NCBI GenBank assembly: GCA_002333425.1
Contig: DDBL01000133.1
Location: 5,740-69,739, forward strand
From: Leptospiraceae bacterium UBA2033
GTDB taxonomy: Bacteria; Spirochaetota; Leptospiria; Leptospirales; Leptospiraceae
Direction of reading: 5' to 3'
Length of the DNA stretch: 64,000 nucleotides
A program made the position numbers and the translations under genes. How positions within the stretch are numbered: the first letter of the stretch is position 1; each line of letters starts with the position of its first letter. Shown here in pieces: positions 1 through 64,000 of this stretch. The notes beneath the pieces are model-generated. The model worked only from the letters and a program-made list of their open reading frames with translations. It ran no database searches and was not told where the DNA came from.

Positions 1-2
1 TC

Positions 3-269
3 ACTTATCGTGCAGCTCGTATGTCTGATGCAAATGATCCTAACCTAGCAAAATACTCTGCAATCGCTAAAGCATTCACCTCTGAAGGTGCAATGAAATG
101 TGCGTTAGACGCAGTGCAAATCTATGGTGGGTATGGTTATACCAAAGAATATCCAGTTGAAAAACTAATGCGTGATGCTAAGATTCTTTGTATCTTTGAA
201 GGAACAACTCAAATCCAAAAGAACGAAATCGCAGCTTACGTAACGAAAGAAGCAGCTTCCGGAAAATAA
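3..269 (+). CDS. Acyl-CoA dehydrogenase, C-terminal fragment (5' end outside window)
   Basis: The frame is open from the window edge. The C-terminal ACAD-like sequence is [34 protein letters not shown]. Confidence 0.85.
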
Positions 270-279
270 ATATTTCTTT

Positions 280-356
280 GGGGCGTTGCGGCGCATTGTC
301 GTCGTAGGGGTTGAATATATTCAACCCCTACGTTTTTGTAAACAGCCGCCGCGCTC
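280..356 (+). repeat. GC-clamped extended hairpin element, copy 1
   Basis: Layout is GGGGCG..GCGGCG, then the hairpin GTAGGGGTTGAA/TTCAACCCCTAC (304-331), then CCGCCGCGCTC. It starts 11 nt after the upstream stop codon. The same architecture occurs at 13001-13079 (inverted) and 36232-36312. Confidence 0.7.
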
Positions 357-964
357 TCATTCTGGTCATGTTTTTTCAAGAAGATAAAAAAACATGACCC
401 CATTCGATCGCTAACGCGAGCTTTCTCGAATACAGCGAACAGATAAACGATTATCATTTTTCCTTGGGAATTGCTCCAATCACTTGCGTTAGAACCCAAA
501 CCTATTTTTGATTCTCTCTTAGGCAAAAAACAATTTTCTATACAAACTAATAGCAAGCTAATCGGTATTAACCATTTCATTCATTCAAAGTATGTTAATA
601 TTTTTCTGAGTAAACAAATTTTTAAGAGATTGGTTTACTTTTAAATGGTTTATTAGAAGGACTCAGTGATTGTCAATAAGCGGAGACTCGCACTGATCTT
701 CGCATTTGTTCACACTAGAAAATTCTGGCAATATCCGTGGCGACGTATTGAATTACTCTTGGGTAATATTAAAAATACACATACCCCATTTCTACCTATA
801 TTAAACATTCTTAAACATATCGGAAATTAGCCGAGCGGGTCAGTCTAAACTTTAGTAATATGTCAAGATGTCCGATTTGAGGTCAAAACGATCTCTGCTA
901 GTATTGTATTTTATCTTGCAATTATTTGCTAAACTAGAAAACTAACATTCACGGGAGAATTTTA

Positions 965-2902
965 ATGATTAATAAGAATCTCAAACAGGTAGGTTTTATC
1001 CTCCTGATTATTTTACTTGTCCTCTATGGTCTTTACAAAGGTGAGAGACCAGAAAATAGGGTAGAGGAAATTTCCTATTCTGACTTTTTAAATATGATCG
1101 AGCCAGCAGATGGCATTAAGCCCATTGGAAAAATTGTAATCAATCCAGAGGGTAAGAACAAAAAACTCATTACTGTAGATAAAGAGGTAATTGAAGGATG
1201 GTTTGAGGATGCAAAGGACAAACGTATCAAACCGTTTAAGACAATTGTTGCTCCATTAACTGTTGATGTTCTTGGAAAACTTCGTAAGTCTAATCTAACT
1301 TTTATCGCAAAATCAAACGAAGAAAATCGTTTTTTAAATGCAATCACAGCTATCATTCCATGGCTTCTCATCATTGGAGTTGTTTGGTTTATCATGATGA
1401 AACAAATTCAATCGACTGGTAACAAGGCATTTAGCTTTGGAAAAAGTAAAGCTAAGATGAATATGGACCCCAAAGTTAAGGTTACATTCGCTGATGTAGC
1501 TGGTTGTGATGAGGCTAAGACTGAGTTGTCTGAGATGATTGATTTTTTAAAAGATCCTAAAAAGTTCCAAGCAATTGGGGCTAGAATTCCAACTGGAGTT
1601 TTATTAGTAGGTCCTCCTGGAACAGGTAAAACGTTATTAGCCAGAGCTGTTGCTGGTGAGTCAGGTGTTCCATTTTTTAGCATTTCTGGTTCTGATTTCG
1701 TAGAAATGTTCGTGGGGGTTGGTGCTTCTCGTGTTCGGGATTTATTTGAACAAGGCAAAAAAAATGCTCCTTGTATTATTTTCATTGATGAGATTGATGC
1801 AGTTGGTCGTCTTCGTGGTGCTGGTCTTGGTGGTGGACACGATGAAAGAGAACAAACTCTCAATCAAATGTTAGTCGAAATGGATGGTTTTGAGGCTAAC
1901 GAAGGTGTAATCGTAATCGCAGCTACAAACAGAGCTGATGTTCTTGATCCTGCTTTACTTCGTCCAGGTCGTTTTGATAGACAGGTAATTGTGGATTTGC
2001 CGGATGTAAAAGGCAGAGAAGCAATTCTAAACGTACACACCAAAAAAGTTCCTCTTACCAGTGATATTTCTCTGAATTCTATCGCTCGTGGAACCCCAGG
2101 ATTTACAGGAGCGGATCTTGCAAATTTAATCAATGAGGCAGCGCTTCTTGCAGCTCGTAAAAACAAAAAACGAGTTACACAGGAAGAATTAGAAGATGCT
2201 CGTGATAAAGTAATGATGGGACCAGAGCGAAAATCTTTTTTCATCACTGACAAAGAAAAAGAAGTTATCGCTTACCATGAAGCAGGTCATGCGATTCTTG
2301 CAACCCTTCTTCCTTACACAGAGCCTGTGCACAAAGTCACTATTATCCCCCGTGGAAGAGCATTGGGGTTAACACAGTCTTTGCCGGCAGAAGAAAAACA
2401 CATTCATCCAAAAAAATATTGGTTAGATCAAATTGTAATGGCTATGGGTGGATTTATTGCTGAAGAGCTACAATTTGGAAATACTTCCACAGGTTCAAGT
2501 AACGACATCCAACATGCAACAAACATCGCTCGTAAAATGGTTTGTGAATGGGGAATGTCTGAAAAACTAGGAACAGTAAATTACAACGGGGCTAATGATC
2601 AAGTATTCGTTGGACGCGATATGGGTCATGCGTCTAATAAGTATTATTCTGAACAATTTGCCGCGCTGATTGATGAGGAAGTTCGCTCTATTGTGCAAAC
2701 AAGCCTGAATAAAGGAAGAGAACTTTGTAAGAAAAATTACAAAAAGTTGGAGCAAATCGCTAAGGCACTTCTTGTGCAGGAGATTATTACTCATGATGAA
2801 TTGATGGCGATTGTCTCCCCTTCTAATCCTAAGGGGGCTAATAGCGAAAAGCCATCTAAATCTACAAAATCTAATGGAGAATTAAATCCAGCTTTAACCT
2901 AA
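965..2902 (+). CDS. ftsH: ATP-dependent zinc metalloprotease FtsH
   Basis: 645 aa with an N-terminal TM pair, Walker A GPPGTGKT, Walker B IIFIDEID and the zinc site HEAGH. An RBS GGGAGA precedes the ATG. Confidence 0.97.
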
Positions 2903-2904
2903 TT

Positions 2905-4350
2905 ATGGCAAAGGGTAATCCACAAAGATTTTCAAGTGATATCTTAATTACTACTCAGTTGCATATCAGCTCGATTGAAAACATTCGGGCTGTGCTTTTT
3001 GGTTCTAATTTGTCTGCGGAAGCCAAAGAGATCATTGATAGTCAAAAAGAAGATATCCAAATCCAACTAGACGAAATCCAATCGACTTATTCTAAATTCA
3101 TTCAGCGACTTGCGGGTAAGGCGATGAAGGATGAGGTCGAAAAACAAGCATCTGAGTTGTTTCCAGACGAAGATGTTCAACCCCAAGAAATTGAATTTGT
3201 AAAACTAAAGATTATATATGAGAATTTATCTTCTTTTTTAAGGGGAGTTGAGACAGCTTGGAATAATATAATTGGAATGTCTAAAGTTTTTGCTACATAC
3301 CCAATCACAAAACCACTTTATGAAAAAATAGAAAGAGAAAATTTAAGTCTTATCAATATATTAAATGATGATACTCGTGCGTTATTAAAGTTAATTGAAA
3401 CTACTTTTGATTGTCATATAGTTGGTTCATCTAAATCTGACAAACGGCTAATGGTGAGTAATCTCATATTTGATGATGGAAAAGATTATTCCTTTCAAAG
3501 TTTATTCAAAAACTTACAACCATTAGCTGCTGCTCCCGTACAGTCTGTTCCCAAACTTTCGGAAAGACTCGGTATGTCTAAAAATAAAGTTCCATCTCAA
3601 GAGACAGACTATTATTATACGACTATTAAAGGAACTAAGGAATGGAATCGAAATGATGCTTACATTCTATATGTTAAAAAAGATGATCTGAAAGAAGAAG
3701 AAAAGAAGTTTTATAGTTCGAGTTTTGTAATTTTAAATCCATCAGAAAATGTTCACATTAATTTAGCTGCCGCTCTCGTTCGTAAAAACATGGGGCATTC
3801 TGCAGCACCAAAATACAATAAGATGTTGCAGACTTTACTTGATTTTGCTGTGACTAATTTATTTTCAAAAGACTTTGTGGATCTTTGTGATGATACATAT
3901 ACATTTCTCTATCACATCGGTCCGATTGTAATTTATAACATCATCCAAGAAGATTTGGTCAGAAGAGATTTTGGATATTGTCATTATGTAGAAAATAATA
4001 AGATAATAAAATTCTTACCTGAGTGTATTATTAAAAAACATATTATAGATTTTTGGGCTGATAAGTTTTTTGATTTAAAATCATCAAGTGTGGATGCTTA
4101 TATTAATTACTCTAAAGGAGTATCTAATATTAGAGAATCCTATAAAAATTTCTTTGAATACGCAGCATCAACTCGTAAGAGAATTACAAATGATCCATTG
4201 ACTATTGAAGAATACATGAGAGAAAATGTTGGAAAGTTTTTTGGTCATAGAAGAGCGCAGGTTTATAGACGTTTTGTACCTGATAATGTATTTGGACTTA
4301 TGCCTGAAATTAATTCTACAGAGTTAGCAAACAAATTCAAGTCTCGTTAA
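2905..4350 (+). CDS. Hypothetical protein (481 aa)
   Basis: A long ORF starting 2 nt after the ftsH stop with coding-like composition. I recognise no motif. Confidence 0.6.
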   Translation: MAKGNPQRFSSDILITTQLHISSIENIRAVLFGSNLSAEAKEIIDSQKEDIQIQLDEIQSTYSKFIQRLAGKAMKDEVEKQASELFPDEDVQPQEIEFVKLKIIYENLSSFLRGVETAWNNIIGMSKVFATYPITKPLYEKIERENLSLINILNDDTRALLKLIETTFDCHIVGSSKSDKRLMVSNLIFDDGKDYSFQSLFKNLQPLAAAPVQSVPKLSERLGMSKNKVPSQETDYYYTTIKGTKEWNRNDAYILYVKKDDLKEEEKKFYSSSFVILNPSENVHINLAAALVRKNMGHSAAPKYNKMLQTLLDFAVTNLFSKDFVDLCDDTYTFLYHIGPIVIYNIIQEDLVRRDFGYCHYVENNKIIKFLPECIIKKHIIDFWADKFFDLKSSSVDAYINYSKGVSNIRESYKNFFEYAASTRKRITNDPLTIEEYMRENVGKFFGHRRAQVYRRFVPDNVFGLMPEINSTELANKFKSR

Positions 4351-4351
4351 T

Positions 4352-4900
4352 ATGCCTACCATCTTTTCTCATGGCATTGCTGCATTATCCGCAGCGAGTA
4401 TTTTTAAAACTAAATTTGATAAATCGAAGTTTTACTTACTTGTATTATTTTGTTCTTTGATTCCTGATGCTGATGTAATTGCTTTTCCGTTAGGTATTCC
4501 GTATGCACATTGGTTGGGGCATAGAGGGATTACCCACTCGATTTTATTTTCAGTTCTATTTCCTATACCAATTTTATTTATTTTTTATCGTTTTGTTCCA
4601 GTGTTTACACTTCGTTACCTGCTATTATGGTTTGTGTTTTTTTTATCTACGTTATCTCATGCGCTTTTGGATGCACTTACGAATGGAGGACTTGGAGTTT
4701 GTTTGTATTGTCCTTTTAATGTCGATCGATTTTTCTTTGACTTTAGACCAATTCAAGTTTCTCCTATTGGTAAACGATTTTTTTCAGAAGCAGGTCTTCG
4801 TGTTTTACAATCTGAATTTGTTTGGATTTGGATTCCTTCTATTATATTTTTTGGTGTATCAAATTTTCTCAAACTAATACTGGATCAAAGAAGAAAGTAA
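4352..4900 (+). CDS. Membrane-bound metal-dependent hydrolase, YdjM/YbcI (DUF457) family
   Basis: 182 aa and multi-TM. It has N-terminal FSHG, PDADV and GHRGITHS motifs typical of DUF457. It starts 1 nt after the upstream stop. Confidence 0.7.
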   Translation: MPTIFSHGIAALSAASIFKTKFDKSKFYLLVLFCSLIPDADVIAFPLGIPYAHWLGHRGITHSILFSVLFPIPILFIFYRFVPVFTLRYLLLWFVFFLSTLSHALLDALTNGGLGVCLYCPFNVDRFFFDFRPIQVSPIGKRFFSEAGLRVLQSEFVWIWIPSIIFFGVSNFLKLILDQRRK

Positions 4901-4928
4901 TCATATCATTTCTCAAAAAGAATTGCGT

Positions 4929-4949
4929 CTTACATCGAGTTCACGTTAA
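4929..4949. repeat. Solo terminal-repeat copy of the MITE-like element at 43715-43928
   Basis: CTTACATCGAGTTCACGTTAA is 21/21 identical to the reverse complement of 43715-43735. It lies between two convergent stop codons. Confidence 0.75.
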
Positions 4950-4974
4950 ATAAAGTTATAGATAAGTTGTAATT

Positions 4975-6252
4975 CTAGAACGAAGCCTGGAAACGAAAGT
5001 TAAATAATGAATTTGTTCCCATTTGAGGACCATTTAAGTGTTGGTAAATTGGTTTTCCAATTTCAAACCCAGCTTTCATTTTTTCAGAAAAAGAGGGAAA
5101 ATAGAAGTTAACCCCTCCTAATAAATCTATCCTTCTTCCTCCTTGTCGATTTGGATCATTTTGTGGATCCATCGTTGGGTCTAGGTTTGGATCGGCTCCT
5201 GATATATTGTCCCATTTAGAGGACGTTATGCGCAATGTAGGAGCAAGCCAATTAAGTAAAAGATAAGAAGTCCACAGTGAAAATTCATAACGATTTCCGA
5301 ATCGATACCCATTGTCATTTTTACCATTTCGAAGTGTAACTTGAACAAAACTACCTAGTGAAAATTTTTCTTTTTTGAATATATAGCTAATTGCTGGAAT
5401 TGTATTATAGGTTCCTGTTCCCATTTGCATATTGTAGGGTGATTTTACTTTTCCCATCAGAGGCATTGTATTTTTTTCATCAATAGATCCTGTTGGTATT
5501 GTAATTCCTAACTGAACATTGATAGTATGGGATTCTTTTTCTAATAATTTATGAGCGAGTGTGAGTCCTATATCTCCAATTCCTTGTGTTCTCATAAATG
5601 ATTTTTCTAAATTTCCTGAGATCATCTGCATACTATTATTCATATAAGGTAGCATAATCATGATTGCTGTTTTGTCTGATATATTTTTCATGAGGCTAAT
5701 CATTGTCATCTCCATCTTCATCGCTACAGGCATAGACATATACCGATAGGAATTTGGATTGAGAGAGGCTACGTAGTATGAAGGTAAAGGATCTGGTGTC
5801 GTTGAAGTATTGGTCGTTGTTCCTGAGTGATCATGAATAGCCCCTGTCCCTAACTGGCTGGATGGAATTGAGCCTATTGTAGGATTATATTCAATACCCG
5901 CTAGATATTTATTTGGATCTTCTACGTTATTTCCATTGTAAAGAGAACGCATATCCATTTGCATATACATATAATCTACCATCCAATCATTCGAATTGTG
6001 TATATGGGGAAGCATTAGCCCAGCCGGGGTCATCATTGGCTCCGAATGTATATGCGGATTACTTGGCGTAACTGCTTTCTCCTTTGTGGTTTTTGTTTCT
6101 TCTAATTGTTTGACCGTAGATTTTGATTCGTCTTGGTGTTGCGGATATTTGTGGTTATGCCCTTCATGGCTTTGTCCCAGTAAAGAAAAACACGAAAGTA
6201 TGAGAATGTAACCCAAGTATATTATGGTTCGATACATTTTTTTTTGTAACAT
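4975..6252 (-). CDS. Outer-membrane beta-barrel protein with His/Met-rich N-terminal region
   Basis: Has a signal peptide; start chosen at MLQKKMYRT (6252). The mature N-terminus is HEGHNHKYPQHQ...HIHSEPMMTPAGLMLPHIHN...MYMQMDM. The body alternates in beta-strand fashion and ends with C-terminal ...FRFQASF. Confidence 0.65.
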   Translation of the reverse strand: MLQKKMYRTIIYLGYILILSCFSLLGQSHEGHNHKYPQHQDESKSTVKQLEETKTTKEKAVTPSNPHIHSEPMMTPAGLMLPHIHNSNDWMVDYMYMQMDMRSLYNGNNVEDPNKYLAGIEYNPTIGSIPSSQLGTGAIHDHSGTTTNTSTTPDPLPSYYVASLNPNSYRYMSMPVAMKMEMTMISLMKNISDKTAIMIMLPYMNNSMQMISGNLEKSFMRTQGIGDIGLTLAHKLLEKESHTINVQLGITIPTGSIDEKNTMPLMGKVKSPYNMQMGTGTYNTIPAISYIFKKEKFSLGSFVQVTLRNGKNDNGYRFGNRYEFSLWTSYLLLNWLAPTLRITSSKWDNISGADPNLDPTMDPQNDPNRQGGRRIDLLGGVNFYFPSFSEKMKAGFEIGKPIYQHLNGPQMGTNSLFNFRFQASF

Positions 6253-6263
6253 AATTTTTTCCT

Positions 6264-6692
6264 TTATTGATTTGAACCACCGGCAATCCAACAATAGACT
6301 GCTTCATTGATTTGCCGATTGGAATTGCCTGCCATTGCGCCTGTTGTAATTGCAGTATACATTCTGCTAGAACAAGGATTTCCAGGATTTGTAAATGCCT
6401 TAGTTGAATTATAGTCTGTTATATCCAAACCAGATTGTTGTGTGGCTCTAGTATGACAGCCTGACGTTGCGCAACTAACGTTTGTTCCTGCGGCGGCTAA
6501 CTTACTAAAACTAGGAGAGGTTGTACAGTTAAAGCTAGAAGTGCAAGAAGAGGAAGGGATAGAGGAAGATGGTGTCGTTGCTTTTCCTGTATGGTTTAAA
6601 ACTGCTAATGCCAGAGCTTGTTTGTTTGTATTATCATTTGTTTCGTTGCAGTTTACGGCTAATGCAAGTAAAATGGGAATTAGTATTTTCAT
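6264..6692 (-). CDS. Lipoprotein with putative c-type-cytochrome-like (PSCyt-like) domain, CX4CH motif
   Basis: True start MKILIPILLALAVNC at 6692 with RBS GGAGA. It contains the motif SCATSGCH and a C-terminus INEAVYCWIAGG resembling planctomycete-type cytochrome domains. The ORF-track N-terminus (6693-6863) runs through a repeat element. Confidence 0.5.
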   Translation of the reverse strand: MKILIPILLALAVNCNETNDNTNKQALALAVLNHTGKATTPSSSIPSSSCTSSFNCTTSPSFSKLAAAGTNVSCATSGCHTRATQQSGLDITDYNSTKAFTNPGNPCSSRMYTAITTGAMAGNSNRQINEAVYCWIAGGSNQ

Positions 6693-6728
6693 GTCTATTT
6701 CTCCTGATGGACTAAATTTACATATATA

Positions 6729-6804
6729 TGCCACGGAGGCACTGAGTCGCAGAGGGTTGAAATATATATTTATCAAACTCTCCGTGCCTTTGTGCCTCTG
6801 TGGC
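6729..6804. repeat. Inverted pair of TTGCCAC + triple-octamer elements
   Basis: The left arm is TGCCACGGAGGCACTGAGTCGCAGAG (6729-6754). The right arm is CTCCGTGCCTTTGTGCCTCTGTGGCA (6779-6804, reverse orientation). The pair is intergenic inside the minus-strand operon. Confidence 0.8.
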
Positions 6805-6816
6805 AAAATTAATGGT

Positions 6817-8169
6817 TTAATGGGAATGATTGGATGCAGATCCCAGTGTATGAAAGAAAACATTACTAAAACTTCCTTTCAATTCTAGTCTTTGTGTTAC
6901 TGCATTTGTTTCAGAATCTACAGTATACAAAATTCCATCTCCAGCAGGAACGAATATATGCATCATGGAGTCATGATTTACAGATGCAAGATGTCTATGT
7001 CCTGTTTTTGCATCTCCTACTGTGACTTGAGCTAGGAGTGTAAGACTTGGAAGGTTAGACGAATCATAAACTAAAAGTACATTTTGTTTTAAATTGGTAA
7101 CTTGATTGCCTGAACCTGAAAGTGCTGATGCGACATACAAGCGTTTACCGTCAGAGCTAAACATCATATGATCGGGGCTAAGGTCTGTTACATCTATAGT
7201 TGAAAACACATGAGTAGATGCATTTAAAATAGTTACTTTTCCTACAACATGGTTTGTGTCACTTGTTGTGTCTTTTCCTGGAATTGCAATGTATTGTCCA
7301 TTGGGAGATGCTGTTGACGGACCAGATTTTCCAGTAGCAATAGTTTCCATTGTTAGACTTGATGGGTTAACAGCGATTACACTTCCGGCAGATTGTGCGG
7401 ATATATATACTTTGCCAGAGACTGAAGAGTAACTAAAACCATGTGGTCCCGCTCCTGTTCCTAAATTTAGTGTGCTAATTACAGTCAGATAATTACTGCT
7501 AGTTGGTTCATTGTCAATTATAGAAATCGAATTGTCTGTGATATTACTAACAAACGCTCTCTTAGGACTTGTTGTAAAAATTGCTTTGTGATGTCCCTTA
7601 CCAACACATAGATGTTTGATTAAGCTTGCAGTATCTGCATCTGCTGCTCCTTTTACTCCATCTTGAATGACCGTAACAGAGGATACTCCAAGTGTATTAC
7701 ACGCATAATTAACATTATCCACACCTGCATTTCCATCATTCATTGTCCAAATTTTCCCATCTGGATCTTGGTAGACATGGACTGGACGACTTCCTGTGTC
7801 AATGTACTTCGCAAGTTTTGCTCCTGATGTTGCAATATTGATGACTGCAACTTTGTTTGAGTTTGTTAGGTTGGCGAAAATATGATCGTTCGTTGTAGCC
7901 TTAGAATCTCCAGGGTTTGAGTCTAACACAACGTTGCTTATAAAAGTATTTGCACCGGAGTTATGGGCGATAACGCTTAGATAGGGCATCGTTGTGTCTA
8001 GATTCGGAACAAACAGGTAGGAAGAATTACTGATTGTTTTGGGAATTAAACCTGCCAGACCAAGGATTGTTTGGTTGTTATTATTTGTATTTTTTTTCTC
8101 AGATCCTGTAAAGGTAAGGCTACAGGATATACTTTGTAGAATGAGCAGTGCTATTAATATTGGTTTCAT
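6817..8169 (-). CDS. Beta-propeller (YVTN/lactonase-like repeat) lipoprotein
   Basis: Start MKPILIALLILQSISC at 8169 with RBS GAGGAG. Periodic ~40-aa repeats are rich in G/S/T/V (e.g. ...GKIWTMNDGN..., ...GKVYISAQSAG..., ...GKRLYVASALSG...). The C-terminus is SNHSH. Confidence 0.6.
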   Translation of the reverse strand: MKPILIALLILQSISCSLTFTGSEKKNTNNNNQTILGLAGLIPKTISNSSYLFVPNLDTTMPYLSVIAHNSGANTFISNVVLDSNPGDSKATTNDHIFANLTNSNKVAVINIATSGAKLAKYIDTGSRPVHVYQDPDGKIWTMNDGNAGVDNVNYACNTLGVSSVTVIQDGVKGAADADTASLIKHLCVGKGHHKAIFTTSPKRAFVSNITDNSISIIDNEPTSSNYLTVISTLNLGTGAGPHGFSYSSVSGKVYISAQSAGSVIAVNPSSLTMETIATGKSGPSTASPNGQYIAIPGKDTTSDTNHVVGKVTILNASTHVFSTIDVTDLSPDHMMFSSDGKRLYVASALSGSGNQVTNLKQNVLLVYDSSNLPSLTLLAQVTVGDAKTGHRHLASVNHDSMMHIFVPAGDGILYTVDSETNAVTQRLELKGSFSNVFFHTLGSASNHSH

Positions 8170-8210
8170 AAAAATCTCCTCAGATTTCAATGGCTAATTT
8201 TATTTAGCCG

Positions 8211-8252
8211 TATTTTGTGGCAAATTTGAATTTGCCTTGTAATCGGTGTTAT
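8211..8252 (-). promoter_or_regulatory. Conserved 42-nt promoter/operator block, copy A
   Basis: The minus-strand sequence is ATAACACCGA-TTACAA-GGCAAATTcaAATTTGCCa-CAAAAT-A. That gives a -35 at 8242-8237, a 19-nt spacer containing an 8-bp dyad, and a -10 at 8217-8212. It is 41/42 identical to 12949-12990, and similarity ends right after the -10. Confidence 0.55.
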
Positions 8253-8265
8253 TTTTTGATGTGAG

Positions 8266-8658
8266 CTAACTGAATCGAGGAGGTTTAATTAGTGTTAGCT
8301 GGTAACCTTTAAGATTTGAAATTAAATTTGAAATTGGAAAAATATGTTGGGTTAGTTGAATTGTAAAGTTTGAAAAATTGTAAGATGGCAGAGTGAAAGT
8401 TTGCTTTAACAAATTAGAGAGTTCGTTTGGATTTTTAGTTTTCTTACAAGAGCAGATATGAACTGCCTTGTTTATGTCATGACAATCTGATTTTGCATAA
8501 GACTTAAAATGGGCTTCTTTTTTTGAATTGTGGTTACAGATACATACTTGCCTAACTTTTCGCATAAAACAAAGTCCTGAATCATAAATCAAACTTTGTG
8601 ATAGAACGGCAGAAATAATAATACAAGTAAAAACTGATTTTTTAATCACTTTCTGCAT
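8266..8658 (-). CDS. Small membrane-anchored Cys/His-rich protein, paralog A (130 aa)
   Basis: Start taken at MQKVIKKS by alignment with paralog B. It has a hydrophobic N-terminus and motifs CICNH, DCHD and HICSC. It shares 97/130 identical residues with 13083-13475 (hand count). Confidence 0.7.
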   Translation of the reverse strand: MQKVIKKSVFTCIIISAVLSQSLIYDSGLCFMRKVRQVCICNHNSKKEAHFKSYAKSDCHDINKAVHICSCKKTKNPNELSNLLKQTFTLPSYNFSNFTIQLTQHIFPISNLISNLKGYQLTLIKPPRFS

Positions 8659-8805
8659 GATAGATATATTTTTTACTTTAGAGTTTGTCAAGTAAGATTC
8701 GGTTTCCTAAATATTTAATTTTTAAAAATTCGTCATAGCAAATATTTCTAAACTTGATTTAAGTCAAGGATAATAATTATTATTCTCATTTTGTATCCTA
8801 TAAAT

Positions 8806-9741
8806 TTACAAATTAAAAATAAACGCAATATTAATTGAAGATTCATAAGGACGAAAATCTCTGCCACGATACAACGGATTACGGTAAGAAACCGTAAGCA
8901 TATATTTTTCACTAAATCTATAATTTACACCAAGGGTAACTTCTCTAAAAATTAATGGAACTTTATCTCCGCTTGATCTTTCTTTTTGTATTCCATTAAA
9001 AGGAGTCCTATAAGTATAACCAGAAAAAATTGAAATATGATTATTGATTATATAGGAAATAAAACCTGCGGCGTTTGTCGTTTTTTTTAGCTGGATGTTG
9101 TCTATTTGGTTGTAGGTAAATTTTTGTTCTTGTCTTAGTATATATGGAACTTCGTCGTTTGTATTGTTCGTATCACCTGTATAGCGGCTAATAGGCATTT
9201 CACCTCCTATTCTACCTACTACAGAAATCCTTTTCCATAAATAGCCAAATGCTAAATTACCTTGCGCTGTATAATAATTACTTTCTATGAATTTTTGATT
9301 TACTCCACTTGTAGGAAATCCTATTCGCCCTTCTGCAAAGAAAAAATAGTTATTCTCTGCTTGTGTTTTATAAAAAGGAAACAACTTTGAGCCAATATAA
9401 GGTTTACCGTAACGTGCAAAATCAGAACGTTCCTTTTGGTCATAATAGATATAGCTAAAATTTGCGTTTACAGTAAATAAACCTTGCATAAAAATACTTT
9501 CACCGTAAATCGTTGTGTTGTTTATATTTCTATTTTCTTGTGATCCGCGATTGTAGTCATTACTTAAAATAAAATACGTTGGCGGAAATTTACCAGTATC
9601 CTCCCCCTGACCCAAAAAGCGAACATTGAACTGAGTTGTATCAAGTCCAGAACCTGTATGATGTGCATTAAGATAAATAGATGTTAAGAGATAATACAAA
9701 GTAGCCGCTAGAATCTTCTTTTTAAAATTCATTTTCTGCAT
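8806..9741 (-). CDS. Outer-membrane beta-barrel protein
   Basis: Has a signal peptide ending ...YLNA followed by HHTGSG. Strands alternate aromatic and polar residues. The C-terminal region LGVNYRFSEKY... resembles GGVNFYFPSFSEKM of the 4975-6252 barrel. Confidence 0.6.
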   Translation of the reverse strand: MQKMNFKKKILAATLYYLLTSIYLNAHHTGSGLDTTQFNVRFLGQGEDTGKFPPTYFILSNDYNRGSQENRNINNTTIYGESIFMQGLFTVNANFSYIYYDQKERSDFARYGKPYIGSKLFPFYKTQAENNYFFFAEGRIGFPTSGVNQKFIESNYYTAQGNLAFGYLWKRISVVGRIGGEMPISRYTGDTNNTNDEVPYILRQEQKFTYNQIDNIQLKKTTNAAGFISYIINNHISIFSGYTYRTPFNGIQKERSSGDKVPLIFREVTLGVNYRFSEKYMLTVSYRNPLYRGRDFRPYESSINIAFIFNL

Positions 9742-10643
9742 CCGTGTTCTTTTATTGTTGTGTTTAGATTCCAGTTCTTTAGTATTTCATTGTAAATACC
9801 TGAATTTTCTGAAGAACTAATGATTGGGTTACTTTCGGTTAAATCGGTTATTGCCCGTAAGATTTTTGTATTATCGATTATTGTATAACTATTCGTAGTA
9901 GTATCTTTCCATAATTCAGAATATTTTAGAGCCATTTTCAAGTTTAGATTTTGATTGAGTCCTAGATTGGTTGTACAAAGTCTTGTGAATGGTATATCTA
10001 TTTTCGAAAATTGAAGTGTAAAGTTTTTTGTTTTATTATCTCCACTTATTGTTCCAGAAAAATGAACTGAATTAAAATGAAATGTAACTTTTTGCAATAT
10101 TCCCTGTGGTAAATCCGAAAGAACAAAATTTTCTGATATATTATAATAACCAAACTCATCTGATCCATTAGCGTTTAGGAATGAAGACGTTGAATAGCCA
10201 TTAGCCGTCGTAAATACTTTAATTGTTGCTGACGCGGAGCTAGAAGATCCGCTATCAGCTTCATGTAGCATAACTTGGTTAGTCGCATCAGATGAATTAA
10301 TGCTGGAACTAGTTGTAGATATATATAATTCTACTTTATCAAAACTTATTTGAGAAGAATTATTTAATGTTACTGTATAGATATCCGAAGCCACTGCACT
10401 GTTTAACTGAAAAGATTTTAAACTCTCATCTCCTTGGTCATCATAGAATAAAATCTGTAAACTTGCATTTGTTTTTATAGATTCCCGAAGAAGTGAAAGT
10501 CTGTTTATAATTATTTTTTTCTCGGTAAGACTGTTTCCTTCAGAGCCAAATGTGCAGTAACTGCTACTTAGAAGCAATAGCAAAGAACAACTAATAGTTC
10601 TTTGCCATACTTTTATATGATATAAATTAAATTTTAGTTTCAT
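9729..10643 (-). CDS. Lipoprotein, unknown function (Ser-rich)
   Basis: Lipobox LLSSSYC. There is an ATGA overlap with the upstream MbnH-like gene and an overlap with the downstream barrel gene. Confidence 0.6.
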   Translation of the reverse strand: MKLKFNLYHIKVWQRTISCSLLLLLSSSYCTFGSEGNSLTEKKIIINRLSLLRESIKTNASLQILFYDDQGDESLKSFQLNSAVASDIYTVTLNNSSQISFDKVELYISTTSSSINSSDATNQVMLHEADSGSSSSASATIKVFTTANGYSTSSFLNANGSDEFGYYNISENFVLSDLPQGILQKVTFHFNSVHFSGTISGDNKTKNFTLQFSKIDIPFTRLCTTNLGLNQNLNLKMALKYSELWKDTTTNSYTIIDNTKILRAITDLTESNPIISSSENSGIYNEILKNWNLNTTIKEHGCRK

Positions 10644-11839
10644 TGAAATGGATTACTAAATTTAGGATTAGAAATAAACTCATCATCAGTCAGAGCTTTT
10701 AAAAAATTTATCAAATCTGTTCTTTCTTGTGGCGTTAAGGTAAAAGCACGTATTTGCGGATCTTTGTTCTTATGTGATAAGCCACCGGATGCATAATGAT
10801 CGATAACCTTTCCAAGTGCTTCGGTGGAACAATTTTCAATGTCACTAGGACTTGCAGTCGTACAAGTAAAGCTTCCATCGTGCATGTAAGGATATGTCAA
10901 TGCGATGTTTCTAAGGGATGGTGGTTTAAACTTTCCAATATCAGTCTGTAAAAGGGTAACTTCATAAAGTCCTTTTTTGTTGTCAGGTAAACTAGCATAA
11001 GTCGTATCTGAAATAATTCCGTTACTGGAATAAGAAACTTCCTCAAACACAGTTCCTGCATGAGTCATCGAATTAGTATAGTTGATTCCTCCATGACAAT
11101 GAAAACACTCAGCCGTTTCTCCATTAAAAACTGCAAGCCCTCGGATAGCAGATGAGGATAAGGCGGACTTATCTCCATAATTCAAGTATTTGTCTACTTT
11201 TGATTTGCCGCTAATTAAACTTCTTTGAAAACTAGATAGCGCAAAACGAACATTTTGCTCTGTTATATTTTCAATTCCACCTCCGAACGCACTTTGGAAT
11301 AATGTTCTATAGCGACTATCGGACTTTAGGCGATTTAGGTAATCATCATTACTAAGTCCAAGTTCAATTGGACTTGTTCCAAACATAGGACCACGTGCTT
11401 GAATTTCTAAAGAAGTCATTTTGTCATTTGACCAGGTTAAACGCGTATTATACGCAACGTTTGCAAGATTCTGAGAGTTTCTGGGATGAACTTCAGCGGT
11501 AGATCCAATACCAAATGGTTTTCTATCAGTAAATGCAAATTCCTGAAGATGACAACTGGAACAGGATTGAGTTTGATTTTGCGACAAGTTTTTATCATAG
11601 AATAAAAAACGTCCCAAAGTAACTTTTTCTTCAGACATTGGATTTTCTCTCGGAACACTTGGTATTGGAAAATCATTGGGCAAATTCCAATTATATCCAA
11701 TTTGAGATCGTCCAGAAAATTGAGCAATAAAGGCTGATTGAAGTAGTTGCGAATTATTCTTATTATCCTTATTCGCTTTGTCAAAACTTGTTCCACAATA
11801 GATTGTAGACAAGAGCAGTAGTATAATGAATGATTTCAT
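10640..11839 (-). CDS. Di-haem cytochrome c peroxidase/MauG family enzyme, MbnH-like
   Basis: Start MKSFIILLLLSTIYC at 11839 with RBS GGAGGAAG. Two CxxCH motifs (CSSCH, CFHCH) are present, plus FKPPSLRNIALTYPYMHDGSF, which is typical of the CCP/MauG family. Confidence 0.85.
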   Translation of the reverse strand: MKSFIILLLLSTIYCGTSFDKANKDNKNNSQLLQSAFIAQFSGRSQIGYNWNLPNDFPIPSVPRENPMSEEKVTLGRFLFYDKNLSQNQTQSCSSCHLQEFAFTDRKPFGIGSTAEVHPRNSQNLANVAYNTRLTWSNDKMTSLEIQARGPMFGTSPIELGLSNDDYLNRLKSDSRYRTLFQSAFGGGIENITEQNVRFALSSFQRSLISGKSKVDKYLNYGDKSALSSSAIRGLAVFNGETAECFHCHGGINYTNSMTHAGTVFEEVSYSSNGIISDTTYASLPDNKKGLYEVTLLQTDIGKFKPPSLRNIALTYPYMHDGSFTCTTASPSDIENCSTEALGKVIDHYASGGLSHKNKDPQIRAFTLTPQERTDLINFLKALTDDEFISNPKFSNPFQ

Positions 11840-11969
11840 TTTCTTCCTCCAGAGAAGTAGATGCAAAAAGAAAAGTAGGATTTGAAATTGTTTGGCTCAC
11901 CTTGTTATAAAATTTAACAAAGTGAGTCAAACAAGGAACACTACTTAAATCTGTTTTAGATGTATCGTA

Positions 11970-12905
11970 TTACCGAATACTGAATGCTGATTGCGTTGTT
12001 GTTGCCCCGGTTGAAGGCACGATACCGATGTTAGAGATTATCGGCTGACAAGCAGTAGTCGCATTCCCAGTCATACAAATATTAATTCCTGTGCTAGAGG
12101 CATCTGAGCCACTAAAAAGAGCATTCAAGTCAAGAGTGATTACATCCCTTGTTGCATTAAATCCAGTTGCTTTTGTTAAAGAAATTGTAGGACGATTTGG
12201 TAAACCACATTCATTTATTGGTCCGGTAGTATTGCCTGAACAAGAACCACTTCCGAGGTGAAATTGATTTTTACTTGTTGCAGTAAATTCTATTTTTGCA
12301 AATTTATAACCACTATTCCATGCCCAATACATAGCAATATTATTTAGTGGAGAAGTTGCAGTAGATGTTGATAAATGATTTAAGTAAAATGGAACTCCGA
12401 TTTTAAATTCTACACCCACATAGTTACCAACTGCAGAAGTTCCGATAATGGATTTGTTTGTTTCAGTAGTTCCCCCACTACAACCGTTAGTCGCATCTTC
12501 AAAGTCAAGAAGTGCTACGCCTGAGTAACTTCCAAACGAGTTGGAACCAGCGCCTAATTGCCATTTTCCGTCGGTAGTGATTAAAAAATCTGACTTTGTT
12601 CCATCAGTTGATATTAATTTTACATCATGAACATAGAATCGTAAATCATTTAGAGTTGCACCTGTTGTTCCTGCGATAGTTCCAGAAAGAGTTCCGGCAC
12701 AAGAAACGTTAGTGTTTCCAGACACAACATTAAAATTGATTGTAGATACAGAAGTTGGAGAAGACGAATTGATTTGATTGGACACAAGTGCGATAGCCGC
12801 CTGTTGAGTCGGGTTTTTGTCTGTGTCTTTTTTTCCTGTAATTGTATCACAGGAATTAATTAGTGTAGATAAAAATAGAATTGTTAAAATGATAAAATGT
12901 TTCAT
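11970..12905 (-). CDS. MbnP-like 'metallo-mystery pair' four-Cys/WxW lipoprotein
   Basis: Lipobox TLINSC and a WxW motif (YWAWNSGYKF). It has several conserved-looking Cys residues (VSCAG, NGCSGG, GSCSGN, NECG). It sits immediately upstream of the di-haem MbnH-like gene. Confidence 0.7.
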   Translation of the reverse strand: MKHFIILTILFLSTLINSCDTITGKKDTDKNPTQQAAIALVSNQINSSSPTSVSTINFNVVSGNTNVSCAGTLSGTIAGTTGATLNDLRFYVHDVKLISTDGTKSDFLITTDGKWQLGAGSNSFGSYSGVALLDFEDATNGCSGGTTETNKSIIGTSAVGNYVGVEFKIGVPFYLNHLSTSTATSPLNNIAMYWAWNSGYKFAKIEFTATSKNQFHLGSGSCSGNTTGPINECGLPNRPTISLTKATGFNATRDVITLDLNALFSGSDASSTGINICMTGNATTACQPIISNIGIVPSTGATTTQSAFSIR

Positions 12906-12948
12906 AAAATATCCTTGTAAAGTATGAGTAATACTGTTTACTCTATAT

Positions 12949-12990
12949 TATTTTGTGGCAAATATGAATTTGCCTTGTAATCGGTGTTAT
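12949..12990 (-). promoter_or_regulatory. Conserved 42-nt promoter/operator block, copy B
   Basis: 41/42 identical to 8211-8252. The -35 TTACAA is at 12980-12975, the dyad GGCAAAT/ATTTGCC lies in a 19-nt spacer, and the -10 CAAAAT is at 12955-12950. Confidence 0.55.
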
Positions 12991-13000
12991 CTTTCTATAC

Positions 13001-13079
13001 GAGCGCGGGCGGCGGTTTTACGATGTAGAGACAGGTTTGAAACCTGTCTCTACGACGATGATGTCGCCGCATCGCCCAG
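13001..13079 (-). repeat. GC-clamped extended hairpin element, copy 2
   Basis: Layout is GAGCGCGGGCGGCGG, then the hairpin GTAGAGACAGGTTtgaAACCTGTCTCTAC, then CGCCGCATCGCCC. It begins 4 nt after the stop of the minus-strand gene 13083-13475, in the same relative orientation as copies 1 and 3. Confidence 0.7.
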
Positions 13080-13082
13080 AAT

Positions 13083-13475
13083 TTAAGAAAACTTAGGAGG
13101 TTTAATGAGTGTTAGCTGATAGCCTTTATGGTTAGAAATAGAATTTGAAATTGGAAATATATAATGCGTTAGTTGAATGGAAAGAACAGAGAGCGTATTT
13201 GTTGTGATGAAAAAAGTTTGTTTGATTAGATTAGAGAGTTCGTTTGGATTTTTTGTTTTTTTACAAGAGCAAACGTGAACTGTTTTTTTTATATCATGGC
13301 AATCTGATTTTACAGAAGATCTGGAATGGATTTCTTTTTTTGAGTTGTGGTTACAGGTGCATATCTGCCTGACCTTACGCATAAAACAAAGTCCAGAATC
13401 ATAAATCAAACTTTGTGAAAGGACAGCAAAGATAATAATAAAACTCAAAATAGATTTTTGAATCACGCTTTGCAT
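13083..13475 (-). CDS. Small membrane-anchored Cys/His-rich protein, paralog B (130 aa)
   Basis: MQSVIQKS... with a hydrophobic N-terminus and motifs CTCNH, DCHD and HVCSC. The C-terminus GYQLTLIKPPKFS is conserved with paralog A. Confidence 0.75.
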   Translation of the reverse strand: MQSVIQKSILSFIIIFAVLSQSLIYDSGLCFMRKVRQICTCNHNSKKEIHSRSSVKSDCHDIKKTVHVCSCKKTKNPNELSNLIKQTFFITTNTLSVLSIQLTHYIFPISNSISNHKGYQLTLIKPPKFS

Positions 13476-13669
13476 GTTAACTACGGTCTAATTCTAAACA
13501 TTCTGCTTGTCAAGGAACATTTTACTGTAACCTCATCGCCCTGCGTGATATATATCATATTAGGTTCATGATCTAGATCAATGTGCAAATATTATGAGTA
13601 GGCAAAATCTATTTTTTTTACTGAAATGAATTGCAGGGAAACGATAAATTTGTACATTGCTAAATTAGT

Positions 13670-14275
13670 ATGAAACAAATATTGCTTGTTCCTAATCTTT
13701 TAACTTTGTCTCGGATGATTCTTATTTTTCCCTCGATCTATTTTTTAGAAAAGTCTGAGTTTTTAATTGCTGCTATTCTGGTGGCTATTTTACTTTTAAC
13801 AGATTTTTTCGATGGGTTTTTCGCTCGTAAGTTAAATCAAACTTCCTATTTGGGAGCAATCCTTGATCCAGTTGCAGATAAAATGGTTGTCATTCTTTTT
13901 TTTACTCATTTGATTTTGGTGAATTCTACTTCTCCGCTTTACTATGGCTTAGTTTTGACACGTGATATTTTACAGCTTTCTGTTATTCCGATTTTACTTC
14001 TTTGGAAAAAAATTGAGTTTAAAGTGAAACCAAGTCGGATTGCAAAACTAGGTACGGCTTTGAATTTTATTATTCTCGCTTTATATGAAATGAACTTTGT
14101 AGTTGCAAAAACTCCTGAGTGGTATGCGCGGTTTCTGGATGAATTGCAGACTTTGAATGTGTTTACTTTATTTCCTTTGCTTCTCATTTCCGCTTGTATT
14201 GAAGTTTACATCTTGTTTACCTTTATCCCTAGATTCATTCAGATTTATAAAGGGACTCATGATACATTTGAATAG
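13670..14275 (+). CDS. pgsA: CDP-alcohol phosphatidyltransferase (PgsA-like)
   Basis: Carries the signature DG-x2-AR-x8-G-x3-D-x3-D as DFFDGFFARKLNQTSYLGAILDPVADK. It is multi-TM. Confidence 0.8.
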   Translation: MKQILLVPNLLTLSRMILIFPSIYFLEKSEFLIAAILVAILLLTDFFDGFFARKLNQTSYLGAILDPVADKMVVILFFTHLILVNSTSPLYYGLVLTRDILQLSVIPILLLWKKIEFKVKPSRIAKLGTALNFIILALYEMNFVVAKTPEWYARFLDELQTLNVFTLFPLLLISACIEVYILFTFIPRFIQIYKGTHDTFE

Positions 14276-14314
14276 TTTTTTATTTTATCTCTCTATTATA
14301 TAAAAGGAAAAAGT

Positions 14315-15730
14315 ATGGATATTGTAATTTTTATTATTGTGCTTCTTGGATTTATTTATGTTGGTTTACGGGAAACAAAAAAAGTAAAGGACGATAACTC
14401 CTACTTACTCGCGAATCGTAAGACTGGCTTATTTGCATTAGTCGCTACTCTTGTGATGACTGAGTTTAATACTTCTACATTACTCGGATTTTCCGCTGCT
14501 GGTTATTCAGTTGGTATCTGGGGACTAACGCTTCCATTTGTATTTTTATTCGGTCTAGGTTTTTATACGTTTACTGTTGCCAAAAAATGGAAGAAGTTAA
14601 ATGGGATGAGTGTAGCTGAATTATTTTCTCTTCGTTATGGTAGTACAGTGGGGATAACAGCCAGTTTGTTTTTGATTTTTGCTATGATTGGGTTTAGTGC
14701 GACCTATGTTAAGTCTGTCACTGTAATCTTTCAGCCATTTTTACCGGATGTAAATTCTTATATAGTCAGTGCTCTTCTGGTAGGGGTTGTGCTTCTCATG
14801 ACTCTTCGTGGTGGATTGGTTTCTGTTATTTCTACCGATATTATGGGATTTATTGGAACTATTTTTATCGTTCCTTTACTGTTTTACTTTTCCTATTCTC
14901 AAAAGAATTTAGGTTTAGAGGAAATTATTCGTGTATTTCCACCTGAAAGTTCTAATGCACTTCCTATTCGGTACATCGTTTCTCTTGTAATACTTACAAT
15001 GTTTACTTATATAGCAGCACCTTGGTACGGACAAAAGATATTTGCCGCAGCTTCTGAAAAAACGGCTTTTATTGCAGTTGGAATTTCGAGTGTTATTGTA
15101 TTTATCCTTTACGCCTTTCCTATATTAGCCGTTGCTTATCTCAGACTTAATGGTGTAACGGGGATTAACCCCGAGGAAGGAATTCCTTATATTATCAAAT
15201 CCTATTTCCCAGTAGGTCTTAGGGCTATTGCGTTTGCTGTGTTATTCGCTGCTGCTGCTACAACTCTTTCTGGAATTTGGAGTGCATTAACTACAATGCT
15301 CGTGGGTGATTTCTTATTATCCGCTAAGAACCCAAAACTAGGAAAAGATTATATAGGAAGTATGAAAATATTTTTTGGATTTGCTTTTGTATCGTGGCTT
15401 TTGGGAAATATATTTGTAGATAAAATTTTAAATAAACTCATCCTTGCGAATATTCCAATTGCTGCTCTTTCGTTTGCTCTTCTTGCTGGATTTTTTTGGA
15501 AGAGAGCATCTAGGCGAGGGGCGATATTAAGTATTGTTCTTGGACTTATTTGGGGTCTTGGTTGTTACTTGTATTTGGGGGAGGATGGTGGTTATACATG
15601 GTTTTGGGCAGCTTATGGAATCCCGTTAATTTTTGTGAGTGGTATAATTGGATCTTTCTTGTTTCCTCAGTCAGAGGAAGAAAAGAAGGCACTCGAAAAA
15701 TTTAATCTTAGAATGAAAGATGAGTCCTGA
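14315..15730 (+). CDS. Sodium:solute symporter family transporter
   Basis: 471 aa with about 13 predicted TM helices and SSF-like spacing. The call rests on overall resemblance only. Confidence 0.65.
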   Translation: MDIVIFIIVLLGFIYVGLRETKKVKDDNSYLLANRKTGLFALVATLVMTEFNTSTLLGFSAAGYSVGIWGLTLPFVFLFGLGFYTFTVAKKWKKLNGMSVAELFSLRYGSTVGITASLFLIFAMIGFSATYVKSVTVIFQPFLPDVNSYIVSALLVGVVLLMTLRGGLVSVISTDIMGFIGTIFIVPLLFYFSYSQKNLGLEEIIRVFPPESSNALPIRYIVSLVILTMFTYIAAPWYGQKIFAAASEKTAFIAVGISSVIVFILYAFPILAVAYLRLNGVTGINPEEGIPYIIKSYFPVGLRAIAFAVLFAAAATTLSGIWSALTTMLVGDFLLSAKNPKLGKDYIGSMKIFFGFAFVSWLLGNIFVDKILNKLILANIPIAALSFALLAGFFWKRASRRGAILSIVLGLIWGLGCYLYLGEDGGYTWFWAAYGIPLIFVSGIIGSFLFPQSEEEKKALEKFNLRMKDES

Positions 15731-15732
15731 TC

Positions 15733-16503
15733 ATGAATTTTCAAACTGCAATTTTACTTTTTATTTCTTTTTTATTTACTACTCTCGGGGGATTCATCGC
15801 GTTATCCGGTAGGACTTCGGACGAACGAAATCTCGGGATTGGTTGTGTTGGTCTTTTTGGTGCTTCCTTCTTTACATTTGCCTATTTTGCTTGGAGAAAA
15901 AAGAATTTTGAAAAGCAAATGTTAAAAGAGGTAAATTCTATTTCTATATTGGGTAATAAAAAATTCCATATTGATAAAAATAAAGTCTATATTATATCCA
16001 TATTATTATTTTGTTTGGGCGGATTCCTTGCTTATTTTGTAAGACTGAATTTAGTTTTTACTATTTTGACAAGTCTTATGGGGCTAACGGGGCTTATCCT
16101 TTTTTTGGGGATATTATTCGGATTTTTTGCTAGAGAATATTTGGTTTTTGAGTTTGATGGGATTCGAATGGGTTTTAAAAATTACTCTTATATTATTCGA
16201 TGGGATAATATTATGAAAGTTTCTACTGAGGAATGGCATAACAATATGGCAGTCTTCATAAACTTAATTAACCCGGAGGATATTACACGTTATCTCTACG
16301 TGAGTAAAGGTCGAAGAGATAAAACTGTCAAAAAAATTTATTCTAAGATTGGATGGAATCTAAGTATGACAAATTCGCATCTATTGATTTTACCTGAAAG
16401 ATTTGGACTAGATGTTGGGTATTTTTTTAAAGCCTTAGAGAGTTATTTGCATTATCCAGAAAAGAGACAGGAATTGAAACAAACTAAAAAAATTGGATCA
16501 TGA
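15733..16503 (+). CDS. Hypothetical membrane protein
   Basis: 256 aa with about 4 TM segments followed by a soluble C-terminal domain. It is tightly packed between flanking genes. Confidence 0.55.
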   Translation: MNFQTAILLFISFLFTTLGGFIALSGRTSDERNLGIGCVGLFGASFFTFAYFAWRKKNFEKQMLKEVNSISILGNKKFHIDKNKVYIISILLFCLGGFLAYFVRLNLVFTILTSLMGLTGLILFLGILFGFFAREYLVFEFDGIRMGFKNYSYIIRWDNIMKVSTEEWHNNMAVFINLINPEDITRYLYVSKGRRDKTVKKIYSKIGWNLSMTNSHLLILPERFGLDVGYFFKALESYLHYPEKRQELKQTKKIGS

Positions 16504-16509
16504 GGTTTG

Positions 16510-17970
16510 ATGGATTCATTTAACAATTTATTACTAGCCATTTCTATACTACTCGTTCTGAGTATTCTTGCAAGTAAAGTGACTGGTAGATTAGGAGTTC
16601 CTACTCTTTTAATTTTCTTAGGAATTGGGATGCTTGCTGGTTCTGATGGAATTGGCGGAATTTATTTTGATGACGCTGCCATTACGCAAAATGTTGGTAT
16701 AATCGCTCTTATCTATATATTATTTTCTGGTGGATTGGATACAAATTGGAACAAAGTAAAACCTATATTTTGGCAGGGATTTTCGTTAGCTACTTTGGGA
16801 GTATTTATAACTGCGATTGTTGTAGGTATTTTTGTTCATAAAATTTTGAATTTTACTTTGTTTGAAGGAATTTTAGTCGGATCAATTGTAGCTTCCACAG
16901 ATGCTGCTGCGGTTTTTTCGATTATGCGCTCTCAAAAAGTGCAGCTCAGTGGACAAATTCGAGAGACGATAGAATTGGAATCTGGTAGTAATGATCCTAT
17001 GTCGGTGTTTTTGACTATCGCACTTCTCAGGCTTGTCAAAGAGCCTGATGCAGGTATGATGGATTTAATTATTTTATTTGTTCAGCAAATGGGACTTGGT
17101 GGGGTAGGGGGATTTTTATTTGGAAAAGTTTCCATTTTTTTGATTAATAAAATTAAGTTACAATACGAAGGACTATATCCAGTTTTGACAATTACGATTG
17201 CTTTACTTAGTTATAGTTTAACTTCTTATATTGGCGGTAATGGGTTTCTCGCTGTTTACCTCACCGGTCTTATTTTATCAGATAAGGATTTTATTCATAA
17301 GAAAAGTTTGATTAGGTTACACGATGGCGTGAGTTGGCTTATGCAGATAATTATGTTTTTGCTCTTGGGTCTACTTGTATTTCCAAAACAACTATTAAGT
17401 GTAGTTTGGATTGGAATTGTACTTTCTGTAATTCTTATTTTTATCGCAAGACCTCTTAGCGTTTACATAAGTTTAGCCTTTGCAAAATTAAATTTTAAAG
17501 AAAAAGCAATGATTTCTTGGGTTGGACTTAGAGGATCTGTTCCGATTATTCTCGCAACATTTCCCAAACAAGCTGGAATTGAGAAAGCTGATTTAATTTT
17601 TAATTTGGTTTTTTTTATTGTGATTACTTCGATTTTATTCCAAGGAACACTTCTTCCTGCTGTTGCAAAATTTTTTAAAGTCATCGAAAAAGATTCTAAC
17701 CAACAACCGAAAATTATTCCCTTTCAACCAGAAGAAATTGGCAAAACGGATAATGATTTAGTAACTGTTACACTTTCTAAAGAATCTAAACTAATTGGAA
17801 AGCAGATTGTAGAAGTAGGGCTTCCTGAAGGTGCTCTGATTGTACTTCTCACTAGAGGAGAAGAGTATGTAGTTCCTCGGGGCGCAACTCAACTCATGGA
17901 AAATGATATTATCCTTATTTTAGCTGGTCGAAAGTTACTTCCCAAAATCCACGAAATCATGAAAGTCTGA
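16510..17970 (+). CDS. nhaP2: K+(Na+)/H+ antiporter, CPA1/NhaP2-type, with C-terminal TrkA-C domain
   Basis: N-terminus LAGSDGIGGIYFDD...LFSGGLDT. The C-terminal region VTLSKESKLIGKQIVEVGLPEGALIVLLTRGEE is TrkA-C-like. ATG 16510 is preferred over TTG 16507 because of GAGG spacing. Confidence 0.85.
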   Translation: MDSFNNLLLAISILLVLSILASKVTGRLGVPTLLIFLGIGMLAGSDGIGGIYFDDAAITQNVGIIALIYILFSGGLDTNWNKVKPIFWQGFSLATLGVFITAIVVGIFVHKILNFTLFEGILVGSIVASTDAAAVFSIMRSQKVQLSGQIRETIELESGSNDPMSVFLTIALLRLVKEPDAGMMDLIILFVQQMGLGGVGGFLFGKVSIFLINKIKLQYEGLYPVLTITIALLSYSLTSYIGGNGFLAVYLTGLILSDKDFIHKKSLIRLHDGVSWLMQIIMFLLLGLLVFPKQLLSVVWIGIVLSVILIFIARPLSVYISLAFAKLNFKEKAMISWVGLRGSVPIILATFPKQAGIEKADLIFNLVFFIVITSILFQGTLLPAVAKFFKVIEKDSNQQPKIIPFQPEEIGKTDNDLVTVTLSKESKLIGKQIVEVGLPEGALIVLLTRGEEYVVPRGATQLMENDIILILAGRKLLPKIHEIMKV

Positions 17971-18067
17971 TTGGTATTCGGATAATATTTTTAGATAAAT
18001 AAAAAAATACTTTCACATTCAAACCTGTGTTTTCCTATATTCATAGAACAATAGGAGAAATTTATAT

Positions 18068-19474
18068 ATGAACAGAGAAAAACTTTTTGGACTAAACCCA
18101 AATTACTTCACAGTAGGTTATGCACATCTAATTAAAACAGCAATTTTTTTGCGTTATGGGATTAATCCAGATCAAAAGATTTCTCTTTCGACAAAACCAT
18201 CTCCCATTTTTAAAGACTTAGAAATTTTTCAAAAAGGTGTAGGAACTCAAGTAAAAGACGATGGAGTTCTAGTTGGAACTATTCGTATGGGATATGGTCA
18301 TCATCGAATGGCATATGCACTTTATTCTTGGGTTCTCGCAAAAAAGTTAAAACCATATTTGCATGATTTGCTTGGAATTGAGTCAAACGAAGCTGTTGCG
18401 ATTAAAGAAATCGATGGGCTTTACAGTCAAATGAGTCGAGTTTCTTCTGAGTGGGGCGGACCGATTGAATGGGCTTGGGGTCAGCTCACTGCACAAGGAA
18501 ATATTGGTTCGTTGTATCTATCAAGTTTACTTGCGGAAAGTTATGCGAATATGATGTCTGATCTTTCTCGTGAGTTACCGTATATTTCTACTTATCCGCT
18601 CAATGGACAAATTGCAGTAGAGGCTGGTTTTAAAAATGTTGTTCATTTGATTTGTGATAATTTTCCACAATATTACTTACTTGTTCCTGGTGCTTTGAAT
18701 TTAGTTCAGAGTCCAGCTTCCTATCATAAGTTTATTGATATGGGAGTTCCAAAAGAGAATTTGCATATTGCTGGACATTGGGTGTCCGAGCCTCTGGTGA
18801 CTAACGTTATGGTTGATTCAATTGCACGTATTGAGAGAATTCAAAAACAAAAACCTAAACGCCTTTTACTTCCGATCGGCGGAGCAGGTGCACAGAAAAA
18901 TTATACGATTAGTTTTATTGATAATATCAAAAATAAACTAAAGAATGGAGAGTTACATTTATTTATCAATACGGGTGATCATCTTGGTATGTTTGAGATT
19001 CTAAAGACTGAAATTGAAAGAATGGGTTTGAATTATCATATAGTAAGTAATTGGGATAGTCTTTTGGAATTTTGTAAAACTCATAGTTTTGATTCGGTGG
19101 ATGAGTCAAAACTGAAACCAGTTACTTTATTTTCTTATCAAAATTATTACGAAGCGTTTACTACGACTGATTATTTGATTCGTGTATCGGATATTTTGGT
19201 TACCAAACCATCCGAGTTGGCGTTTTATCCAATTCCTAAGTTATTTATTCGTAGAGTGGGAGATCATGAAGCTGCTTCTGCTTTTCGTTCGATGGAAATT
19301 GGAGAAGGAACAACCGAATGTAGAGAGCCAGAGCACGCATTTGAAATGGTAAAACTTCTAACCGAACAAAATCAAATTTTACAACGTATGAATGAATGCG
19401 TTATTCGCAATGCTAAGTATGGAATCTACGATGGCGCAAAAAATGCAGTTGAAATTGCGATGAAGACAACTTAA
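18068..19474 (+). CDS. Hypothetical protein, possibly GT-B glycosyltransferase (MGDG-synthase-like)
   Basis: The G-rich N-terminal motif GTIRMGYGHHRMAYAL and a later LLLPIGGAGAQ resemble the MurG/MGDG synthase layout. The resemblance is weak. Confidence 0.35.
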   Translation: MNREKLFGLNPNYFTVGYAHLIKTAIFLRYGINPDQKISLSTKPSPIFKDLEIFQKGVGTQVKDDGVLVGTIRMGYGHHRMAYALYSWVLAKKLKPYLHDLLGIESNEAVAIKEIDGLYSQMSRVSSEWGGPIEWAWGQLTAQGNIGSLYLSSLLAESYANMMSDLSRELPYISTYPLNGQIAVEAGFKNVVHLICDNFPQYYLLVPGALNLVQSPASYHKFIDMGVPKENLHIAGHWVSEPLVTNVMVDSIARIERIQKQKPKRLLLPIGGAGAQKNYTISFIDNIKNKLKNGELHLFINTGDHLGMFEILKTEIERMGLNYHIVSNWDSLLEFCKTHSFDSVDESKLKPVTLFSYQNYYEAFTTTDYLIRVSDILVTKPSELAFYPIPKLFIRRVGDHEAASAFRSMEIGEGTTECREPEHAFEMVKLLTEQNQILQRMNECVIRNAKYGIYDGAKNAVEIAMKTT

Positions 19475-19534
19475 AGATTACCACCGATGAACACCGATAA
19501 AAGATTGGATATTTTCAAGATTGTCGGTGTTCAT
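19474..19534. repeat. ATTACCAC + CACCGAT-word element plus 11-bp-stem hairpin
   Basis: The element is AAGATTACCACCGATGAACACCGATAA. The hairpin arms are ATGAACACCGA (19487-19497) and TCGGTGTTCAT (19524-19534). It lies between convergent stops. Related copies are at 49643-49678 and 54401-54437. Confidence 0.65.
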
Positions 19535-20832
19535 ATCCTTGTTGCTTCGTAAATTAATTTTATTTCTCTGACGGCAAATCTAAAGTATCCGAAGAAATGA
19601 TCTTCGATTTGATCCTTTTTGGATTTACGATTTCCGAAAATGTAAAGGTTGTCCTTGGCGCGGCTAAGGGCAACATACAAAATTCTTCGTTCTTCTTCTA
19701 TAGTTTCCTTACTTTCATTTAGTTTTAGATTCCAACCAGAATGTAAATCCACATAAACGCTACCAAACTCTAATCCTTTCGAAGCATGGATAGTCATGAT
19801 ATGTGTTTCTGGGATTCCTAATTTTGTTAAGAATTGGATTCGTAGATTTGATCTGCATAGAACTATTATATCAGGATTAGTTATAATTTGATTTTGAATT
19901 GAGAAACAGAGTGATTCTAAAGTTTGTTCCTCTGACAAACAAATTCGAAAAACATTTGCATTCCCTTTTCGAAATGCGTGCACTTTTTTTTGAATGTTTT
20001 TTTTATTTTTCGATATAGGAAGTGCAGAAGTTTTAATTATTGCGGGTAACGAGCGGTAATTGGTAGTGAGGAAGTGAATAGAGCAGGGCGAAAAGAAGTC
20101 TTTGAATTTCAAAAATGGTTCTGTGCTAGCTCCTCTAAATCCGTAGATTGCCTGCCAGTCATCACCAACTACACAGAGTTTTTCGGGGTTTAACAATCTT
20201 AGCCACTCTAATTGTTCTAAGTCTGTATCTTGAAACTCATCTACTATCACTCGTTTGACTTCTTTACGAGCTTCTAAAGCCCACATTTTTTGAACTCTAA
20301 GTCCGTCTAGGTAGATTTCAACTAAATCATCGAAATCTAGTTTGCCATTTTCTTTTTTATACAGCGCATAATATTCATTTATCTGAGTAGCAAGATGTGG
20401 AAAGTATTTTTGTAGAAAATTTCCAGTGGAAGAGAGTAAAAATTCGTAAGGTATTCCGCCAATTTTGAATCGCTCTCGTTTAAAATACTCTTTGAAAATT
20501 TTTTCTTTTTCTGTTGGTTCAATGATTTTGACTTCTATTCCTTGAAAATCAGGATTGTATTTTTGTAAAATGTAGAGGCAATAGGCATGAAATGTTTGAA
20601 TTCGAATCTGCTGTGATTTCACTTTTTTTTCCAATCGTTCCTTGATTTCCGCCACTGCCTTTCTGGAAAAAGTAATCACTAGAATCTCGGATTGGTTTTC
20701 CTCTTTTTTTTGAATTATCTGTTCAAGGAGTGCTATCATTGTACTTGTTTTACCGGAACCCGCCGCCGCAATCACTTGTTTGAAATTCGTTTCGTCATTT
20801 AGAATTGACTGTTGTTCTTTGCTGTAATTCAT
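19531..20832 (-). CDS. UvrD/Rep-family DNA helicase, compact (433 aa)
   Basis: Start MNYSKEQQ at 20832 with RBS GAGGG. Motifs are AAAGSGKTS, VDEFQDTD, GDDWQAIYGFRGAS, TIHASKGLEF and LYVALSRAK. Confidence 0.85.
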   Translation of the reverse strand: MNYSKEQQSILNDETNFKQVIAAAGSGKTSTMIALLEQIIQKKEENQSEILVITFSRKAVAEIKERLEKKVKSQQIRIQTFHAYCLYILQKYNPDFQGIEVKIIEPTEKEKIFKEYFKRERFKIGGIPYEFLLSSTGNFLQKYFPHLATQINEYYALYKKENGKLDFDDLVEIYLDGLRVQKMWALEARKEVKRVIVDEFQDTDLEQLEWLRLLNPEKLCVVGDDWQAIYGFRGASTEPFLKFKDFFSPCSIHFLTTNYRSLPAIIKTSALPISKNKKNIQKKVHAFRKGNANVFRICLSEEQTLESLCFSIQNQIITNPDIIVLCRSNLRIQFLTKLGIPETHIMTIHASKGLEFGSVYVDLHSGWNLKLNESKETIEEERRILYVALSRAKDNLYIFGNRKSKKDQIEDHFFGYFRFAVREIKLIYEATRI

Positions 20833-21145
20833 CTTTACCCTCAAGTTTGTATTTGAAAGTAGGTGGTAGCTAGTCAGCTTCAATTCTTGATTGTAAAGTA
20901 TTGAGCTTTAGATTGTAATTTACTTTCAATTAGAATAGGTAAGAAAAAGTCGTGTGGGCGCATTTTTTTTAGAGGAAATTACGTATTTGAGCTGATTTTT
21001 TATTTTTTTTTTTCAAAAAAATCTCTAATTTGTCCTAGTTGTAAACTATACTTATTTTTGTAAGCAGGAAGAGAATTTGTGAAATTTCCTAGTAAATTAA
21101 TGGAAATTACATAAAAATCTTGACAAATACTTGTCGTATGTTAAG

Positions 21146-21158
21146 TATGCTATACAAA
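21146..21158. promoter_or_regulatory. Candidate LexA (SOS) box
   Basis: TATGCTATACAAA matches the Leptospira palindrome TTTG-N5-CAAA (recalled from the literature) at 12/13 positions. It overlaps the -10 of a consensus TTGACA promoter (21120-21125). Confidence 0.4.
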
Positions 21159-21226
21159 TATTAAGTTTAATTTTTAGTTGACATAATTACTGTTTATGTC
21201 GTCTAATAAATGAAACGGAGGAAACC

Positions 21227-21442
21227 ATGATAATTAGATCTTTGGAACATCCAGTTTACTATCGCAGGAAAAAAGGCGGTCTTTCAGGTGCTGAACTGAA
21301 ACCAAAGCCAGTTCAAGATAGATACAGCAAAACCTTTGAGGAATACCTTGCTGAGGCTTTTCAAGGTGAAGTTGTTCAGAATGGTGCTTGGTTCTCCAAT
21401 CAACTTTCTGATCTCACTAAACGCAACTTGAGAAGAATCTGA
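21227..21442 (+). CDS. Hypothetical small protein (71 aa)
   Basis: Strong RBS GGAGGA 5 nt upstream. A TTGACA promoter lies at 21178-21183. Its stop overlaps a possible CTG start of radC. Confidence 0.5.
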   Translation: MIIRSLEHPVYYRRKKGGLSGAELKPKPVQDRYSKTFEEYLAEAFQGEVVQNGAWFSNQLSDLTKRNLRRI

Positions 21443-21513
21443 GTCTCACTTTTTCTAAGGGACTCAATTCCAAGACCGATCCTCGCTCTATTGCTCTCAG
21501 AAGTCCTGAAAAG

Positions 21514-22125
21514 ATGCAGGACTGGGAGCTAATTGCAGTTTTGTTTGGGAGTGGAGGCAGGGGGCGTGATGTTGAGACTCTCTCTAAAGAGTTATTGGTT
21601 CAATTTTCAGGAATTTTGGGTTTGATCAATGCCCCAGCTTCTTTGCTAGAAAAGCAAAAAGGGATTGGAAAAGCCAAAATTGCGACATTATTCGCTTTGC
21701 GGGAGCTTTGTCATAGAGTTAAGCTCAAGAATTTGTTTCTTAACCCAGTTCTGAAATTAGAATCATTAATTGAACTTTTACATTTAAAACTAATCAAAGA
21801 AGTCCGCGAGTGTTTTTATCTGATTACATTGGACTCAGACAAAAGTTTGATTAATTTTGAATTACTTGCTCGTGGGAGTTTAGATGAAGTCGGGGTTCAC
21901 TCGAGGGAAATCGTTAAACAAATACTAGATGAAGCTGCTAAATATGTAATCATAGCACATAATCATCCGCGTCAGTCGTGTGAGCCAAGTAGTTCAGATT
22001 ATCTACTATTTTATCAACTTCAAAATTTACTTTCTCAATTAGATGTAATTCTTTTAGATCATTTAGTAATTGGGAAGGAAGGTGTTTTTTCTTGTTCAGA
22101 TAAAAAAATCCTTTTGAAATCTTAA
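21514..22125 (+). CDS. radC: RadC-like JAB/MPN domain protein
   Basis: Contains the JAMM motif HNHPRQSCEPSSSD and an HhH-like GIGKAKIATLFALREL. The homologous frame is open upstream to 21421, so the N-terminus may be longer. Confidence 0.8.
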   Translation: MQDWELIAVLFGSGGRGRDVETLSKELLVQFSGILGLINAPASLLEKQKGIGKAKIATLFALRELCHRVKLKNLFLNPVLKLESLIELLHLKLIKEVRECFYLITLDSDKSLINFELLARGSLDEVGVHSREIVKQILDEAAKYVIIAHNHPRQSCEPSSSDYLLFYQLQNLLSQLDVILLDHLVIGKEGVFSCSDKKILLKS

Positions 22126-22179
22126 AAAATCTTTCATTGATAAAGAGCCAAGTCTTTAAAATATAGTGTTAACGACGTT

Positions 22180-22947
22180 ATGGTATTAGCTTTTAAAAAC
22201 CTACAAATTCTTTGGATATTAGTAAAGAGAGATTATGCGCTTCAATTTGCTGGCAGTGTACTCGGGGTTTTTTGGATGCTTGTGCAGAGTTTGAGTTTAA
22301 TTTTTATCTATACATTTGTGTTTTTTATCTTAAATAAATCCACGAATATTCCTAATTCAAAATTAGATTATCCTAGTTATATTTTTGCAGGACTTTTATT
22401 TTGGATTCCTTTGCAAGAGATGTTGGTTCGTGGTGTTAGTATTTTAACTGATAATAGGCAATTAATCAAACGTTCCAGTTTAGGCGCGAATCTATTTTTA
22501 TGGATACCTTTTTTACAGATGTTACTTCATAGTTTTGTAATTTCAATTCCTGTATTTGTAGTTTTGTTTTGGAAGGGTAGCTTAAATTGGCATATTTTTT
22601 ATTTTTCCTACTTAGTAATTTTTTTCACAGGTTTATATTTGATGCTTATTTTAGAGTATCTTGCGCGTATAAACATTTTGTTAAAAGATATATCTCCTAT
22701 CATGCGGCTTCTGTCACAGATTTTATTTTGGACACTTCCTATTTTATATTTTCCATCTGGAGTTTTAGGTGAGGTTAATCTATATAATCCTTTTGTTATT
22801 CCTTTAGATATTTTTCGATGGATCGTATTAAAGGAATATTCGATTCAATTTTCTTTTTTTGTTTTTTTAGTTCCTCTTTCACTTTTTACTTTTATTTTTA
22901 TTTTGACTCGCTTCAAATTAGATGAAGTGGTATTGGATCATCTGTGA
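22180..22947 (+). CDS. ABC-2 type transporter permease (Wzm/TagG-like)
   Basis: 255 aa with 6 TM segments. There is a GTGA overlap with the downstream ATPase. Confidence 0.75.
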   Translation: MVLAFKNLQILWILVKRDYALQFAGSVLGVFWMLVQSLSLIFIYTFVFFILNKSTNIPNSKLDYPSYIFAGLLFWIPLQEMLVRGVSILTDNRQLIKRSSLGANLFLWIPFLQMLLHSFVISIPVFVVLFWKGSLNWHIFYFSYLVIFFTGLYLMLILEYLARINILLKDISPIMRLLSQILFWTLPILYFPSGVLGEVNLYNPFVIPLDIFRWIVLKEYSIQFSFFVFLVPLSLFTFIFILTRFKLDEVVLDHL

Positions 22948-24134
22948 TTCGACTTCAAAATCTTACTAAAAAATATGTCGGGTTTAAATCTCCTTTTGAG
23001 AGAATTTTAACTGCCATAAGTTTCGGGCTAATACCCGGTAGCCGTTCTTTTACTGCGTTGAATGGAATTAATCTCATTGTAAATCCAGGTGAAATTCTAG
23101 GTATCATTGGAAGAAATGGGGCAGGTAAATCAACTCTCTTAAAAGTTTTATCCGGAGTTTCTAAATTTCAATCAGGAGTTCTAGAAAGAAAAGGTTCTAT
23201 ACGCTCTATTTTGGAATTAGGGGTAGGGTTTAACTCAGAGTTATCAGGTTATGAAAATGTGTATTACAATGGTTTAGTTTGGGGTTATTCGGTTACCGAA
23301 ATTGAGGATTTAACAAATTCTATATTTGAGTTTTCGGGTTTAAATGATTTTCGAGGAGTTCCTCTGAAAAATTATTCAACCGGCATGATGATGCGTCTTG
23401 GTTTTGCCCTAGCTACCGCAAATCGTCCCGATATACTTTTAGTTGATGAGGCACTTGCTGTGGGAGATGCAAGTTTTCAGCAAAAGTCACTTTCTCGTTT
23501 TCAGAAATTTAAAGAAGAAGGTTCCGCAATCGTAATTGTGAGTCATGATTTGAATCTTTTACAAATGATTTCGGATAGAATGATCGTAATGGAAAAAGGT
23601 AAAATCGAATATGACGGATTACCTGCGTTAGCTCTTAAAAAATACATTCAGATTTTAGCAGAAAATTCTTTTTTAGAATCTTCTCATGATAAGAATATTG
23701 ATTCGGAGTTTATTGATTTTTATGCAGTTAGTTTGTCCAGTTTTGGTATTGCAAAAGCGATTTTTGGAATAGGGGAAGTAGTTACTCTTCATTTTTCGAT
23801 TAAGTTTAAAGCGGCTATTCCTGATTTGACTATTGGATTTCATATTGATGATGCAAAAGGTTTAAGAGTCTTTGGCACAAATTCGCATCATCTAAAAAAA
23901 GCGATTAAAGATTTAAAAGCTGGGTCGACTATTAGTTTTAAATTTAATTTCCCCTTAAATATTTCACATGGAAAGTATAATCTTGGTTTTGCGCTACACG
24001 AAGGGGATAACCATACTACGAATTGTTATCTCTGGAAAGATGATATTCTTGATTTTGAAGTAGAAAGATTAGGTGTTCCTAAGTTTGATGGACCTAGTTT
24101 TTTGCCTGTCGATTGTGAGTGGGAGATTGAGTAG
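22944..24134 (+). CDS. ABC transporter ATP-binding protein (Wzt/TagH-like) with C-terminal extension
   Basis: Has Walker A GRNGAGKST, signature YSTGMMMRL and Walker B ILLVDEAL. An additional C-terminal domain of about 150 aa is present. Confidence 0.85.
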   Translation: MIRLQNLTKKYVGFKSPFERILTAISFGLIPGSRSFTALNGINLIVNPGEILGIIGRNGAGKSTLLKVLSGVSKFQSGVLERKGSIRSILELGVGFNSELSGYENVYYNGLVWGYSVTEIEDLTNSIFEFSGLNDFRGVPLKNYSTGMMMRLGFALATANRPDILLVDEALAVGDASFQQKSLSRFQKFKEEGSAIVIVSHDLNLLQMISDRMIVMEKGKIEYDGLPALALKKYIQILAENSFLESSHDKNIDSEFIDFYAVSLSSFGIAKAIFGIGEVVTLHFSIKFKAAIPDLTIGFHIDDAKGLRVFGTNSHHLKKAIKDLKAGSTISFKFNFPLNISHGKYNLGFALHEGDNHTTNCYLWKDDILDFEVERLGVPKFDGPSFLPVDCEWEIE

Positions 24135-24145
24135 TAAAGAAACAG

Positions 24146-24188
24146 CATTATCGTAAGGACTTGATTAATCAAGTTCCTTACGATAATG
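24146..24188. terminator. Hairpin between convergent genes (possible bidirectional terminator)
   Basis: CATTATCGTAAGGAcTTGATtaatCAAGTtCCTTACGATAATG is a near-perfect long stem. No clear U-tract follows. Confidence 0.5.
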
Positions 24189-24199
24189 AGCGAAGATGG

Positions 24200-26956
24200 T
24201 TATATTGTGTAGCGGCTAATTTCGAGAACTTTGAAGTTCATATGACTTCCTTCAAAGTCAACAGACGCAGTATCACCGATTTTTTTGCCTAGAAGTGCTT
24301 TGCCCATTGGAGATTGGTAACTGATGATGTTTTTCTCTGTATCAGCATCCCAAGCACCTAAGATGGAGTAGGTATCTTCTTCTCCGTTATTTTCGTTTTT
24401 CAGTTTTACTGTACAGCCAATGTTGATCTTGTCTGTTTTGACATCAGTAATATCTAGAATACGAGCACTTTTGAGTTCAGTTTCCAGCTTTTTGATTTGG
24501 GCTTGTAGTTGAACTTGTTTTTCCATCGCTGCTTTGTATTCTGCGTTCTCTCGTAAGTCACCTTTTTCTTGCGCTTCCCCAATGTCTCTTGAGTTTTCAG
24601 CCATCTCAACGTTTACAAGGTGTTCAAACTCTTCTTTCTTTGCATTAAATCCCATTCTAGTAACAAGGATTACGTTGCTAGGAATAGAATACGTGTCATC
24701 CACTGAATCATCGTCTGAATTTGTATAATTGTCATCCCAAGAGAATCCTGGTTTAAGCGTATTGATTAGGTTTAGAAGTTTGTCTTTTTCACCATCTGTC
24801 ACGTAAGGAACTTCTTTAAACAGTGCATAGATTTTTCGGATAAAGTCTGCATCACTAGATTTTATAACTTCAGAAACAACTTCATTTTCGTTTCCAAATA
24901 AAATATCCATTGCTGCATTTTTGAGTTTGGTTCCTTTTTCTTCAATCTTGGCGAGAGGTTTGAGTAATCGGAAAGTTCTAAGAACTAAGTCTTGTCTCGA
25001 AACGTTTAACCAAGAGTAATCCCATGAACCGGCTAATATAGATTTTGCGACCCATAAAAATACTTCAGGATTTTCCTTTGATTTATTGATAGTTGTTTCA
25101 ATAAATAAATTTAACTCTGAGTGTTTTCCCTCTGAAACCAAAACAGTGAATGCATACTTATTGATTTTGACTGGAACTTCAAAAAGAATTCCCATAAGAA
25201 CATTGATATAATCTGAATGGTATTTTCTTATTAAATTTACATAATTTTTCTTAACGTCCACATTTGTAAGTTGTTTTGAAAAATTCAGAAGTTCTTCTTT
25301 AGATAATCCTTGAATAAGTTTTTGAATATCGTCTGGTTTTTGATGTCTTGGTAAATCATCAGATGGAATGATATTCGATGCAATTTCCAAATAAAGATAC
25401 GCGACCAATTTGCGGAAAACATCTTTAGCCTCTTCTTCTTCATAATAGAAGTGATTGAAAGACTCTACTGCTCCATCTGCTTCTTCGTAGACCTCCAAAG
25501 CTTCTAAAGCAATGTCTAATTTTTTATTAATATCAGTTACAGCTCCGAATTTATCAGAAAGTTCTTCTGTTAAAGAAATTGGCTTTTGGCGATAAATGAT
25601 CTCATCTTTTTTCTTTGGATTAAATCCAATACGTGGATCTTTTTTGAGGAGGATTTTAGCTTTATTCCACCACTTTGACCAATCATCTGATTTACTGAGA
25701 AATTTAGTTGTGATCTCGCCTTTGATGTCTCCCAGGGTCATAATATTTTCATGAGAAGTTAATAGCTCAACAAAGAAAGTAGGAATATCATTTGCAAATA
25801 GATCAACTATTTGTTGTTTGTTTTCGTATAGTTTTACCCAAATATGATCTTGTTTGAGTGGCTTTAAACTAGTAATTGCCATTTGAATAGAAAGTTTATG
25901 TTCTTTTTTGTCTAAAAAATCTACTACAATGGAATCACTTGAGCTACTAATTGATTTGATTTGACCAACACCCCAATTGCGATGCATTACGTAATTGTTT
26001 GTATCGAATACAATATTTCTCTCAAAATTTGTAATACATGCTTTGATAGATTTTTTACTATTTCCTAACTCGGACATTTTTAAAAATTCTTCAAGAAGGG
26101 AATGGTTGGCATATTTCGATTTATAAGATCTAATTAAGTCATTTCTTGCTTTTTGTGAAAGTGGCTCATGGTCTAGAATTTTTTTGAGAAGCAATATAGT
26201 TTTATCATAATCCTCTAATTGTTTGTAAGTTTCCATTAAAGGATAAAACAGAATTACAATTCTAGATTTTTCACGAGCAGATAGCAGGATTCTTTCGATT
26301 TTCTCGAAGAAAGGCAAATCTTCAAAATTGTGCTGAATTAGAATTGACCAAATTTCTTCCAGTTGTCCGTATTCTTTTGATCTTGCAAATGATTCTGCAG
26401 CTTGTTTGAGGAAAATAATCGCCTTATCTCTATCTTCATCTAAGATAGACAGAGCATATTTTTTAGCGATTTCAGGATTTTTTCGGTCATGTTTTGCTAG
26501 TTTTTCTAATACAAGTTTGAGTTCTTTGTTTTTGTTGAGTTTTTCAAGAGCTTCAGCTTTAAATTTTAAAGCAAGTCTTTGTTCTCCAAATTGTAGAATA
26601 TGATCAGTTATATATTCAATGATAGTCCATTTTCCATGAATTCTGAATTGTTCCAGAAGAGACTTTAGATGGTTTGAGTCTTCAATCTTGTTTTGAATTA
26701 AAGAGATAAAGCCAGTTAAATACCTAGCTGAAATACTTTCTGGATGATCCTTTAGATGGTCCTCTACTTTTTGGTTGGCTTCATCTAGCTTGTTTATTGA
26801 CTTATAGTGATTAATTAAGTCGTCAAGGATTTTGAATTTTGTAACCGGTACAGAAGATGCATCTACGCGAACATAGATTTCTTCGTTAAAAAGATTTGTG
26901 AGCTTATCTAGATCACTGCTTGATTTTTCGTTCGTAATGACTGTTTCTTGGGACAT
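24200..26956 (-). CDS. greA: Transcription elongation factor GreA with large N-terminal extension (spirochaete type)
   Basis: The C-terminal ~150 aa form a canonical GreA (GDLRENAEYKAAMEKQ...; ISYQSPMGKALLGKKIGD). A unique region of about 760 aa precedes it. Confidence 0.85.
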   Translation of the reverse strand: MSQETVITNEKSSSDLDKLTNLFNEEIYVRVDASSVPVTKFKILDDLINHYKSINKLDEANQKVEDHLKDHPESISARYLTGFISLIQNKIEDSNHLKSLLEQFRIHGKWTIIEYITDHILQFGEQRLALKFKAEALEKLNKNKELKLVLEKLAKHDRKNPEIAKKYALSILDEDRDKAIIFLKQAAESFARSKEYGQLEEIWSILIQHNFEDLPFFEKIERILLSAREKSRIVILFYPLMETYKQLEDYDKTILLLKKILDHEPLSQKARNDLIRSYKSKYANHSLLEEFLKMSELGNSKKSIKACITNFERNIVFDTNNYVMHRNWGVGQIKSISSSSDSIVVDFLDKKEHKLSIQMAITSLKPLKQDHIWVKLYENKQQIVDLFANDIPTFFVELLTSHENIMTLGDIKGEITTKFLSKSDDWSKWWNKAKILLKKDPRIGFNPKKKDEIIYRQKPISLTEELSDKFGAVTDINKKLDIALEALEVYEEADGAVESFNHFYYEEEEAKDVFRKLVAYLYLEIASNIIPSDDLPRHQKPDDIQKLIQGLSKEELLNFSKQLTNVDVKKNYVNLIRKYHSDYINVLMGILFEVPVKINKYAFTVLVSEGKHSELNLFIETTINKSKENPEVFLWVAKSILAGSWDYSWLNVSRQDLVLRTFRLLKPLAKIEEKGTKLKNAAMDILFGNENEVVSEVIKSSDADFIRKIYALFKEVPYVTDGEKDKLLNLINTLKPGFSWDDNYTNSDDDSVDDTYSIPSNVILVTRMGFNAKKEEFEHLVNVEMAENSRDIGEAQEKGDLRENAEYKAAMEKQVQLQAQIKKLETELKSARILDITDVKTDKINIGCTVKLKNENNGEEDTYSILGAWDADTEKNIISYQSPMGKALLGKKIGDTASVDFEGSHMNFKVLEISRYTI

Positions 26957-27140
26957 GAAACCACTCCAAAAGCAATTAAAGATTTATTTCTATTTGTTAT
27001 TTTAGTAAAAGAAGACGTTAAATTCTAATATTTTAGGGTTAGGAAATAAGTAAACTATAAAATATCGAATGAAATCTGGATTAGCATAAAAGGGATTGAA
27101 TTTTGCAATATTGTATTGAAAGTTTGAAATTCGAATAGGC

Positions 27141-27171
27141 AAAAAAAATCCCCACCAAAATAGGTGAGGAT
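27141..27171 (-). terminator. Rho-independent terminator of flaA1
   Basis: The minus-strand RNA folds as AUCCUCACC-uauuuu-GGUGGGGAU followed by U7. It lies 27 nt after the stop. Confidence 0.8.
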
Positions 27172-27197
27172 TTTCCAATCTGAGGAAGCTTTAAGCT

Positions 27198-28208
27198 TTA
27201 AGGCTTCTTTTCGGCAGCAGGAGCAGATTTTGCGCCACCAGTTGCACCACCACAATCTTTAGTTGGTTTGCCACCTTTAGCTTTTGCTTCTACTTCTTCT
27301 ACTCTTTGTTTGTTAGAACAATCTTCTTGGTCAAAGTCAATGTTCGCTCCATCAAAGTGAACATCAAATGTGTCTGCTAAAATTTTGAGTTCATCAAAGA
27401 AAAGATAGGTAACATCGCCACCAGTTTTAGGTGTAGATTTTAATTTGAATTGTTTGAAAACAAGACTTTTTGTTGCAGGATATGCTTCTACAAATTGAGG
27501 AATGTTAGCAGGAATTACTGCTGTAAGTGGTCTCCAGCCTACAAAATTCACTGAACCGAATTTTAATACGTGTGTATCGCCCTTGTAGTCTTCAAACCAA
27601 CCCTCTAGAATATAGTCAATTCCTCTTCCTAGAACCCAAACAGACATAGATTTCGTAACACCTGGTAACTCTACACCATAAATAGGTTGCATAGTTACAT
27701 TGTTTAAATCTCTTTTAGAAGGATCTTTTTTAGCTTCTTCGCTTGAGAATGCGTTATCATTGATAAACATTCTTGGACGATTGATTAAAAATTCTGGAGT
27801 TCTAGGAGGTCTGATAGTTACTTCATTATTTCCTGGAAATGTAAAATGAAATTTGAGAGCTAAGATTTGGGCATTATCTTTGTCTTTGCTCATATCAAGA
27901 TATTTTACATCTCTTGGATATCCTTTTAGTAATTTAACCTGTCTCATAGATTGAGAAGATGGCGGTAAATCCTTTTTGTATGGTTTTTTACCATAGCTAT
28001 CTGGTAATTCCGAATCTTTGTCTGTAAAAACTTCCCATTCAGTTTTGTCCCAAGTCTCAAGTGTAATGGATTTCAACTCAGCTGAGCCAAGGTCATTTCC
28101 ATTAGTTGTCTTTAAACCTTTTTTTTCTGCATAGGCAATTCCAGAAAATGCAATTACGATTGCAATTAAACCTGAAAGCATACCTACTAATTTCTTTTTG
28201 TTATTCAT
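27198..28208 (-). CDS. flaA1: Flagellar filament outer layer (sheath) protein FlaA1
   Basis: Start MNNKKK at 28208 with RBS GAGGGA and a signal peptide. Contains SVWVLGRGIDYILEGWFEDYKGDTHVLKFGSVNFVGWRPL, which is FlaA-like. It is downstream of flaA2, as recalled for L. interrogans. Confidence 0.75.
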   Translation of the reverse strand: MNNKKKLVGMLSGLIAIVIAFSGIAYAEKKGLKTTNGNDLGSAELKSITLETWDKTEWEVFTDKDSELPDSYGKKPYKKDLPPSSQSMRQVKLLKGYPRDVKYLDMSKDKDNAQILALKFHFTFPGNNEVTIRPPRTPEFLINRPRMFINDNAFSSEEAKKDPSKRDLNNVTMQPIYGVELPGVTKSMSVWVLGRGIDYILEGWFEDYKGDTHVLKFGSVNFVGWRPLTAVIPANIPQFVEAYPATKSLVFKQFKLKSTPKTGGDVTYLFFDELKILADTFDVHFDGANIDFDQEDCSNKQRVEEVEAKAKGGKPTKDCGGATGGAKSAPAAEKKP

Positions 28209-28236
28209 ATATTCCCTCATACCAAGTAAATAAATT

Positions 28237-29019
28237 CTACCAATTATCCTTGATTTCAAAACCAGGATAAATCATATCATACTTATCAGATCTTACTTCT
28301 AAATCATCTACATAGAAATAAAAATCTCCCGCTACTTCATGCACATCACTTGCAACAAACAAAGATACAAAGTGGATGTTTTTATCTAACAATGAATATC
28401 TTGTGCTTTGCGGAACATATCCTGGGATTGGAGCAGTTAGTTTTCTCCAACCGTAAAAATCTAATCTACCAAGTCTTATGTTGTGAGTATTACCTTTATA
28501 ATCTCTAAATTTTGCAAAGAGAGTATGTTTGAATTTTCTTCCAAGAACCCAAACTGAAATTTGTCTTGCTTTACCTTTTATGATGTACTCATGAGGTGGA
28601 GAAAGCTCAACTCTATCAAAACCCTTTTCTGCAAAGTATGTCTTAACGCCTAAGATGTGGTTTGCACCAATTCTATCTTTTTGGTCTTCGGCAACAGGCA
28701 CATATTCGCCTTTTTCGTTCTTCTTGTCGGGAACTGATTTTTCATCAAACACGTCTTTAATGATACCTCTTTGTATCATTTTCAGAACTTTCGTTTGACC
28801 AAGTGGAGTAGTAGATTTAGCTTTCCAGTCTTCCGATTCTTCGAAATCTTCAAGCGTAACCCTTTCCAAAGGCTCCATTGCTGCACCACCACCATTGCCA
28901 CCAGAAGACGACGCTGGCGCTGCCGGAGCTGCTGCTGTAGTTGTCTTTGCCTGTGCATAAAGTGACGGTAATCCTAGCACGACCATCAACACCATCATAA
29001 CAATATTTTTAAACTTCAT
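28237..29019 (-). CDS. flaA2: Flagellar filament outer layer (sheath) protein FlaA2
   Basis: Start MKFKNIV at 29019 with RBS AGGAAGGAG and a signal peptide. Contains SVWVLGRKFKHTLFAKFRDYKGNTHNIRLGRLDFYGWRKL. Confidence 0.75.
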   Translation of the reverse strand: MKFKNIVMMVLMVVLGLPSLYAQAKTTTAAAPAAPASSSGGNGGGAAMEPLERVTLEDFEESEDWKAKSTTPLGQTKVLKMIQRGIIKDVFDEKSVPDKKNEKGEYVPVAEDQKDRIGANHILGVKTYFAEKGFDRVELSPPHEYIIKGKARQISVWVLGRKFKHTLFAKFRDYKGNTHNIRLGRLDFYGWRKLTAPIPGYVPQSTRYSLLDKNIHFVSLFVASDVHEVAGDFYFYVDDLEVRSDKYDMIYPGFEIKDNW

Positions 29020-29086
29020 TCGAAACTCTCCTTCCTCATTTGTACGGAATAATTTAGTGCTTAAAAAGTCCATAGTCATCTATATC

Positions 29087-29299
29087 TTACTCTTTGTCAT
29101 TGGCAATTAAAGATTGAAATTTTGAAAGAATTTCTATCAATTTATCAACTCCTTCTGCCGGAACAAAGATAGAAGATTTTTTGCTATTTGACCATTCGGA
29201 AACTTTCAGATAATATCCCGCTTGATTCTTTTTCAAATCAACTAGAAAAGTTTTGTTTTGGGTCACAATCTTCTCAGTTTGGATTTCAGGATCTATCAT
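29087..29299 (-). CDS. PUR-alpha-like ssDNA/RNA-binding protein (DUF3276-like)
   Basis: A small basic protein. TFLVDLKKNQAGYYLKVSEW...SIFVPAEGV resembles a single PUR repeat. The start at MIDPEI is chosen, though the ORF extends to 29338. Confidence 0.5.
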   Translation of the reverse strand: MIDPEIQTEKIVTQNKTFLVDLKKNQAGYYLKVSEWSNSKKSSIFVPAEGVDKLIEILSKFQSLIANDKE

Positions 29300-29561
29300 T
29301 CGTTTCTTATTCTCCCAAATTGATATACTTGCTATCACTTTCTAAATCAAATTTAAGAAACAAAAAAATTTAGAAAGAAATATTTGTAAACACCTAAGCA
29401 AAATTACTAAAGTATTTAATCCCTAAAACTAAAAAGTCATCCAAAAGATTCCTTATTTAATTAAAGTGATATTTACAAGTTTATCTCTATTCTTATCGGA
29501 AATACAAGTTTAAAACTTAGTACAGGGAAGTAAATAAACTTGTATGCTTTAAAAAAAAGGT

Positions 29562-30533
29562 TTAGTTCTTAGATTTCTTCTGAATTGCTTTTTCTACAAG
29601 AGAAACTATATTTTCAGATCGCATTCCGAAATAATCTAAAAGCTCACTCCAAGTACCAGACTTTCCGAATACATCTTGCATGCCCAGTTTTAGAACTGGA
29701 ACCGGAAACTCTTCTCCTAATAATTCGCTAACAGCGGAGCCTAATCCACCTATAACGTTATGCTCTTCGCATGTAACAACAGCACCACAGATTCTGGCGT
29801 GTTTTAAAATCAACTCTTTGTCAATTGGCTTAATAGTTGCTATATTGATTAAAGTAACTGAGATTCCTTTTGTTTTTAATGTTTCTATCGCTTTTAAAGA
29901 CTCTCCGACAAGAAGTCCACAAGCTACAATTAGAACATCTTTACCCTCGGTTAATAATTCCCCTTTTCCAATTTCAAAAGAATAATTTTCTCTTTGAATT
30001 AGAGGAATGGGAGGACGACCAACGCGCACATAAACAGGTCCCTTATACTCAGCAATTTTTTTTATGACTAACATTGTCTCGTTGTAGTCCGATGGACAAA
30101 TTACAGTCATACCAGGAATGACCCGCATAATAGCAAAGTCCTCAATGATCTGGTGAGATGCTCCATCCTCTCCTAGTGTGATTCCTCCATGAGACGCTAC
30201 CAGCTTAACATTCAGATTCGGATAGGCTACACTGTTACGAACTATTTCCCAGGCACGACCTGCCAAAAACATCGCGAAAGAAGAAGCAAAAGGAATCAAG
30301 CCAGAAAGTGCCATACCTGCTGCATGACCTACTAGATTTTGTTCTGCTACTCCCATGTTAAAAAATCTATCTGGGAATTTTTTCTTAAAGACATTTGTTT
30401 TTGTTGAGCCGGATAAATCAGCGTCCAAAACAACCACTCTGGGATTTTCAGATCCCAAGAGTGCGAGTGCCTCCCCGTAGGCATCTCGTGTTGCTTTTAA
30501 TTCAGAGTTTGTATTAGTAGTTACAGCACCCAT
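29562..30533 (-). CDS. Transketolase, C-terminal subunit (pyrimidine-binding + C-terminal domains)
   Basis: 323 aa with ...[19 protein letters not shown]...[16 protein letters not shown]... Its start overlaps the metK stop (TAATG). Confidence 0.85.
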
Positions 30534-31693
30534 TAGCCTTTAAGTGCCTCAGCTTTATCGGTTTTTTCCCAAGTAAATGTTTCACCTGTTCTACCGAAGT
30601 GACCGTAACTTGCAGTTTCAGAATACGTTCTGCCTTTTTCAAGAAGTTTCAGTGTTTCGATAATTCCTCTTGGTGTGAGTTTGAAATTTGCCTTTACTCG
30701 TTTAACGATGTCAGCATCAGGAATTTTTCCTGTTCCAAATGTGTCCACTAATACAGAAACAGGCTCTGCGACTCCAATAGCATAAGCAAGTTGCACTTCG
30801 CATTTTCTTGCAAGTCCTGCAGCTACTACGTTTTTCGCAATGTAACGACCCATGTAAGCTGCTGATCTATCTACTTTAGAAGGATCTTTTCCTGAGAAAG
30901 CTCCACCGCCATGTCTTCCATACCCACCGTAAGTATCTACGATGATTTTTCTTCCAGTTAAACCAGTATCACCGTGTGGTCCACCAATGATAAAAATTCC
31001 AGTCGGGTTAATGAAGTATTTTGTTTTTTTCAAGAGATTGGCAGGGATTACTTTTTTGATACATTCTTCAATAACAGCTTCTTTGATTTGTTTGTGTTTT
31101 GCTTCTGGTGTGTGTTGGGTAGAAATAACTACAGTGTCTACTGCAACTGGTTTTCCATTTTCATAGATAACGGTTACTTGTGATTTTGCGTCAGGGCGAA
31201 GAAATTTTAATTTTTTACCATGGCGTAAATCGGCGAGTTTTTTCATGAGTGCATGGGAGTATTGGATTGGCATAGGCATTAATTCTTTGGTCTCATCAAT
31301 CGCAAAACCAAACATCAAACCTTGGTCACCAGCACCTTGTTCTTTAAATAAACCCTGTCCCTCTGTCACACCTTGTGAAATATCTGGACTTTGTTTGTGG
31401 ATATGAGTTTGAACTACTGCAAACTCAGCGTCAAATCCCATAGCTATATCGTTATAACCGATTTTGTTGATTACGCTTCTTGCAATTTCTTGGGCATCAA
31501 TCTTTCCGGCACTTGTAATTTCGCCAGCAACTACTACTAAATTGGTAGTTACGAGAGTTTCACAAGCAACTCTCGATTTTGGATCCTGAGCTAAAAAGGC
31601 ATCTAGAATAGCATCAGAAATTTGATCACATACTTTATCTGGGTGGCCCTCAGAAACGGACTCGGAGGTAAATATAAAATCATTCAAAGACAT
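30533..31693 (-). CDS. metK: S-adenosylmethionine synthase
   Basis: Contains [30 protein letters not shown] and DTYGG. Confidence 0.97.
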
Positions 31694-31919
31694 TGGTTAT
31701 TTTTCCTGTAGTGTTATTATTTTTCTAACCCAAAAATTATAAAACGAGTAATCTTTATCTTCTAAATTATGGGCTATAGACTACAAATTGTTTGATATTT
31801 GTTTCGTCAATGAGGTTTATTGCCATACCGTTTCCACGCTTACCCTTACGAACTGACGTTTTTTAAATAAATTGCATAAGTTTTCTCAAAAAATAATTTC
31901 AATTAAACTGATAAAAAAA

Positions 31920-33452
31920 ATGATTTCATCAGCAATGCCAAATCTAAATTTTTCCACCTACAACCAAACTCGAATCCGCGAAACAAATCAAAAACCAATT
32001 TTAGAAAATAAAACTTATGTTCTCTACTGGATGCAAGCCTACAGGAGATTTGAATCGAACCATGCACTTGATTACGCGATACATCTTTCGCAAAATTTAG
32101 GGAAAGAACTGGTAGTCTACGAAGGATTACGAAGTGATTATAAATGGAACTCTAAACGAATTCACAAATTTATATTAGAAGGAATATGCGATAACCGCCA
32201 TACTTCTGAAAAATTAGGAATCAATTACTGGGCATATGTGGAAACTCCTGATAATCCGTCAAAAGGACTTTTGAAAAAAGTTTGCGAGAAAGCCTGTGTT
32301 GTGGTTACGGATGATTTTCCAACTTTCATTATTCCTGAACATATTGAAAAATTATCAGAGAAAATAGATTGTAAACTAGTTGCCGTTGATTCCAATTCCA
32401 TTATTCCAATTGCGCTTTACGGAGAACACGCATCTGCCGCTCGTGTATTACGTCCTCGTATTCATAAACTATTTGCTGAAAGTTATATTCATCGCGCAAA
32501 AGAAAAGATTTCTAAGAAAGATTTGTTTCCAGTGGATAAACCATCTAAGCCCCCGTTTAAAGAATTCAAAGCCGAAAAATCAGAAATCGACAAAGTTCTA
32601 TCTAAAATTTCTTTTGCAAATGAAATTGAGCCAGTTTCTGATATGATAGGAGGAACCAAGGAAGCGTTAAGGAAGTTAGATTATTTTATTGAAAACAATT
32701 TGAATCTTTATGGAGATAATCGCTCTAATCCGCACTCACCCAAACTCACTCCTGCAAGTGGCATGTCGCCTTATTTACATTTTGGACATATCAGTGTGGA
32801 AACCATTGTTACTCGATGTCTAAATGCAAACTCGAAAGAAATCTGGGCACCTGATAAATTAAATATGGACGCAAAAGGAGACAAAGATTTATTTTTCGGA
32901 AAAAATCTAAGTCTCAATTCCTACTTTGATGAACTTCTGACTTGGCGCGACATAGGATATTTACTTTTCTGGCGCAAAAAAGAATTTCACAAAGATTTGT
33001 CTATACTTCCCGACTGGATTCAAAAAATTCTGACAAAACATTCTAAGGATAAACGGGAGTATCTTTACACCAAAAAAGAATTTGAAGCGGCAAAGACCCA
33101 TGATCCGCTTTGGAACGCTGCGCAAAAGGAGTTAGTCATTACCGGCAGAATGCATAATTATATGCGAATGCTCTGGGGAAAAAAAGTAATCGAGTGGTCT
33201 AAGACTTACAAAGAAGCTTTTGAAATATTGGAAGAGTTTAATAACAAGTATGCGTATGATGGACGAAATCCAAATTCCTATACTGGAATTCTCTGGTGTT
33301 TTGGTTTATTTGACAGACCTTGGTTTCCTGAGCGAAATGTTCATGGAAATTTACGCTACATGTCTTCAGACTCTACAAAAAAGAAATTTAAGATGAGCGA
33401 ATACTTAGAGTATGTCGCAAAATTAGAAAATAAACAAGAAAGTTTGTTTTAG
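31920..33452 (+). CDS. phr: Deoxyribodipyrimidine photolyase, class II
   Basis: Contains SGMSPYLHFGHIS, RMLWGKKVIEWS and YDGRNPNSYTGILWCFG. ATG 31920 is preferred over the TTG at 31872. Confidence 0.8.
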   Translation: MISSAMPNLNFSTYNQTRIRETNQKPILENKTYVLYWMQAYRRFESNHALDYAIHLSQNLGKELVVYEGLRSDYKWNSKRIHKFILEGICDNRHTSEKLGINYWAYVETPDNPSKGLLKKVCEKACVVVTDDFPTFIIPEHIEKLSEKIDCKLVAVDSNSIIPIALYGEHASAARVLRPRIHKLFAESYIHRAKEKISKKDLFPVDKPSKPPFKEFKAEKSEIDKVLSKISFANEIEPVSDMIGGTKEALRKLDYFIENNLNLYGDNRSNPHSPKLTPASGMSPYLHFGHISVETIVTRCLNANSKEIWAPDKLNMDAKGDKDLFFGKNLSLNSYFDELLTWRDIGYLLFWRKKEFHKDLSILPDWIQKILTKHSKDKREYLYTKKEFEAAKTHDPLWNAAQKELVITGRMHNYMRMLWGKKVIEWSKTYKEAFEILEEFNNKYAYDGRNPNSYTGILWCFGLFDRPWFPERNVHGNLRYMSSDSTKKKFKMSEYLEYVAKLENKQESLF

Positions 33453-35107
33453 GTTTTTGAGAAAATGGAAGGCATTTGTTTGGGCGGAATTGTAATTGTG
33501 AATGTACTTCCCTTTCCGACTTCGCTTGTCAGGTTGATAGAAAATCCGTGCAAATCTAAAATACTTTTTACAATTGATAATCCAAGTCCGGTTCCTTTGG
33601 TTTTAATTGTAAAGTTATTTCGAATTTGTTCGAATGGTTCAAAAACACGTCCAAGCTCTGAATCTGGAATTCCAATTCCAGTATCCCAACAAGTTAAAAT
33701 TGTATTATCCGCTTGTTTAAAAATTTTAAATCCAACTTTTTTTCCTGCAGGAGTAAATTTTAAAGCGTTACTAATTAAATTAATTAATACTTGTTTGATT
33801 CTTGTTCTGTCTGCAAAAATGGAAAACTTATTTGCCTTGTTGATTTCTAAGTCAATGGTTATACCTTTTTCATTCGCAATTGCTTCTTGTGCATTAACAA
33901 CTTCTTCCATGAGTTGACCAAGATCAAAATCTTCTTTTTCAATTACAACTCTTCCTACTTCTATTTTAGAAAAATCCAAAATCGTATTCACTAAGGCTAA
34001 TAAGTGATTACCGCTTTCATAAATATAGGAAATAAATTTACTTTGTTTTTCGTTTAATTTACCAATTTGTTCCATTTCAAGCAACTGACAGTAACCCAAA
34101 ATTGAGTTAAGTGGTGTGTTAAATTCGTGTGTAATATTTGCTAAAAATTGAGATTTAGATTTGTTTGCTTGTTCTGCTTGGTCAAATGCTGTAAGTAGTT
34201 TTTGATTTACTTTTTCTATTTCTTCGGCGTACAAACGTAATTTATCTGCGGCTATTTTTCGATTGGTGATGTCATTTCTAATACCCTGAAATAAAAATGG
34301 AAGTTTGTCTTTGTAAATTATTGTAATATCTTCTTCCAACCAAATTAACTCTCCATCTTTTCGAAAAAACCTATACTCAATTAAAAAACTTTTTTTACCA
34401 GAAGGTGGAAAATTAAATTTGTTTATTGTTATATCTTTATCCTCGGGGTGAATACGGCTTATCCACAATTCATAGTTAAATTCTTCTTGAGAAAAGTGAG
34501 TAATTTTCGCAATTTGCGGACTATGAAACAAAAACTCTCGGTTGTTATCCGTTGTCATAATATAAATTGCACCGGACATATGTTCTATCAGATTCTTATA
34601 TTTAATTTCTTCAAAAAGAAGGTTTTTTTCAAGTTCTAAAGTTTTTTCTTCTAAGAATTTATCATTGTAAAAAGATCCTAATGCTTCTTCTACAGAGGAT
34701 AATAACTCTTCATTGCTCCATGGCTTTGTAATATAACGATAGAGATTAGCATTATTAACCGCATTGGTTATGCTTGTAGTTGAGGCTTGACCTGTTAAAA
34801 GAATTTTTCTTGTTTCTGGATTTGTTTTATGAATTTGAATCAGTAGATCATCACCACTCATCGTTGGCATCAACCGATCACAAATCACAACAGGAATATC
34901 TATGTTTTCTGCATTACAGTTTTTTACAATTTCAAGAGCTGACTCAGCAGAATCTACTGCCTCGATTAGAAAATTTTTACCGTATTTTTTTTTGAGCTGT
35001 TGACCTAGAGATGATAAAATAATCAATTCATCATCAACGCACAGTATTACCGGTTTCCCGCTCACACTGGATAATTTAAGTTTATTTACTAAATCTAGAG
35101 ATAACAT
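33449..35107 (-). CDS. Hybrid sensor histidine kinase (REC-PAS-HisKA-HATPase)
   Basis: The REC domain shows ILCVDDE...ICDRLMPTMSG. The H-box is ITHEFNTPLN and the G-boxes are DTGIGI and GTGLGLSI. The start is uncertain (35107 or 35167). Confidence 0.85.
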   Translation of the reverse strand: MLSLDLVNKLKLSSVSGKPVILCVDDELIILSSLGQQLKKKYGKNFLIEAVDSAESALEIVKNCNAENIDIPVVICDRLMPTMSGDDLLIQIHKTNPETRKILLTGQASTTSITNAVNNANLYRYITKPWSNEELLSSVEEALGSFYNDKFLEEKTLELEKNLLFEEIKYKNLIEHMSGAIYIMTTDNNREFLFHSPQIAKITHFSQEEFNYELWISRIHPEDKDITINKFNFPPSGKKSFLIEYRFFRKDGELIWLEEDITIIYKDKLPFLFQGIRNDITNRKIAADKLRLYAEEIEKVNQKLLTAFDQAEQANKSKSQFLANITHEFNTPLNSILGYCQLLEMEQIGKLNEKQSKFISYIYESGNHLLALVNTILDFSKIEVGRVVIEKEDFDLGQLMEEVVNAQEAIANEKGITIDLEINKANKFSIFADRTRIKQVLINLISNALKFTPAGKKVGFKIFKQADNTILTCWDTGIGIPDSELGRVFEPFEQIRNNFTIKTKGTGLGLSIVKSILDLHGFSINLTSEVGKGSTFTITIPPKQMPSIFSKT

Positions 35108-35168
35108 ATAGCTGCCTTTACTTTGATAACTTTTATTTCGGATTGTCAGAGTGCAAGTCTTTACCAAA

Positions 35169-36230
35169 ATGACTCGTATGAAAGAGAGAATAATTTATAT
35201 TCGAGGACTAGGAGTGATTGGCTGGCCTCTAGCTGGACTATTACTTTCTTTAAAAAATTTACTTCCTGATTTAAAAATTACGATTGAGCCATATAAAATC
35301 AGCACGGAAAATATTTATCATATAGAACATCTTTCGCGTTTGGGAGCAATTCTTGTAGAAACTGAGGAAAATAGGGTGTCTCGTTGGACTCAGTTTCCTT
35401 TAGTAGTTTCCGAATTTCAAATTAGAAAATCTTGTGAAATTGTTTTAGATTGTTCTCCTTCTGGAGTTGCGGAAAAAAGAATTACTGAATATACAAAAGA
35501 AAATTATCCAAATTGTAAGGCATTCATCGCACAAGGAAGCGAACACAAATTCGGCAAACAGCTATTATTCCCTGATAATACAAGCATTATTGAAAATACG
35601 CAGGATAGATACTTCCATATAAGCACTTGTAATACACATACATTATCCGCAATCCTCAGAATATTTAATTCTATTCCTGTAAAAATTTCTAATGTGGATT
35701 TTGTGATTATCCGCCGCGATGCAGATATGGCAAAAAATGATCCTCATGTGACAGGACCACTTTTTCAATTTCCTGAAGGAATTCATGGAACTCACCATGC
35801 AAGACTTTTAAATGAACTCTATGCAACGGTAAATCGATCTTATGCGGTTACATCGAGTGCGATGACGGTTAACTCTCCTTATATGCATATCACTCGATTT
35901 CGTTTGGAATTAGAAAACGAAATTTCCCGAGAAGAAATTTTAAAATCTATCAACAATGATCCGTTACTTTCCCTTACAAGTCAAATTTCATCTAATATAA
36001 TTTTTTCCTCCGGTCGAGAGCGTGGAGAGTTTGGACGAATTTATTCCCATGCAGTCTTTGTGGCTCCAAGTCTTGAGGTTAATGGTAATATTGTGCGTGG
36101 GATTGCTGCAACGCCAGGGGACTCGAATGTTTTGATTTCTACGATTTACTCTACGCTTAAAATTTTAGGTCATGAGAGGATAAATGATGTTATGCTCGAT
36201 TTATATAAAAAGGTATTGAAGAATATTTAA
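35169..36230 (+). CDS. Type II (archaeal-type) GAPDH-like NAD(P)-dependent dehydrogenase
   Basis: Shows VLDCSPSGV, IAQGSEHK, the catalytic-like ISTCNTH, VIIRRDAD, GTHHA and SPYMHITRF in the order expected for type II GAPDH. The N-terminal dinucleotide loop is atypical (GLGVIGWP). Confidence 0.5.
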   Translation: MTRMKERIIYIRGLGVIGWPLAGLLLSLKNLLPDLKITIEPYKISTENIYHIEHLSRLGAILVETEENRVSRWTQFPLVVSEFQIRKSCEIVLDCSPSGVAEKRITEYTKENYPNCKAFIAQGSEHKFGKQLLFPDNTSIIENTQDRYFHISTCNTHTLSAILRIFNSIPVKISNVDFVIIRRDADMAKNDPHVTGPLFQFPEGIHGTHHARLLNELYATVNRSYAVTSSAMTVNSPYMHITRFRLELENEISREEILKSINNDPLLSLTSQISSNIIFSSGRERGEFGRIYSHAVFVAPSLEVNGNIVRGIAATPGDSNVLISTIYSTLKILGHERINDVMLDLYKKVLKNI

Positions 36231-36231
36231 T

Positions 36232-36312
36232 GGGGCGATTCGGCGAACTCTATTGTAATAAAGACGCACAGCCATGCGTCTCTACAGCATTCCACAAAAC
36301 GCCGACCGCGCT
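36232..36312 (+). repeat. GC-clamped extended hairpin element, copy 3 (degenerate)
   Basis: Layout is GGGGCGATTCGGCG, then the hairpin AGACGCA/TGCGTCT, then CGCCGACCGCGCT. It begins 2 nt after the upstream stop. Confidence 0.6.
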
Positions 36313-36493
36313 TTTGTTCCAATGCCGGATTTTTCGGATTTGGAACACCTTATCATTTTAATGTGAAACTCTTTACAACTAACGGCATTTCCACGACAAT
36401 CGCTATCGCTACGAGTAGAAATATTTTGCTGTTGACGATTAAATTGGAATAGAAAAAATAAAACTTAAATCACACCCTTGTTAAAATAATTTT

Positions 36494-36794
36494 ATGAAAA
36501 TAAGACCACTAAAAAAAAACTGAACTGAAAGATCTAAGTTCAAGTCATGCAGATGAGGTAAACTCCGTATACTTAACATTACTGCTTTCTGATTTTCAAT
36601 TTGATCCAGAGGAAGTAACCTCTAAGTTAAAAATACTTCCAACGGACTCATTTTCTAAATCAGAAAATCAAATGCTAGATACTAAACGAAAGAGATTTGA
36701 AAATAATTTCTGGGAGTATGAAGAAAAACATTTTAATATTTATTGCCTTTATGATGAAAAAATGAAAACTAATAAAATTCCTCTTAACTCCTAA
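36494..36794 (+). pseudogene. DUF4279-like gene disrupted by +1 frameshift in an A9 tract
   Basis: ATG 36494 reads MKIRPLKKN then a stop. Removing one A from the run at 36511-36519 restores a 99-aa ORF, ...VYLTLLLSDFQFDPEEVTSKLKILPTDSF... The span length is 301 nt, i.e. 3n+1. Confidence 0.5.
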
Positions 36795-36848
36795 AAACAT
36801 AGACTTCGTTCATTGTGTAAAATAAATCATTGAGAATCCTTTTTATTC

Positions 36849-36877
36849 TTGACATGTATCCAATATATGGCTACAGT
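36849..36877 (+). promoter_or_regulatory. Sigma70-type promoter of the toxin-antitoxin operon
   Basis: TTGACA (36849-36854), a 17-nt spacer and TACAGT (36872-36877). The ATG lies only 5 nt downstream, so the transcript is near-leaderless. Confidence 0.55.
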
Positions 36878-36882
36878 AATTT

Positions 36883-37146
36883 ATGCCTTTTAAGGTCATT
36901 GTCAAAAAAGAAAAGAAGGTATTTGAAAAACTACCTTTGCATATCAGGAAAGCTTTGTTGATTCTGATTGACGAATTAATTGAAGAGGGACCAATTCAAG
37001 CTGAATGGTATAATTTTAGCGAATTGGGTAAAGACAAATACCATTGTCACCTAGCAAGAAGCTGGGTTGCATGTTGGGAAAACAAAAAAGATTCACTTTT
37101 AATCGAGGTTTACTATGCAGGCAGTCGTGAAAGCGCACCATATTGA
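36883..37146 (+). CDS. RelE/ParE-superfamily type II toxin (HigB-like gene order)
   Basis: 87 aa. The C-terminus ...YHCHLARSWVACWENKKDSLLIEVYYAGSRESAPY fits the RelE-fold pattern. It overlaps the downstream HTH gene. Confidence 0.6.
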   Translation: MPFKVIVKKEKKVFEKLPLHIRKALLILIDELIEEGPIQAEWYNFSELGKDKYHCHLARSWVACWENKKDSLLIEVYYAGSRESAPY

Positions 37147-37486
37147 AATAAAGGCTAAGGGTAATATTCCGCCAAAGGTTATAAAATTCTTTAAAGATAC
37201 TTATGGTTCTGAGTTTATAATTATTAGTGATTCCGATAAATCAGAATTTATAGATATTACTGAATCAGAAGGTTATAAAAAAATTAAAAAAGCAATAACA
37301 CCCGGCGATTATTTAAGAACATATAGGGATAATGCACAGTTGTCGCAAGCTAAATTAGGGAATATGCTAGAAGGTTTTTCTAGACAAAATATTTCCGAAA
37401 TGGAAAAAGGAAAAAGAGGAATTAGTAAAGAAACCGCTAAGAAACTTGCAAAGATTTTCAATAAACCAGTAGAAAAGTTTTTATAG
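37115..37486 (+). CDS. XRE-family HTH antitoxin (HigA-like)
   Basis: The C-terminal region is an HTH_XRE: LSQAKLGNMLEGFSRQNISEMEKGKRGISKETAKKLAKIF. Confidence 0.7.
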   Translation: MQAVVKAHHIEIKAKGNIPPKVIKFFKDTYGSEFIIISDSDKSEFIDITESEGYKKIKKAITPGDYLRTYRDNAQLSQAKLGNMLEGFSRQNISEMEKGKRGISKETAKKLAKIFNKPVEKFL

Positions 37487-37492
37487 TAAAAG

Positions 37493-37537
37493 TAGAGACA
37501 CGCTAACGCTGTTTGAAACAGCGCCAGCGTGTCTCTA
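37493..37537. terminator. 45-nt near-perfect hairpin (core of the GC-clamped hairpin family)
   Basis: TAGAGACACGCTaaCGCTGTTTgAAACAGCGccAGCGTGTCTCTA, 7 nt after the antitoxin stop. It shares the TAGAGACA...GTTTGAAAC...TGTCTCTA core with copy 2. Confidence 0.6.
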
Positions 37538-37673
37538 TAATGAGAAAAAATATTCCGCAATCTTCATCCCGTTATACTTAGTTACAACAGAGGAGTATTT
37601 TAAAAATTTGCGTTAGTATGTAAATATTCTAAAAAAAACCGCACTTGGAGAAAATTTTTGAACTAGTATAAGT

Positions 37674-38630
37674 ATGAGAATTCAATTCTTATGCATATAC
37701 TTATTATGTAATACTACATCCATTGCCGAAGAAATTTCTAAGAATTATTTACTCGATCATTATCGTTTTCGAGAGTATTCTTATGGAGTAGGGCTGTCCA
37801 AAGAAACTCAGTATCACCGCGCAATATTTGGATGGATAAATTTTGGAAAAGAGTTTTTTCCAAATTTAGATTTTAGTTTTAATTTATACGGAGCTAATTC
37901 ACAAAAAAAAGTCAAGGAAGTCGCACCACTTGTTGATGGATTTTATTTTTCTAAACAAGAACTGCAAAATCAGAATATACTTACATTTTCTCCTGGTATC
38001 CGATACAAATATTTATCTTTTTATTCAAATCTAGAATCAATTTACTCGACCAATAAAACTCTATCGTTCGGGATAAATATTTATTCTGAGAAAAGCCTAT
38101 TTTTATTTTATAAAGAAAATTCTAAAGAGAATATTCGTTCTTATACTCTCTCTATTTTAAGTGGTCGATCTCCCGCGATTGGTCTTGCGGTAACTAAGGA
38201 GTATTCACCAGAAAAAGTAGAATGGATTGGAAGTATTAGTTTTAGTTTTCAGTTAGAATTATTCCAAGCGGGTATTTCTCATTTTGCGCAAAATACAAAA
38301 GAGGAAAACTCATTTTTCGTATCTAAGATTCTTCGAGAAAATTCTAATTCCTTATTTGAAAAAGAAATCAATCCTTATGAAGAAATTTTAGATAAAGAAT
38401 CAAAAACGAATCCACAAGAAACGAAACAACTTGTAAAAAAAGAAAGAATCATTTATCCAATTTCAATTGAAGAACTACTAAAATTTAGAATTCCACTTGT
38501 AGTCGCCATTCGAATCGCAAGAGCAAGTAAATCTAAAGAAGAGTATTTAGAACTGCTATCGAAACTGTCTCCAGACATTGTAAAAAAGTGTAACAAAATC
38601 CAATTTGATAAATCTAGGGCTAAACGATGA
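37674..38630 (+). CDS. Hypothetical exported protein (318 aa)
   Basis: Has a signal-like N-terminus and a beta-rich body. The C-terminal ~70 aa are helical and basic. It overlaps the next gene (ATGA). Confidence 0.5.
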   Translation: MRIQFLCIYLLCNTTSIAEEISKNYLLDHYRFREYSYGVGLSKETQYHRAIFGWINFGKEFFPNLDFSFNLYGANSQKKVKEVAPLVDGFYFSKQELQNQNILTFSPGIRYKYLSFYSNLESIYSTNKTLSFGINIYSEKSLFLFYKENSKENIRSYTLSILSGRSPAIGLAVTKEYSPEKVEWIGSISFSFQLELFQAGISHFAQNTKEENSFFVSKILRENSNSLFEKEINPYEEILDKESKTNPQETKQLVKKERIIYPISIEELLKFRIPLVVAIRIARASKSKEEYLELLSKLSPDIVKKCNKIQFDKSRAKR

Positions 38631-39919
38631 TAGCCGTTCACTGGATAATCTTCCTTTTACTTTTATTTTGGACTGGATTTAGTGAAGCCAAAGAGGTTAC
38701 TCCTAAGTTTGCGCTTTATGGAACTGCTGAGTATTTTGAAAGTAGGTTTGTCAGAGAAAATCAAAAATCCAAGACAAATGCTCTCTTAAATACAGAATAC
38801 AAAAATTTCCAAATTGGAATTGAAAGACGTGGAGAAAAAGAATTAGGATCTCTCGAATTCAAAAATGATTTATTTTATATTTCTCTAGGGCATAGATACA
38901 AACCAATTCCAGGCTTTTATATTTTACGCGATGAAAAATACTATTCGGCATTTCAAAATCCTAAACTTGGAGTAATTCCGCAACCTCTAAAAAAATCTAT
39001 TTGGTTAGGAATATTTCCAACTAAATGGTCTGGTGGAATTTTTATGGGAGAGAATCTTTCTGAAAATAAACCTTCCCTTTACATAAAATCACCCTCGGAT
39101 GTTTTCGCCTATACCTATAGTCCAGAAACTAAAATTCATTTTTTTGCAATGAACTTGAGAGGTTTCAAACCTAATTCAAAATCGGAAGCGGAGTATACTG
39201 CTAATTCGCAAATGATGGGCACAAGGGAAAACTATTTTGGCTACTTAAATCTAAGGGCTTTATTTCCAAAGAGAGGTATTGAAGCAGAGTTTTCGACATA
39301 TAGAGAGAACAATGGAATGTTATTTGCGACTAACCAAGATAATCTTAGAGGAACCGATAATGAAAAATCTTTTTCATTTAAAATATCACGTTATCATTAC
39401 GATAGACTAGAAGCATTTCAAAATATTACCGAGGAGAAGAATGAACGGATAATTGGCGTTAACTCTTCCATCTTTACAGGAATCAAAGGCGCGATTTGTA
39501 TTTCAGGAAGAAGTTATCAAAATCAGATATTAGATTCAGAGAAAGATATATCCTTGTTAGCCACTCAAGCAGTTGGTGTTTCTTATGAATACCGTCTGAA
39601 AGATACTGAATTTATGCTAAGACTTGAAAAAAGGAAAAACCAAGATCAAGTGGGAGAATTAAAATTTACCATTCGCCCAATTCCTGAGTGGAAGTTTGAA
39701 ATTTCCTCGATTCTCCAAAAAGACTCCAATCAATTTCGTTCTCTCTACGAACAATGGAGTGACGGTGAGAATATCAATACTATTCTTACTGACAGAGCTG
39801 CTGTTTTTAAACTAAAAGTTATTGGTAGTTTTTTAGTATTTAACGTGAGTGGTTCTCGTAGAATCAATGGTGCCGGTGAAATCTATTTTGCTAATATTCA
39901 ATTCAAACAGGAGTTTTAA
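38627..39919 (+). CDS. Hypothetical outer-membrane beta-barrel-like protein (430 aa)
   Basis: Signal peptide ...GFSEA, an alternating aromatic pattern, and C-terminal ...IQFKQEF. Confidence 0.5.
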   Translation: MIAVHWIIFLLLLFWTGFSEAKEVTPKFALYGTAEYFESRFVRENQKSKTNALLNTEYKNFQIGIERRGEKELGSLEFKNDLFYISLGHRYKPIPGFYILRDEKYYSAFQNPKLGVIPQPLKKSIWLGIFPTKWSGGIFMGENLSENKPSLYIKSPSDVFAYTYSPETKIHFFAMNLRGFKPNSKSEAEYTANSQMMGTRENYFGYLNLRALFPKRGIEAEFSTYRENNGMLFATNQDNLRGTDNEKSFSFKISRYHYDRLEAFQNITEEKNERIIGVNSSIFTGIKGAICISGRSYQNQILDSEKDISLLATQAVGVSYEYRLKDTEFMLRLEKRKNQDQVGELKFTIRPIPEWKFEISSILQKDSNQFRSLYEQWSDGENINTILTDRAAVFKLKVIGSFLVFNVSGSRRINGAGEIYFANIQFKQEF

Positions 39920-39921
39920 AA

Positions 39922-40422
39922 ATGATAACTTTTCAAAATTCTAAATCTTTTACAATTGATAATCTCAGAGATAAAGATAAATCTGTTTCAACCTTACTCG
40001 TTCCCGCTCACCTAATCGAATCTCTAAAACAAAAACAAAAAGATCTCGGGAAAAATATGACTGGCTATCTCAGATTTCTCCTTAAATCATACAAAACTTT
40101 TACTCACTCCGGTATGCTACCTGCTCCTCGAAAAATTAAGACCGAATTCCAAGAAGAAGGTCTTGATTTGAAAAGGGTTTCCTTTCGTCCTCATAATGTG
40201 GACTGGATTGAACTAGGAGAACTGGCTCTTGCATTTGGCAAATCTCGCTGTTGGGTATTTACTTTTTTGTTCGAGCTTGATCTTACTGGATTTTGGGAAA
40301 TTCTCTATTATACAGGATTGATTAATGCAGTTCCTACAAAAAATAATTTACTTCTAAAAGTTTCACTATCCATACGGCAAGTTTCACAGGACTTTGCACG
40401 CGGGTATCACGTTAGAGTTTAG
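39922..40422 (+). CDS. DUF1564-like Leptospira-specific protein (possible RHH-type DNA binder)
   Basis: TLLVPAHLIESLKQKQKDLGKNMTGYLRFLLKSY resembles the DUF1564 N-terminus. This call is from memory only. Confidence 0.4.
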   Translation: MITFQNSKSFTIDNLRDKDKSVSTLLVPAHLIESLKQKQKDLGKNMTGYLRFLLKSYKTFTHSGMLPAPRKIKTEFQEEGLDLKRVSFRPHNVDWIELGELALAFGKSRCWVFTFLFELDLTGFWEILYYTGLINAVPTKNNLLLKVSLSIRQVSQDFARGYHVRV

Positions 40423-40516
40423 CAAAAAACGAAACAAGTCAGAATTAGGTCAAAGTGAAACAACAAAAATAAAAAGGTTTGGGAAAAATATGCCAATCGG
40501 TTAATCAAAATTAGTC

Positions 40517-41122
40517 TCAAATCGTGAGTCTAGACTTAATAGCCTTGCCCAGAGTATATTGGTCAGCATACTCAAGAGTGCTACCCACAGTAACACCATG
40601 AGCAATACGAGTGAGTTTAATGCCTGTTGATCTCAGGAGATTGAATAAATAAGAAGCAGTTGCATCTCCCTCGAGAGTGGGATTCGTCGCAAGTAAAACT
40701 TCTTCGACAGGTTCGTCTTTTAATCTCTCTAATAATTCTTTGATACGAAGATTTTCAGGACCTATTCCGTCTAACGGTGAGATGACTCCATTTAGAACAT
40801 GGTATTTGCCTTTAAACTCTCCTGTATTTTCAATGAAGAAAATATCTTCGGGAAGTTCGACTACGCAGAGAATGTTTTTTAGGCGATTATCATCGGAGCA
40901 GATTTCACAGATTTCGAATTCAGTGATTCCGGCACATTTTTTACAAAATTTTAAATTGGATTTTACGGACTCAATGCTTTCAATGAAATTCGAAAAGGTT
41001 GTAGCATCCATCCGTAAAATATGAAAACCGAGACGATAGGCGCTCTTCTTCCCAATGCCGGGAAGAGAGCTAAGTGTAGAAACTAACTTTTTGAAAAGAA
41101 GATCAGTCACCCGATCCACCAA
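40517..41122 (-). CDS. recR: Recombination protein RecR
   Basis: Hh[13 protein letters not shown], zinc finger [16 protein letters not shown] and a Toprim domain. Confidence 0.95.
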
Positions 41123-41453
41123 AAAGTTTGCTTAGTTCGTTTGGATCAAATCCACCGGTTACATTTTTCATTTCATGAGTCATTGCGTCTTTTGATTTTT
41201 TGAGAGCTTCGTTGGTTGCTGATATTACTAAGTCTTCTAACATTTTCATATCATCGCCTTCAAATAGATTCTTATTAATCTTGATATTCGTAATTACACC
41301 ATCACCACTAGCAGTAACGTCGACCATTCCTGCTCCTGCTGATGCGGTTACGCGGATAACAGAAATTCTTTTTTGAATTGCTGCCATCTGATTTTTCATA
41401 TCTTTCATTTTGCCGAGAGTTTCGGCCATTTTATCTAGCTTTTTACCAAACAT
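41103..41453 (-). CDS. ybaB: Nucleoid-associated protein YbaB/EbfC
   Basis: 116 aa with [14 protein letters not shown]...[13 protein letters not shown]...I. It sits in the conserved dnaX-ybaB-recR order. Confidence 0.9.
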
Positions 41454-41474
41454 AAGTTTTCTCCTATTTAGTTT

Positions 41475-42842
41475 TTAAATTTCTGGTAACTTAGAAGAAT
41501 CTACTTCCGTTCCCAAAAATTTATCTTTTAGTATGGATTCCATATCAATATCTTCTGGTTCTTCTTCTATTTCCGGTTTATCGGAAGTAACCGCGTGTAA
41601 TGGTTTTGTTACAACAGTTTGTTCTGCTTGTCGTGTTGCTGCAGATGCGATAAATTTTTCTCCTTCTTTTTGTAGGAGTTGTTGTAAATCGTGAATTTTT
41701 TCTAAGACACCTGCAACGGACGGTCTGTTTAAATCAAATATTAATTTTCTAATAGAAATTTCTATAAATATTTTCATTTCAAATGAGTTTCTAAGTTTTA
41801 GATACATCAATTTTTCATAGATGGTATATATTTTTTCAGAGAGTAAGGTTAATATTTCTGAGTTGTATGGTTCGAGTTCTTTTGTGATTTTTTGAATATC
41901 TTCTATTGGATAATTTAGAGAATCCCGGTCAGCTAAATTTTCTTTGATGAGAATTAGAGCATGAGTAAATTCCACAAAGTCCCAAGCAAATTTATGAAGG
42001 TCAGCTCCTTCATTGTAAACTTTTTCGATTGTCTGAAAAGATTTGTGAAATGTCTTCTCGCCTAGAATACTTTTGAATAATTCAATTTGAACGTCTACAC
42101 CTTGGTAGCCGATCATTTTGCCTATGAGTTTACCAGTGATATGCCCGTCAGTGAATGTAACTGCTTGTTCTAAAAAGGAAAGTGTATCTCTTACAGAACC
42201 ATCACCTTTTTTTGCGACCCAAAAAATTCCATCTGAGTCATAATCAATATTTTCGATTTTGCAAAGATGTTCTACATAAGATTGTAAATTAGGAAGAGGA
42301 ACTTTTTTAAATACAAAGTCCTGGCATCTAGAAAGAATCGTTTCTGGAATTTTGTGGTATTCGGTTGTGGCTAATATGAATACTACGTGATGGGGTGGTT
42401 CTTCTAAAGTTTTTAATAATGCGTTAAACGACTGATCGGTGAGCATATGAACCTCATCGATGATGTAAATTTTGTAACGCCCACCCATCGGAGAAAATTT
42501 TACATTTTCCCTAAGGTCACGAATATTATCGATCCCGCGATTACTTGCCGCGTCAATTTCCAATACATCATTGGAGTTGCCTTTCATAATTTCAGTGCAG
42601 GATTTGCATTTATTACAAGGCTCGTTGTCTTCGGGAGATTCACAATTTAACCGTTTGGCGAGAAGCCTTGCGATGGTAGTTTTTCCAACACCTCTTGGAC
42701 CGAAGAAAATATAGGCATGACCGACTCGGTTGTTCTTGAGAGCATTCATGAGTGCACCGATAGCAAGTTTTTGCTCAACTACTTCTTTAAATAGCTGAGG
42801 TCGGTATTTTCGGGCGAATACTAGGTGGCTTTCTTCTGACAT
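41475..42842 (-). CDS. dnaX: DNA polymerase III subunit gamma/tau
   Basis: Start MSEESHLVFARKYRP at 42842. Has Walker A GPRGVGKTT, a Zn module CNKCKSC, and the DEVH and SRC motifs. The ORF-track N-terminus overlaps a tRNA and is rejected. Confidence 0.92.
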   Translation of the reverse strand: MSEESHLVFARKYRPQLFKEVVEQKLAIGALMNALKNNRVGHAYIFFGPRGVGKTTIARLLAKRLNCESPEDNEPCNKCKSCTEIMKGNSNDVLEIDAASNRGIDNIRDLRENVKFSPMGGRYKIYIIDEVHMLTDQSFNALLKTLEEPPHHVVFILATTEYHKIPETILSRCQDFVFKKVPLPNLQSYVEHLCKIENIDYDSDGIFWVAKKGDGSVRDTLSFLEQAVTFTDGHITGKLIGKMIGYQGVDVQIELFKSILGEKTFHKSFQTIEKVYNEGADLHKFAWDFVEFTHALILIKENLADRDSLNYPIEDIQKITKELEPYNSEILTLLSEKIYTIYEKLMYLKLRNSFEMKIFIEISIRKLIFDLNRPSVAGVLEKIHDLQQLLQKEGEKFIASAATRQAEQTVVTKPLHAVTSDKPEIEEEPEDIDMESILKDKFLGTEVDSSKLPEI

Positions 42843-42854
42843 GGCAGTAAAAAA

Positions 42855-42939
<85 letters not shown>

Positions 42940-43013
42940 TTAGTTGGAAATTCCAATAAATTAGATTAGCCTAATAAATCGAGCGAAAAAAGTTTTAAAT
43001 TCTAATTGACTTA

Positions 43014-43042
43014 ATACGTATTATATTTATTATCATACGTAT
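43014..43042 (+). promoter_or_regulatory. Putative operator: two ATACGTAT palindromes 21 bp apart
   Basis: ATACGTAT occurs at 43014-43021 and 43035-43042. The second copy overlaps the antitoxin start codon. A -35-like TTGACT lies at 43006-43011. Confidence 0.45.
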
Positions 43043-43292
43043 GATAGATACAAAATTAACTTTAAAATTAGATAAAGGCATTATAAATCGAGCGAAGGAA
43101 TATGCTTCGGAAACAAACCAGAGTTTATCTCGCTTGGTTGAGGAATATTTTCTAGAGCTTACATCTTCCAAGAAGTTTAAGCAGAATTTATCCCCTCGTG
43201 TTCGAAAGGTAAGCGGAGTTTTAAAAGGAAAGTCTATTGACTATAAAGATTCCGTAAGTAACTACTTGATCGAAAAACATTTAGATAAATGA
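43041..43292 (+). CDS. Antitoxin (RHH-like/DUF6364-like) of PIN toxin
   Basis: 83 aa with KLTLKLDKGIINRAKEYASETNQSLSRLVEEYF. There is an ATGA overlap with the PIN gene. Confidence 0.6.
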   Translation: MIDTKLTLKLDKGIINRAKEYASETNQSLSRLVEEYFLELTSSKKFKQNLSPRVRKVSGVLKGKSIDYKDSVSNYLIEKHLDK

Positions 43293-43714
43293 GTAAACCA
43301 AAACTATTTCTAGATTCCGATATTATTCTAGATGTGCTTTTAGAAAGAGAAGAATTTTATGAAGCCTCCGCAAGACTTTTGGACTTAGGTGATTCTAAAA
43401 AGATTCATCTGTATACTTCTTCCTTGGTAGCGGCAAATATCTATTATATTCTCAGAAAAGAATTGAAGAGCAATAAAAAAGCTTTGGAATGTCTAAAAGA
43501 CCTCATTGATATAATCAAGATATTACCCGTCGATGAAGAAACAATGAGAGCAGCCATGAAAACTGGTTTTTCTGATTTCGAAGATTCCATTCAATACATA
43601 GTCGCTAAAAATAATGCGTTAGATTATTTAGTAAGCAGAAACAAAAAAGACTTTAAGAAAGCAGATATGAAAGTTTTGAGTGCTGCAGAAATGTTAGAGA
43701 AGTTGGAATTTTAA
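43289..43714 (+). CDS. vapC: PIN-domain toxin (VapC-like)
   Basis: 141 aa. The N-terminus LFLDSDIILDVL carries the first acidic residue, and later EDSIQY and a further D follow. Confidence 0.75.
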   Translation: MSKPKLFLDSDIILDVLLEREEFYEASARLLDLGDSKKIHLYTSSLVAANIYYILRKELKSNKKALECLKDLIDIIKILPVDEETMRAAMKTGFSDFEDSIQYIVAKNNALDYLVSRNKKDFKKADMKVLSAAEMLEKLEF

Positions 43715-43928
43715 TTAACGTGAACTCGATGTAAGAAATTTCACGAATTACGGCAGTGGTTTATTGTGTCATTCCCATGCGAAGGCACTGTCGCGAATAC
43801 TTGGAGCGAAGGGTGGACTTTCAATCGGGAATCTGTAGTTCTAAGCAGGATTTTATAATACTTGAGATCCCCGATAAGGGATTTCGGGGATGACAATGAG
43901 TAATCTTCTTATATGGAGTTCACGTTAA
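43715..43928. mobile_element. 214-bp MITE-like element with perfect 13-bp terminal inverted repeats
   Basis: TTAACGTGAACTC (43715-43727) pairs with GAGTTCACGTTAA (43916-43928). Internal hairpins include ATCCCCGA-taagggatt-TCGGGGAT. No ORF is present. It exactly fills the gap between two convergent stop codons. Confidence 0.6.
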
Positions 43929-44363
43929 CTATCCCCTTCTTTCCTTAAAAAAATCTTTCACAATAGATTCAATTTCTTCTGAATGTAGTAGAGTCAATTT
44001 CGGAAAATGATTTTTTGAGTAAATGGATTCAAAACTAATCGATGTTATCCCCTCTGTTTTTGTTGCTTCTAAGAAATAAACTACTTCTGTAATTCTAGAT
44101 TGGATGATTGCACCCGCACACATTATACATGGCTCAATACTAGTTAGCAAAATACAGCCGTTTAAAAATTTTGAATTAATTTTTTTTTGCGCCGCCTCTA
44201 TACATAAAATTTCACTGTGAAGGTGAGTTATAGAATTTATTTCCACTTGGTTAAATTTCTCTTCGAGCAAAATTCCATCTTGGTATATTTGAGAAAAAGA
44301 TGGAATTTCATTTGGATATTGTTTTGCGAGAAATAGGAATTTCTCTAAAAAAAGTTCAATCAT
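43929..44363 (-). CDS. tadA: CMP/dCMP-type zinc deaminase (TadA-like tRNA adenosine deaminase)
   Basis: Contains HSE...EPCIMCAGAI (an H[AS]E / PCxxC signature). Length is 144 aa. Confidence 0.65.
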   Translation of the reverse strand: MIELFLEKFLFLAKQYPNEIPSFSQIYQDGILLEEKFNQVEINSITHLHSEILCIEAAQKKINSKFLNGCILLTSIEPCIMCAGAIIQSRITEVVYFLEATKTEGITSISFESIYSKNHFPKLTLLHSEEIESIVKDFFKERRG

Positions 44364-46492
44364 CTTTCTTCAAAGGATTCGACTCCTTCCCAGTCAAAAG
44401 GAACTCCATTTTTCTCGTAATATAAGGAACGTTTTAGATAGAGTTGTGCTGCCTTATCGTACGGATTTATCTCTGCGATTTCTTTAAAGCAGCTAACAGC
44501 CAAATGAAAATCTTGCGTTAAATAAAGACTAACCCCTGTTTCAAATTGAGTTTTCGTTGCTTTAAATAATTCCAAAGCAGTTTCTGATTGACCATCTAGA
44601 ATTTCGACAACGGTTAAGTTTTTTGTTTTTCCTTTTACTTTTACTCTATCTAAAATTCTATACATATATTTGTCAGCATCTTCCAATGAAAAAAGAGTTT
44701 CGATACTCATCAGGATGGAAGCTCCATAAATTTTAGTTAATCCTTCAATTCTTGATGCCAGGTTCACTGCATCAGAAATTACGGTTCCTTCCATTCTGTC
44801 TTCTGTTCCAATAGTTCCAAGCATCAACATCCCAGTATGAAGCCCGATTCCAATTTGAATAGGGATATAATTTTTCTCAATTCTCTTTTGGTTGTAAATT
44901 CTAATTTCTTTTTGCATTTCGATTGCAGATTCAATTGCATCGTCTGGACTTATGGGGAAAAGTGCCATTAGCCCATCTCCTATATATTTATCAATAAATC
45001 CGTTATGAGATTGAACGCATGGATTCATTCGTTTCAAATAAGCATTTAAAAAATTAAAGTTTTGCTCTGGACTCATTGTTTCTGATAATTCTGTAAATGC
45101 TCTTATATCAGAAAAAAGAATTGTCATTTCTCTTTGAATTTGGTTTCCGAGTTTAACATCAAGTATACTTTCTTTTTTGAGATATAAAATTAATTCATAA
45201 GGAACAAATCGCGCATAAGCAAAATTAGTTCGTTTTAAATCTCCTGATAATTGTTCGATTCTTTTAAATGCAGAGGAAAATTTTAACAGTAGCGCATAAG
45301 ATTGAGTAATTGCCATGATCGCAATTCCATAAGGGATAAGAAATACATTCGTGTGAATAATTTCATTAATCGCTAACAGATCATGAATGTTCGTGAGTAT
45401 AATCGCAACTGTGCTAACAAGAATAGACTTAGCGTAATCTCTTTTGTTTAAAACAGCTCTTAGAATATAGTAGGGTACAATTGCTAGGGCGATAATCAAA
45501 ACAGGTTGCAAAATTGGCACCGTATAGGTAAAATATTTAGGTTTTAATAAAAGACTAAAACTAGAAACAATCGCGATGACGTAATATATGGAGAAAACTT
45601 TTTTGTTAATTTCTTTGGGAAAGAGATAATTTAAAAACTGAATCCCTAATGCAGGAATCCAAAAGAATACAAAATATTCTAAACGAAGATAAATATCATA
45701 ATTATCAAAAATAGGGTAATTTGTTATTAGCTTCTCGCCGGTAGTTATAATTCTAAAAAAAAGAACTAGAAAAAACATAGAAAACAAAATAGAGGATTTG
45801 TCATTTCGACTGAGTTGATAAAATGCTAAGTGATAAACAAAAATAAAAAATAAAAGTCCAGCCAAAAAGGAATCCGTTTCTCTTGCCGACTTTTCTAGTT
45901 GACTAACTTGAGAATAAGTTCCCAAAAAAATACTATGCCATACTCCGCCTTTCCTATGATGGAAATTAGAAATTTGCATTACTATTTCCATATCTAACAT
46001 TTTTAGATCTGGTGTGTAACCAATTGCAGGTACAGTATGGGGAATCGATTTTTCCTCTGAAGTCCCTACTTCTCCTGAGCCAAGTGTTTCACTTCCATTT
46101 ACGAAAATTTTAAAAGCAGTAGCTTGTTGTTGGGATCTGATGGCTAAAGCAGGAGAATTTTCAGGAAGCAAAATTTTCAGCCGATAGGTTGCAAATCCAT
46201 TTCCAGATAGCGGCTTACCATCAATAACCGTATTATTCCACGTGTTAGGAAGTTGGAGGTAAGTTTTATTAAGGAAGATTGAATTAATTTCTTCTAGAGA
46301 GTATAATTTTTCCCAATAAAATTCCCATTCGCCATCTAGTTTTATTGGACCATTTTTGGCAAAGTCCCAATTTCTTAAATCTAGGATTCCTTTTTGTGCC
46401 TTAAAATTTCCTATCGACTTTTCAAAAATTATATAGTTACAAGAATCTAATAAGAAAAAAAGAGATATAATAAAAATTCTGTAACACATCAT
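44360..46492 (-). CDS. Class III adenylate/guanylate cyclase with 7TMR-DISM-type sensor
   Basis: Has an N-terminal exported domain, 7 TM segments and a cyclase core ILFSDIRAFTELSE...FIDKYIGDGLMALF...GTVISDAVNLASR. Confidence 0.85.
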   Translation of the reverse strand: MMCYRIFIISLFFLLDSCNYIIFEKSIGNFKAQKGILDLRNWDFAKNGPIKLDGEWEFYWEKLYSLEEINSIFLNKTYLQLPNTWNNTVIDGKPLSGNGFATYRLKILLPENSPALAIRSQQQATAFKIFVNGSETLGSGEVGTSEEKSIPHTVPAIGYTPDLKMLDMEIVMQISNFHHRKGGVWHSIFLGTYSQVSQLEKSARETDSFLAGLLFFIFVYHLAFYQLSRNDKSSILFSMFFLVLFFRIITTGEKLITNYPIFDNYDIYLRLEYFVFFWIPALGIQFLNYLFPKEINKKVFSIYYVIAIVSSFSLLLKPKYFTYTVPILQPVLIIALAIVPYYILRAVLNKRDYAKSILVSTVAIILTNIHDLLAINEIIHTNVFLIPYGIAIMAITQSYALLLKFSSAFKRIEQLSGDLKRTNFAYARFVPYELILYLKKESILDVKLGNQIQREMTILFSDIRAFTELSETMSPEQNFNFLNAYLKRMNPCVQSHNGFIDKYIGDGLMALFPISPDDAIESAIEMQKEIRIYNQKRIEKNYIPIQIGIGLHTGMLMLGTIGTEDRMEGTVISDAVNLASRIEGLTKIYGASILMSIETLFSLEDADKYMYRILDRVKVKGKTKNLTVVEILDGQSETALELFKATKTQFETGVSLYLTQDFHLAVSCFKEIAEINPYDKAAQLYLKRSLYYEKNGVPFDWEGVESFEER

Positions 46493-46581
46493 CGTAAGAG
46501 AGCATAAAAGAATTTTTTTTTCAATATATATTTATTTCTAACAAATCTATTTTGAAAAAAAAATAATTTCATGCAGTAGAC

Positions 46582-47778
46582 TTATGTTTGTGTTTCATCA
46601 TCGTCAGTATCTGTTTCATCAGGAACTGTATTGTTCTCTTGGGTTTCTGGTTTAATTTCTTTTTTTTCTTCTTCTTTTTCTGAATAATTACTTTCTTCTT
46701 TTAAAAGTTGAATACATTCCTTGGCGTATTTCTTAGCTCTTTCTGTTACAGTACTTGGTTCGTATTTGTCGACTATCGCATTAAATACCACTGCTGCACG
46801 GTCATATTTTTTGGTAGCAAATAAAGCCATTCCTTTTGTGAATAATGCATAATGGTCGAGAGAACCCGGTTCGTTAATTAAAACTTCTTCTGCAAAATGA
46901 ATCGCTTGCGGATAACGTCCTAATTTTAAGTTACATTCTCCCATATAGTAGAGTATTTTTTCTCTTTGTTTGCCATCGCGTGTTCTTTTTAAAAGTTTAG
47001 TAAAAGCAGTTAACGCTTTTTCAAATTGATTTTTGTTATATAGTATTTTGATTTTATCAAAGGCGGCTGACTTTTCTTCATTTACTGCTACTTTAGGCTC
47101 TACATGGTCTAAAGCTGAAACCTCTTCTGAATAATTTTCAAATATATCGTAAGACGCGAAATCTTTTCCGAGTTTTCTCAGTGCCCTTGTCCAGCCAATT
47201 CTTGCTTGTACGTTATTTGGATATTCTTGAACTGCTAAAAAGTAATTTTTACTTGCGTTCTCGTATTTAGATTTTCGCATAAAAAAATCTGCAATTGAAA
47301 GTAGAGCTTTTGAACGTAATTTATTGTCTCTGCTTGTTTGAAGAACTGAGTTTAGATGGATTTTTCCTTCCTCTTCTTGGTTTAAGAGTAGAAGAAGATT
47401 TCCTAGCGCATAACTAAGATTTTCCCTTTCTTCCTTTGAGAGATTAGGCATTTGATTTAGTTCTTTGTAAATGTCTAATGCTCTTAGTCTATCTTTGTTT
47501 TTTTGTAGAGCACCTGCGTGACCGAAAGATACTCTGAATCTGAAAATATCTGGAACAGTTTTGGAAGTAAGCTCAGTAAATAAAAGAAGTGCTTTTTGAG
47601 AACTTTTTTTACTAGACTGACTTAATAGTTCTTCTGCTATTTTGAGTCTTTCTTCAAACGGGTAAGCATTATTCTCCACCGTTTTTTCTTCTGCGTGGTT
47701 TACGATAACGTAAACTCCAGTTAATACTCCCGCAGCAACAAATATAAATCCGACTAAAATTAAAATTAATCTACTCAT
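46582..47778 (-). CDS. TPR-repeat protein with N-terminal membrane anchor
   Basis: Has one N-terminal TM segment, multiple 34-aa TPR-like repeats and an acidic tail. It overlaps the upstream gene. Confidence 0.65.
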   Translation of the reverse strand: MSRLILILVGFIFVAAGVLTGVYVIVNHAEEKTVENNAYPFEERLKIAEELLSQSSKKSSQKALLLFTELTSKTVPDIFRFRVSFGHAGALQKNKDRLRALDIYKELNQMPNLSKEERENLSYALGNLLLLLNQEEEGKIHLNSVLQTSRDNKLRSKALLSIADFFMRKSKYENASKNYFLAVQEYPNNVQARIGWTRALRKLGKDFASYDIFENYSEEVSALDHVEPKVAVNEEKSAAFDKIKILYNKNQFEKALTAFTKLLKRTRDGKQREKILYYMGECNLKLGRYPQAIHFAEEVLINEPGSLDHYALFTKGMALFATKKYDRAAVVFNAIVDKYEPSTVTERAKKYAKECIQLLKEESNYSEKEEEKKEIKPETQENNTVPDETDTDDDETQT

Positions 47779-49454
47779 CTACTTCCCCGATTTTCTAAAC
47801 ATCTTTTTACGTAAAAATCCACACGTTCTTTATCATAGTTCATCTGTACTTCTTCTTTGAGTAATATCTTTAATGCTAAATTGTATTCCCCTAGATTGTA
47901 ATGAGATAACGCAGCGAAAAATAGCGATTTGCCTCTGATAGAATCATCTGTTACTCTATCAGCTAGAGACTTGAATTTGACTAGAGCTTCTCTAAACTTT
48001 TCTTTTTTATAATACTGTGACATGATAACATCAAAATCAGGATTGAGTTCCTCTACAATTGGAGCTGGCTTTGGTGTTGGAACTGGTTTTTCTTCTGATT
48101 TGATTTCTTCTTTTTTCTTTTTCTTCTTTTCTTTTTTCTTTTTTTCTGGTTCTATTTCTTCTTTTTTTTCATCTTCGACTTTTTCTGCTTCAATTTTTAC
48201 AAACGATTGTCCTTCTTTTAGGATTAAATTTTCTTCTCCATCTTCTGTTTTAGTGGTTACAGCGTAATACACTGTTTTTGATCTGTCTGTATTGGGATGA
48301 AGAAATGATTGTCTCGGATGGTTTACTGTTCCAACTTTTTTTGCATTTTCATTAAGTTTGCCATTAGCCTCATTTATGATTGGAGTTTCGGATTGATAGA
48401 TATTATATGTGACAGAGCCATTTCCAGGTTCTTCCAGCAAAGTCCAAGTTAGTGCAACTCCTATTTTTTTGGTTTCGGCAGTTAGGTTTTTGATTGTTAT
48501 TGAATTAGTAGCAACTGGGACTTTTTTTTCTTCTACAACTGCAATTTCTTCACTGGGAAGAGCTTCTTTTTTGTTGTTACTTTTTACAAAGTAAAATTTG
48601 CGAAATGACTTATTATCCTCTAATGGAATTTTTTCTTTATCTCCAATTGTAACGGTTACTCCATAGTAGACGTTCTGTGTGGATGTTAGACCTGTGTCTA
48701 GAAAAGTTGTTTCGGGATGAATTACTTCTCCTATCTTAGTGGCTTTTTCCATTAGCCCAATATTGAACATTGGCTCTACGGAACGATAAATAGAATATTT
48801 AGGGTTGTTGGTTTCTGCATCATGTGGTGCAATCCAGTTAAGCTGAATTACATTCTCAACATTTTTAATTCTGAGATTGCTTATTGAGTCTATTTCTAAA
48901 TTTTTATTTACAGGGGTTGTTTCTTGCGATTTGGCTTCAACGGGTGCATTGGCTTTCGTAGGAACTGTAGCTGGAATAATTGTATAATTCAAACCTGGAA
49001 AAAGTTTCACATTTTTCTTTTTTACTTGCGAGACTAGTACGATCGCATAATAGTAGTCGCCGGGTCTAAGATTTACATCTCTAAAGGAATTGAAAATATG
49101 AACTTTATCGCTTTTGTATTTTCCTAAAGAATCTGAAATACCTAACTTTTCCATTGTATCAATTACTTCAGTTGACCTAGCAATTACGACATCTCCCTCA
49201 TCTACGGGTGGTGTCCAAGTTAGTTCGATAGAAATAGAATCTGCGCTAAGAGTTGCTTTTAGATCCGATACAACGTCTTTATCTACTTTTTTTTTCTCAG
49301 TAGTCTCTATTTCATTTACTTTTTTGGCTGGTTCTTGCGAAAAAATACCAAAGTTGCAAAAGTAAAGGAGTGTAAAAAAAAGAATTTTGCAGAATGTTAA
49401 TTTGGAAAAATTCTTTTTTGAAATTGATTGGTTGATCGCGGTTAGATATTTCAT
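47775..49454 (-). CDS. Exported protein with three FN3-like repeats, Lys/Glu-rich linker and C-terminal TPR
   Basis: Three ~95-aa repeats are present (...LTWTPP..., ...LNWIAP..., ...LTWTLL...YYAVT). A linker KKEEIEPEKKKKEKKKKKKEEIK follows, then TPR-like helices. Confidence 0.6.
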   Translation of the reverse strand: MKYLTAINQSISKKNFSKLTFCKILFFTLLYFCNFGIFSQEPAKKVNEIETTEKKKVDKDVVSDLKATLSADSISIELTWTPPVDEGDVVIARSTEVIDTMEKLGISDSLGKYKSDKVHIFNSFRDVNLRPGDYYYAIVLVSQVKKKNVKLFPGLNYTIIPATVPTKANAPVEAKSQETTPVNKNLEIDSISNLRIKNVENVIQLNWIAPHDAETNNPKYSIYRSVEPMFNIGLMEKATKIGEVIHPETTFLDTGLTSTQNVYYGVTVTIGDKEKIPLEDNKSFRKFYFVKSNNKKEALPSEEIAVVEEKKVPVATNSITIKNLTAETKKIGVALTWTLLEEPGNGSVTYNIYQSETPIINEANGKLNENAKKVGTVNHPRQSFLHPNTDRSKTVYYAVTTKTEDGEENLILKEGQSFVKIEAEKVEDEKKEEIEPEKKKKEKKKKKKEEIKSEEKPVPTPKPAPIVEELNPDFDVIMSQYYKKEKFREALVKFKSLADRVTDDSIRGKSLFFAALSHYNLGEYNLALKILLKEEVQMNYDKERVDFYVKRCLENRGSR

Positions 49455-49642
49455 AGTTTTACCATTTTACGAATAAAAGAACACAAAAATAGAGGGAAAG
49501 GAAATAAATTTCAACCATAATTAAAAAAAACCGTAATTACAAAACAGAAATATTTCTTTTTTATTCTTAAAATACTCTGTTTACAACCTTGCATTTATTA
49601 TCGACATCTAATAGTTCATATTATACAACATGCAAAACTAAT

Positions 49643-49678
49643 TTATCGGTGCTTTCGGTGTAATCGTTGGTAATCTTT
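49643..49678 (-). repeat. ATTACCAA + CACCGA-word element (reverse orientation)
   Basis: The reverse complement reads AAAGATTACCAACGATTACACCGAAAGCACCGATAA. It is related to 19474-19500. Confidence 0.6.
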
Positions 49679-49755
49679 GATTTTAAAAAAGTTGTAGAAT
49701 TTATTCGTTGCTATGAAGTATTGAGAGTCGATTAGACATAATAGGGAAATAAAGT

Positions 49756-50391
49756 ATGATTAGCCAGGAAATAGATTATTATGAAGATATGAAATACCAA
49801 GATTTTCTTTTGTCATTTAGACGAAAGATTATTTGTCCGCCAGAAAAAATCATGTACTACTTAGAAATTAAAGATGCAATGAACGTAGCAGATTTTGGGA
49901 TGGGGAAAGGTTTTTTTATTCCTTACTTAAAAAAGAAAATGGATAAAGAAGCCCATCTCTGGGGAATTGATTATCAACAAGAAATTTTGGATTTGGTTCT
50001 TAGACGAAAAGTCGAGGAGGATATTCAGAATTTTACAGCCGTTCATATTGATAAAACAGAGCATCCTTTACTTCCGAATTGGATTCCTTTGCCTGACGTG
50101 ATTTTTACGGCTATGTGTCTTTCTACTTTTCCTGACCCGGGATTTGCCATGGACGGTCTTATTAGGTCGATGAAACCAGAAGGTAGACTTTTTGTGATTG
50201 ATTGGGCTAAGGTGGAGTTTCCGGAAGGTCCCGCAATCAAGGATAAAATTTCTTTTGATAAAATGAAGTATCTCGCAGAATACCATAAACTGAAAATTGT
50301 AAATGCATTTACAGTAAATGAATTTGTCTATGGAATGGAAATTGTAGCTGGTCCTGAATTTAAAACCCAGTTCTATGACTACAGGGAGTAG
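49756..50391 (+). CDS. Class I SAM-dependent methyltransferase
   Basis: Motif I VADFGMGKGFF and a post-I acidic residue. Length is 211 aa. Confidence 0.65.
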   Translation: MISQEIDYYEDMKYQDFLLSFRRKIICPPEKIMYYLEIKDAMNVADFGMGKGFFIPYLKKKMDKEAHLWGIDYQQEILDLVLRRKVEEDIQNFTAVHIDKTEHPLLPNWIPLPDVIFTAMCLSTFPDPGFAMDGLIRSMKPEGRLFVIDWAKVEFPEGPAIKDKISFDKMKYLAEYHKLKIVNAFTVNEFVYGMEIVAGPEFKTQFYDYRE

Positions 50392-50394
50392 AGT

Positions 50395-50787
50395 ATGAAA
50401 GAAAATAAAATTCTCGAACTATTGAAAAAAAAAGACTGCACTATTGCGATTGTCGGCGCTACGAATGATTCTAGCAAATATGGAAATATCATTTATAGAG
50501 ATTTAAAAAATAAAAATATTAAGGTTTACGGCATTAATCCCAAGGCAACAACGATAGATGGGGATAAGGCGTATCATGCGCTAGGTGATTTAGGATTTAT
50601 TCCTGATATCATTGACATGGTTGTTCCACCCAAAATAGGACTCGAGACTATTAAGGCGGCTGTGGCTAATGGCTACGATAACTTTTGGTTACAACCCGGA
50701 GCTGAAAGTGAAGAAATAATTGAATACCTAGAGAAAAATCAAAAAAATTATCTTGCTTATGCTTGTGTAATGGTAGAGAGCAGGTAA
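50395..50787 (+). CDS. CoA-binding domain protein (YccU/YneT-like)
   Basis: IAIVGATNDSSKYGNIIYRDL...VYGINPK...DMVVPP. Confidence 0.75.
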   Translation: MKENKILELLKKKDCTIAIVGATNDSSKYGNIIYRDLKNKNIKVYGINPKATTIDGDKAYHALGDLGFIPDIIDMVVPPKIGLETIKAAVANGYDNFWLQPGAESEEIIEYLEKNQKNYLAYACVMVESR

Positions 50788-50797
50788 GGGTAAACTT

Positions 50798-52456
50798 ATG
50801 AATAACTTTACAGAATCAATCTTAAAAGATTTGGAAAACAAAGAAAATGGATCTTTCCAAATTAAAAATGAAAATAACCATGCTGTATTATCCGTTTACA
50901 AAGCCGGCAAAAATGGAAAACCTGTAACTAGGCAAGATGTATTTCAGAGATTGAAACTGTTTAATATTGAAGGTTATGATAGAGCACAAGTCGAAGTTAT
51001 TGTTGCAAATGCAGACGGGAAAGACCATCCAATTGCAGCTTGGACAGGTGGAAATCCAGTTGATTCAAAGTTAGACATAGAAATTTCTCCTGATAAAATG
51101 GAGGCTTATATCATTATTTACCCCGCATTACATGGTGGAAATACTTTAAAAAAAGAAGATGTAATTCAGTCTTTAAAATCAAATGGAGTTTTTTTCGGAT
51201 TAAAAGAAGATGTAATTTCTCATTTACTGGACAATCAGAAATTTTTTATCAAAACGTTAGTTGCCCAAGGTATAAAACCAACCCCTACAATCAATGGTTA
51301 TATAAAAGTTTTATTTGAACCCCATAACAAACCAAATCTACATGAAGACGAAAAAGGTAGAGTAGACTTTAAAGATATTCAAGTTATTAAAAATACCAAA
51401 AAAGGCGAAATTTTAGCAGAAAAAATAGAACCAAAACTTGGAACTGCTGGCAAAAATGTTTTTAGTGAGGAAGTTCCTATCGACAAACCAATAGAAGGAA
51501 ATTGGAAAACAGGGGCTAATTGTGAGTTGTCGGAAGATTCTAAAAAGTTAAAAGCATCTATTGCCGGAAGACCCATTTTAGAAAGAGATGGAACAATTCG
51601 TGTGGATGAAGTTTGTTACTTAGAGAATGTAGATTATTCAACGGGTAATGTTGATTTTCCGGGAACGATTATTGTGGACGGAACTGTTGCGGATAACTTT
51701 ACTCTTCGCACAAAAGGTTCCCTTATCATTAAAAAAAGTGTAGGGCGAGTTTTTCTCTATGCGGATAGAGATATTGTTTTATCCGGTGGGGTGATGGGGC
51801 GAAATGGTGGAGTTATCGAATCTAAAGCAGATGTATATGCTCGTTTTGTAGAGCAGGGAAATATTAAGGCAGGAAAAAGTATTTTCATCGAAGAGGCATC
51901 CATGCATTCAGAGTTAGTTGCAGGGGATTCTATCACTATCAAAGGTGGAAGAGGAGAGCTTATCGGCGGAGAGGCAATTGCAGGAAAAATGATTTCTGTT
52001 AGTAAACTAGGCGCAGTTGTGGAAACTCGAACTGAGTTAATTGTTGGTTTGCCTCCAGAAATTTTAGAAGAGCTTCGCAAAATGAAAGAAGAAATTTTCT
52101 CTCAGGAAGAAATTTTAAAAAAAGTAAAACAGAGTATGTCAAAACTCATAGACCCGAAAAAAGAAAACACTCCTGATGAGAAACAAATGCTCATTAAACT
52201 CTACGAAGTCGAAAAAAAATATACCGACCTACTTGCAAATACTAAAACTCAATACGAAACGTTAGTTGTTAGTTATGAGCCCGCAGGATCTGCCTACGTG
52301 GAAGTGGAAAAAAGTCTTTTTCCAAAAGTAGCTATTAATTTAGGAAAAGGAAAAATTTATAATTCAGAGCTTAAAACTTATAACGGAAGATGTTTTATCT
52401 ACAATAACGAAGATGGAATTCCTACTAGAACTACGGTTCCACCTAAAAAAATATAA
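50798..52456 (+). CDS. FapA (DUF342) family protein
   Basis: A beta-helical repeat region GNVDFPGTIIVDGTVADNFTLRTKGSLII... is followed by a coiled-coil tail, as in FapA/DUF342. Confidence 0.65.
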   Translation: MNNFTESILKDLENKENGSFQIKNENNHAVLSVYKAGKNGKPVTRQDVFQRLKLFNIEGYDRAQVEVIVANADGKDHPIAAWTGGNPVDSKLDIEISPDKMEAYIIIYPALHGGNTLKKEDVIQSLKSNGVFFGLKEDVISHLLDNQKFFIKTLVAQGIKPTPTINGYIKVLFEPHNKPNLHEDEKGRVDFKDIQVIKNTKKGEILAEKIEPKLGTAGKNVFSEEVPIDKPIEGNWKTGANCELSEDSKKLKASIAGRPILERDGTIRVDEVCYLENVDYSTGNVDFPGTIIVDGTVADNFTLRTKGSLIIKKSVGRVFLYADRDIVLSGGVMGRNGGVIESKADVYARFVEQGNIKAGKSIFIEEASMHSELVAGDSITIKGGRGELIGGEAIAGKMISVSKLGAVVETRTELIVGLPPEILEELRKMKEEIFSQEEILKKVKQSMSKLIDPKKENTPDEKQMLIKLYEVEKKYTDLLANTKTQYETLVVSYEPAGSAYVEVEKSLFPKVAINLGKGKIYNSELKTYNGRCFIYNNEDGIPTRTTVPPKKI

Positions 52457-52482
52457 ATTTTGTGTAACTACTCAGTGTGGTT

Positions 52483-52761
52483 TGCCACAGAGGCACAAAG
52501 ACACTGAGAATTTTGGATTTTATGCGGACTCTGGAATTTGTACTTCGCCTTTAAGAAGAGGGGTTGTGTAAAAGCATTGCCACGGAGGCACAGAGTCGCA
52601 GAGAAATGCGGTTTCTTGGCATTCTGCGCTCAAAAATTTATGCTTTTACACAAACCCTCTATTATAGTAAAATAATAACTAAGACTAAATTACTGAAATT
52701 GGCAGTATTTTATTAAATAAACTCTCTTTGATTTTCTCCGTGCCTCAGCGCCTCTGTGGCA
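52483..52761. repeat. Cluster of TTGCCAC + triple-octamer elements (2 forward, 1 reverse) with an embedded 21-bp inverted repeat
   Basis: The units are 52483-52508 TGCCACAGAGGCACAAAGACACTGAG, 52578-52603 TGCCACGGAGGCACAGAGTCGCAGAG and 52736-52761 (reverse). The inverted repeat is AGAGGGGTTGTGTAAAAGCAT (52557-52577) paired with ATGCTTTTACACAAACCCTCT (52640-52660). Confidence 0.8.
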
Positions 52762-52805
52762 ATAACTTATGTTGTGTAGTTACAATTTTATTATTACAAC
52801 TTACT

Positions 52806-54266
52806 TCAAAAACATTTTTTACAAACTAACGAAGTTGGAAGCGCATAAATCCAAGTTTCCTCTCCCGATGTTTGGTAGGTTTGTTTTTGGTCTTCTGTAA
52901 GTGTAATAGTAAGAATTGGATAAATTGGGATTTCATTTTCTGTAGATGGGATTTCTGGGAAGATAATTTGATTAAGCGGCTTAGAATTATTATCCGCATT
53001 TGACTGTAAATGAAAGGTGAAACTTATATCTTTTCCTTTGGTAAATGGAACTCCCGTGCTAAGTAGGAATGGTCTGTAAAAATCAAAGTCAGATTCTTCT
53101 AAAAAGTTTACTCCAACTGGCGAGTCTTCTTTTTTGACAGCTAACATTTGGTCTCTTATTTGATTTCGGATATATGCCAATTGTTTTAGTTCATTCTCAA
53201 ATTCTGTGTTAAAACTTATCCAATGTTCCATCAAAATAGAAAAAGAATCTTCGTCTAGGTCAACGCTAAATTGAGTTAAAAAATACATTGCTAAAAAAGT
53301 TTCTTCCCTATTTAAACTTTTTATATCATTTAAGATATTTTTATAAAAGTTAGCAAGTCGTTCATCGTTTAAAATTCCAATCGGAAATGGAGAGGTTGGG
53401 TTTAGGGCAAGTCTGGATTTTATTTCATCTGGAATTTTGTCCAAAGCAAGTAAATGAGAATTAGCCTCCGCAAACGCAATAGAATAAAAAACGCCACTGC
53501 CATAATAATCAGCAAAAATTTCCTCTGGACTTTGCCATAATTCTTGTTTGGAGAGATAATAAACTAATCCACGCCGGACAAATTCTTCCTGTAGATTTTT
53601 TTGTTCAGGTGATTCGCCTAATCCAAGTTTGCCCCAAATCGAATGGGGACGAATTCCTTCTGCTAGAGCGGTTAATGTGGATTCATCGCTCCGTAATATT
53701 TTTCCATCCTTGGATAGTAGAAAATCTTCGTAAATACCTTTTTGTATTTTGCTGCATATTGATTGGTTTGTGCGAAAACATTCTTGGTATTCTTGGATGA
53801 TTTGGGCAGAACGAATATGGGGTCTTTGAAGAGAAAATAAGAATGTCACAAATAGGAGAGAAGAAAAAAAAGCTGGCACAGTCAGTAACAGTCGAAAGAA
53901 CTTTTTCTCTTTAGAAAAATCTAGAAATAGTAAAAAGGAAATTACTAAAATTGGAAGAATAAGTAATAAACTTAGTTTAGACCAAAATTCATTTCCTGCG
54001 ATGAGATCTTGTTTTTTTAAACTACGGATGTATATAGGAAGAGCAAAACCAATGAAACTAAGGAGTATACTTTCCAAATGTTCGTCTATAAAAGAATTTA
54101 CCTTTTCGGTTGGGATTTCTTCAATGAGAGCATCTTTCTTTTTAGATAATTCTCGCTTCATTTCTTGAAATATTTCATTTTCTTTATCACTGGCAGCTAC
54201 TGTTTTTGTTGCACCTGGTTTTATGATGGGAGGAGAACTTGATTTTTTAGATGAATTATTCGGCAT
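52806..54266 (-). CDS. Hypothetical membrane protein (486 aa)
   Basis: Has a basic N-terminus, about 4 TM segments and a large C-terminal domain. I recognise no motif. Confidence 0.55.
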   Translation of the reverse strand: MPNNSSKKSSSPPIIKPGATKTVAASDKENEIFQEMKRELSKKKDALIEEIPTEKVNSFIDEHLESILLSFIGFALPIYIRSLKKQDLIAGNEFWSKLSLLLILPILVISFLLFLDFSKEKKFFRLLLTVPAFFSSLLFVTFLFSLQRPHIRSAQIIQEYQECFRTNQSICSKIQKGIYEDFLLSKDGKILRSDESTLTALAEGIRPHSIWGKLGLGESPEQKNLQEEFVRRGLVYYLSKQELWQSPEEIFADYYGSGVFYSIAFAEANSHLLALDKIPDEIKSRLALNPTSPFPIGILNDERLANFYKNILNDIKSLNREETFLAMYFLTQFSVDLDEDSFSILMEHWISFNTEFENELKQLAYIRNQIRDQMLAVKKEDSPVGVNFLEESDFDFYRPFLLSTGVPFTKGKDISFTFHLQSNADNNSKPLNQIIFPEIPSTENEIPIYPILTITLTEDQKQTYQTSGEETWIYALPTSLVCKKCF

Positions 54267-54400
54267 AGTATCTTACTCACTTTGAAAACTCTCTTTAATT
54301 CTGTCAAGTTAAGGATTTTTCACCACATTATGTTGCGCCCCAAGAAGCAACATTGAGTTTAAACACTGATTAACACGGATGGTTTTAATAAATCAATATT

Positions 54401-54437
54401 TTATGCGTGTCCATAGCGTTAGCGTGTGGTAATCTTT
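54401..54437 (-). repeat. ATTACCAC + CACGC-word element (reverse orientation)
   Basis: The reverse complement reads AAAGATTACCACACGCTAACGCTATGGACACGCATAA. Confidence 0.55.
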
Positions 54438-54478
54438 AAATTTTACATTGACTATTGTAACTTTTTTTACAAAAAATC

Positions 54479-54507
54479 TTGACATAACATATATTAACTA
54501 TTAGATT
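54479..54507 (+). promoter_or_regulatory. Sigma70-type promoter of lexA
   Basis: TTGACA (54479-54484), a 17-nt spacer and TAGATT (54502-54507). ATG 54515 lies 7 nt after the -10. Confidence 0.55.
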
Positions 54508-54514
54508 GTATAGT

Positions 54515-55123
54515 ATGAAAGAATTGACAGACAAACAAGAACTTGTATTAAAATTTATAACCGGTGTTATTAAAGACAAAGGTGTTCCCCCAACTATCCG
54601 TGAGATTGGGGACGAATTTCAAATTACTGCTAAGGGTGCGTACGATCATCTCAAGGCTATCGAAAAAAAAGGTTATCTCAAAACTTCCAAGAACCAATCT
54701 AGAGCCATTGAACTTCTTCGCCATAGTGCAGAGGATGGGCTTCCTGTTCGTGTAATGAGTATTCCCTTGATAGGTAGGGTTGCGGCAGGTCTTCCTATTT
54801 TTGCCGAGGAAAATATTGAAGATTATATCCCCGTTCCAGATCGTATGTCCAAGAAAGGCACCATTTTCGCTTTGAAAGTTGTGGGTGAATCCATGATTGG
54901 AGATGGGATTAATGACGGTGACATTGCCATCATTCAAAAGAAGGAAGTTGCACGAAATGGGGAAATTGTAGTTGCTCTTATCGAAGGGGAGGCTACTCTC
55001 AAAACTTACTTCAAAGACTCTGACATGGTTCGTTTAGAGCCAAGTAATAGCAAATTCAAAACTATCAAAACCAAGAAAGCCAGTATCATTGGCAAATTGA
55101 TTGGTTTATATCGATTTTACTAA
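54515..55123 (+). CDS. lexA: LexA repressor
   Basis: Has an N-terminal wHTH MKELTDKQELVLKFI...PTIREIG. The cleavage region is VAAGLP and the S24 peptidase residues are GESM...K. ATG 54515 is preferred over the TTG at 54506, which lies inside the -10. Confidence 0.92.
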   Translation: MKELTDKQELVLKFITGVIKDKGVPPTIREIGDEFQITAKGAYDHLKAIEKKGYLKTSKNQSRAIELLRHSAEDGLPVRVMSIPLIGRVAAGLPIFAEENIEDYIPVPDRMSKKGTIFALKVVGESMIGDGINDGDIAIIQKKEVARNGEIVVALIEGEATLKTYFKDSDMVRLEPSNSKFKTIKTKKASIIGKLIGLYRFY

Positions 55124-55204
55124 GAAGTGTCTTATTTTTTACAATCTTAGTTTGCTCGTGAATTCCTATTGACAAAAAAAGGAAACTCGCATTTTCATAA
55201 ATCA

Positions 55205-55495
55205 ATGAAGAGTTTCCTTTTTCTTTTTTTATTAGCATTCACTCTTTTTTATTCCTGCGCCCCTAAGAAAGAGCAAGTTTCCGATGTGGATTTGAAACGT
55301 TTAATTGATAGAATCGCAGTGATTCGAATGAGTCAAAATTTAGATTTCAATCCCACTGATAGTAAAGCCCTCAAGACGGACTACCAGATATTTAAAGAAG
55401 TTTGTGAGATATTTCGTCTAGACCCTACACTTGCATTAGAAAAAATGAAATCTCAAAATCCCGAATTATACAAACACATAATGGCAAAACGATGA
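55205..55495 (+). CDS. Small lipoprotein, unknown function
   Basis: Start MKSFLFLFLLAFTLFYSC (lipobox). There is an ATGA overlap with ctpA. Confidence 0.55.
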   Translation: MKSFLFLFLLAFTLFYSCAPKKEQVSDVDLKRLIDRIAVIRMSQNLDFNPTDSKALKTDYQIFKEVCEIFRLDPTLALEKMKSQNPELYKHIMAKR

Positions 55496-56886
55496 AAAAC
55501 AAAGAACGTTATATATGGATTAGCCTCGTCGCAATTTTAAGTTGCTCTTTATTTCAACCAATAGAGCGTGTGAAAGCAATTTCTACAGATGGAGAAAAAT
55601 ACCTACAAATCCTACATGAAGTAGTTGCTTTCATTGAAACAGATTATGTAGAATCTGTGGAAGAAAAGAATTTATATGTAGGTGCTATCAAGGGATTGAT
55701 TGCAAGTCTGGGTGATCCTCATTCTAGGTTTATGGGTGAAGATGAGTTTAGGCATTTGCAGGAAGAAACTCGCGGTAGTTTTGGTGGCGTAGGTTTGGAA
55801 GTCACTCATTCGGAAGGATCTATTTTGGTGATTTCTCCTTATGATGATACTCCTGCTATGAAAGCGGGAATTCAACCCCAAGATAGAATTTTAGAAATTG
55901 CTGGCAAAAGCACAGAAAAAATGTCAATCGAAGATGCTGTCAAACTCATGCGTGGTGCTCCTGGTACAAACGTTACAATAAAGGTAAAAAGAAAATCGGC
56001 AAAGGATCCTTTTTTTACGACCTTGACTCGTGAGTTAATTAAAATTCAATATTTAAAATCTGCTTTTTTGGAAAATGAAAAATTAGGTTATATTCGGTTA
56101 ACCCAATTTATGGGAAGAGAAAACAATACCGGCGGTGAATTTAAACGAATTGTACAAGAGTTTGCTTCAAAGGAGGCTCAGGGGATAATCATAGATTTGC
56201 GCTCTAATCCTGGGGGATTACTGGACTTAGCCATTGAACTTTCGGATATATTTTTGAAACCTGACTTGGATATTGTATCGGTCAAAGGTAGAGGTGAGAA
56301 GTTAATCCGAGTATATAAATCTGTGGATAATCAAGGTAAGATTCTTGACATTCCATTGGTTGTTCTACTCAATGCAGGCTCTGCTAGTGCATCTGAAATT
56401 TTAGCTGGTGCATTGCAGGATAATAAACGTGCGATTATCATTGGAAATCAATCGTTCGGAAAAGGCTCTGTGCAAAATATTTACACACTTCCACATAAGA
56501 CTGGTATTGCACTAACCATTCAGAAATACTATACTCCAAGTGGAGTTTCGATTCACAAAAAAGGAATTACTCCTGATGTAGTAGTAAATCAAATCACACC
56601 GGATAATGACGATAAGGCGCTACTAGAAAAATTGACTAAGACAACTATATTGCAGACTTTCATCAAAGAAAATCCAGGTTATAGTGAGAAAAATGTAAAG
56701 TTATTTCAAGATTTACTCGCGAAAAAGGGATATAAGATGAATAAAACAATCTCTCGTTTTCTTCTAAAAAAAGAAAATGCAATCGGAGAAAAAAGTCCTG
56801 TGTATGATAGAGAGTTTGACCCACAATTAAATAAGGCGATTGAACTACTTCTCAATCCTCCAAATCCTAAACCCATTTCAATGTAA
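55492..56886 (+). CDS. ctpA: Carboxy-terminal processing protease (S41) with PDZ domain
   Basis: Contains GGVGLEV, a PDZ domain, DLRSNPGGLLD and GSASASEILAGAL. Confidence 0.9.
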   Translation: MKNKERYIWISLVAILSCSLFQPIERVKAISTDGEKYLQILHEVVAFIETDYVESVEEKNLYVGAIKGLIASLGDPHSRFMGEDEFRHLQEETRGSFGGVGLEVTHSEGSILVISPYDDTPAMKAGIQPQDRILEIAGKSTEKMSIEDAVKLMRGAPGTNVTIKVKRKSAKDPFFTTLTRELIKIQYLKSAFLENEKLGYIRLTQFMGRENNTGGEFKRIVQEFASKEAQGIIIDLRSNPGGLLDLAIELSDIFLKPDLDIVSVKGRGEKLIRVYKSVDNQGKILDIPLVVLLNAGSASASEILAGALQDNKRAIIIGNQSFGKGSVQNIYTLPHKTGIALTIQKYYTPSGVSIHKKGITPDVVVNQITPDNDDKALLEKLTKTTILQTFIKENPGYSEKNVKLFQDLLAKKGYKMNKTISRFLLKKENAIGEKSPVYDREFDPQLNKAIELLLNPPNPKPISM

Positions 56887-57897
56887 ATGTTTGGACTTGG
56901 AATTGAATCTAGTTGTGATGAGACTTCTATTGGAATTGTAGAAGATGGAAAACACTTACGTTGTCTAAAGTTATTTAGTCAAATCGAAACTCATGCCGAG
57001 TTTCGAGGCGTAGTTCCTGAAATTGCTTCCCGTGCTCACTTAGAAAAAATAAATTTACTCTTAGAAGAAGCACTAGATGAATCAGGTCTTTCTTTTAGCG
57101 ACTTATCGTATATAGCCGTAACTACTAGACCGGGGCTTTTGGGTTCGTTAATGATTGGAGCACAATTGGCTAGGTGTATTTCGTTTGTTTGCAAAATTCC
57201 AATTGTCACAGTTGATCACCTAGAAGCGCACCTAAGCACTGTTTACCTCGAGAATAAATTTCCATCATTTCCTTACCTTGGTGTTTTACTTTCCGGCGGG
57301 AACTCTTCTATTTTTATTGTAGAAGATTACGGCAAAATGAAATTAATCGGAGATACGTCCGATGATGCTCTGGGTGAGGCTTTTGATAAAGTCTCTGCTT
57401 TATTACAGCTTCCTTACCCGGGCGGACCTGCTGTGGAGAAAAGAGCATTACAGTATGTGTCGCAAGATGGGGATAATAGTCCTTTTCCTGAGTTGTTAAA
57501 AGATTTTCCATCAGATAAAATTCAATTTTCATACAGTGGAATTAAGACTAGTGTAATGTATTATATCAAAAAACATTCCCTCACTGAAGAAAAAATTAAC
57601 GAAATTTGTTATCATTTTCAAAATACAGCATTTCAACTCGTAGAAAAAAATGTCCTAAAGGCAGTAAAGCTTACAGGTATCAAGACGATTGTTGCAAGTG
57701 GGGGAGTGCTTGCCAATGAGACTCTTCGAAATCGTTTTCAAAAAATTGCAGATAAAAAAAATCTACAAGTCTATTACCCTGAGAAAAAAATTCTGTGTAC
57801 GGATAACGGTGCTATGGTCGCTGTGCTTGGTTATTACCTATTTCAAAAAGGCAAAGTGGATACTTTAGATTTTAAAGTAAGCCCAAATCGCTATTGA
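56887..57897 (+). CDS. tsaD: tRNA N6-adenosine threonylcarbamoyltransferase
   Basis: Contains GIESSCDETS, VDHLEAH and GGVLAN. Confidence 0.95.
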   Translation: MFGLGIESSCDETSIGIVEDGKHLRCLKLFSQIETHAEFRGVVPEIASRAHLEKINLLLEEALDESGLSFSDLSYIAVTTRPGLLGSLMIGAQLARCISFVCKIPIVTVDHLEAHLSTVYLENKFPSFPYLGVLLSGGNSSIFIVEDYGKMKLIGDTSDDALGEAFDKVSALLQLPYPGGPAVEKRALQYVSQDGDNSPFPELLKDFPSDKIQFSYSGIKTSVMYYIKKHSLTEEKINEICYHFQNTAFQLVEKNVLKAVKLTGIKTIVASGGVLANETLRNRFQKIADKKNLQVYYPEKKILCTDNGAMVAVLGYYLFQKGKVDTLDFKVSPNRY

Positions 57898-57969
57898 AAA
57901 ATGAATTTACATTGAATGGATTAGAATTATTCTTTACCGTGAAATTTTGATTGGAAAAAAAGGAGAATT

Positions 57970-58740
57970 ATGAAATTAAAACTAAACTGGGTGCCTAATG
58001 CACTTTCCCTTGGAAATCTTACATTAGGCTTTGTTTCCATATTAATAGCATCTGAGGCTACAAACTCGAATCCGAATAGCTCACAGGTGTTTTTGTTATC
58101 GGGAATTTTTATTATTTTGGCGGCTTTGTTCGATGGGTTTGATGGGATGGCTGCTAGGGCTTTAAATGCTACCTCCGACTTAGGGGCTGAGTTAGATACA
58201 TTGGCTGACTTGACTACCTTCGGAATAGCTCCGGGTTATCTTACCTACAAGATGATTTTAGAGAATTTTAAGTTTGATTTTTTTGGGACAGGAGAGCTTT
58301 TTCCTTATGGAATGTTAGTTGCTTCTATTTTCCCTATCTGTGCCGCCTATCGTTTGGCAAGGTTTACTGTGTCTCATGATCCTTCTTCCTTTACAGGACT
58401 ACCATCTCCGATTGCTGGTGTGATTGTTGGACTTTTTCCAGTTGCATTTCCTGCTAATACTTTTTCTACTTTTTTTACAATTCCTGCTTTTGTGATAGTT
58501 GCTTTACTTATGGTGTCTACCATTCGTTATTCCAAACCACAAGTTGCTATTAGGGGAAAGTTCACCCGAGGAAGAATTTTGATTATCTTAATTGGGTTTG
58601 GAGTTTTATTTTTCTTTTTAGGACTTCGTAAAGCTCCATTTGTAATGTATGGTCTTTTAGTATTCTATGTATCCTCTGGAATTATAAGTTTGATCATTCA
58701 ATTCATTCAAGATTTTTTTCCTGATGCAGAGGAAAAGTAA
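57970..58740 (+). CDS. pssA: CDP-diacylglycerol--serine O-phosphatidyltransferase
   Basis: Has the CDP-alcohol signature DGFDGMAARALNATSDLGAELDTLADL and is multi-TM. Confidence 0.8.
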   Translation: MKLKLNWVPNALSLGNLTLGFVSILIASEATNSNPNSSQVFLLSGIFIILAALFDGFDGMAARALNATSDLGAELDTLADLTTFGIAPGYLTYKMILENFKFDFFGTGELFPYGMLVASIFPICAAYRLARFTVSHDPSSFTGLPSPIAGVIVGLFPVAFPANTFSTFFTIPAFVIVALLMVSTIRYSKPQVAIRGKFTRGRILIILIGFGVLFFFLGLRKAPFVMYGLLVFYVSSGIISLIIQFIQDFFPDAEEK

Positions 58741-58748
58741 TATTAGCC

Positions 58749-59195
58749 TTAATCTTTTTTTTGAATTCTAAATCGAACTGTTCTATTTTTAGGGTCAAAT
58801 TTATCTTTTCCTAAGTGTTGATTTGGCTCTGGATCAGCAATTGCCTTTAATTTGGTTTCTTCTATTCCATTTTCAAAGAGCAGTTGTTTAATCGAATTTG
58901 CTCTTCCTTGTGATATAAGTTTCCTATTTTCAGGAAGTTCTGTTGCATCCATTTTCCCGCGAATTTCGATATAGTAATCACTTCCTAAACTTTGGCTAAT
59001 CTCTCTTATCTGCTCACAGTATTTTTTACACCACTCTTTAAAATAGATTGGATTAACTTCATTTTGCCCTGCATAAAATCCTGAGAAGAATTCTGTTTCA
59101 GGATAATTGATTTGTTCTAGTTTTTGATTTTGTAGATAAATACAGTCAGAGAAAAAAAATAAAGACAACAAACTTCCAGCTAAGTAGGAGTGCAA
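58749..59195 (-). CDS. Putative lipoprotein with weak OmpA-like C-terminal domain
   Basis: The ORF runs to 59465, but residues 1-90 cross a repeat element. A TTG at 59195 would give (M)HSYLAGSLLSLFFFSDC. The C-terminus is ...SQGRANSIKQLL...NRTVRFRI. The start is uncertain. Confidence 0.4.
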   Translation of the reverse strand: MHSYLAGSLLSLFFFSDCIYLQNQKLEQINYPETEFFSGFYAGQNEVNPIYFKEWCKKYCEQIREISQSLGSDYYIEIRGKMDATELPENRKLISQGRANSIKQLLFENGIEETKLKAIADPEPNQHLGKDKFDPKNRTVRFRIQKKD

Positions 59196-59250
59196 AGATT
59201 TTGTGAATAATGAGCAATCTTGTGACTGTGCAAAAACAAAGAAAATATCT

Positions 59251-59337
59251 CTCACAGAGGGCACGGAGTTCACAGAGAGTATTGATTTCGCCGGCGCTAT
59301 TGACTCTTCTCTCTGTGCTCTCAGTGTGCTCTGTGAG
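59251..59337. repeat. Inverted pair of triple-octamer elements
   Basis: CTCACAGAGGGCACGGAGTTCACAGAGAG (59251-59279) pairs with CTCTCTGTGCTCTCAGTGTGCTCTGTGAG (59309-59337). ATGCTTTTACACA follows, as at 52640. Confidence 0.75.
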
Positions 59338-59439
59338 AAAATCATGCTTTTACACAGTCCCAAGCTCAAGAATGAAATGTTTTTTTTTAATACAATCGTA
59401 ATACTGCTTAGTCTTAGATTCATACTCTCTCCTCTTTTT

Positions 59440-60972
59440 TTAGAATTTATACTCTGCACTGACAAAAGCCTCTCTGATATAACTTCCCATTCGACTATCG
59501 TTTAATGCTTTTAGACCGTCGCCTGGCTGAAAATAACCAGAACGAAATAATAACTGAAAGTCGCTCAAAACATTCCAGCGAATATTTAAGTTGTATTCTT
59601 TTCCCAAGAAATTGGAAGTATTTTTACCGTATAAAAAATTAAAGTCGCGATTAATGCTCATTGTAGGTGCTTTGTTTGCATAAAGATGATAATACCCTAG
59701 TGTCAATTCAACCGGTCCCCAAACGATTATATTAGTAAATGCGCCTACTTCATATAAACCGCTCATTGTATTTGCGGTAAATAATGCGTATCCTCCAGTA
59801 AAGTCTAATGCAATATTTGAAATGGTAAAGTCAGAAAAAAGACCACGATACCCACTTCCTTTATAACTAGCTGGTACACCGTTTTTACTATAACCTGGTC
59901 TACCAGTTGTCCCAATTCCGATTAAGTTGAATTTGATTTGTGGATTATAGATATAGGAAAATTGTAAGTCCCAGAGTCCGCCGCTTATATTATAGTTTTT
60001 CCTTTCTTGGTAAATTTCATTTTCAGATAAATCTCTTTGTGTTCTAAGTGCTTTTACATTTCCGTGGTTGTAAATTCCATGAGCAATTATATTAAATGTT
60101 CCTAGATTCCATTCATTATAAACTCCATACCAAAATAGATTACCCGTTTCTCTAAACAAATCTGTTTGATCATTATCTGTTTGTGAGTAATTGTAAAGTT
60201 CTAATTTATAATTCGCCATTGGTAAAAATTTGGCTTTCAAAAAAACAACATTTACATTTTGTCTTTTCTCATTAAATCCATTTCCATCTAGATCAGCAGC
60301 AGTTCTTTCCCTTGTACGAATCCAACCACCTTCTAGAGTAAGTTTGTAGCTAGGAATTCCTTTTGTGAGAACAGCACCACTTCCAATTGCAAATACTAAT
60401 CGACCGAGGGCAGAAGAAAAAAACTGAATTCCATACCTGGAAGTAAAATCATATTCCTTTAACTTAAAATTGATGTACAAAAAGTTTGTTCGTAGGTTAA
60501 CGGGTGTTTGCTGTCCGAGTTCTCCACCTGTTCCACTTCCTAGAACTGCAGGATTGTTTCTGTCTGCATTAGAAATAGATTTTCCTCCAAAAGTCATATC
60601 CCCAATTTGAACACCCGCTAAACCATCAAAATACTTTGATGTGTAAAACTCTAAATTTAGTAATACTCTTGAATCAAAGTAATTTAGATTTTCTTTTTGT
60701 GGTGATAGAGTGCTTTGTTTGCCTGCCAATCTAGAGTTTAGCTCATTAGTAAGGAGTTCATTGTTTGCAGTATTTTGATTTGCAAATTCTAATTCTGGAT
60801 TGTAGATAGGATAGGTAGGAGTTTTGCGGATAAGCGGTGTATCCCTACCAAGTGCAAATCCACGAAATCGCATAGACCCAGTCATATTAAATTTGGTCTG
60901 CTGTTCTGCATCCTGTGAGTAAATAGAATAGATATTTAAGTTAATTAGAATTAGGATGAAAATAACTTTCAT
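59440..60972 (-). CDS. Outer-membrane beta-barrel protein (porin-like)
   Basis: Has a signal peptide, 510 aa of alternating strands and C-terminal ...SAEYKF. Confidence 0.6.
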   Translation of the reverse strand: MKVIFILILINLNIYSIYSQDAEQQTKFNMTGSMRFRGFALGRDTPLIRKTPTYPIYNPELEFANQNTANNELLTNELNSRLAGKQSTLSPQKENLNYFDSRVLLNLEFYTSKYFDGLAGVQIGDMTFGGKSISNADRNNPAVLGSGTGGELGQQTPVNLRTNFLYINFKLKEYDFTSRYGIQFFSSALGRLVFAIGSGAVLTKGIPSYKLTLEGGWIRTRERTAADLDGNGFNEKRQNVNVVFLKAKFLPMANYKLELYNYSQTDNDQTDLFRETGNLFWYGVYNEWNLGTFNIIAHGIYNHGNVKALRTQRDLSENEIYQERKNYNISGGLWDLQFSYIYNPQIKFNLIGIGTTGRPGYSKNGVPASYKGSGYRGLFSDFTISNIALDFTGGYALFTANTMSGLYEVGAFTNIIVWGPVELTLGYYHLYANKAPTMSINRDFNFLYGKNTSNFLGKEYNLNIRWNVLSDFQLLFRSGYFQPGDGLKALNDSRMGSYIREAFVSAEYKF

Positions 60973-60975
60973 GCA

Positions 60976-61815
60976 TTAAGGAACCCATGCACTATTATTA
61001 AAGTATTTTTCTTTTAAGCGATTTATTTCGCCTGTCCTCTTCATTTCTCTAATAAAAAAATTTGCTTCTACCATTAGCTCAATGTCATATTTTTTCATGG
61101 TGATACTTAAATGTTTTTCAATCACTGGATTTACTACAGGTTGCATTCTAACTTTTAAGGAAGGGTTTCGTTGGATTAGCCCCTCAAGATATAAATTGTC
61201 AGCTACATAACAATTGATTTGATTTTCATTTAATGCGTTTAATGTGGCTTCATCTGTAGGATAAGCTTTAATAGTTACTCTTGGGAAATTCTCTTTTACA
61301 AATTCCAAATTTGACGTATTATCTTTTACTCCAATCACTAATCCAGAAAGAGATTTTAAATCAAATAAGTTTCGAAAGATTTTATTGGTAACAACTTGTC
61401 CTTCAGACTCTGCGGGTAATATTGATTTGTTTACGAGCGCCCCAGGAGATGTTGAATAATAGGGGTCGCTAAATCCGAGAGATTTGCCCCTAGGTAGGCT
61501 AGATGAATTTCCAAACGAAATATCTACTCTACCAGATTTGATTGCTTTCGCATGGTCGGCAAATGTAAGAAGTGGAACTACTTCTTTTAGTGTTACTCCT
61601 AAATAATCTGCAAAAGCTTGTGCAAGTTCCACTTCAAAACCTGGGAATCCTGGCTTTGGATTTTGAATATAGTAGGGTTCGTAATCTCCACCAACGGAAA
61701 TAACGATTTCTTTTTTCTTTAGAATTTTATGTAATTGAGAATTTTCATTTGCAAAAATTCCAATCGAAACAAAAAAAAAGAGACTAGTTAAAATATAAAT
61801 TTTCCAATTTCTCAT
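60976..61815 (-). CDS. ABC-type amino-acid substrate-binding protein (SBP family 3-like)
   Basis: 279 aa with a signal peptide. Contains ...GGDYEPYY...GFEVELAQAFADYLGV...D..FG... Confidence 0.7.
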   Translation of the reverse strand: MRNWKIYILTSLFFFVSIGIFANENSQLHKILKKKEIVISVGGDYEPYYIQNPKPGFPGFEVELAQAFADYLGVTLKEVVPLLTFADHAKAIKSGRVDISFGNSSSLPRGKSLGFSDPYYSTSPGALVNKSILPAESEGQVVTNKIFRNLFDLKSLSGLVIGVKDNTSNLEFVKENFPRVTIKAYPTDEATLNALNENQINCYVADNLYLEGLIQRNPSLKVRMQPVVNPVIEKHLSITMKKYDIELMVEANFFIREMKRTGEINRLKEKYFNNSAWVP

Positions 61816-61829
61816 AATTAGTAAATAAA

Positions 61830-62882
61830 TTATAGATTAATTGTTTTGTCTATAATATTATGATTTTTCAAAATGACTGTGTTCATTGTTAAAAGCAAAA
61901 ATAAACAGGTAATGAATACAACTACGCCTACAGTCGATAAAAAAATAAAGAGTAGATTTTTCATGAATCTGTATTGTAAAAAAGATATACTAACAAGAAT
62001 ATTTTTGGTGGTTGATAAATTCTCTTCCTTTCCAATTTTATAATAGTTACGAATATAAAAAATGGAAAGTAGGATAATCATAATAAAAAGTAAAATTCCA
62101 AACTCAGAAGTATAATGTTTTTGTAAGGAGAATAATGGAATATAAACTAGGTTGCCAATTAGAATTCCGGAAAAGATTATATAAACAAAATGACTTGCAA
62201 TTTTTATAAAAGAGGATTCTTTTTTTGTCTCAACTCCAATTCCTTTAATTGCGGGTCTTGCATTGTTTTCTTCATCGTTGTAAGAAGCTAGTAAAAGTGT
62301 ATTAAATTTAAAATCAATAGACTCATCTTTTTTAAATAATTGAGTTAGTGAGTAAATCACAGAAATTAATACTGATAAATGAAAAAACAAAAGTGGAACA
62401 CCGGCAAATGGTACATATACTGCTATTAACATGGATCTAAGTAAATATCCAAATACAATGAAAAACGATATCGATAATAAAACTCTCGCGATAAAAACAG
62501 AAAACCAAGCCTGATTTAGAACGGAGATCATGGTAGATAAACACAAGCCAATTATGAATACATTGACAAATAGAGAAATCTTATGCCCTATTAAAAGGCT
62601 TTCAATTTTCTCTATAGTCTTTTCTAATTTTCCGTCAGAGGGAGTAAAATTGTCATTAACCTCTTCTAAGATTGAGTTCAGAAAAAATATTTTAAATAAA
62701 ATTCCTTTTTTCATCTCGAAGGTTGCAGGTTTCGCAACTGGCTCTTCTTCTGGCAAACCAATTTCGATTTGCTGTTGACTTGTTGGTTCAAATTCAATGG
62801 TGAAATTTAAGAGGATACTCTCTAAAGAAAATAGAAGAATCAATACAGAGATGAATAGAATAATTTTTTTTGTCTTATGCAT
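61830..62882 (-). CDS. Hypothetical polytopic membrane protein
   Basis: 350 aa with about 7 TM segments. I recognise no motif. Confidence 0.55.
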   Translation of the reverse strand: MHKTKKIILFISVLILLFSLESILLNFTIEFEPTSQQQIEIGLPEEEPVAKPATFEMKKGILFKIFFLNSILEEVNDNFTPSDGKLEKTIEKIESLLIGHKISLFVNVFIIGLCLSTMISVLNQAWFSVFIARVLLSISFFIVFGYLLRSMLIAVYVPFAGVPLLFFHLSVLISVIYSLTQLFKKDESIDFKFNTLLLASYNDEENNARPAIKGIGVETKKESSFIKIASHFVYIIFSGILIGNLVYIPLFSLQKHYTSEFGILLFIMIILLSIFYIRNYYKIGKEENLSTTKNILVSISFLQYRFMKNLLFIFLSTVGVVVFITCLFLLLTMNTVILKNHNIIDKTINL

Positions 62883-62884
62883 AC

Positions 62885-63835
62885 TTATAAAAATACATAT
62901 GCTACGATCCAGGCTACAATTAATAGACCTATGAGCGAAGCAACCCCTATCGTATTTAAGTTAAAATTAAATTGTCTGGGCGGTTTGTTTTCTAAAATTT
63001 CAGAATCATTTTTCTTTTTGATTGTGGTTGCTAAAGTTTCAAAGCCAGCTAATTTTACTTTTACAGTAGTTTCTGCTTCTTTGTAGCGACCAAATATTCC
63101 ATCTGTGATTTTTACAATTGTATCCACTTCTTTGGGATTTTTTTTAATATCAATAATCGTCGCAGGTACTGGTCGAATGATTCCTGCTTCATCTTTTAGC
63201 GAAAGTAGGTTAATTACGTTATTGGAAATTTCGTCGTCTGTAGCAAACTTCACCATGATTCTATCACCAATTCTAAGTTCATCTACCCGAGTCCCAGTTA
63301 CAGGAGAAAGAACATATGTAAATTTAGAAATGAGAGAACCGGGTGGAATAAGACCATCTTCGTATTCTTTTTCTTTAGGTTTTTCGGTTAAATCTTCTTT
63401 AACTGCTGTGCCATCTAACTCTTCTCGTTCGATGGAATGAAAAATAGTATTAATTAAATAGTCTCCCTTGCCAAGGACTTTGGAGAGATTCTGCTTTAAT
63501 AGCTCATTTAGTTTTTCGGAATTTTCATATTCCAAATAGTATAACATTTCTACTAGATAACTTTCAGAGCTAAAGGAATTTTTGAAAGAATTGACAAGTG
63601 TAAGAGTAGCACTTTGTACGTGATTGCCCTCAAACATAAATTTTTGAATACGATTTACAACGTCTTTGTATGTATAATCTGAATTGATATTAATTAACTC
63701 TGGACTATGTGATACAAGTGTTTCAAATCTTTCGATATTATTTTTTTGTTTGTTAGCCACAGCTGCAAAAACTACGAAAGTTCTTTGGATGCTATCTCGG
63801 GCTACAAATTTGATAAAGTATAAATCGCTAGACAT
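62885..63835 (-). CDS. Hypothetical protein with C-terminal TM anchor
   Basis: 316 aa with a single C-terminal TM segment (GVASLIGLLIVAWIVAYVFL). It lies 2 nt upstream of the next gene. Confidence 0.55.
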   Translation of the reverse strand: MSSDLYFIKFVARDSIQRTFVVFAAVANKQKNNIERFETLVSHSPELININSDYTYKDVVNRIQKFMFEGNHVQSATLTLVNSFKNSFSSESYLVEMLYYLEYENSEKLNELLKQNLSKVLGKGDYLINTIFHSIEREELDGTAVKEDLTEKPKEKEYEDGLIPPGSLISKFTYVLSPVTGTRVDELRIGDRIMVKFATDDEISNNVINLLSLKDEAGIIRPVPATIIDIKKNPKEVDTIVKITDGIFGRYKEAETTVKVKLAGFETLATTIKKKNDSEILENKPPRQFNFNLNTIGVASLIGLLIVAWIVAYVFL

Positions 63836-63948
63836 ATTTATTGTTTAAAACAGGATTTATAACAAATAAACCAATTCCTATCTAAATGGCAACTAATATT
63901 ATTAAGTTTGCAAATTCACTCCTAGATACCAACATGGCTTAGGAATTT

Positions 63949-63974
63949 TGCCACAGAGACACAGAGGCACCGAG
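63949..63974 (+). repeat. TTGCCAC + triple-octamer element (single, forward)
   Basis: TGCCACAGAGACACAGAGGCACCGAG. Confidence 0.75.
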
Positions 63975-64000
63975 GTTTAATTTAATTGGTAATTTGGTCA

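Follow-up and report, generated by a model that had tools for sequence, protein, structure and literature searches.

What is the function of a locus in which two sets of genes for envelope proteins stand in tandem, each behind a gene for the same type of small Cys/His protein? The window, i.e., the whole stretch of 64,000 nucleotides that was analyzed, carries nine consecutive ORFs on the minus strand, and all nine were found where a preliminary description had placed two modules (A and B). Both modules were headed by a 130-aa protein of the LIC_11090 family, followed by a 42-nt block. The cargo of module B consisted of MbnP, MbnH, an Lsa30-like lipoprotein, and a LIC11086-type barrel, and that of module A of a His-rich beta-propeller lipoprotein, a small cytochrome-c-like lipoprotein, and a Met-rich Phenol_MetA_deg barrel. 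Neither module contains an inner-membrane transporter, a TonB system, or a copper-responsive regulator. Every gene family here is already catalogued, while the lead small protein and the shared plan have not yet been studied. With moderate confidence, we regard the locus as a Leptospiraceae-specific system for handling copper in the envelope, most likely for its acquisition, with interchangeable parts and with a LIC_11090-family protein at the head of each unit. Using a lipobox or signal peptide together with a Shine-Dalgarno sequence, several start codons were better placed: ATG 8169 (not 8190) for A2, 6692 for A3, 6252 for A4, and 11839 for MbnH. The features are as follows:

13508..13513, minus strand: -35-like hexamer TTGACA upstream of the small gene B1 (TTGAC invariant in 11 aligned regions)
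13083..13475, minus strand: B1, 130-aa small Cys/His protein of the LIC_11090 family (PF28271; NF047775, and PF28271 in a 98%-identical protein)
13001..13077, minus strand: GC-rich nested-hairpin (REP/MITE-like) insertion between the B1 stop codon and the conserved block (RNA fold z=-6.3)
12949..12990, minus strand: conserved 42-nt block B (ATAACACCGATTACAA-GGCAAATTCATATTTGCC-ACAAAATA), with a hairpin/palindrome at 12974-12957
12926..12943, minus strand: second small hairpin, GAGTAA-N6-TTACTC, before the MbnP ribosome-binding site (minimum-free-energy fold)
11970..12905, minus strand: B2, MbnP-family copper-binding lipoprotein with a WAW motif (TIGR04052, PF20243, PDB 7L6G)
10640..11839, minus strand: B3, MbnH-family di-haem MauG-like enzyme, lipoprotein, with CSSCH and CFHCH (TIGR04039, PDB 6E1C)
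9729..10643, minus strand: B4, Lsa30-like (LIC11087-like) lipoprotein (NF047544, E=6e-14)
8806..9741, minus strand: B5, LIC11086-type outer-membrane barrel (NF047618, E=3e-68)
8686..8691, minus strand: -35-like hexamer TTGACA upstream of the small gene A1 (alignment of upstream regions)
8266..8658, minus strand: A1, paralogous 130-aa LIC_11090-family small protein (97/130 identical to B1)
8211..8252, minus strand: conserved 42-nt block A, with a hairpin/palindrome at 8236-8219
8192..8209, minus strand: second hairpin GGCTAAATAAAATTAGCC, then Shine-Dalgarno GAGGAG, then ATG 8169 (RNAalifold consensus)
6817..8169, minus strand: A2, beta-propeller lipoprotein with conserved His (AF2 and Foldseek)
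6264..6692, minus strand: A3, LIC11213-type small lipoprotein, cytochrome-c-like, with CX4CH and a conserved Met (NF047812, 97.7 bits)
4975..6252, minus strand: A4, Phenol_MetA_deg-type outer-membrane barrel, Met-rich (PF13557, 27.0 bits)

The link with copper is most direct in module B. Profile searches placed B2 and B3 in the MbnP and MbnH families, as had been proposed, both above the curated cut-offs: TIGR04052 with 223.9 bits (cut-off, 140) and PF20243 with 127.8 bits for B2, and TIGR04039 with 430.4 bits (cut-off, 362.85) for B3. The nearest solved structure of B2 was MbnP (PDB 7L6G, E=1e-20), with which the WxW motif, the preceding Met, the HxGS motif (including its His), and the Cys residues aligned; Met and His are candidate copper ligands. 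B3 was closest to MbnH (PDB 6E1C, E=1.5e-79), ahead of the best cytochrome c peroxidase (5e-36) and MauG (3e-16). The two haem motifs of B3, the WAW of B2, the CX4CH of A3, and the His/Met-rich N-terminus of A4 reported earlier were all visible in the translations. In this family, MbnH makes kynurenine from the Trp of WxW, and the copper site of MbnP needs this kynurenine. B4, whose match to NF047544 was far under the cut-off and whose fold is unassigned, overlaps its neighbors by 4 nt and 13 nt, and a homologue follows MbnH in most loci. B5 matched NF047618 over its full length (230 bits, not reaching the cut-off of 350) and has an HHTG sequence that immediately follows the predicted signal-peptide cleavage site (LNA|HH) and is invariant. 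A published model of LIC11086 shows a Pput2725-like barrel of 12 strands whose N-terminus forms a plug (PMC5406399). In the proposed mechanism, the LIC11086-type barrel, TonB-independent and with His-His at the mature N-terminus, would pass copper across the outer membrane, the MbnP lipoprotein would capture it at the site requiring the kynurenine made by MbnH, and the Lsa30-like lipoprotein may be an accessory.

The cargo of module A was different. The AF2 model of A2 (pLDDT 84.6, pTM 0.81) was matched by Foldseek to YVTN propellers, the zinc metallochaperone AztD (target TM ~0.7), cd1 nitrite reductase, and thiocyanate dehydrogenase; H131, H193, and H243 are invariant, and the C-terminus is HSH. 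Although the periplasmic metallochaperone AztD was the best functional match, the structural matches were generic overall. A3 scored just under the NF047812 cut-off of 100 bits and matched PSCyt1 weakly (E=0.027); C74, C79-H80, and M120 are invariant, and a distant homologue in L014 has a canonical CXXCH (CTNCH). A4 exceeded the PF13557 cut-off of 22 bits, and its Met content was 7.1%, versus a background of 1.95%, with 25 Met within residues 70-280 (12% over 210 residues). Its Met and His positions do not vary among 6 orthologues, and a QSHEGH sequence after the predicted signal peptide is likewise invariant. A relationship between the two barrels, previously suggested from C-terminal patterns, was not borne out: no significant sequence similarity between A4 and B5 was detected (BLASTP E=2.8, hhalign probability 0.2%). 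We infer that module A is a second route for copper, in which the metal would enter through the Met-rich MetA-type barrel, whose N-terminus has an X-X-His motif, and would be bound by the His-rich propeller with its AztD-like fold. The small haem-c-like lipoprotein may act as a redox partner, either reducing Cu(II) or supplying MbnH-type enzymes with electrons.

The head proteins A1 and B1 are clear paralogs, as first thought (BLASTP E=2e-71). Their coding DNA was 78% identical, with dS of 0.95, dN of 0.15, and dN/dS of 0.16, indicating an old duplication and purifying selection on both. B1 matched NF047775 with 66.5 bits (E=2e-18), not reaching the cut-off of 75, and A1 is identical to P0006, a PF28271 carrier. 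A search of 1.84 billion representative proteins gave ~45 clusters at E<=0.001, and all named members were from Leptospiraceae. B1 consists of an N-terminal hydrophobic helix and a domain with the pattern CxCNHxSxxExH...DCH...HxCxCKK...G[YF]xLxLIKPP[RK], whose family-wide invariants are C39, C41, C69, C71, and the C-terminal PP; in the AF2 model, the helix (residues 2-31) had a pLDDT of ~95, and the remainder was of low confidence (58-74). Among 37 members, mean Kyte-Doolittle hydropathy was 1.85 for TM1 and 0.93 for a second hydrophobic stretch, which is thus not a membrane helix, and mean charge was +1.5 in the N-terminal flank versus +0.3 for the 15 residues after TM1. These values lead us to favor a predicted N-in topology with an exported Cys/His domain. 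The domain is very basic (net charge, +8), which would also suit a cytoplasmic nucleic-acid-binding zinc finger. In degenerate A-module heads (L004 and L137), His residues are lost, and His ligation is therefore not essential everywhere. The small protein would be anchored in the inner membrane by its helix, with the Cys/His domain (two CxC pairs and four His) in the periplasm. Its most likely task there is to accept Cu(I) from the cargo proteins and hand it to membrane cuproenzymes or their chaperones (Sco, PCuAC).

The expected conservation of the small gene beside such cargo was confirmed: in every related locus with downstream sequence, it was directly upstream of parts from one set. With S, P, and H for the small gene, MbnP, and MbnH, the order S-P-H-B4-B5 was found in L004, L008-10, L013, L015, and L137-142, and also in L005; S-P-H in L016, and in L014, where a small gene on the reverse strand separates P from H; S-P-H-A3 in L141 and L142; and S-A2-A3-A4 in the window, L001-4, L137, and L139. 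In L014, an A3-like gene, an MbnH-like gene, B4, and B5 are divergent from a small gene. The parts recombine between genomes. Head paralogues 75% identical to each other lead entirely different cargo. Immediately downstream of module B in L008-L010 are genes for SCO1, YceI, SCO1, PCuAC, and two cytochromes c, and SCO1 and cytochrome c genes are near the L014 locus. Together with the Met content of A4 and the invariant N-terminal His motifs of both barrels, these neighbors strengthened the link with copper that had been drawn originally.

Between head and cargo, the two blocks (12990-12949 and 8252-8211) are identical at 41/42 positions although dS between A1 and B1 is ~0.95, and an 18-mer from the block was found nowhere else in the 64-kb window (0.05 occurrences expected). 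The block was also 3' of the small genes in 13 fetched loci of relatives; with the two of the window included, nine of the sequences are distinct. It contains a perfect palindrome, GGCAAAT-N4-ATTTGCC, whose hairpin has a compensatory change at one pair and G-C to G-U in two sequences. The conserved block reported previously is thus real, while its role as an operator is unproven; it may instead act as a promoter, and a hairpin in the RNA fits at least as well as a promoter or operator. The five basal pairs of the second hairpin of module A (GGCTA...TAGCC) were unchanged in 5/5 module-A sequences (RNAalifold), and the GAGTAA-N6-TTACTC hairpin is its positional counterpart in module B. The REP/MITE-like insertion is absent from module A (an alignment gap); similar elements occur at ~280-355 and 36232-36300 of the window and in relatives. 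Upstream of the small genes, TTGAC was invariant in 11/11 regions, at a distance of ~35-40 nt from the start codon.

Judged from gene order and family matches, module B corresponds to LIC11090-LIC11086 of L. interrogans. In a dataset with 1 mM H2O2 (2145 differentially expressed genes; oxidative stress, not a metal experiment), log2FC values of LIC11086 to LIC11089 were -1.68, -2.45, -2.30, and -2.10, a 3- to 5-fold drop, and that of the next gene, LIMLP_05270, taken as the LIC11090 counterpart from gene order, was +0.46, a 1.4-fold rise; a SenC/SCO1 gene was likewise down (PMC7567364 supplements). A co-regulated operon that includes the small gene, as the preliminary description had it, is therefore doubtful. 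The small gene of each module may have its own TTGACA promoter, and cargo expression would be set separately by the 42-nt block and its hairpin.

Would the small protein rather control the cargo? As a membrane-tethered sensor of periplasmic copper or redox, it might act through the block, directly (a basic zinc-finger-like domain on the palindrome or RNA hairpin) or via a partner receptor. The small gene is always first, with its own invariant -35 hexamer, and is separated by 50-290 nt from tightly packed or overlapping cargo genes; the very strongly constrained block lies exactly in this gap, the L. interrogans gene is expressed independently of its cargo, the domain charge would suit such a role, and three distant lineages have 7TMR-DISM receptor genes next to it in divergent orientation. 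However, charge and hydropathy across the family put the domain outside the cytoplasm with only ~7 residues inside, no DNA- or RNA-binding fold, nor any relative of known function, was detected by Pfam, PDB sequence search, or Foldseek, the protein motifs are conserved family-wide but the block in one sub-clade only, and close paralogues lead different cargo; we consider this role rather improbable. Less probable still is a membrane-anchored thiol/redox or haem-attachment helper, or electron donor, for the c-type cytochrome of each module. A haem-c protein is present in all head-led modules (MbnH in B, A3 in A), the unusual CX4CH site of A3 might require a dedicated factor, and helpers of the CcmG/ResA type have a membrane anchor followed by Cys pairs, a likeness shared by the small protein; but it has no thioredoxin-like CxxC motif or fold, its His-rich motifs resemble metal ligands, the MbnH sites are canonical CxxCH served by the general maturation system, and MbnH homologues of other phyla function without such a partner. 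Delivery of Cu(I) by the small protein is the reading we prefer.

Module A may not share the substrate of module B and may instead handle zinc, a further metal, or, like other MetA/FadL-type barrels, a hydrophobic compound, the head and block having been borrowed by recombination. The likeness of A2 to a zinc chaperone, the naming of the A4 Pfam family for phenol degradation, and a distant propeller paired with a MetA-type barrel in L143, where small gene and MbnP/MbnH are absent, are consistent with this proposal, which nevertheless appears fairly unlikely. Dense Met clusters such as that of A4 are typical of Cu(I) rather than zinc sites, A3 directly follows MbnP-MbnH in L141/L142, in L014 an A3-like gene stands before one of the MbnH type, and the same constrained cis-block in both modules implies common control. 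Copper as a common substrate, which we prefer, could still serve the opposite purpose: protection from excess by periplasmic sequestration and oxidation or reduction, with release via Met-rich barrels. Resistance loci are the classical setting of Met/His-rich barrels such as PcoB and CopB, which the N-terminus and Met-rich lumen of A4 resemble; the haem protein A3 and the Cys/His-rich periplasmic protein could buffer copper or alter its redox state. This purpose is unlikely, since no efflux ATPase, RND pump, multicopper oxidase, or CsoR/CueR was found beside any of ~20 loci, the neighbors in relatives (SCO1, PCuAC) are copper-delivery chaperones for oxidase assembly, and the L. interrogans cargo genes were repressed, not induced, under oxidative stress. 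The known copper-detoxification unit of Leptospira, csoR-copZA, sits elsewhere in the genome (PMC11442865). The systems of MbnP, MopE, and CorA are copper-repressed uptake systems (PMC3621798), which argues for acquisition over detoxification here as well.

The nine minus-strand open reading frames reported in the preliminary description were all present as claimed, and form two modules in which a small head gene is followed by cargo genes. Their elements are as follows (window positions; the likely starts were assigned from a lipobox or signal peptide together with a ribosome-binding site):

Module B, minus strand: B1, head gene for a 130-aa Cys/His protein of the LIC_11090 family
12990-12949, minus strand: 42-nt block of module B
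11970-12905, minus strand: B2, predicted MbnP
10640-11839, minus strand: B3, predicted MbnH (likely start, 11839)
Module B, minus strand: B4, Lsa30-like lipoprotein
Module B, minus strand: B5, LIC11086-type barrel
Module A, minus strand: A1, second head gene of the LIC_11090 family
8252-8211, minus strand: 42-nt block of module A
Likely start 8169, minus strand: A2, beta-propeller lipoprotein
Likely start 6692, minus strand: A3, CX4CH lipoprotein
Likely start 6252, minus strand: A4, Met-rich barrel

The cargo genes were closely packed in each set, with overlaps of 4 nt (MbnH/B4) and 13 nt (B4/B5), and the MbnH gene began 130 nt downstream of MbnP on the same strand. In contrast, the head gene was separated from the cargo by 177 nt in module B and by 96 nt in module A. 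The first genes had been described as paralogs, and A1 and B1 were indeed identical at 97 of 130 positions; since their coding DNA was 78% identical, with dS, dN, and dN/dS values of 0.95, 0.15, and 0.16, respectively, they represent an old duplication, both copies of which are under purifying selection. No recognisable Shine-Dalgarno sequence was found before the ATG of either head gene (13476-13482 and 8659-8665, minus strand), whereas the first cargo genes had one (AAGGA before MbnP and GAGGAG before A2); this may mean that translation of the head genes is weak or starts on leaderless transcripts.

The assignment of B2 and B3 to the MbnP and MbnH families, respectively, was borne out by profile searches. 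B2 scored 223.9 bits with TIGR04052 (cut-off, 140) and 127.8 bits with PF20243 (cut-off, 27), and matched the solved MbnP structure 7L6G at E=1e-20; in this alignment WAW of B2 was aligned to WNW, and the agreement extended to the Met preceding WxW, the HxGS His, and six Cys positions. The WxW motif of MbnP contains the Trp converted to kynurenine, and the copper site requires this kynurenine, made by MbnH (PMC11951088). By its sequence, B2 is an MbnP and is predicted to bind copper. B3 scored 430.4 bits with TIGR04039 (cut-off, 362.85) but just 167 bits with the MauG model TIGR03791 (cut-off, 443.85), and its matches in the PDB were to MbnH (6E1C; E=1.5e-79), cytochrome c peroxidase (5.5e-36), and MauG (3e-16); together with two CxxCH haem-c sites in the translation (CSSCH and CFHCH), these identify B3 as a predicted MbnH. 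The MbnP-MbnH pairing was retained in all related loci. B4 was a weak relative of Lsa30 (LIC11087) from L. interrogans, with an NCBIfam score of 52 bits (cut-off, 500). B5 matched the model for LIC11086-family outer-membrane transporters (NF047618) over its full length with 230.4 bits (E=3e-68), under the cut-off of 350, had no Pfam match, and occupied the same operon position as in the LIC11086 unit; it is best described, from its sequence, as a diverged relative of the LIC11086 family. HHTG was invariant in the B5 family directly after the predicted signal-peptide cleavage site.

The NCBIfam models named for the L. interrogans genes LIC11090-LIC11086 (LIMLP_05270-05250) matched B1, B4, and B5, and the five genes are in the same order as in module B, which is therefore the counterpart of this unit. 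On the other hand, the window proteins scored under the NCBIfam cut-offs (66 vs 75, 52 vs 500, and 230 vs 350), which marks them as diverged relatives belonging to a different lineage of Leptospiraceae. In the literature, the genes of this unit have been regarded as encoding hypothetical proteins, an adhesin, or MauG, and not a copper system: Lsa30 (LIC11087/LIMLP_05255) has been described as a laminin/fibronectin adhesin, LIC11086 as a vaccine candidate, and LIC11088/LIMLP_05260 as MauG of methylamine metabolism, with the annotation "maug" (PMC7567364 supplements). In our literature search, we found nothing that treats LIC11086-LIC11090 as a copper system, and nothing on the function of the LIC_11090 family, on the tandem modular plan, or on a second tandem module. 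The fixed position of Lsa30 and LIC11088 within an MbnPH operon suggests that the adhesin and MauG annotations may miss the primary function.

When L. interrogans was exposed to 1 mM H2O2, log2 fold changes were -1.68, -2.45, -2.30, and -2.10 for LIC11086, LIC11087, LIC11088, and LIC11089, respectively; a SenC/SCO1 gene was also lowered in this dataset, where metals were not varied and the changed genes numbered 2145 (PMC7567364 supplements). LIMLP_05270, which lies beside LIC11089 and is by position the LIC11090 counterpart, increased 1.4-fold while the four cargo genes decreased 3- to 5-fold (PMC7567364 supplements). These opposite responses indicate a regulatory boundary between the head and the cargo in L. 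interrogans.

When 1.84 billion representative proteins were searched with a profile of the small head protein, only 45 clusters were obtained at E<=0.001, and all named members were from Leptospira or Leptospiraceae. B1 and A1 scored 66.5 bits (E=2e-18) and 54.4 bits (E=1e-14), respectively, with NF047775, both under the cut-off of 75, and precomputed PF28271 matches were present on P0006 (a protein identical to A1) and P0001 (98% identical to B1). Among 37 members, including both window copies, C39, C41, C69, C71, P126, and P127 were invariant, and N42, H43, S45, E48, H50, C59, H60, H67, and K72 were near-invariant, corresponding to the motif CxCNHxSxxExH ... DCH ... HxCxCKK ... G[YF]xLxLIKPP[RK]; the family traits of an N-terminal hydrophobic helix, two CxC pairs, and a C-terminal KPP motif were present. 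A Pfam scan of the 37 members, a profile search of the PDB, and Foldseek with the AF2 model, which was confident for the long N-terminal helix only, all failed to detect relatives of known function. Because the Cys/His domain is very basic (+8), a cytoplasmic zinc finger with a two-helix hairpin topology was considered; however, family-wide charge and hydropathy statistics argued against it as the leading model. The first hydrophobic segment was plainly membrane-spanning (mean Kyte-Doolittle value of 1.85), while the second stretch (0.93) was not a membrane helix, and the family mean of the flank charge was +1.5 on the N-terminal side vs +0.3 for the 15 residues after the first segment. An N-in anchor (or signal peptide) is most likely from these values, and would place the Cys/His domain in the periplasm together with all cargo proteins.

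Among the cargo of module A, the AF2 model of A2 (pLDDT 84.6, pTM 0.81) was a beta-propeller, the structural matches of which by Foldseek included YVTN propellers, AztD, cd1 nitrite reductase, and the copper enzyme thiocyanate dehydrogenase. All of these matches had similar E-values, and that with AztD (E=3.6e-11, target TM score 0.71, 14% identity) was close in score to those with cd1 nitrite reductase, lactonases, and S-layer propellers, so that the fold, although informative, is not specific. Profile searches with A2 gave weak matches to YncE, and sequence searches of the PDB with A2 and A3 gave nothing useful. H131, H193, and H243 of A2 were invariant, and eight further His residues, including those of a C-terminal HSH, were near-invariant. 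A3 scored 97.7 bits with the LIC11213 lipoprotein model NF047812 (cut-off, 100), and weakly matched the PSCyt1 cytochrome c domain (E=0.027). In the window clade, CX4CH was found instead of CXXCH, and C-x4-C-H and the downstream M120 were invariant; since a distant homologue in L014 (L001-L016 and L137-L143 designate related loci from other genomes) had a canonical CTNCH, A3 is best read as a predicted small haem-c-like lipoprotein.

A4 matched Phenol_MetA_deg (PF13557) with 27.0 bits (cut-off, 22) at profile positions 44-168 of 242 only, and A4 orthologues carried precomputed PF13557. Its Met content was 7.1% (background, 1.95%), with 25 Met residues between positions 70 and 280 at positions invariant in orthologues, and QSHEGH was invariant directly after the predicted signal-peptide cleavage site, which would give an X-X-His N-terminus if the protein is cleaved there. 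From the predicted cleavage sites we infer that QSHEGH in A4 and HHTG in B5 would form the mature N-termini. Met clusters and N-terminal His motifs such as those of the two barrels are typical copper ligands. The barrels had also been proposed to be related to each other; this was not supported by BLASTP (E=2.8) or by hhalign of shallow family alignments (probability of 0.2%), and PDB sequence and profile searches with B5 and A4 gave no match for either. LIC11086 has been modelled as a Pput2725-like 12-strand plugged barrel (PMC5406399), and this model, together with the MetA Pfam family of A4, provides the sole link between B5 and A4, an indirect one.

A survey of about 20 related loci bore out the modular plan put forward in the preliminary description: wherever downstream sequence was available, parts of one set came immediately after the small gene and on its strand, confirming its conservation beside the cargo. 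B1 and every distant member examined were located directly upstream of MbnP-MbnH, whereas A1 heads the propeller module. The arrangements were as follows.

Arrangements of head and cargo genes in the window and related loci
Head-MbnP-MbnH-B4-B5: the usual form; extends to members just 27-31% identical, and to Leptospira sp. GIMC2001
Head-MbnP-MbnH: L016; also L014, where a small reverse-strand gene separates MbnP from MbnH
Head-MbnP-MbnH-A3: L141, L142
Head-A2-A3-A4: window, L001-L004, L137, L139 (head degenerate in L004 and L137, where two CxC pairs and KPP were kept and His was lost)
Distant propeller homologue with a MetA-type barrel, no small gene: L143

The presence of A3 in MbnPH arrangements ties module A functionally to the MbnPH system. 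Furthermore, L014 contained a module (5457-8926, minus strand), divergent from a small gene, that lacked MbnP but encoded an A3-like lipoprotein with CXXCH, a di-haem enzyme resembling MbnH, and B4 and B5 homologues; this suggests that direct pairing of the small cytochrome with an enzyme of the MbnH type is possible. In the window sub-clade, a site beside genes for a CDP-alcohol phosphatidyltransferase and a sodium:solute symporter recurred with varying tandem combinations: modules B and A; module B and a second MbnPH module; or module B followed by two cytochromes c, SCO1, YceI, SCO1, and PCuAC. In the last of these (L008-L010, 14815-20393; compare L014, 13646-17166), two large cytochrome-c-domain proteins, SCO1, YceI, a second SCO1, and PCuAC (LpqE-like) were encoded right after module B in place of module A, a copper-chaperone set for oxidase assembly. 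The conserved left flank of the site also contains genes for a 256-aa protein without known function, a Na/H exchanger, and, at 18068-19474 of the window (plus strand), a 468-aa protein in which DUF6937 and DUF6938 are paired (E=4e-29 and 3e-86, respectively).

Several neighbours of the small gene in distant lineages are candidate regulators of the operon. In three of these lineages (among L005, L006, L013, and L016), a gene for a 7TMR-DISM receptor, fused to a SpoIIE phosphatase or beside a HATPase gene, was divergently adjacent to the small gene. A conserved gene for a 109-aa protein of no known function was found directly upstream of the small gene in L005, L006, L007, and L013, lying between it and the receptor gene in L006 and L013, and MarR genes were located downstream in L005 and L013.

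Upstream of the heads, TTGAC was invariant approximately 35-40 nt before the start of 11 of 11 aligned small genes, including the heads of second modules, which suggests a separate promoter for each module. Approximately 60-70 nt ahead of TTGACA, the small genes of the window had a palindrome, TTGAT-N3-4-ATCAA (13569-13580 and 8753-8768, minus strand), which recurred at the corresponding sites in L003, L139 (module A head), and L141 (second head). A regulator of the head genes might bind there; TTGAT-N4-ATCAA was not enriched in the window (7 sites; 7.8 expected).

The conserved 42-nt block was, as originally described, present in both modules; its two non-coding copies were identical at 41 of 42 positions, against a dS of 0.95 between the head genes, and an 18-mer from the block had no other site in the 64-kb window (0.05 expected). 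The block was present between the small gene and the cargo in the sub-clade of the window, while more distant loci of the LIC_11090 family were without it; a metagenome-wide scan with a 14-base block pattern returned 120 loci, all of them chance matches, and the full block in none. The core, GGCA-N10-TGCC, forms a 6-7-bp stem, in which one pair showed a compensatory change from A-U to U-A and two sequences had G-U in place of G-C; the covariation score was reached by only 9 of 500 shuffles. A second small hairpin followed the block, ahead of the ribosome-binding site. The preliminary description had named this block a conserved operator. Its conservation holds and, given the regulatory boundary between head and cargo in L. 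interrogans, "operator" is a plausible term if taken loosely to mean some control element; the G-U pairs favour a hairpin in the sense-strand RNA. At the DNA level, the block of the window may be read as a -35 element (TTACAA), a 19-nt spacer with a dyad, and CAAAAT, which would resemble a MerR-type promoter, but the -10-like element and the spacing (17-20 nt) were not conserved among 9 block sequences; a sigma-70 or MerR-type promoter within the block is thus kept as an alternative only. No regulator gene was seen among the Pfam-scanned flanking genes. GGCA-N10-TGCC was also considered as a sigma-54 element and rejected on visual inspection, the GG-to-GC spacing being 14-15 and not 12. As for the favoured RNA hairpin, an Rfam search gave two chance-level miRNA matches only, and a terminator scan found no terminator-like site on the minus strand, the hairpins of the block region having no trailing U-run.

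A GC-rich nested hairpin was inserted between the stop codon of the small gene and the block in module B and most relatives, and module A was without it. This element was dispersed (window 13001-13077, minus strand; approximately 280-355 and 36232-36300, plus strand), was also found after small-gene stop codons in L001-L003, L008, and L139, and lay directly after a stop codon at least twice; the GC content of the genome is 30-38%. It starts with GGGCG[AT]T[GT]CGGCG and ends with GCCGCC(C)GCGCTC, and its inner stems vary (GTAGAGACAGGTTTCAAACCTGTCTCTAC is one example). The start motif had 3 matches in the window (0.02 expected), the fold z-score was -6.3, and the element looks like a REP/MITE-type repeat.

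Proceeding from family membership, gene linkage, and sequence constraint, we infer that module A and the head protein would act on copper, as predicted for MbnP, and that transport would be inward. MbnPH pairs elsewhere accompany outer-membrane transporters (PMC3621798), and in relatives SCO1, PCuAC, and cytochromes c are encoded right after module B. A role in defence against copper was weighed against this: no efflux pump, multicopper oxidase, or copper repressor was found nearby in any of about 20 loci, and the known copper detoxification unit of Leptospira, csoR-copZA, is located elsewhere in the genome (PMC11442865). The lowered expression of the cargo and SenC/SCO1 under H2O2 points weakly in the same direction, fitting uptake or supply to respiration better than defence. 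In such an uptake route, the barrels would let copper in, and the metal would be bound by MbnP (matured by MbnH) or by the His-rich propeller, with the haem lipoprotein supplying or removing electrons; the membrane-anchored Cys/His head would then take Cu(I) at the inner membrane for cuproenzyme assembly. An extended form of this proposal, which we consider unlikely, is that the LIC_11090 protein is a new inner-membrane-anchored periplasmic Cu(I) acceptor or sensor, acting as a universal adaptor head for swappable outer-membrane import modules (MbnP/MbnH-barrel, propeller-cytochrome-barrel, and MbnPH-cytochrome), that the 42-nt hairpin is an RNA or DNA switch uncoupling the cargo from the head, and that together they constitute TonB-independent copper import unique to Leptospiraceae, including pathogens.

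Every gene of the modules belongs to a named NCBIfam or Pfam family, and the biology of MbnPH is already known. MbnP and MbnH are widespread, but their physiological partners beyond methanotrophs are poorly understood; their compact TonB-independent setting here, with a lineage-specific Cys/His membrane protein always just upstream, makes that protein a concrete candidate for the step that comes next in copper hand-over. Pathogenic Leptospira have the same five-gene unit (LIC11086-LIC11090), and a copper-acquisition reading would change how the adhesin, vaccine, and MauG data are interpreted, and opens the question of how an obligate aerobe supplies its respiratory chain with copper to simple experiments. 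With their recombining parts and ultra-conserved intergenic block, the modules are also well suited to the study of how modular operons evolve and of intra-operon control.

Several known systems resemble parts of the two modules. PcoB and CopB, which are found in resistance operons with multicopper oxidases, share with A4 a Met/His-rich N-terminal region before a beta-barrel; A4 belongs to the Phenol_MetA_deg family of Pfam, and the likeness seen is one of architecture. The zinc metallochaperone AztD (6N01, 6CMK, and 6CK1) is similar to A2 in its beta-propeller fold (target TM score of approximately 0.7), periplasmic location, and proposed metal hand-over, but the sequence identity is 11-14%, the match is hardly above those with other propellers, and A2 differs as a lipoprotein without an ABC-transporter partner. 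Sco1/SenC, PCuAC, and the MerP-to-MerT cysteine relay are proposed parallels for the putative function of the head protein, with an N-terminal membrane anchor, periplasmic Cys/His ligands, and a thiophilic metal handed over at the inner membrane; they have no sequence or fold similarity to the head, and its CxC contrasts with their CxxxC or CC. MopE/CorA and MopG/CorB of Methylococcus and Methylomicrobium also combine an exported kynurenine copper protein with an adjacent gene for a di-haem peroxidase-like protein, and MopE/CorA is copper-repressed and serves acquisition (PMC3621798; PMC11951088); however, its copper-protein fold is different and unrelated in sequence to MbnP, and there is no small head protein or barrel. 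A further parallel is the MbnP/MbnH pair of methanotrophs and other Proteobacteria, the adjacency and order, WxW motif, and two CxxCH sites of which are kept in module B, as is the linkage to an outer-membrane transporter gene (PMC3621798; PMC11951088). The Proteobacterial pair is often accompanied by the TonB-dependent transporter MbnT and the sigma/anti-sigma proteins MbnI/MbnR; module B is without these and without methanobactin genes, and has in their place a small barrel independent of TonB, a lipoprotein resembling Lsa30, and a Cys/His head specific to the lineage. Furthermore, unlike in the Proteobacterial systems, B2 and B3 are both lipoproteins, and an MbnPH-free module on the same plan stands in tandem.

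Follow-up and report, generated by a model that had tools for sequence, protein, structure and literature searches.

What does a 42-nt block do that stands, with a single letter changed, at the head of each of two operons in a 64-kb window (the whole stretch of Leptospiraceae DNA analysed here)? All of the genes in this region lie on the minus strand and form two units in tandem, and on that strand both copies of the block read ATAACACCGA TTACAA GGCAAATTC(A/T)ATTTGCCA CAAAAT A. An earlier note, made from the letters alone, took the block for a MerR/CueR-style promoter. Judged by the comparisons set out below, the 42-base block is a real conserved control element, and it is most likely a promoter that contains a protein-binding inverted repeat. 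Its assignment to the MerR/CueR class was not borne out.

Two tandem units and the promoters of their small genes

Both units start with a small gene of the LIC_11090 family (Table 1). In unit A, this gene is followed by the block, which begins 13 nt past the stop codon, and then by genes for a beta-propeller lipoprotein, a LIC11213-family lipoprotein and a Met/His-rich outer-membrane protein. Unit B runs from the small gene through a GC-rich hairpin element and the block to genes for MbnP, MbnH, an Lsa30-like protein and a LIC11086-family outer-membrane protein. The MbnP and MbnH genes are adjacent, and their products score well above the family cut-offs (224 bits against 140 and 430 against 363, respectively). 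MbnP/MbnH pairs are widespread copper-handling modules, and we know of no account of their regulation outside methanotrophs. The homologous Leptospira cluster, LIC11086-LIC11090, includes proposed adhesin and vaccine candidates, and a literature search for the regulation of this cluster, or of MbnP in Leptospira, found nothing. The MbnP/MbnH relatives CorA/CorB and MopE are copper-acquisition genes that are repressed by copper (PMC3621798). By analogy, the cargo of the block looks like copper acquisition, not efflux.

Table 1. Positions in the window of the features of the two units, with the strand where one applies
Feature	Position	Strand	Remarks
FNR/FixK-type box TTGATTTAAGTCAA, upstream of small gene A	8754-8767		TTGACA -35 at 8686-8691
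Small gene A, LIC_11090 family (PF28271), 131 aa	8266-8661	minus	signal peptide and Cys/His-rich mature part
Block copy A	8211-8252	minus	heads the beta-propeller/LIC11213-lipoprotein/Met-His-rich outer-membrane-protein operon; covariance-model match 59.6 bits
TTACAA, -35-like box, copy A	8237-8242	minus	ATTACA 90-100% conserved in relatives
Dyad of copy A, 18 bp, GGCAAATT-CA-AATTTGCC (hairpin 1, candidate operator O1)	8219-8236
CAAAAT, -10-like hexamer, copy A	8212-8217	minus	19 nt after TTACAA
Hairpin 2, locus A, 18-bp GGCTAA-N6-TTAGCC	8192-8209		2 nt after CAAAAT
Beta-propeller lipoprotein gene	6817-8169	minus	first gene after block A
FNR/FixK-type box ATGATCTAGATCAA, upstream of small gene B	13568-13581		second box 13546-13557; TTGACA -35 at 13508-13513
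Small gene B, LIC_11090 family (PF28271), 130 aa	13083-13475	minus
GC-rich REP-like hairpin element	13000-13077	minus	between small gene B and block
Block copy B	12949-12990	minus	heads the MbnP/MbnH/Lsa30-like/LIC11086-family operon; covariance-model match 57.7 bits
TTACAA, -35-like box, copy B	12975-12980	minus
Dyad of copy B, 18 bp, GGCAAAT-TCAT-ATTTGCC	12957-12974
CAAAAT, -10-like hexamer, copy B	12950-12955	minus
Hairpin 2, locus B, GAGTAA-ACAGTA-TTACTC	12926-12943	minus	sequence unrelated to locus A hairpin 2
MbnP-family copper-binding protein gene	11970-12905	minus	first gene after block B; TIGR04052, 224 bits
MbnH gene	10640-11839	minus	after MbnP; TIGR04039, 430 bits

The last gene of operon A (4975-6252) encodes an outer-membrane beta-barrel-like product with a weak match to Phenol_MetA_deg, and Met- and His-rich stretches in the N-terminal part of this product suggest copper binding. 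A long GC-rich inverted repeat (GCCACAGAGGCAC...GTGCCTCCGTGGC) was found at about 6745-6800, between the beta-propeller gene and the next gene of the operon; in one relative (L001), this place is taken by a different hairpin (TGTAGGGGCA...TGCCACTACA).

The products of the LIC_11090 family carry an n-h-c signal peptide ahead of a basic region rich in Cys and His, with invariant C-x-C-N-H-N-S, D-C-H and C-S-C-K-K motifs and an LIKPPR tail. The AlphaFold2 model of the small protein was of low confidence (pLDDT 46) apart from the signal-peptide helix. The protein is possibly a periplasmic metal carrier. It was also considered as the regulator of the unit, but with a signal peptide and an uninformative model it is not a credible DNA-binding protein.

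The small genes have a promoter region of their own. Boxes of the FNR/FixK type (TTGAT-N4-ATCAA) precede almost all small genes of the clade, at a distance of about 95-115 nt; the match is perfect in nine loci (L005, L009, L010, L012, L017, L025, L029, L033 and L004) and has one mismatch in both copies in the window, and all perfect matches in the fetched DNA lie upstream of small genes. The box is followed by a weaker second box and then by a perfect TTGACA. In the relatives, a -10-like xAAAxT found 16 nt after TTGACA would place the start of transcription 0-5 nt before the start codon of the small gene, and from this predicted start the small-gene mRNAs may be leaderless. No Shine-Dalgarno sequence precedes either small gene in the window (8662-8695, 13476-13515). 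Transcription-factor control of the unit is likely to come mainly through the FNR/FixK boxes, and no gene of the CRP/FNR family was found in the window.

The block and its counterparts in related Leptospiraceae

Re-reading and alignment confirmed that the two 42-nt copies are identical at 41 positions, that copy A contains an 8-bp and copy B a 7-bp dyad (with centres of 2 and 4 nt, respectively), and that the similarity between the two loci ends directly after CAAAATA, where unrelated 5' leaders begin. The block is also better conserved than the paralogous small genes, as had been claimed: these are 75% identical as proteins and 77% as DNA, and with the latter value as background, identity at 41 or more of 42 positions has a P of about 3e-4. 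GGCAAAT-N4-ATTTGCC has exactly two matches in the window, where 0.37 would be expected even with two mismatches allowed. On the coding strand the predicted fold of the block was better than that of shuffled sequences (z = -4.3 and -4.8), and on the plus strand it was no better (z = -1.3). In the relatives that have two units, the paired blocks are identical at 34 of 42 (L025) and 40 of 42 (L017) positions, and on this comparison near-perfect identity is peculiar to the genome of the window.

The 3' end of the small gene (CTAACACTAATTAAACC) and the 5' part of the block (ATAACACCGATTACAAGG) are alike at 12 of 15 positions (8273-8300 compared with 8237-8252, and 13090-13117 with 12975-12990), and one C/T difference tracks in both across two clades. 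This likeness could be due to chance, duplication or a shared partner.

The proposal that the block goes with the downstream genes held. Its distance to the ATG is nearly constant in beta-propeller-type operons (62-70 nt from the TTACA box), whereas its distance to the small gene ranges from 13 nt to more than 250 nt, with GC-rich repeat modules inserted there. The hairpin element said to part copy B from its small gene is present and belongs to a family with at least three copies in the window, and most relatives have one to three GC-rich modules in the same place. Hairpin-plus-T-tract terminators follow the small gene in two remoter relatives (L004 and L031). With repeats, or in remoter relatives true terminators, standing between it and the small gene, the block is to be assigned to the downstream operon, and as the small gene also has its own promoter, the operon probably needs a promoter in or next to the block.

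The GC-rich modules have the form GGGCGATRCGGCG...CGCCGCCCGCGCTCG, often with a second hairpin and a ATCGCTATCGCT tail, and are modular and REP/BIME-like. Elsewhere in the window, copies lie directly after stop codons (279-415, 36233-36412), and they therefore mark gene ends; one copy (about 297-335) holds a canonical terminator. In the relatives they were found between small gene and block in L001-L003, L005-L013, L027 and L033.

To examine the block outside the window, 34 related loci were collected, four and eight of them from small-protein scans of a genome and a metagenome collection, respectively, and a covariance model of the block was run on about 300 kb. The closest relatives are uncultured Leptospiraceae known from metagenomes of sludge and bioreactors. 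In each of the model's 24 matches, a gene of the LIC_11090 family stands on one side and the first gene of an operon of the MbnP or beta-propeller type on the other, and the model found no block elsewhere in the approximately 300 kb of related DNA. The conserved parts are an A-rich AARAAT, AAYACC, ATTACA(A/C), the dyad and CCAC(A/T)A. The arrangement of TTACA(A/C), a 17-18-bp dyad and an xAxxxT hexamer 18-20 nt downstream was found in 11 of 14 distinct sequences (L009 was read by hand), with spacers of 18 (n=3), 19 (n=3) or 20 bp (n=5), and of 17 bp in L027. No xAxxxT hexamer stands 18-20 nt downstream of the TTACA box in L010 or L011.

In most relatives the dyad is GGCATA-N6-TATGCC, and in both copies in the window and the closest relative, L013, it is GGCAAAT-N4-(A/G)TTTGCC, a compensated A-T to T-A change. 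The dyads of L001 and L025b end in TATGCT, those of L003 and L010 are 17 bp long, that of L033 has a bulge and an extra inner G-C pair, and L027 has a 12-bp palindrome, GGGTATATACCC, in its 17-bp spacer. Eleven of 15 variants span 18 bp in total, and the half-sites are conserved in sequence. The stem of this dyad (hairpin 1) is common to both operon types of a genome, GGCAAAT in the window and GGCATA in L025 and L017, and differs between genomes.

Downstream there is a second dyad, hairpin 2. Only 1-4 nt separate it from the -10-like hexamer in beta-propeller-type operons, where it lies 7-10 nt from hairpin 1, and GGCTA-N8-TAGCC is invariant in nine relatives of this type. MbnP-type operons have a hairpin 2 of other sequences, and this hairpin differs freely between the two operon types of one genome.

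Remoter relatives, with small proteins 55-57% identical, are without the block; they have a terminator, then a different 18-bp dyad and then an A-rich hexamer. The dyad is ACTGTA-N6-TACAGT in L004 (6440-6480) and TAACACA-N4-TGTGTTA in L031 (620-672), in both preceded by an ACAA motif and followed closely by an A-rich -10-like hexamer. Where the homologue is only 27-42% identical to small protein B of the window, the intergenic regions are short and contain no block, and in L022 and L024 there is some hairpin between the small gene and mbnP. The intergenic region of L029 was considered as a homologue of the block, but the alignment was ambiguous.

Two proposed readings: promoter with an operator or stem-loop in a leader RNA

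The reading that we place first, with a rough probability of 0.45, is that the block is the promoter of the operon and that a site for a dimeric DNA-binding protein acting in trans takes up its over-long spacer. As the cis-regulatory core at the head of each operon, the block would form a weak promoter of the sigma-70 type with a -35-like TTACA(A/C), an 18-20-bp spacer and an A-rich -10-like hexamer, the two hexamers being used by RNA polymerase. The 17-18-bp inverted repeat in the spacer would be read as double-stranded DNA by a dimeric protein encoded outside the window. In beta-propeller-type operons, a second 18-bp inverted repeat of similar overall form, GGCTAA-N6-TTAGCC, would lie over the predicted start site, with the -10 hexamer enclosed between the two sites. 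Whether the operon is transcribed would then depend on their occupancy and not on the small gene. As to the sign of this regulation, repression by occlusion would be the simplest reading, and a MerR-like remodelling of the spacer is possible.

The anatomy of the block is conserved, its position is exclusive to the heads of these operons, it is separate from the small gene and its dyad is uniform within a genome. Since the stem of hairpin 1 is the same within a genome and different between genomes while hairpin 2 varies freely, a sequence-specific trans-acting partner is suggested. The covariation term of RNAalifold was essentially nil (-0.01). The recurrence of ACAA, an 18-bp dyad and (x)AAAT in L004 and L031, with different dyad sequences, fits a site that co-evolves with its factor.

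Several observations count against a promoter with an operator. The hexamers are weak, TTACAA matching the consensus at three and CAAAAT at four of six positions, and -10-like hexamers are common in AT-rich DNA. A scan for consensus sigma-70 sites (16-18 bp spacing) found none in either block, which fits only the relaxed reading of 18-20 bp. The dyad is kept by compensatory changes (A-T to T-A in the clade of the window, a new palindrome in L027 and the extra inner G-C pair in L033). All four single-sided changes in constrained pairs of the stem (L001, L025b, L029 and L011) leave a G.U pair on the coding strand, which favours RNA structure. Hairpin 2 of beta-propeller-type operons lies so near the -10-like hexamer (1-4 nt) that it could not be an RNA hairpin if transcription begins at the proposed promoter. 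An alternative -10-like sequence, AARAAT at the 5' edge of the block, is equally conserved (12 of 15) and would put both hairpins in the 5' leader.

These observations lead to the second explanation, which we hold to be possible and less probable than the promoter with an operator. The dyad would be the first of two (sometimes three) stem-loops in the transcribed 5' leader or intercistronic RNA of the operon, made either from AARAAT, starting close to GATTACA, or by transcription that reads through from the promoter of the small gene. Together with a conserved single-stranded 5' flank, AUAAYACCNAUUACA, the stem-loop would act post-transcriptionally: it could be a hairpin that stabilises the 5' end, the A-rich stretch linking the two hairpins could be processed by an RNase, or an RNA-binding regulator could recognise the stem-loop. 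No structures other than hairpins 1 and 2 were predicted consistently across nine relatives, the fold is better than shuffles on the coding strand only, and the compensatory changes in hairpin 1 extend to the stem of hairpin 2 in MbnP-type operons (GCGGTAA to GCGGAAA to GAGTAA) and to a mini-hairpin stem (AGGC/GCCT to GGGC/GCCC). The loops vary freely in length (3-7 nt) and the linkers run from 7 to 10 nt, unphased and so unlike cooperating DNA sites, and the retention of AARAAT and the hairpin between small gene and mbnP in the remoter L022 and L024 are also consistent with a leader. There is one counter-example to the G.U changes, an A.C at the innermost pair in L003, and the wobble evidence amounts to four or five events, each with about a 50% chance of giving G.U under GC-to-AT mutation bias.

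A leader RNA also leaves some features unexplained. The stems are conserved in sequence, with the covariation term given above, and a purely cis-acting hairpin does not explain why the two operon types of a genome share one and the same hairpin 1. There was no match in Rfam (a search of 4000-15000 at E <= 1 gave nothing relevant), and no consistent closing helix or pairing that would sequester a Shine-Dalgarno sequence. The candidate upstream -10, AARAAT, comes without a -35, and simple read-through is opposed by the terminators and repeats behind the small gene. The sequence evidence for a DNA site and for an RNA hairpin appears roughly balanced. The promoter with an operator is ranked first and the leader RNA second because DNA operators are by far the commoner case among inverted repeats that are recognised in trans.

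Two related RNA structures were set aside. A riboswitch-like cis-regulatory RNA does not agree with two independent hairpins that have no closing helix and no covariation signal, and a three-way-junction fold closed by GAUU/AAUC was predicted for copy A in the window and for L001 only, not in the consensus.

The dyads also fit a wider pattern, GGNWWA-N6-TWWNCC, which occurs 20 times in the window at the N6 spacing, against 1-7 times at other spacings and 1.9 expected (an excess of about ten-fold). The N6 peak is present in all close relatives and absent from the distant L020, L022 and L024. Sites in the window (for example at 1625, 16082, 44956, 52306 and 58731) are mostly inside genes, in any frame. 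Because the intragenic copies have no excess complementarity, this is a pattern at the level of DNA and points to recognition of DNA by a protein. Perfect GGCWWA-N6-TWWGCC in the window is confined to the two block dyads and hairpin 2 of locus A.

It is conceivable from these counts, though rather unlikely, that the block dyads are the strongest sites of an abundant lineage-specific dimeric DNA-binding protein whose pattern is iterated about once per 3 kb and which would gate two copper-acquisition operons from sites on either side of the -10 hexamer. If true, this would be a previously undescribed global system of DNA pattern and regulator in uncultured Leptospiraceae. The link between pattern and block is weakened because L004 and L031 share the pattern and their own operon-head dyads do not fit it.

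The MerR/CueR proposal now seems improbable in its strict form, in which a dimer sits in the 19-20-bp spacer and, when loaded with metal, untwists the DNA to align the hexamers. Between the hexamer-like sequences there are 19 bp here and 18-20 bp in most relatives, but with matches to the consensus at only three and four of six positions the assignment of the hexamers is itself uncertain. The spacer is always 18-20 bp and never 16-17 wherever the 18-bp dyad is present, the dyad fills it symmetrically, and the downstream genes for MbnP and MbnH are metal-related. The soxS (18-bp palindrome, 19-bp spacer), merT and copA promoters are likewise built with a dyad that fills the spacer. Against this, the absence of a MerR-family domain from the window, already remarked on, was upheld in the 29 ORFs scanned, which include all of the size of a transcription factor, and Pfam tables for about 30 related neighbourhoods contained no MerR-family gene; the gene of a cognate regulator usually lies next to such a promoter or divergent from it. 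The length of the dyad drops to 17 bp in L003 and L010 and to 12 bp (in a 17-bp spacer) in L027, a bulge interrupts it in L033, and remodelling of the MerR type should be intolerant of such variation in length. The second dyad, downstream of the -10-like hexamer, is a feature absent from MerR promoters; both hexamers are far from consensus, where promoters of that class have good ones; and the dyad is unlike known MerR-family operators. The cargo is of the acquisition type, and the copper repression of CorA/CorB and MopE (PMC3621798) is opposite to the induction of CueR promoters by metal excess. Part of the data is accounted for just as well by a stem-loop in transcribed RNA. The element may nonetheless work like a MerR promoter.

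A much less probable account is that the dyads are local copies of GGNWWA-N6-TWWNCC, kept genome-wide by a nucleoid protein, as a methylation target or as a HIP1-like palindrome, with no role specific to the operons and with the 41/42 identity due to recent gene conversion. The genome-wide N6 peak would agree with this, and the 34/42 identity of the L025 blocks leaves room for recent conversion in the window. However, the block occurs at operon heads only, its position and the flanks outside the dyad (ATTACA, CCAC) are kept where the small proteins are only 60-77% identical to copy B, and gene conversion would not end precisely where the block does, with unrelated flanks beyond. That the hairpins act on the opposite strand, as tandem terminators of an antisense transcript running from the first operon gene towards the small gene, is hardly credible: plus-strand hairpin 2 of locus A followed by GTATTTTG scored as terminator-like, and the equivalent dyads of L004 and L031 have T-rich tails on that strand, but no plus-strand promoter-like site was found upstream, the T tails are weak in most relatives, and both the G.U-compatible changes and the plus-strand fold, no better than shuffles, speak against it.

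Other candidates were rejected outright. As an intrinsic terminator of the small gene, the coding-strand stem is followed by ACAAAATA, with no T tract, and no terminator was called at the block. For sigma-54 (GG-N10-GC; TGGCAC-N5-TTGCW), the GG and GC in GGCAAATTCAAATTTGCC are 13 nt apart and the spacing in the relatives is equally unfit. The spacings are also unfit for an ECF-type promoter, and the supposed -10 positions are not conserved. Some resemblance to a dif/Xer-like or REP/RAYT-like site (GCATAA; TTAC 5' of a hairpin) was outweighed by the presence of only two copies, at a fixed distance from the start codon and with none elsewhere.

The element is lineage-specific and probably of a common kind, whether promoter plus operator or stem-loop in a leader. 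Conserved at the heads of MbnP/MbnH-type operons, and accompanied by the gene for a small Cys/His-rich secreted protein with its own FNR-type promoter, it provides a handle for finding the regulator and the signal (copper, oxygen or both) of these operons. Of the by-products, the genome-wide GGNWWA-N6-TWWNCC pattern is the less ordinary, and both it and the FNR-type boxes deserve following up.

Comparison with known systems

The extragenic palindromes of the REP/BIME type resemble the GC-rich element of unit B and its kin, which are stable, modular, multicopy hairpins found directly after stop codons. They do not resemble the block, which is AT-rich, stands at two operon heads only and falls outside that family. 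The FNR/FixK system is matched by the consensus boxes upstream of the small genes, but these are sited outside the block. ATTACA reads TGTAAT on the other strand, a possible lead to the 'copper box' of CopR/CusR; a literature search for the consensus of that box did not find it.

The promoters merT, copA (CueR), zntA (ZntR) and soxS (SoxR) share with the block -35-like and -10-like hexamers 19-20 bp apart and an 18-bp repeat in the spacer, and the block likewise heads metal-related genes. In contrast to them, the length of the block dyad and its spacing vary among orthologous sites, and the operator sequence is unrelated. The 5' hairpin of ompA and the intercistronic processing stem-loops of papBA and puf are stabilising elements of a similar kind: two short GC-clamped hairpins with an A/U-rich linker upstream of a Shine-Dalgarno sequence, with stems kept through compensatory and G.U changes and loops that vary. 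Unlike these, the stem and 5' flank of the block are conserved in sequence, and because they are the same in both operons of a genome, a sequence-specific partner is suggested, not structure alone.

For the promoter with an operator, the relevant comparison is with the ArsR/SmtB 12-2-12 pairs, the cop boxes of CopY and the CsoR sites, which are operators of metal-sensing repressors whose genes need not adjoin them. We know of no match between the half-site GGC(A/T)(A/T)A and these operators. In layout they resemble the head of the operons described here, where a pair of inverted repeats lies around or across the -10 and the start site.

Follow-up and report, generated by a model that had tools for sequence, protein, structure and literature searches.

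Two paralogous genes in a 64,000-nt stretch of Leptospiraceae DNA (the window) each encode a protein of 130 aa that we interpret, by analogy with known systems, as a leader peptide that acts in cis, is exported during translation and senses metal in the manner of CruR and CutF. We put the probability of this interpretation at about 0.6. Both genes are members of the LIC_11090 family and both head an operon. Their products carry two mirrored Cys/His triads and, close to the stop codon, a Pro-Pro that sits at an almost constant distance from the second triad throughout the family. In both copies, base-pairing is predicted between the codons for this Pro-Pro and the Shine-Dalgarno sequence that precedes the next gene. 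The features are listed in Table 1.

Table 1. Features of the two LIC_11090-type operons, with positions in the window
Feature	Position	Strand	Remarks
Candidate leader ORF, copy 1	8266..8658	-	130 aa, LIC_11090 family; heads type B operon; PF28271 (weak); NF047775 54.4 bits (E 1e-14)
Candidate leader ORF, copy 2	13083..13475	-	130 aa, LIC_11090 family; heads type A (MbnP-MbnH) operon; NF047775 66.5 bits (E 2e-18)
Putative export signal or N-in/C-out anchor, copy 1	8593..8658	-	Residues 1-22: basic n-region (K3, K6, K7), hydrophobic core, SQS
Mirrored Cys/His triads, copy 1	8446..8544	-	Residues 39-71, CxCNHxSxxExH ... CH ... HxCxC; presumed metal-sensing part
Mirrored Cys/His triads, copy 2	13263..13361	-	Residues 39-71
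Arrest-like tail, copy 1	8266..8313	-	Residues 116-130 and stop, L-x-G-Y-x-L-x-L-I-K-P-P-R-F-S; Pro-Pro codons CCUCCU 8283-8278
Arrest-like tail, copy 2	13083..13130	-	Residues 116-130 and stop; Pro-Pro codons CCUCCU 13100-13095
Spacer, copy 1 to propeller gene	8170..8265	-	96 nt; propeller gene ATG 8169; Shine-Dalgarno GAGGAG 8181-8176
Spacer, copy 2 to mbnP	12906..13082	-	177 nt; Shine-Dalgarno AAGGA 12916-12912; z -8.4
Conserved spacer element after copy 1	8211..8252	-	AUAACACCGAUUACAAGGCAAAUUCAAAUUUGCCACAAAAUA; hairpin 8236-8219
Conserved spacer element after copy 2	12949..12990	-	One difference from the copy 1 element
Long GC-rich hairpin	13000..13077	-	Begins 6 nt past the copy 2 stop
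TTGACA box, copy 1	8686..8691	-	27 nt upstream of the ATG; common to the window clade
TTGACA box, copy 2 equivalent	13508-13513	-	Common to the window clade
MbnP-family copper-binding protein	11970..12905	-	TIGR04052 223.9 bits
MbnH-family di-haem enzyme	10640..11866	-	TIGR04039 430 bits
Lsa30-like protein	9729..10643	-	Score under family cut-off
LIC11086-family outer-membrane transporter-like protein	8806..9741	-	Score under family cut-off
Beta-propeller protein	6817..8169	-	450 aa, His-rich C-terminus
LIC11213-like lipoprotein ORF	6264..6863	-	True start probably an internal Met
Outer-membrane barrel	4975..6294	-	Phenol_MetA_deg-like; His/Met-rich N-terminal region

Two old paralogues lead two kinds of operon

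A first-pass annotation of this DNA had described two paralogues, each of exactly 130 aa. Alignment of the two proteins agrees with this, since 97 of the 130 residues are identical (75%) without gaps (E=2e-71). Both ORFs are encoded on the minus strand, a point that the annotation did not give. For copy 1, a TTG at 8691 is a possible start within the listed ORF; the alignment of homologues favours the ATG at 8658. The nucleotide sequences of the copies are 78% identical with a dS of 0.95 and a dN of 0.149, and the resulting dN/dS of 0.16 points to purifying selection. These values indicate that the ORFs are translated genes separated by an old duplication rather than chance ORFs.

The family had not been recognised in the first-pass annotation. 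It is in fact already catalogued as Pfam PF28271 and NCBIfam NF047775, where it is uncharacterised, and both window proteins are divergent members of it. PF28271 is a precomputed assignment for both copies, and both NF047775 scores fall short of the curated cut-off of 75. The same NCBIfam model matches 79 of 79 relatives, window proteins included. The window proteins have in common with the family the CxCNH... and HxCxCKK motifs, the KPP tail and an origin in the Leptospiraceae, to which the family is restricted. Neither protein was matched by a Pfam release older than PF28271. When the 79 relatives were compared with Pfam and NCBIfam profiles at E<=10, LIC_11090_fam was the sole family returned, with DUF2946 and known redox families absent. 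HYC_CC_PP, a candidate family, was rejected because none of the relatives matched it in this comparison. A search of PDB sequences with the family profile gave nothing at E<=10. No function of the family is described in the papers that were searched, and in the literature on LIC11086-LIC11090, Lsa30 and Leptospira with MbnP/MbnH we found no functional or regulatory study of it. Because of this, membership alone explains nothing.

LIC_11090 members head one of two operon types in every locus examined, even at 28% identity. In type A the order is leader, MbnP, MbnH, Lsa30-like protein and LIC11086 outer-membrane protein; in type B it is leader, beta-propeller, lipoprotein and outer-membrane barrel, with neither MbnP nor MbnH. 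The two copies had been described as the first genes of two metal-type operons, and this description fits, with MbnP/MbnH in the type A operon and a His/Met-rich barrel at the end of type B. A recent origin of copy 1 by duplication was ruled out by the dS between the copies together with the occurrence, in other genomes, of type B leaders with the full motif. Work on the LIC11086-LIC11090 locus of Leptospira interrogans has until now dealt with Lsa30, reported to be an adhesin, and with an outer-membrane protein considered as a vaccine candidate. The TTGACA boxes upstream of both copies are putative promoter elements, judged from sequence. A scan for promoters and terminators found no more sites than in shuffled sequences and is therefore uninformative.

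This context also bears on the idea that the gene encodes a precursor from which enzymes encoded nearby would make a modified, ribosomally synthesised metal-binding peptide, a chalkophore like methanobactin. The product is small and Cys-rich, and MbnP and MbnH are reported from methanobactin operons (PMC3621798). However, MbnB/MbnC or other peptide-modifying enzymes were present at none of the loci examined. The proteins are 118-178 aa long across relatives and have a predicted N-terminal export helix, unlike MbnA-type precursors, and their conservation lies in two motifs and a C-terminal tail rather than in a leader/core layout. We give this idea hardly any weight.

Mirrored triads at a fixed distance from a Pro-Pro tail

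Cys and His occupy the same positions in both copies: C30, C39-x-C41-x-H43, H50, C59-H60 and H67-x-C69-x-C71. Across 79 family sequences, extending to ~16% identity, C39, C41, C69, P126 and P127 are invariant and H43, H50, C59, H67 and C71 are conserved at >=90%. The mirrored CxCxH/HxCxC motif noticed in the first-pass annotation is therefore also a feature of the relatives. The accompanying statement that six Cys and four His are conserved is correct for the two copies and most positions in the family, but C30 is missing from distant members and H60 falls below 90% in them (79 sequences), yet reaches >=90% in a 25-sequence alignment. As a lipoprotein Cys, C30 is doubtful, given the Asp at -4 and the absence of C30 from distant members. 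A CXXC motif is absent from the window proteins and their relatives, which have two CxC pairs with flanking His instead. In another genome, the head of a propeller operon is a degenerate paralogue that has lost all His and retains CxC, CxCKK, KPP and a spacing of 52 residues. Close relatives have other well-conserved segments, QSLIYDSG and KNPNELSNLIKQ. Five Cys, four His and these conserved segments exceed what a sensor of the CXXC type would require, and a function of the mature protein could be the cause.

The C-terminal tail is the best-conserved portion of the family, in accord with the conserved tail noted in the earlier annotation. Its Pro-Pro, residues 126-127 of 130 in the window copies, is invariant and is separated from the stop by 1-9 residues (median 3). 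Conserved residues reach only ~10 positions upstream of it, giving the pattern L-x-G-[YF]-x-L-x-L-I-[KR]-P-P-[RK]. From the last Cys of the second CxC to the Pro-Pro there are 52-56 residues (sd 0.75, n=76 relatives), and the value is 54 in 42 of these 76. We refer to this spacing as the ruler. The linker that it spans is weakly conserved, with <1.5 bits at almost all positions. The distance between the two Cys motifs, by contrast, varies from 29 to 76 (sd 11.9) among the relatives, and their total length by about 60 residues.

The two CxC pairs, within a predicted periplasmic segment, might instead be catalytic. The protein would then be a thiol-disulfide redox or maturation factor that, for example, reduces Cys or haem-attachment sites of MbnP/MbnH or takes part in kynurenine cofactor formation. 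MbnH reportedly modifies MbnP, so that the gene adjoins one for a di-haem enzyme acting on MbnP. Such a role would leave the ruler and the Pro-Pro tail unexplained, MbnH is missing from type B operons, and neither a thioredoxin-like or other fold nor a match to a known redox family was found. This makes a redox factor very unlikely.

The first-pass annotation had also proposed a hydrophobic N-terminal anchor or signal. Consistent with this, there is a hydrophobic core of 12-15 residues with a Kyte-Doolittle peak of 2.9-3.3 within residues 4-25, and AlphaFold predicts a helix over residues 2-36 (pLDDT 85-97). Hydropathy alone thus suggests that the protein is exported. AlphaFold2, which the annotation had recommended, was run with 25 and then with 79 sequences, and the N-terminal helix was all that it modelled confidently. 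Beyond the helix the models are mostly coil (pTM 0.31-0.38) with no confident fold. In the first model the two CxC strands are paired; the deeper model reaches pLDDT 70-80 in the C-terminal third, a point against the leader-peptide interpretation. Foldseek with the AlphaFold model recovered no structural relative from the PDB.

These results can be compared with the chaperone idea of the first-pass annotation, taken as a stable periplasmic metal-binding accessory protein (anchored, secreted or lipidated) that would hold Cu(I)/Zn on the triads and supply or buffer metal for MbnP and type B transport. The richness and strong conservation of the Cys/His motif, the purifying selection over the whole ORF, the strict co-occurrence of the family with MbnP/MbnH in type A loci and the paired CxC strands of the first model would all suit such a protein. 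So would the 'Lipoprotein' tag that UniProt gives to some members and the GSGLLGxC stretch that follows the hydrophobic core in members from the genus Leptospira. However, no compact fold is predicted, and no PDB relative was found by structure or sequence. An accessory role leaves unexplained both the invariant Pro-Pro near the stop, with its length-fixed and sequence-variable spacing, and the pairing of the Pro-Pro codons with the next Shine-Dalgarno sequence. In addition, the same type of protein leads an operon without MbnP/MbnH, and the His-less paralogue is kept at an operon head. We regard this explanation as rather unlikely, and it could be compatible with a leader-peptide role.

Predicted pairing between the Pro-Pro codons and the next Shine-Dalgarno sequence

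Spacers between the leader and the next gene are 50-290 nt long across the family loci. In the window, both spacers contain a 42-nt element. Its copies differ at one position, compared to a dS of ~0.95 between the ORFs. This low divergence next to nearly saturated synonymous sites indicates a selected cis-element. The GC-rich hairpin after copy 2 was rejected as a dispersed repeat because it has a single copy in the window and occurs elsewhere only directly after leader stop codons; related elements are at the equivalent place in two loci (L008 and L014). Rfam, applied to positions 4500-14000, gave only chance microRNA matches.

We assessed pairing by duplex ranking and by base-pair probabilities with control zones. 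For copy 1, the codons from Pro-Pro to the stop are predicted to pair with the GAGGAG of the propeller gene (P 0.49-0.57), and this duplex, at -15.0 kcal/mol, is the best of 28 blocks. For copy 2, the predicted partners are UCCU within the Pro-Pro codons and the AAGGA of mbnP (P 0.61-0.90); taken by itself this duplex does not stand out, with -4.6 kcal/mol and rank 17 of 31. Among 31 non-redundant loci, pairing of this kind with P>0.3 is predicted in only 12 (~40%); the corresponding counts for two control zones are 2 and 0 (Wilcoxon tests, p=0.011 and 0.043). By duplex ranking, the Shine-Dalgarno zone finds its best complement in the 3' end of the ORF in 10 of the 31 loci.

A proposed mechanism and its implications

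The analysis shows the genes, their family, the motif, the ruler, the operon position and the predicted RNA pairing. From these we infer that the peptide is exported, pauses the ribosome and binds metal, and also the sign of the regulation and the level at which it acts. The nascent chain would be brought to the Sec translocon by its N-terminal signal or anchor, and the ribosome would pause at the invariant [K/R]-P-P-[R/K], three codons ahead of the stop. At the pause, the HxCxC triad, ~54 residues upstream, would be just at the periplasmic side with the CxCxH triad already out. Metal clasping both mirrored triads, or disulfides formed by them, would alter the pulling force on the chain and with it the length of the pause. 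While occupied by a ribosome, the Pro-Pro codons would be unable to pair with the next gene's Shine-Dalgarno sequence, as in CutF, and/or the parked ribosome would prevent the transcript from being terminated within the structured spacer, as in CruR. The outcome would be an operon whose expression is coupled to periplasmic metal status. The metal is probably copper because MbnP and MbnH are in the operon. Since MbnPH form an uptake operon, the logic of CruR seems more plausible, with metal shortening the pause and turning the operon off.

The first-pass annotation had suggested a sensor, a chaperone or a maturation factor. A sensor fits best, but as a cis-acting nascent peptide rather than as a folded protein. 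The points in favour, all of them in line with the CruR/CutF class, are the invariant Pro-Pro near the stop, its 54-residue spacing from the second CxC, a structure predicted to be mostly coil and Pro-Pro codons predicted to pair with the downstream Shine-Dalgarno sequence. A compact redox centre, a chaperone and a maturation factor are less probable, unsupported alternatives. More specifically, we tentatively propose, at slightly less than even odds, that the LIC_11090 proteins are independently evolved transmembrane co-translational metal sensors. In these, metal would clasp the two triads at the translocon exit, at a distance of exactly 54 residues from the peptidyl-transferase centre, and so time the dwell at [K/R]PP, and the codons of the arrest motif would mask the next ribosome-binding site.

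If the leader-peptide interpretation is true, an uncharacterised family found across Leptospira would gain a function and a testable mechanism. It would be a spirochaete counterpart, from unrelated sequence, of the copper-sensing leader peptides of proteobacteria, and the differences in metal clasp, arrest motif and ruler length would help define the essentials of the mechanism. Under the more specific proposal, copper acquisition through MbnPH would be controlled in this way throughout Leptospira, including the LIC11086-LIC11090 locus of the pathogens. In L. interrogans, the leader-peptide interpretation would recast this locus as a metal-regulated copper-uptake operon, and copper availability could explain its expression in culture versus the host.

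Comparison with known systems

CruR (Bp2923, DUF2946/PF11162) of Bordetella pertussis is an upstream ORF that responds to copper and carries the arrest motif RAPP (Roy et al. 2022, PMC9426467), and its translation arrest has been demonstrated in vitro (PMC12992588). Like CruR, the LIC_11090 proteins are small, have a predicted N-terminal export signal, head putative copper operons and are followed by a long structured spacer. In both, too, a fixed number of residues separates the Cys motif from a C-terminal Pro-Pro, which is 3 residues ahead of the stop. The constancy of the spacing is common to the two, and its length is 54 residues here compared to 45 in CruR. By contrast, the Cys motif of CruR is CXXC and that of LIC_11090 consists of the mirrored CxCxH/HxCxC triads with H50 and C59. 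The tails differ as well, being R-A/G-P-P in CruR/DUF2946 and L-I-[K/R]-P-P-[R/K] here, with K/R directly before the Pro-Pro and [LIF]-[KR]-P-P as the pattern among relatives. The strength of stalling at [K/R]PP may differ from that at the proven RAPP/RGPP or PPP arrest motifs. CruR occurs in Proteobacteria and LIC_11090 in Leptospiraceae. CruR acts via Rho-dependent termination, whereas here the predicted base-pairing of the Pro-Pro codons to the Shine-Dalgarno sequence suggests control at the level of translation.

The likeness to DUF2946 is one of architecture only. Neither the window proteins nor the 79 relatives matched PF11162 in hmmscan at E<=10, and with this profile library a genuine DUF2946 protein reached 24.8 bits. 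Likewise, hhalign against a 15-sequence DUF2946 alignment gave a probability of 0.3% and no homology. In some bacteria the copper operons headed by DUF2946 are MbnP-MbnH operons. A direct parallel lies on an Ideonella plasmid, where a DUF2946 protein (CPLC...RGPP+ALA-stop, 45-residue spacing) is followed by a 197-nt spacer, MbnP, MbnH and an outer-membrane receptor.

The arrest-like C-terminal segment of ~10 residues ending in Pro resembles those of SecM/ApdA and the synthetic FXXYXIWPPP. Release by pulling force during export, as proposed here, would be another likeness to the SecM/ApdA type, which senses the secretion machinery and not metal. The resemblance to FXXYXIWPPP is loose: it concerns positions -7 (aromatic) and -2 (Ile) relative to the Pro-Pro, and with these two only it is a lead and not a test.

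CutF of Rhodobacter capsulatus has <150 aa, a signal peptide, four Cys and a PPPRL-stop end, and a ribosome stalled on it opens a stem in which the cutO Shine-Dalgarno sequence is otherwise hidden (PMC9973294; bioRxiv 10.1101/2025.02.05.636593). The window copies fit the length, Pro-Pro, spacer and Cys/His rules for CutF-like proteins (Ozturk et al. 2023, PMC9973294), members of which are 'scarce' in Spirochaetota according to the same paper. As in CutF, there are Cys pairs that putatively could form two disulfides or bind metal, and a Pro-rich motif followed by a basic residue near the stop, KPPRFS-stop here and PPPRL-stop in CutF, with PP in LIC_11090 in place of PPP. A downstream stem that hides the next Shine-Dalgarno sequence is also predicted here, in the 12 of 31 loci given above. 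Because the genes after the leader are of the uptake type (MbnPH), and not a detoxifying oxidase as in CutF, the sign of regulation is probably opposite.

The putative leader proteins and their family

The protein specified by each operon's opening gene is best read as a sensor that would act as a nascent-peptide leader. The first-pass annotation described two paralogous proteins with a mirrored CxCxH ... HxCxC motif, and the existence of the pair, its coordinates and every Cys and His position listed for it hold in both copies; the strand, absent from that annotation, is minus. The two proteins align without gaps at 75% identity (E 2e-71) and their genes are 78% identical (dS 0.95, dN 0.149, dN/dS 0.16). 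On these values the pair goes back to an old duplication held by purifying selection and is neither a product of chance nor recently copied. Each protein begins with a basic n-region; next come a hydrophobic core, peaking at 2.9-3.3 on the Kyte-Doolittle scale, and an SQS run of small residues.

The family was not recognised in the first pass, yet it already has a name. All homologues carry the precomputed Pfam annotation PF28271 'LIC_11090', and the NCBIfam model NF047775 'LIC_11090 family protein' scores the window copies at 54 and 66 bits, neither of which reaches its cut-off of 75. The name is all that is known of the family; literature searches found no paper describing its function. Only 67 proteins came out of an exhaustive profile search covering 1.8 billion representatives. 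A scan of GTDB species representatives gave 28 family loci, nearly all from Leptospira species or Leptospiraceae MAGs, with the sole exception on a contig of 3 kb assigned to a Candidatus Berkiella bin. Named-species members are from L. yasudae, L. sanjuanensis, L. inadai and L. broomii. Exact matches to the window were metagenome-assembly contigs, and the nearest species representatives are uncultured Leptospiraceae with at most 71% identity.

Coordinates and composition of the features discussed
Feature	Position in the window	Strand	Description
Leader ORF copy 1	8658-8266	-	130 codons
Leader ORF copy 2	13475-13083	-	130 codons
42-nt spacer element	8211-8252 and 12949-12990	-	AUAACACCGAUUACAAGGCAAAUUCAAAUUUGCCACAAAAUA; behind both leader genes
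GC-rich long hairpin	13000-13077	-	GGGCGAUGCGGCG ... CGCCGCCCGCGCUC; begins 6 nt past the stop codon of copy 2
Type A operon			Leader, MbnP, MbnH, Lsa30-like protein, LIC11086-family outer-membrane protein
Type B operon			Leader, 450-aa beta-propeller, small lipoprotein, Phenol_MetA_deg-like outer-membrane barrel
Outer-membrane barrel	4975-6294	-	Last gene of type B
LIC11213-like lipoprotein, listed ORF	6264-6863	-	47-nt overlap with the propeller gene
Lsa30-related gene	9729-10643	-	Third gene of the MbnPH operon
Third Pro-Pro-ended ORF	51757-52080		Without His

Operon context

Family members are always the first gene of one of two operon types. The type A gene order is kept down to 28% leader identity, and type B is exemplified by window copy 1 and two related loci (L014 and L016). 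The type B leader of another Leptospiraceae genome, heading the propeller operon, is a degenerate paralogue (P0077, at L011 12692-13084; also in L013 and L017) that has lost every His and C59 and has kept CLC, CSCKK, ILKPPRLL and a 52-residue spacing.

Several neighbouring genes deserve comment. The N-terminal region of the barrel is rich in His and Met (HEGHNHKYPQHQ..., PHIHSEPMM..., MYMQMDM) and recalls copper-binding outer-membrane proteins; the C-terminus of the propeller protein is HTLGSASNHSH. For the LIC11213-like lipoprotein, an internal Met (MKILIPILLALAVNC, lipobox-like sequence) is the probable start. Lsa30 (LIC11087) was published as a laminin/fibronectin-binding adhesin; the fixed place of its relative in a copper-uptake cassette suggests that the primary role of the latter may be metal acquisition. 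Directly 3' of the MbnPH cassette at locus L008 (12815-13282) lies a 155-aa ORF, upstream of two cytochrome c proteins and a SCO1/SenC copper chaperone. It has a hydrophobic N-terminal segment, the C-terminus SSRGPPLFIS-stop with a true RGPP arrest-type motif and no Pfam match, and may represent another type of leader peptide in this neighbourhood. The label 'methanobactin export MATE transporter MbnM' on di-haem MbnH homologues in RefSeq plasmid records (NZ_CP049906.1, NZ_CP088082.1, NZ_CP047243.1 and others) looks like a propagated misannotation.

Conserved residues and the C-terminal ruler

Across an alignment of 79 family sequences, reaching down to about 16% identity, C39, C41, C69, P126 and P127 are invariant and H43, H50, C59, H67 and C71 reach at least 90% conservation, so the mirrored CxCxH ... 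HxCxC motif is a true family hallmark. Two other residues of the pattern first proposed as conserved, C30 and H60, fall below 90%. This rich motif, together with segments conserved in close relatives, would suit a stable periplasmic metallochaperone, a less likely role that could coexist with that of a leader.

In 76 relatives, 52-56 residues separate the final Cys of the second CxC from the C-terminal Pro-Pro (54 in 42 relatives; sd 0.75). In these same relatives the two Cys motifs are 29 to 76 residues apart (sd 11.9), and the proteins are 118 to 178 residues long. The 40-residue linker before the tail carries little sequence information, and conservation resumes only in the final ten residues (L-x-G-[YF]-x-L-x-L-I-[KR]-P-P-[RK]), with a family median of three residues from Pro-Pro to stop. 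Among the 60-190-aa ORFs of the 64-kb window, only the two leader genes and one other have Pro-Pro within the last 14 residues. AlphaFold2, run on the 79-sequence alignment, predicted the N-terminal helix with confidence and the remainder as mostly coil (pTM 0.38); neither Foldseek nor a PDB sequence search found a structural or sequence relative.

RNA features

The Pro-Pro codons of both window copies are CCUCCU and thus anti-Shine-Dalgarno-like. Computed with generous flanks, the predicted probability of pairing between the downstream gene's Shine-Dalgarno sequence and the zone from Pro-Pro to stop is 0.49-0.57 for copy 1 and 0.61-0.90 for copy 2. The copy 1 duplex (-15.0 kcal/mol) ranked best among 28 blocks; that of copy 2 is unremarkable on its own. 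Predicted pairing exceeded 0.3 in 12 of 31 non-redundant loci versus 2 and 0 in control zones (p=0.011 and 0.043), so the feature is recurrent but not universal. As a sole function, a metallochaperone fits poorly with this pairing, the ruler, the position of Pro-Pro, the coil prediction and the His-less paralogue. Sensor, chaperone and maturation factor were the roles suggested in the first pass. Only the first is retained as the leading choice, in the form of a nascent-peptide leader; a redox or maturation role has little support, as does a peptide natural-product precursor.

Behind the two copies the 42-nt spacer element is almost the same, although the ORFs approach synonymous saturation (dS about 0.95). 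Pairing in its hairpin is preserved in six loci, with one compensatory change, and it has no Rfam match; a Rho-loading, processing or binding site is possible. The GC-rich hairpin (z -8.4) has a perfect 13-bp inner stem amid an AT-rich genome and occurs once in the window, with related sites at L008 8407- and L014 7381-. Its 5' flank, GGGCGAT[A/G]CGGC, is found in related loci only directly after leader stop codons, whose aligned spacers diverge in inner sequence. It is not a canonical terminator because no U-tract follows.

In loci of the genus Leptospira (L003, L006, L019-L034 and others), a GGACA-N7-TGTCC dyad is conserved 20-70 nt upstream of the leader start codon, and AAAAATTGTCTCGATTTTT comes after it. 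In its place, members of the window clade have a cTTGACAa box, 27-37 nt ahead of the start codon and without a clear Shine-Dalgarno sequence, and their leader mRNA may have a very short or absent 5' leader. The conserved dyad or box suggests an additional transcriptional operator.

Proposed mechanism

Acting as a nascent-peptide leader, the protein would be targeted to Sec by its N-terminal helix and the ribosome would pause at [K/R]PP. During the pause the HxCxC triad would be about 54 residues from the peptidyl-transferase centre, roughly the length of exit tunnel plus translocon, and thus would be just emerging beside the CxCxH triad, by then already exported. Clasping of metal by the mirrored triads, or disulfides forming between them, would then alter the pulling force and with it the pause duration. 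There is precedent for metal-dependent force, as zinc-dependent folding of a zinc finger releases SecM arrest. The paused ribosome would free the downstream Shine-Dalgarno sequence and/or protect the transcript. For an uptake operon, metal would be expected to shorten the pause and lower expression, in line with CruR, the copper-sensing leader peptide of Bordetella pertussis.

Comparison with known leader peptides

The anatomy of LIC_11090 is that of copper-sensing leader peptides. CruR (DUF2946/PF11162) is the first gene of copper operons, some of which include MbnPH-like genes, and is followed by long spacers; copper relieves its arrest and triggers Rho-dependent termination (PMC9426467), and the arrest has been demonstrated in vitro (PMC12992588). 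CutF of Rhodobacter capsulatus has a signal peptide, two Cys pairs and a PPPRL-stop end, and copper-induced stalling melts a stem that masks the cutO Shine-Dalgarno sequence (PMC9973294, bioRxiv 10.1101/2025.02.05.636593). The position of LIC_11090 in the MbnP-MbnH operon is that of DUF2946 on an Ideonella plasmid, where a DUF2946 gene (CPLC ... RGPP-ALA-stop, 45-residue spacing) precedes a spacer of 197 nt, after which come MbnP, MbnH and an outer-membrane receptor.

By sequence, LIC_11090 is not DUF2946: none of the 79 family members matched PF11162, and hhalign of the two alignments gave a probability of 0.3%. LIC_11090 has CxC pairs with flanking His where DUF2946 has CXXC, [K/R]PP in place of RAPP/RGPP (DUF2946) or PPP (CutF), and a ruler of 54 rather than 45 residues. 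The family falls within the rule-based 'CutF-like' definition, with signal-peptide cleavage as the one presumed feature. This, with the lack of a DUF2946 sequence match, leads us to file LIC_11090 as a putative variant of a known regulatory kind, unrelated in sequence or related beyond detection, and its mechanism, every functional point of which we infer, as a new version of the CruR/CutF kind.
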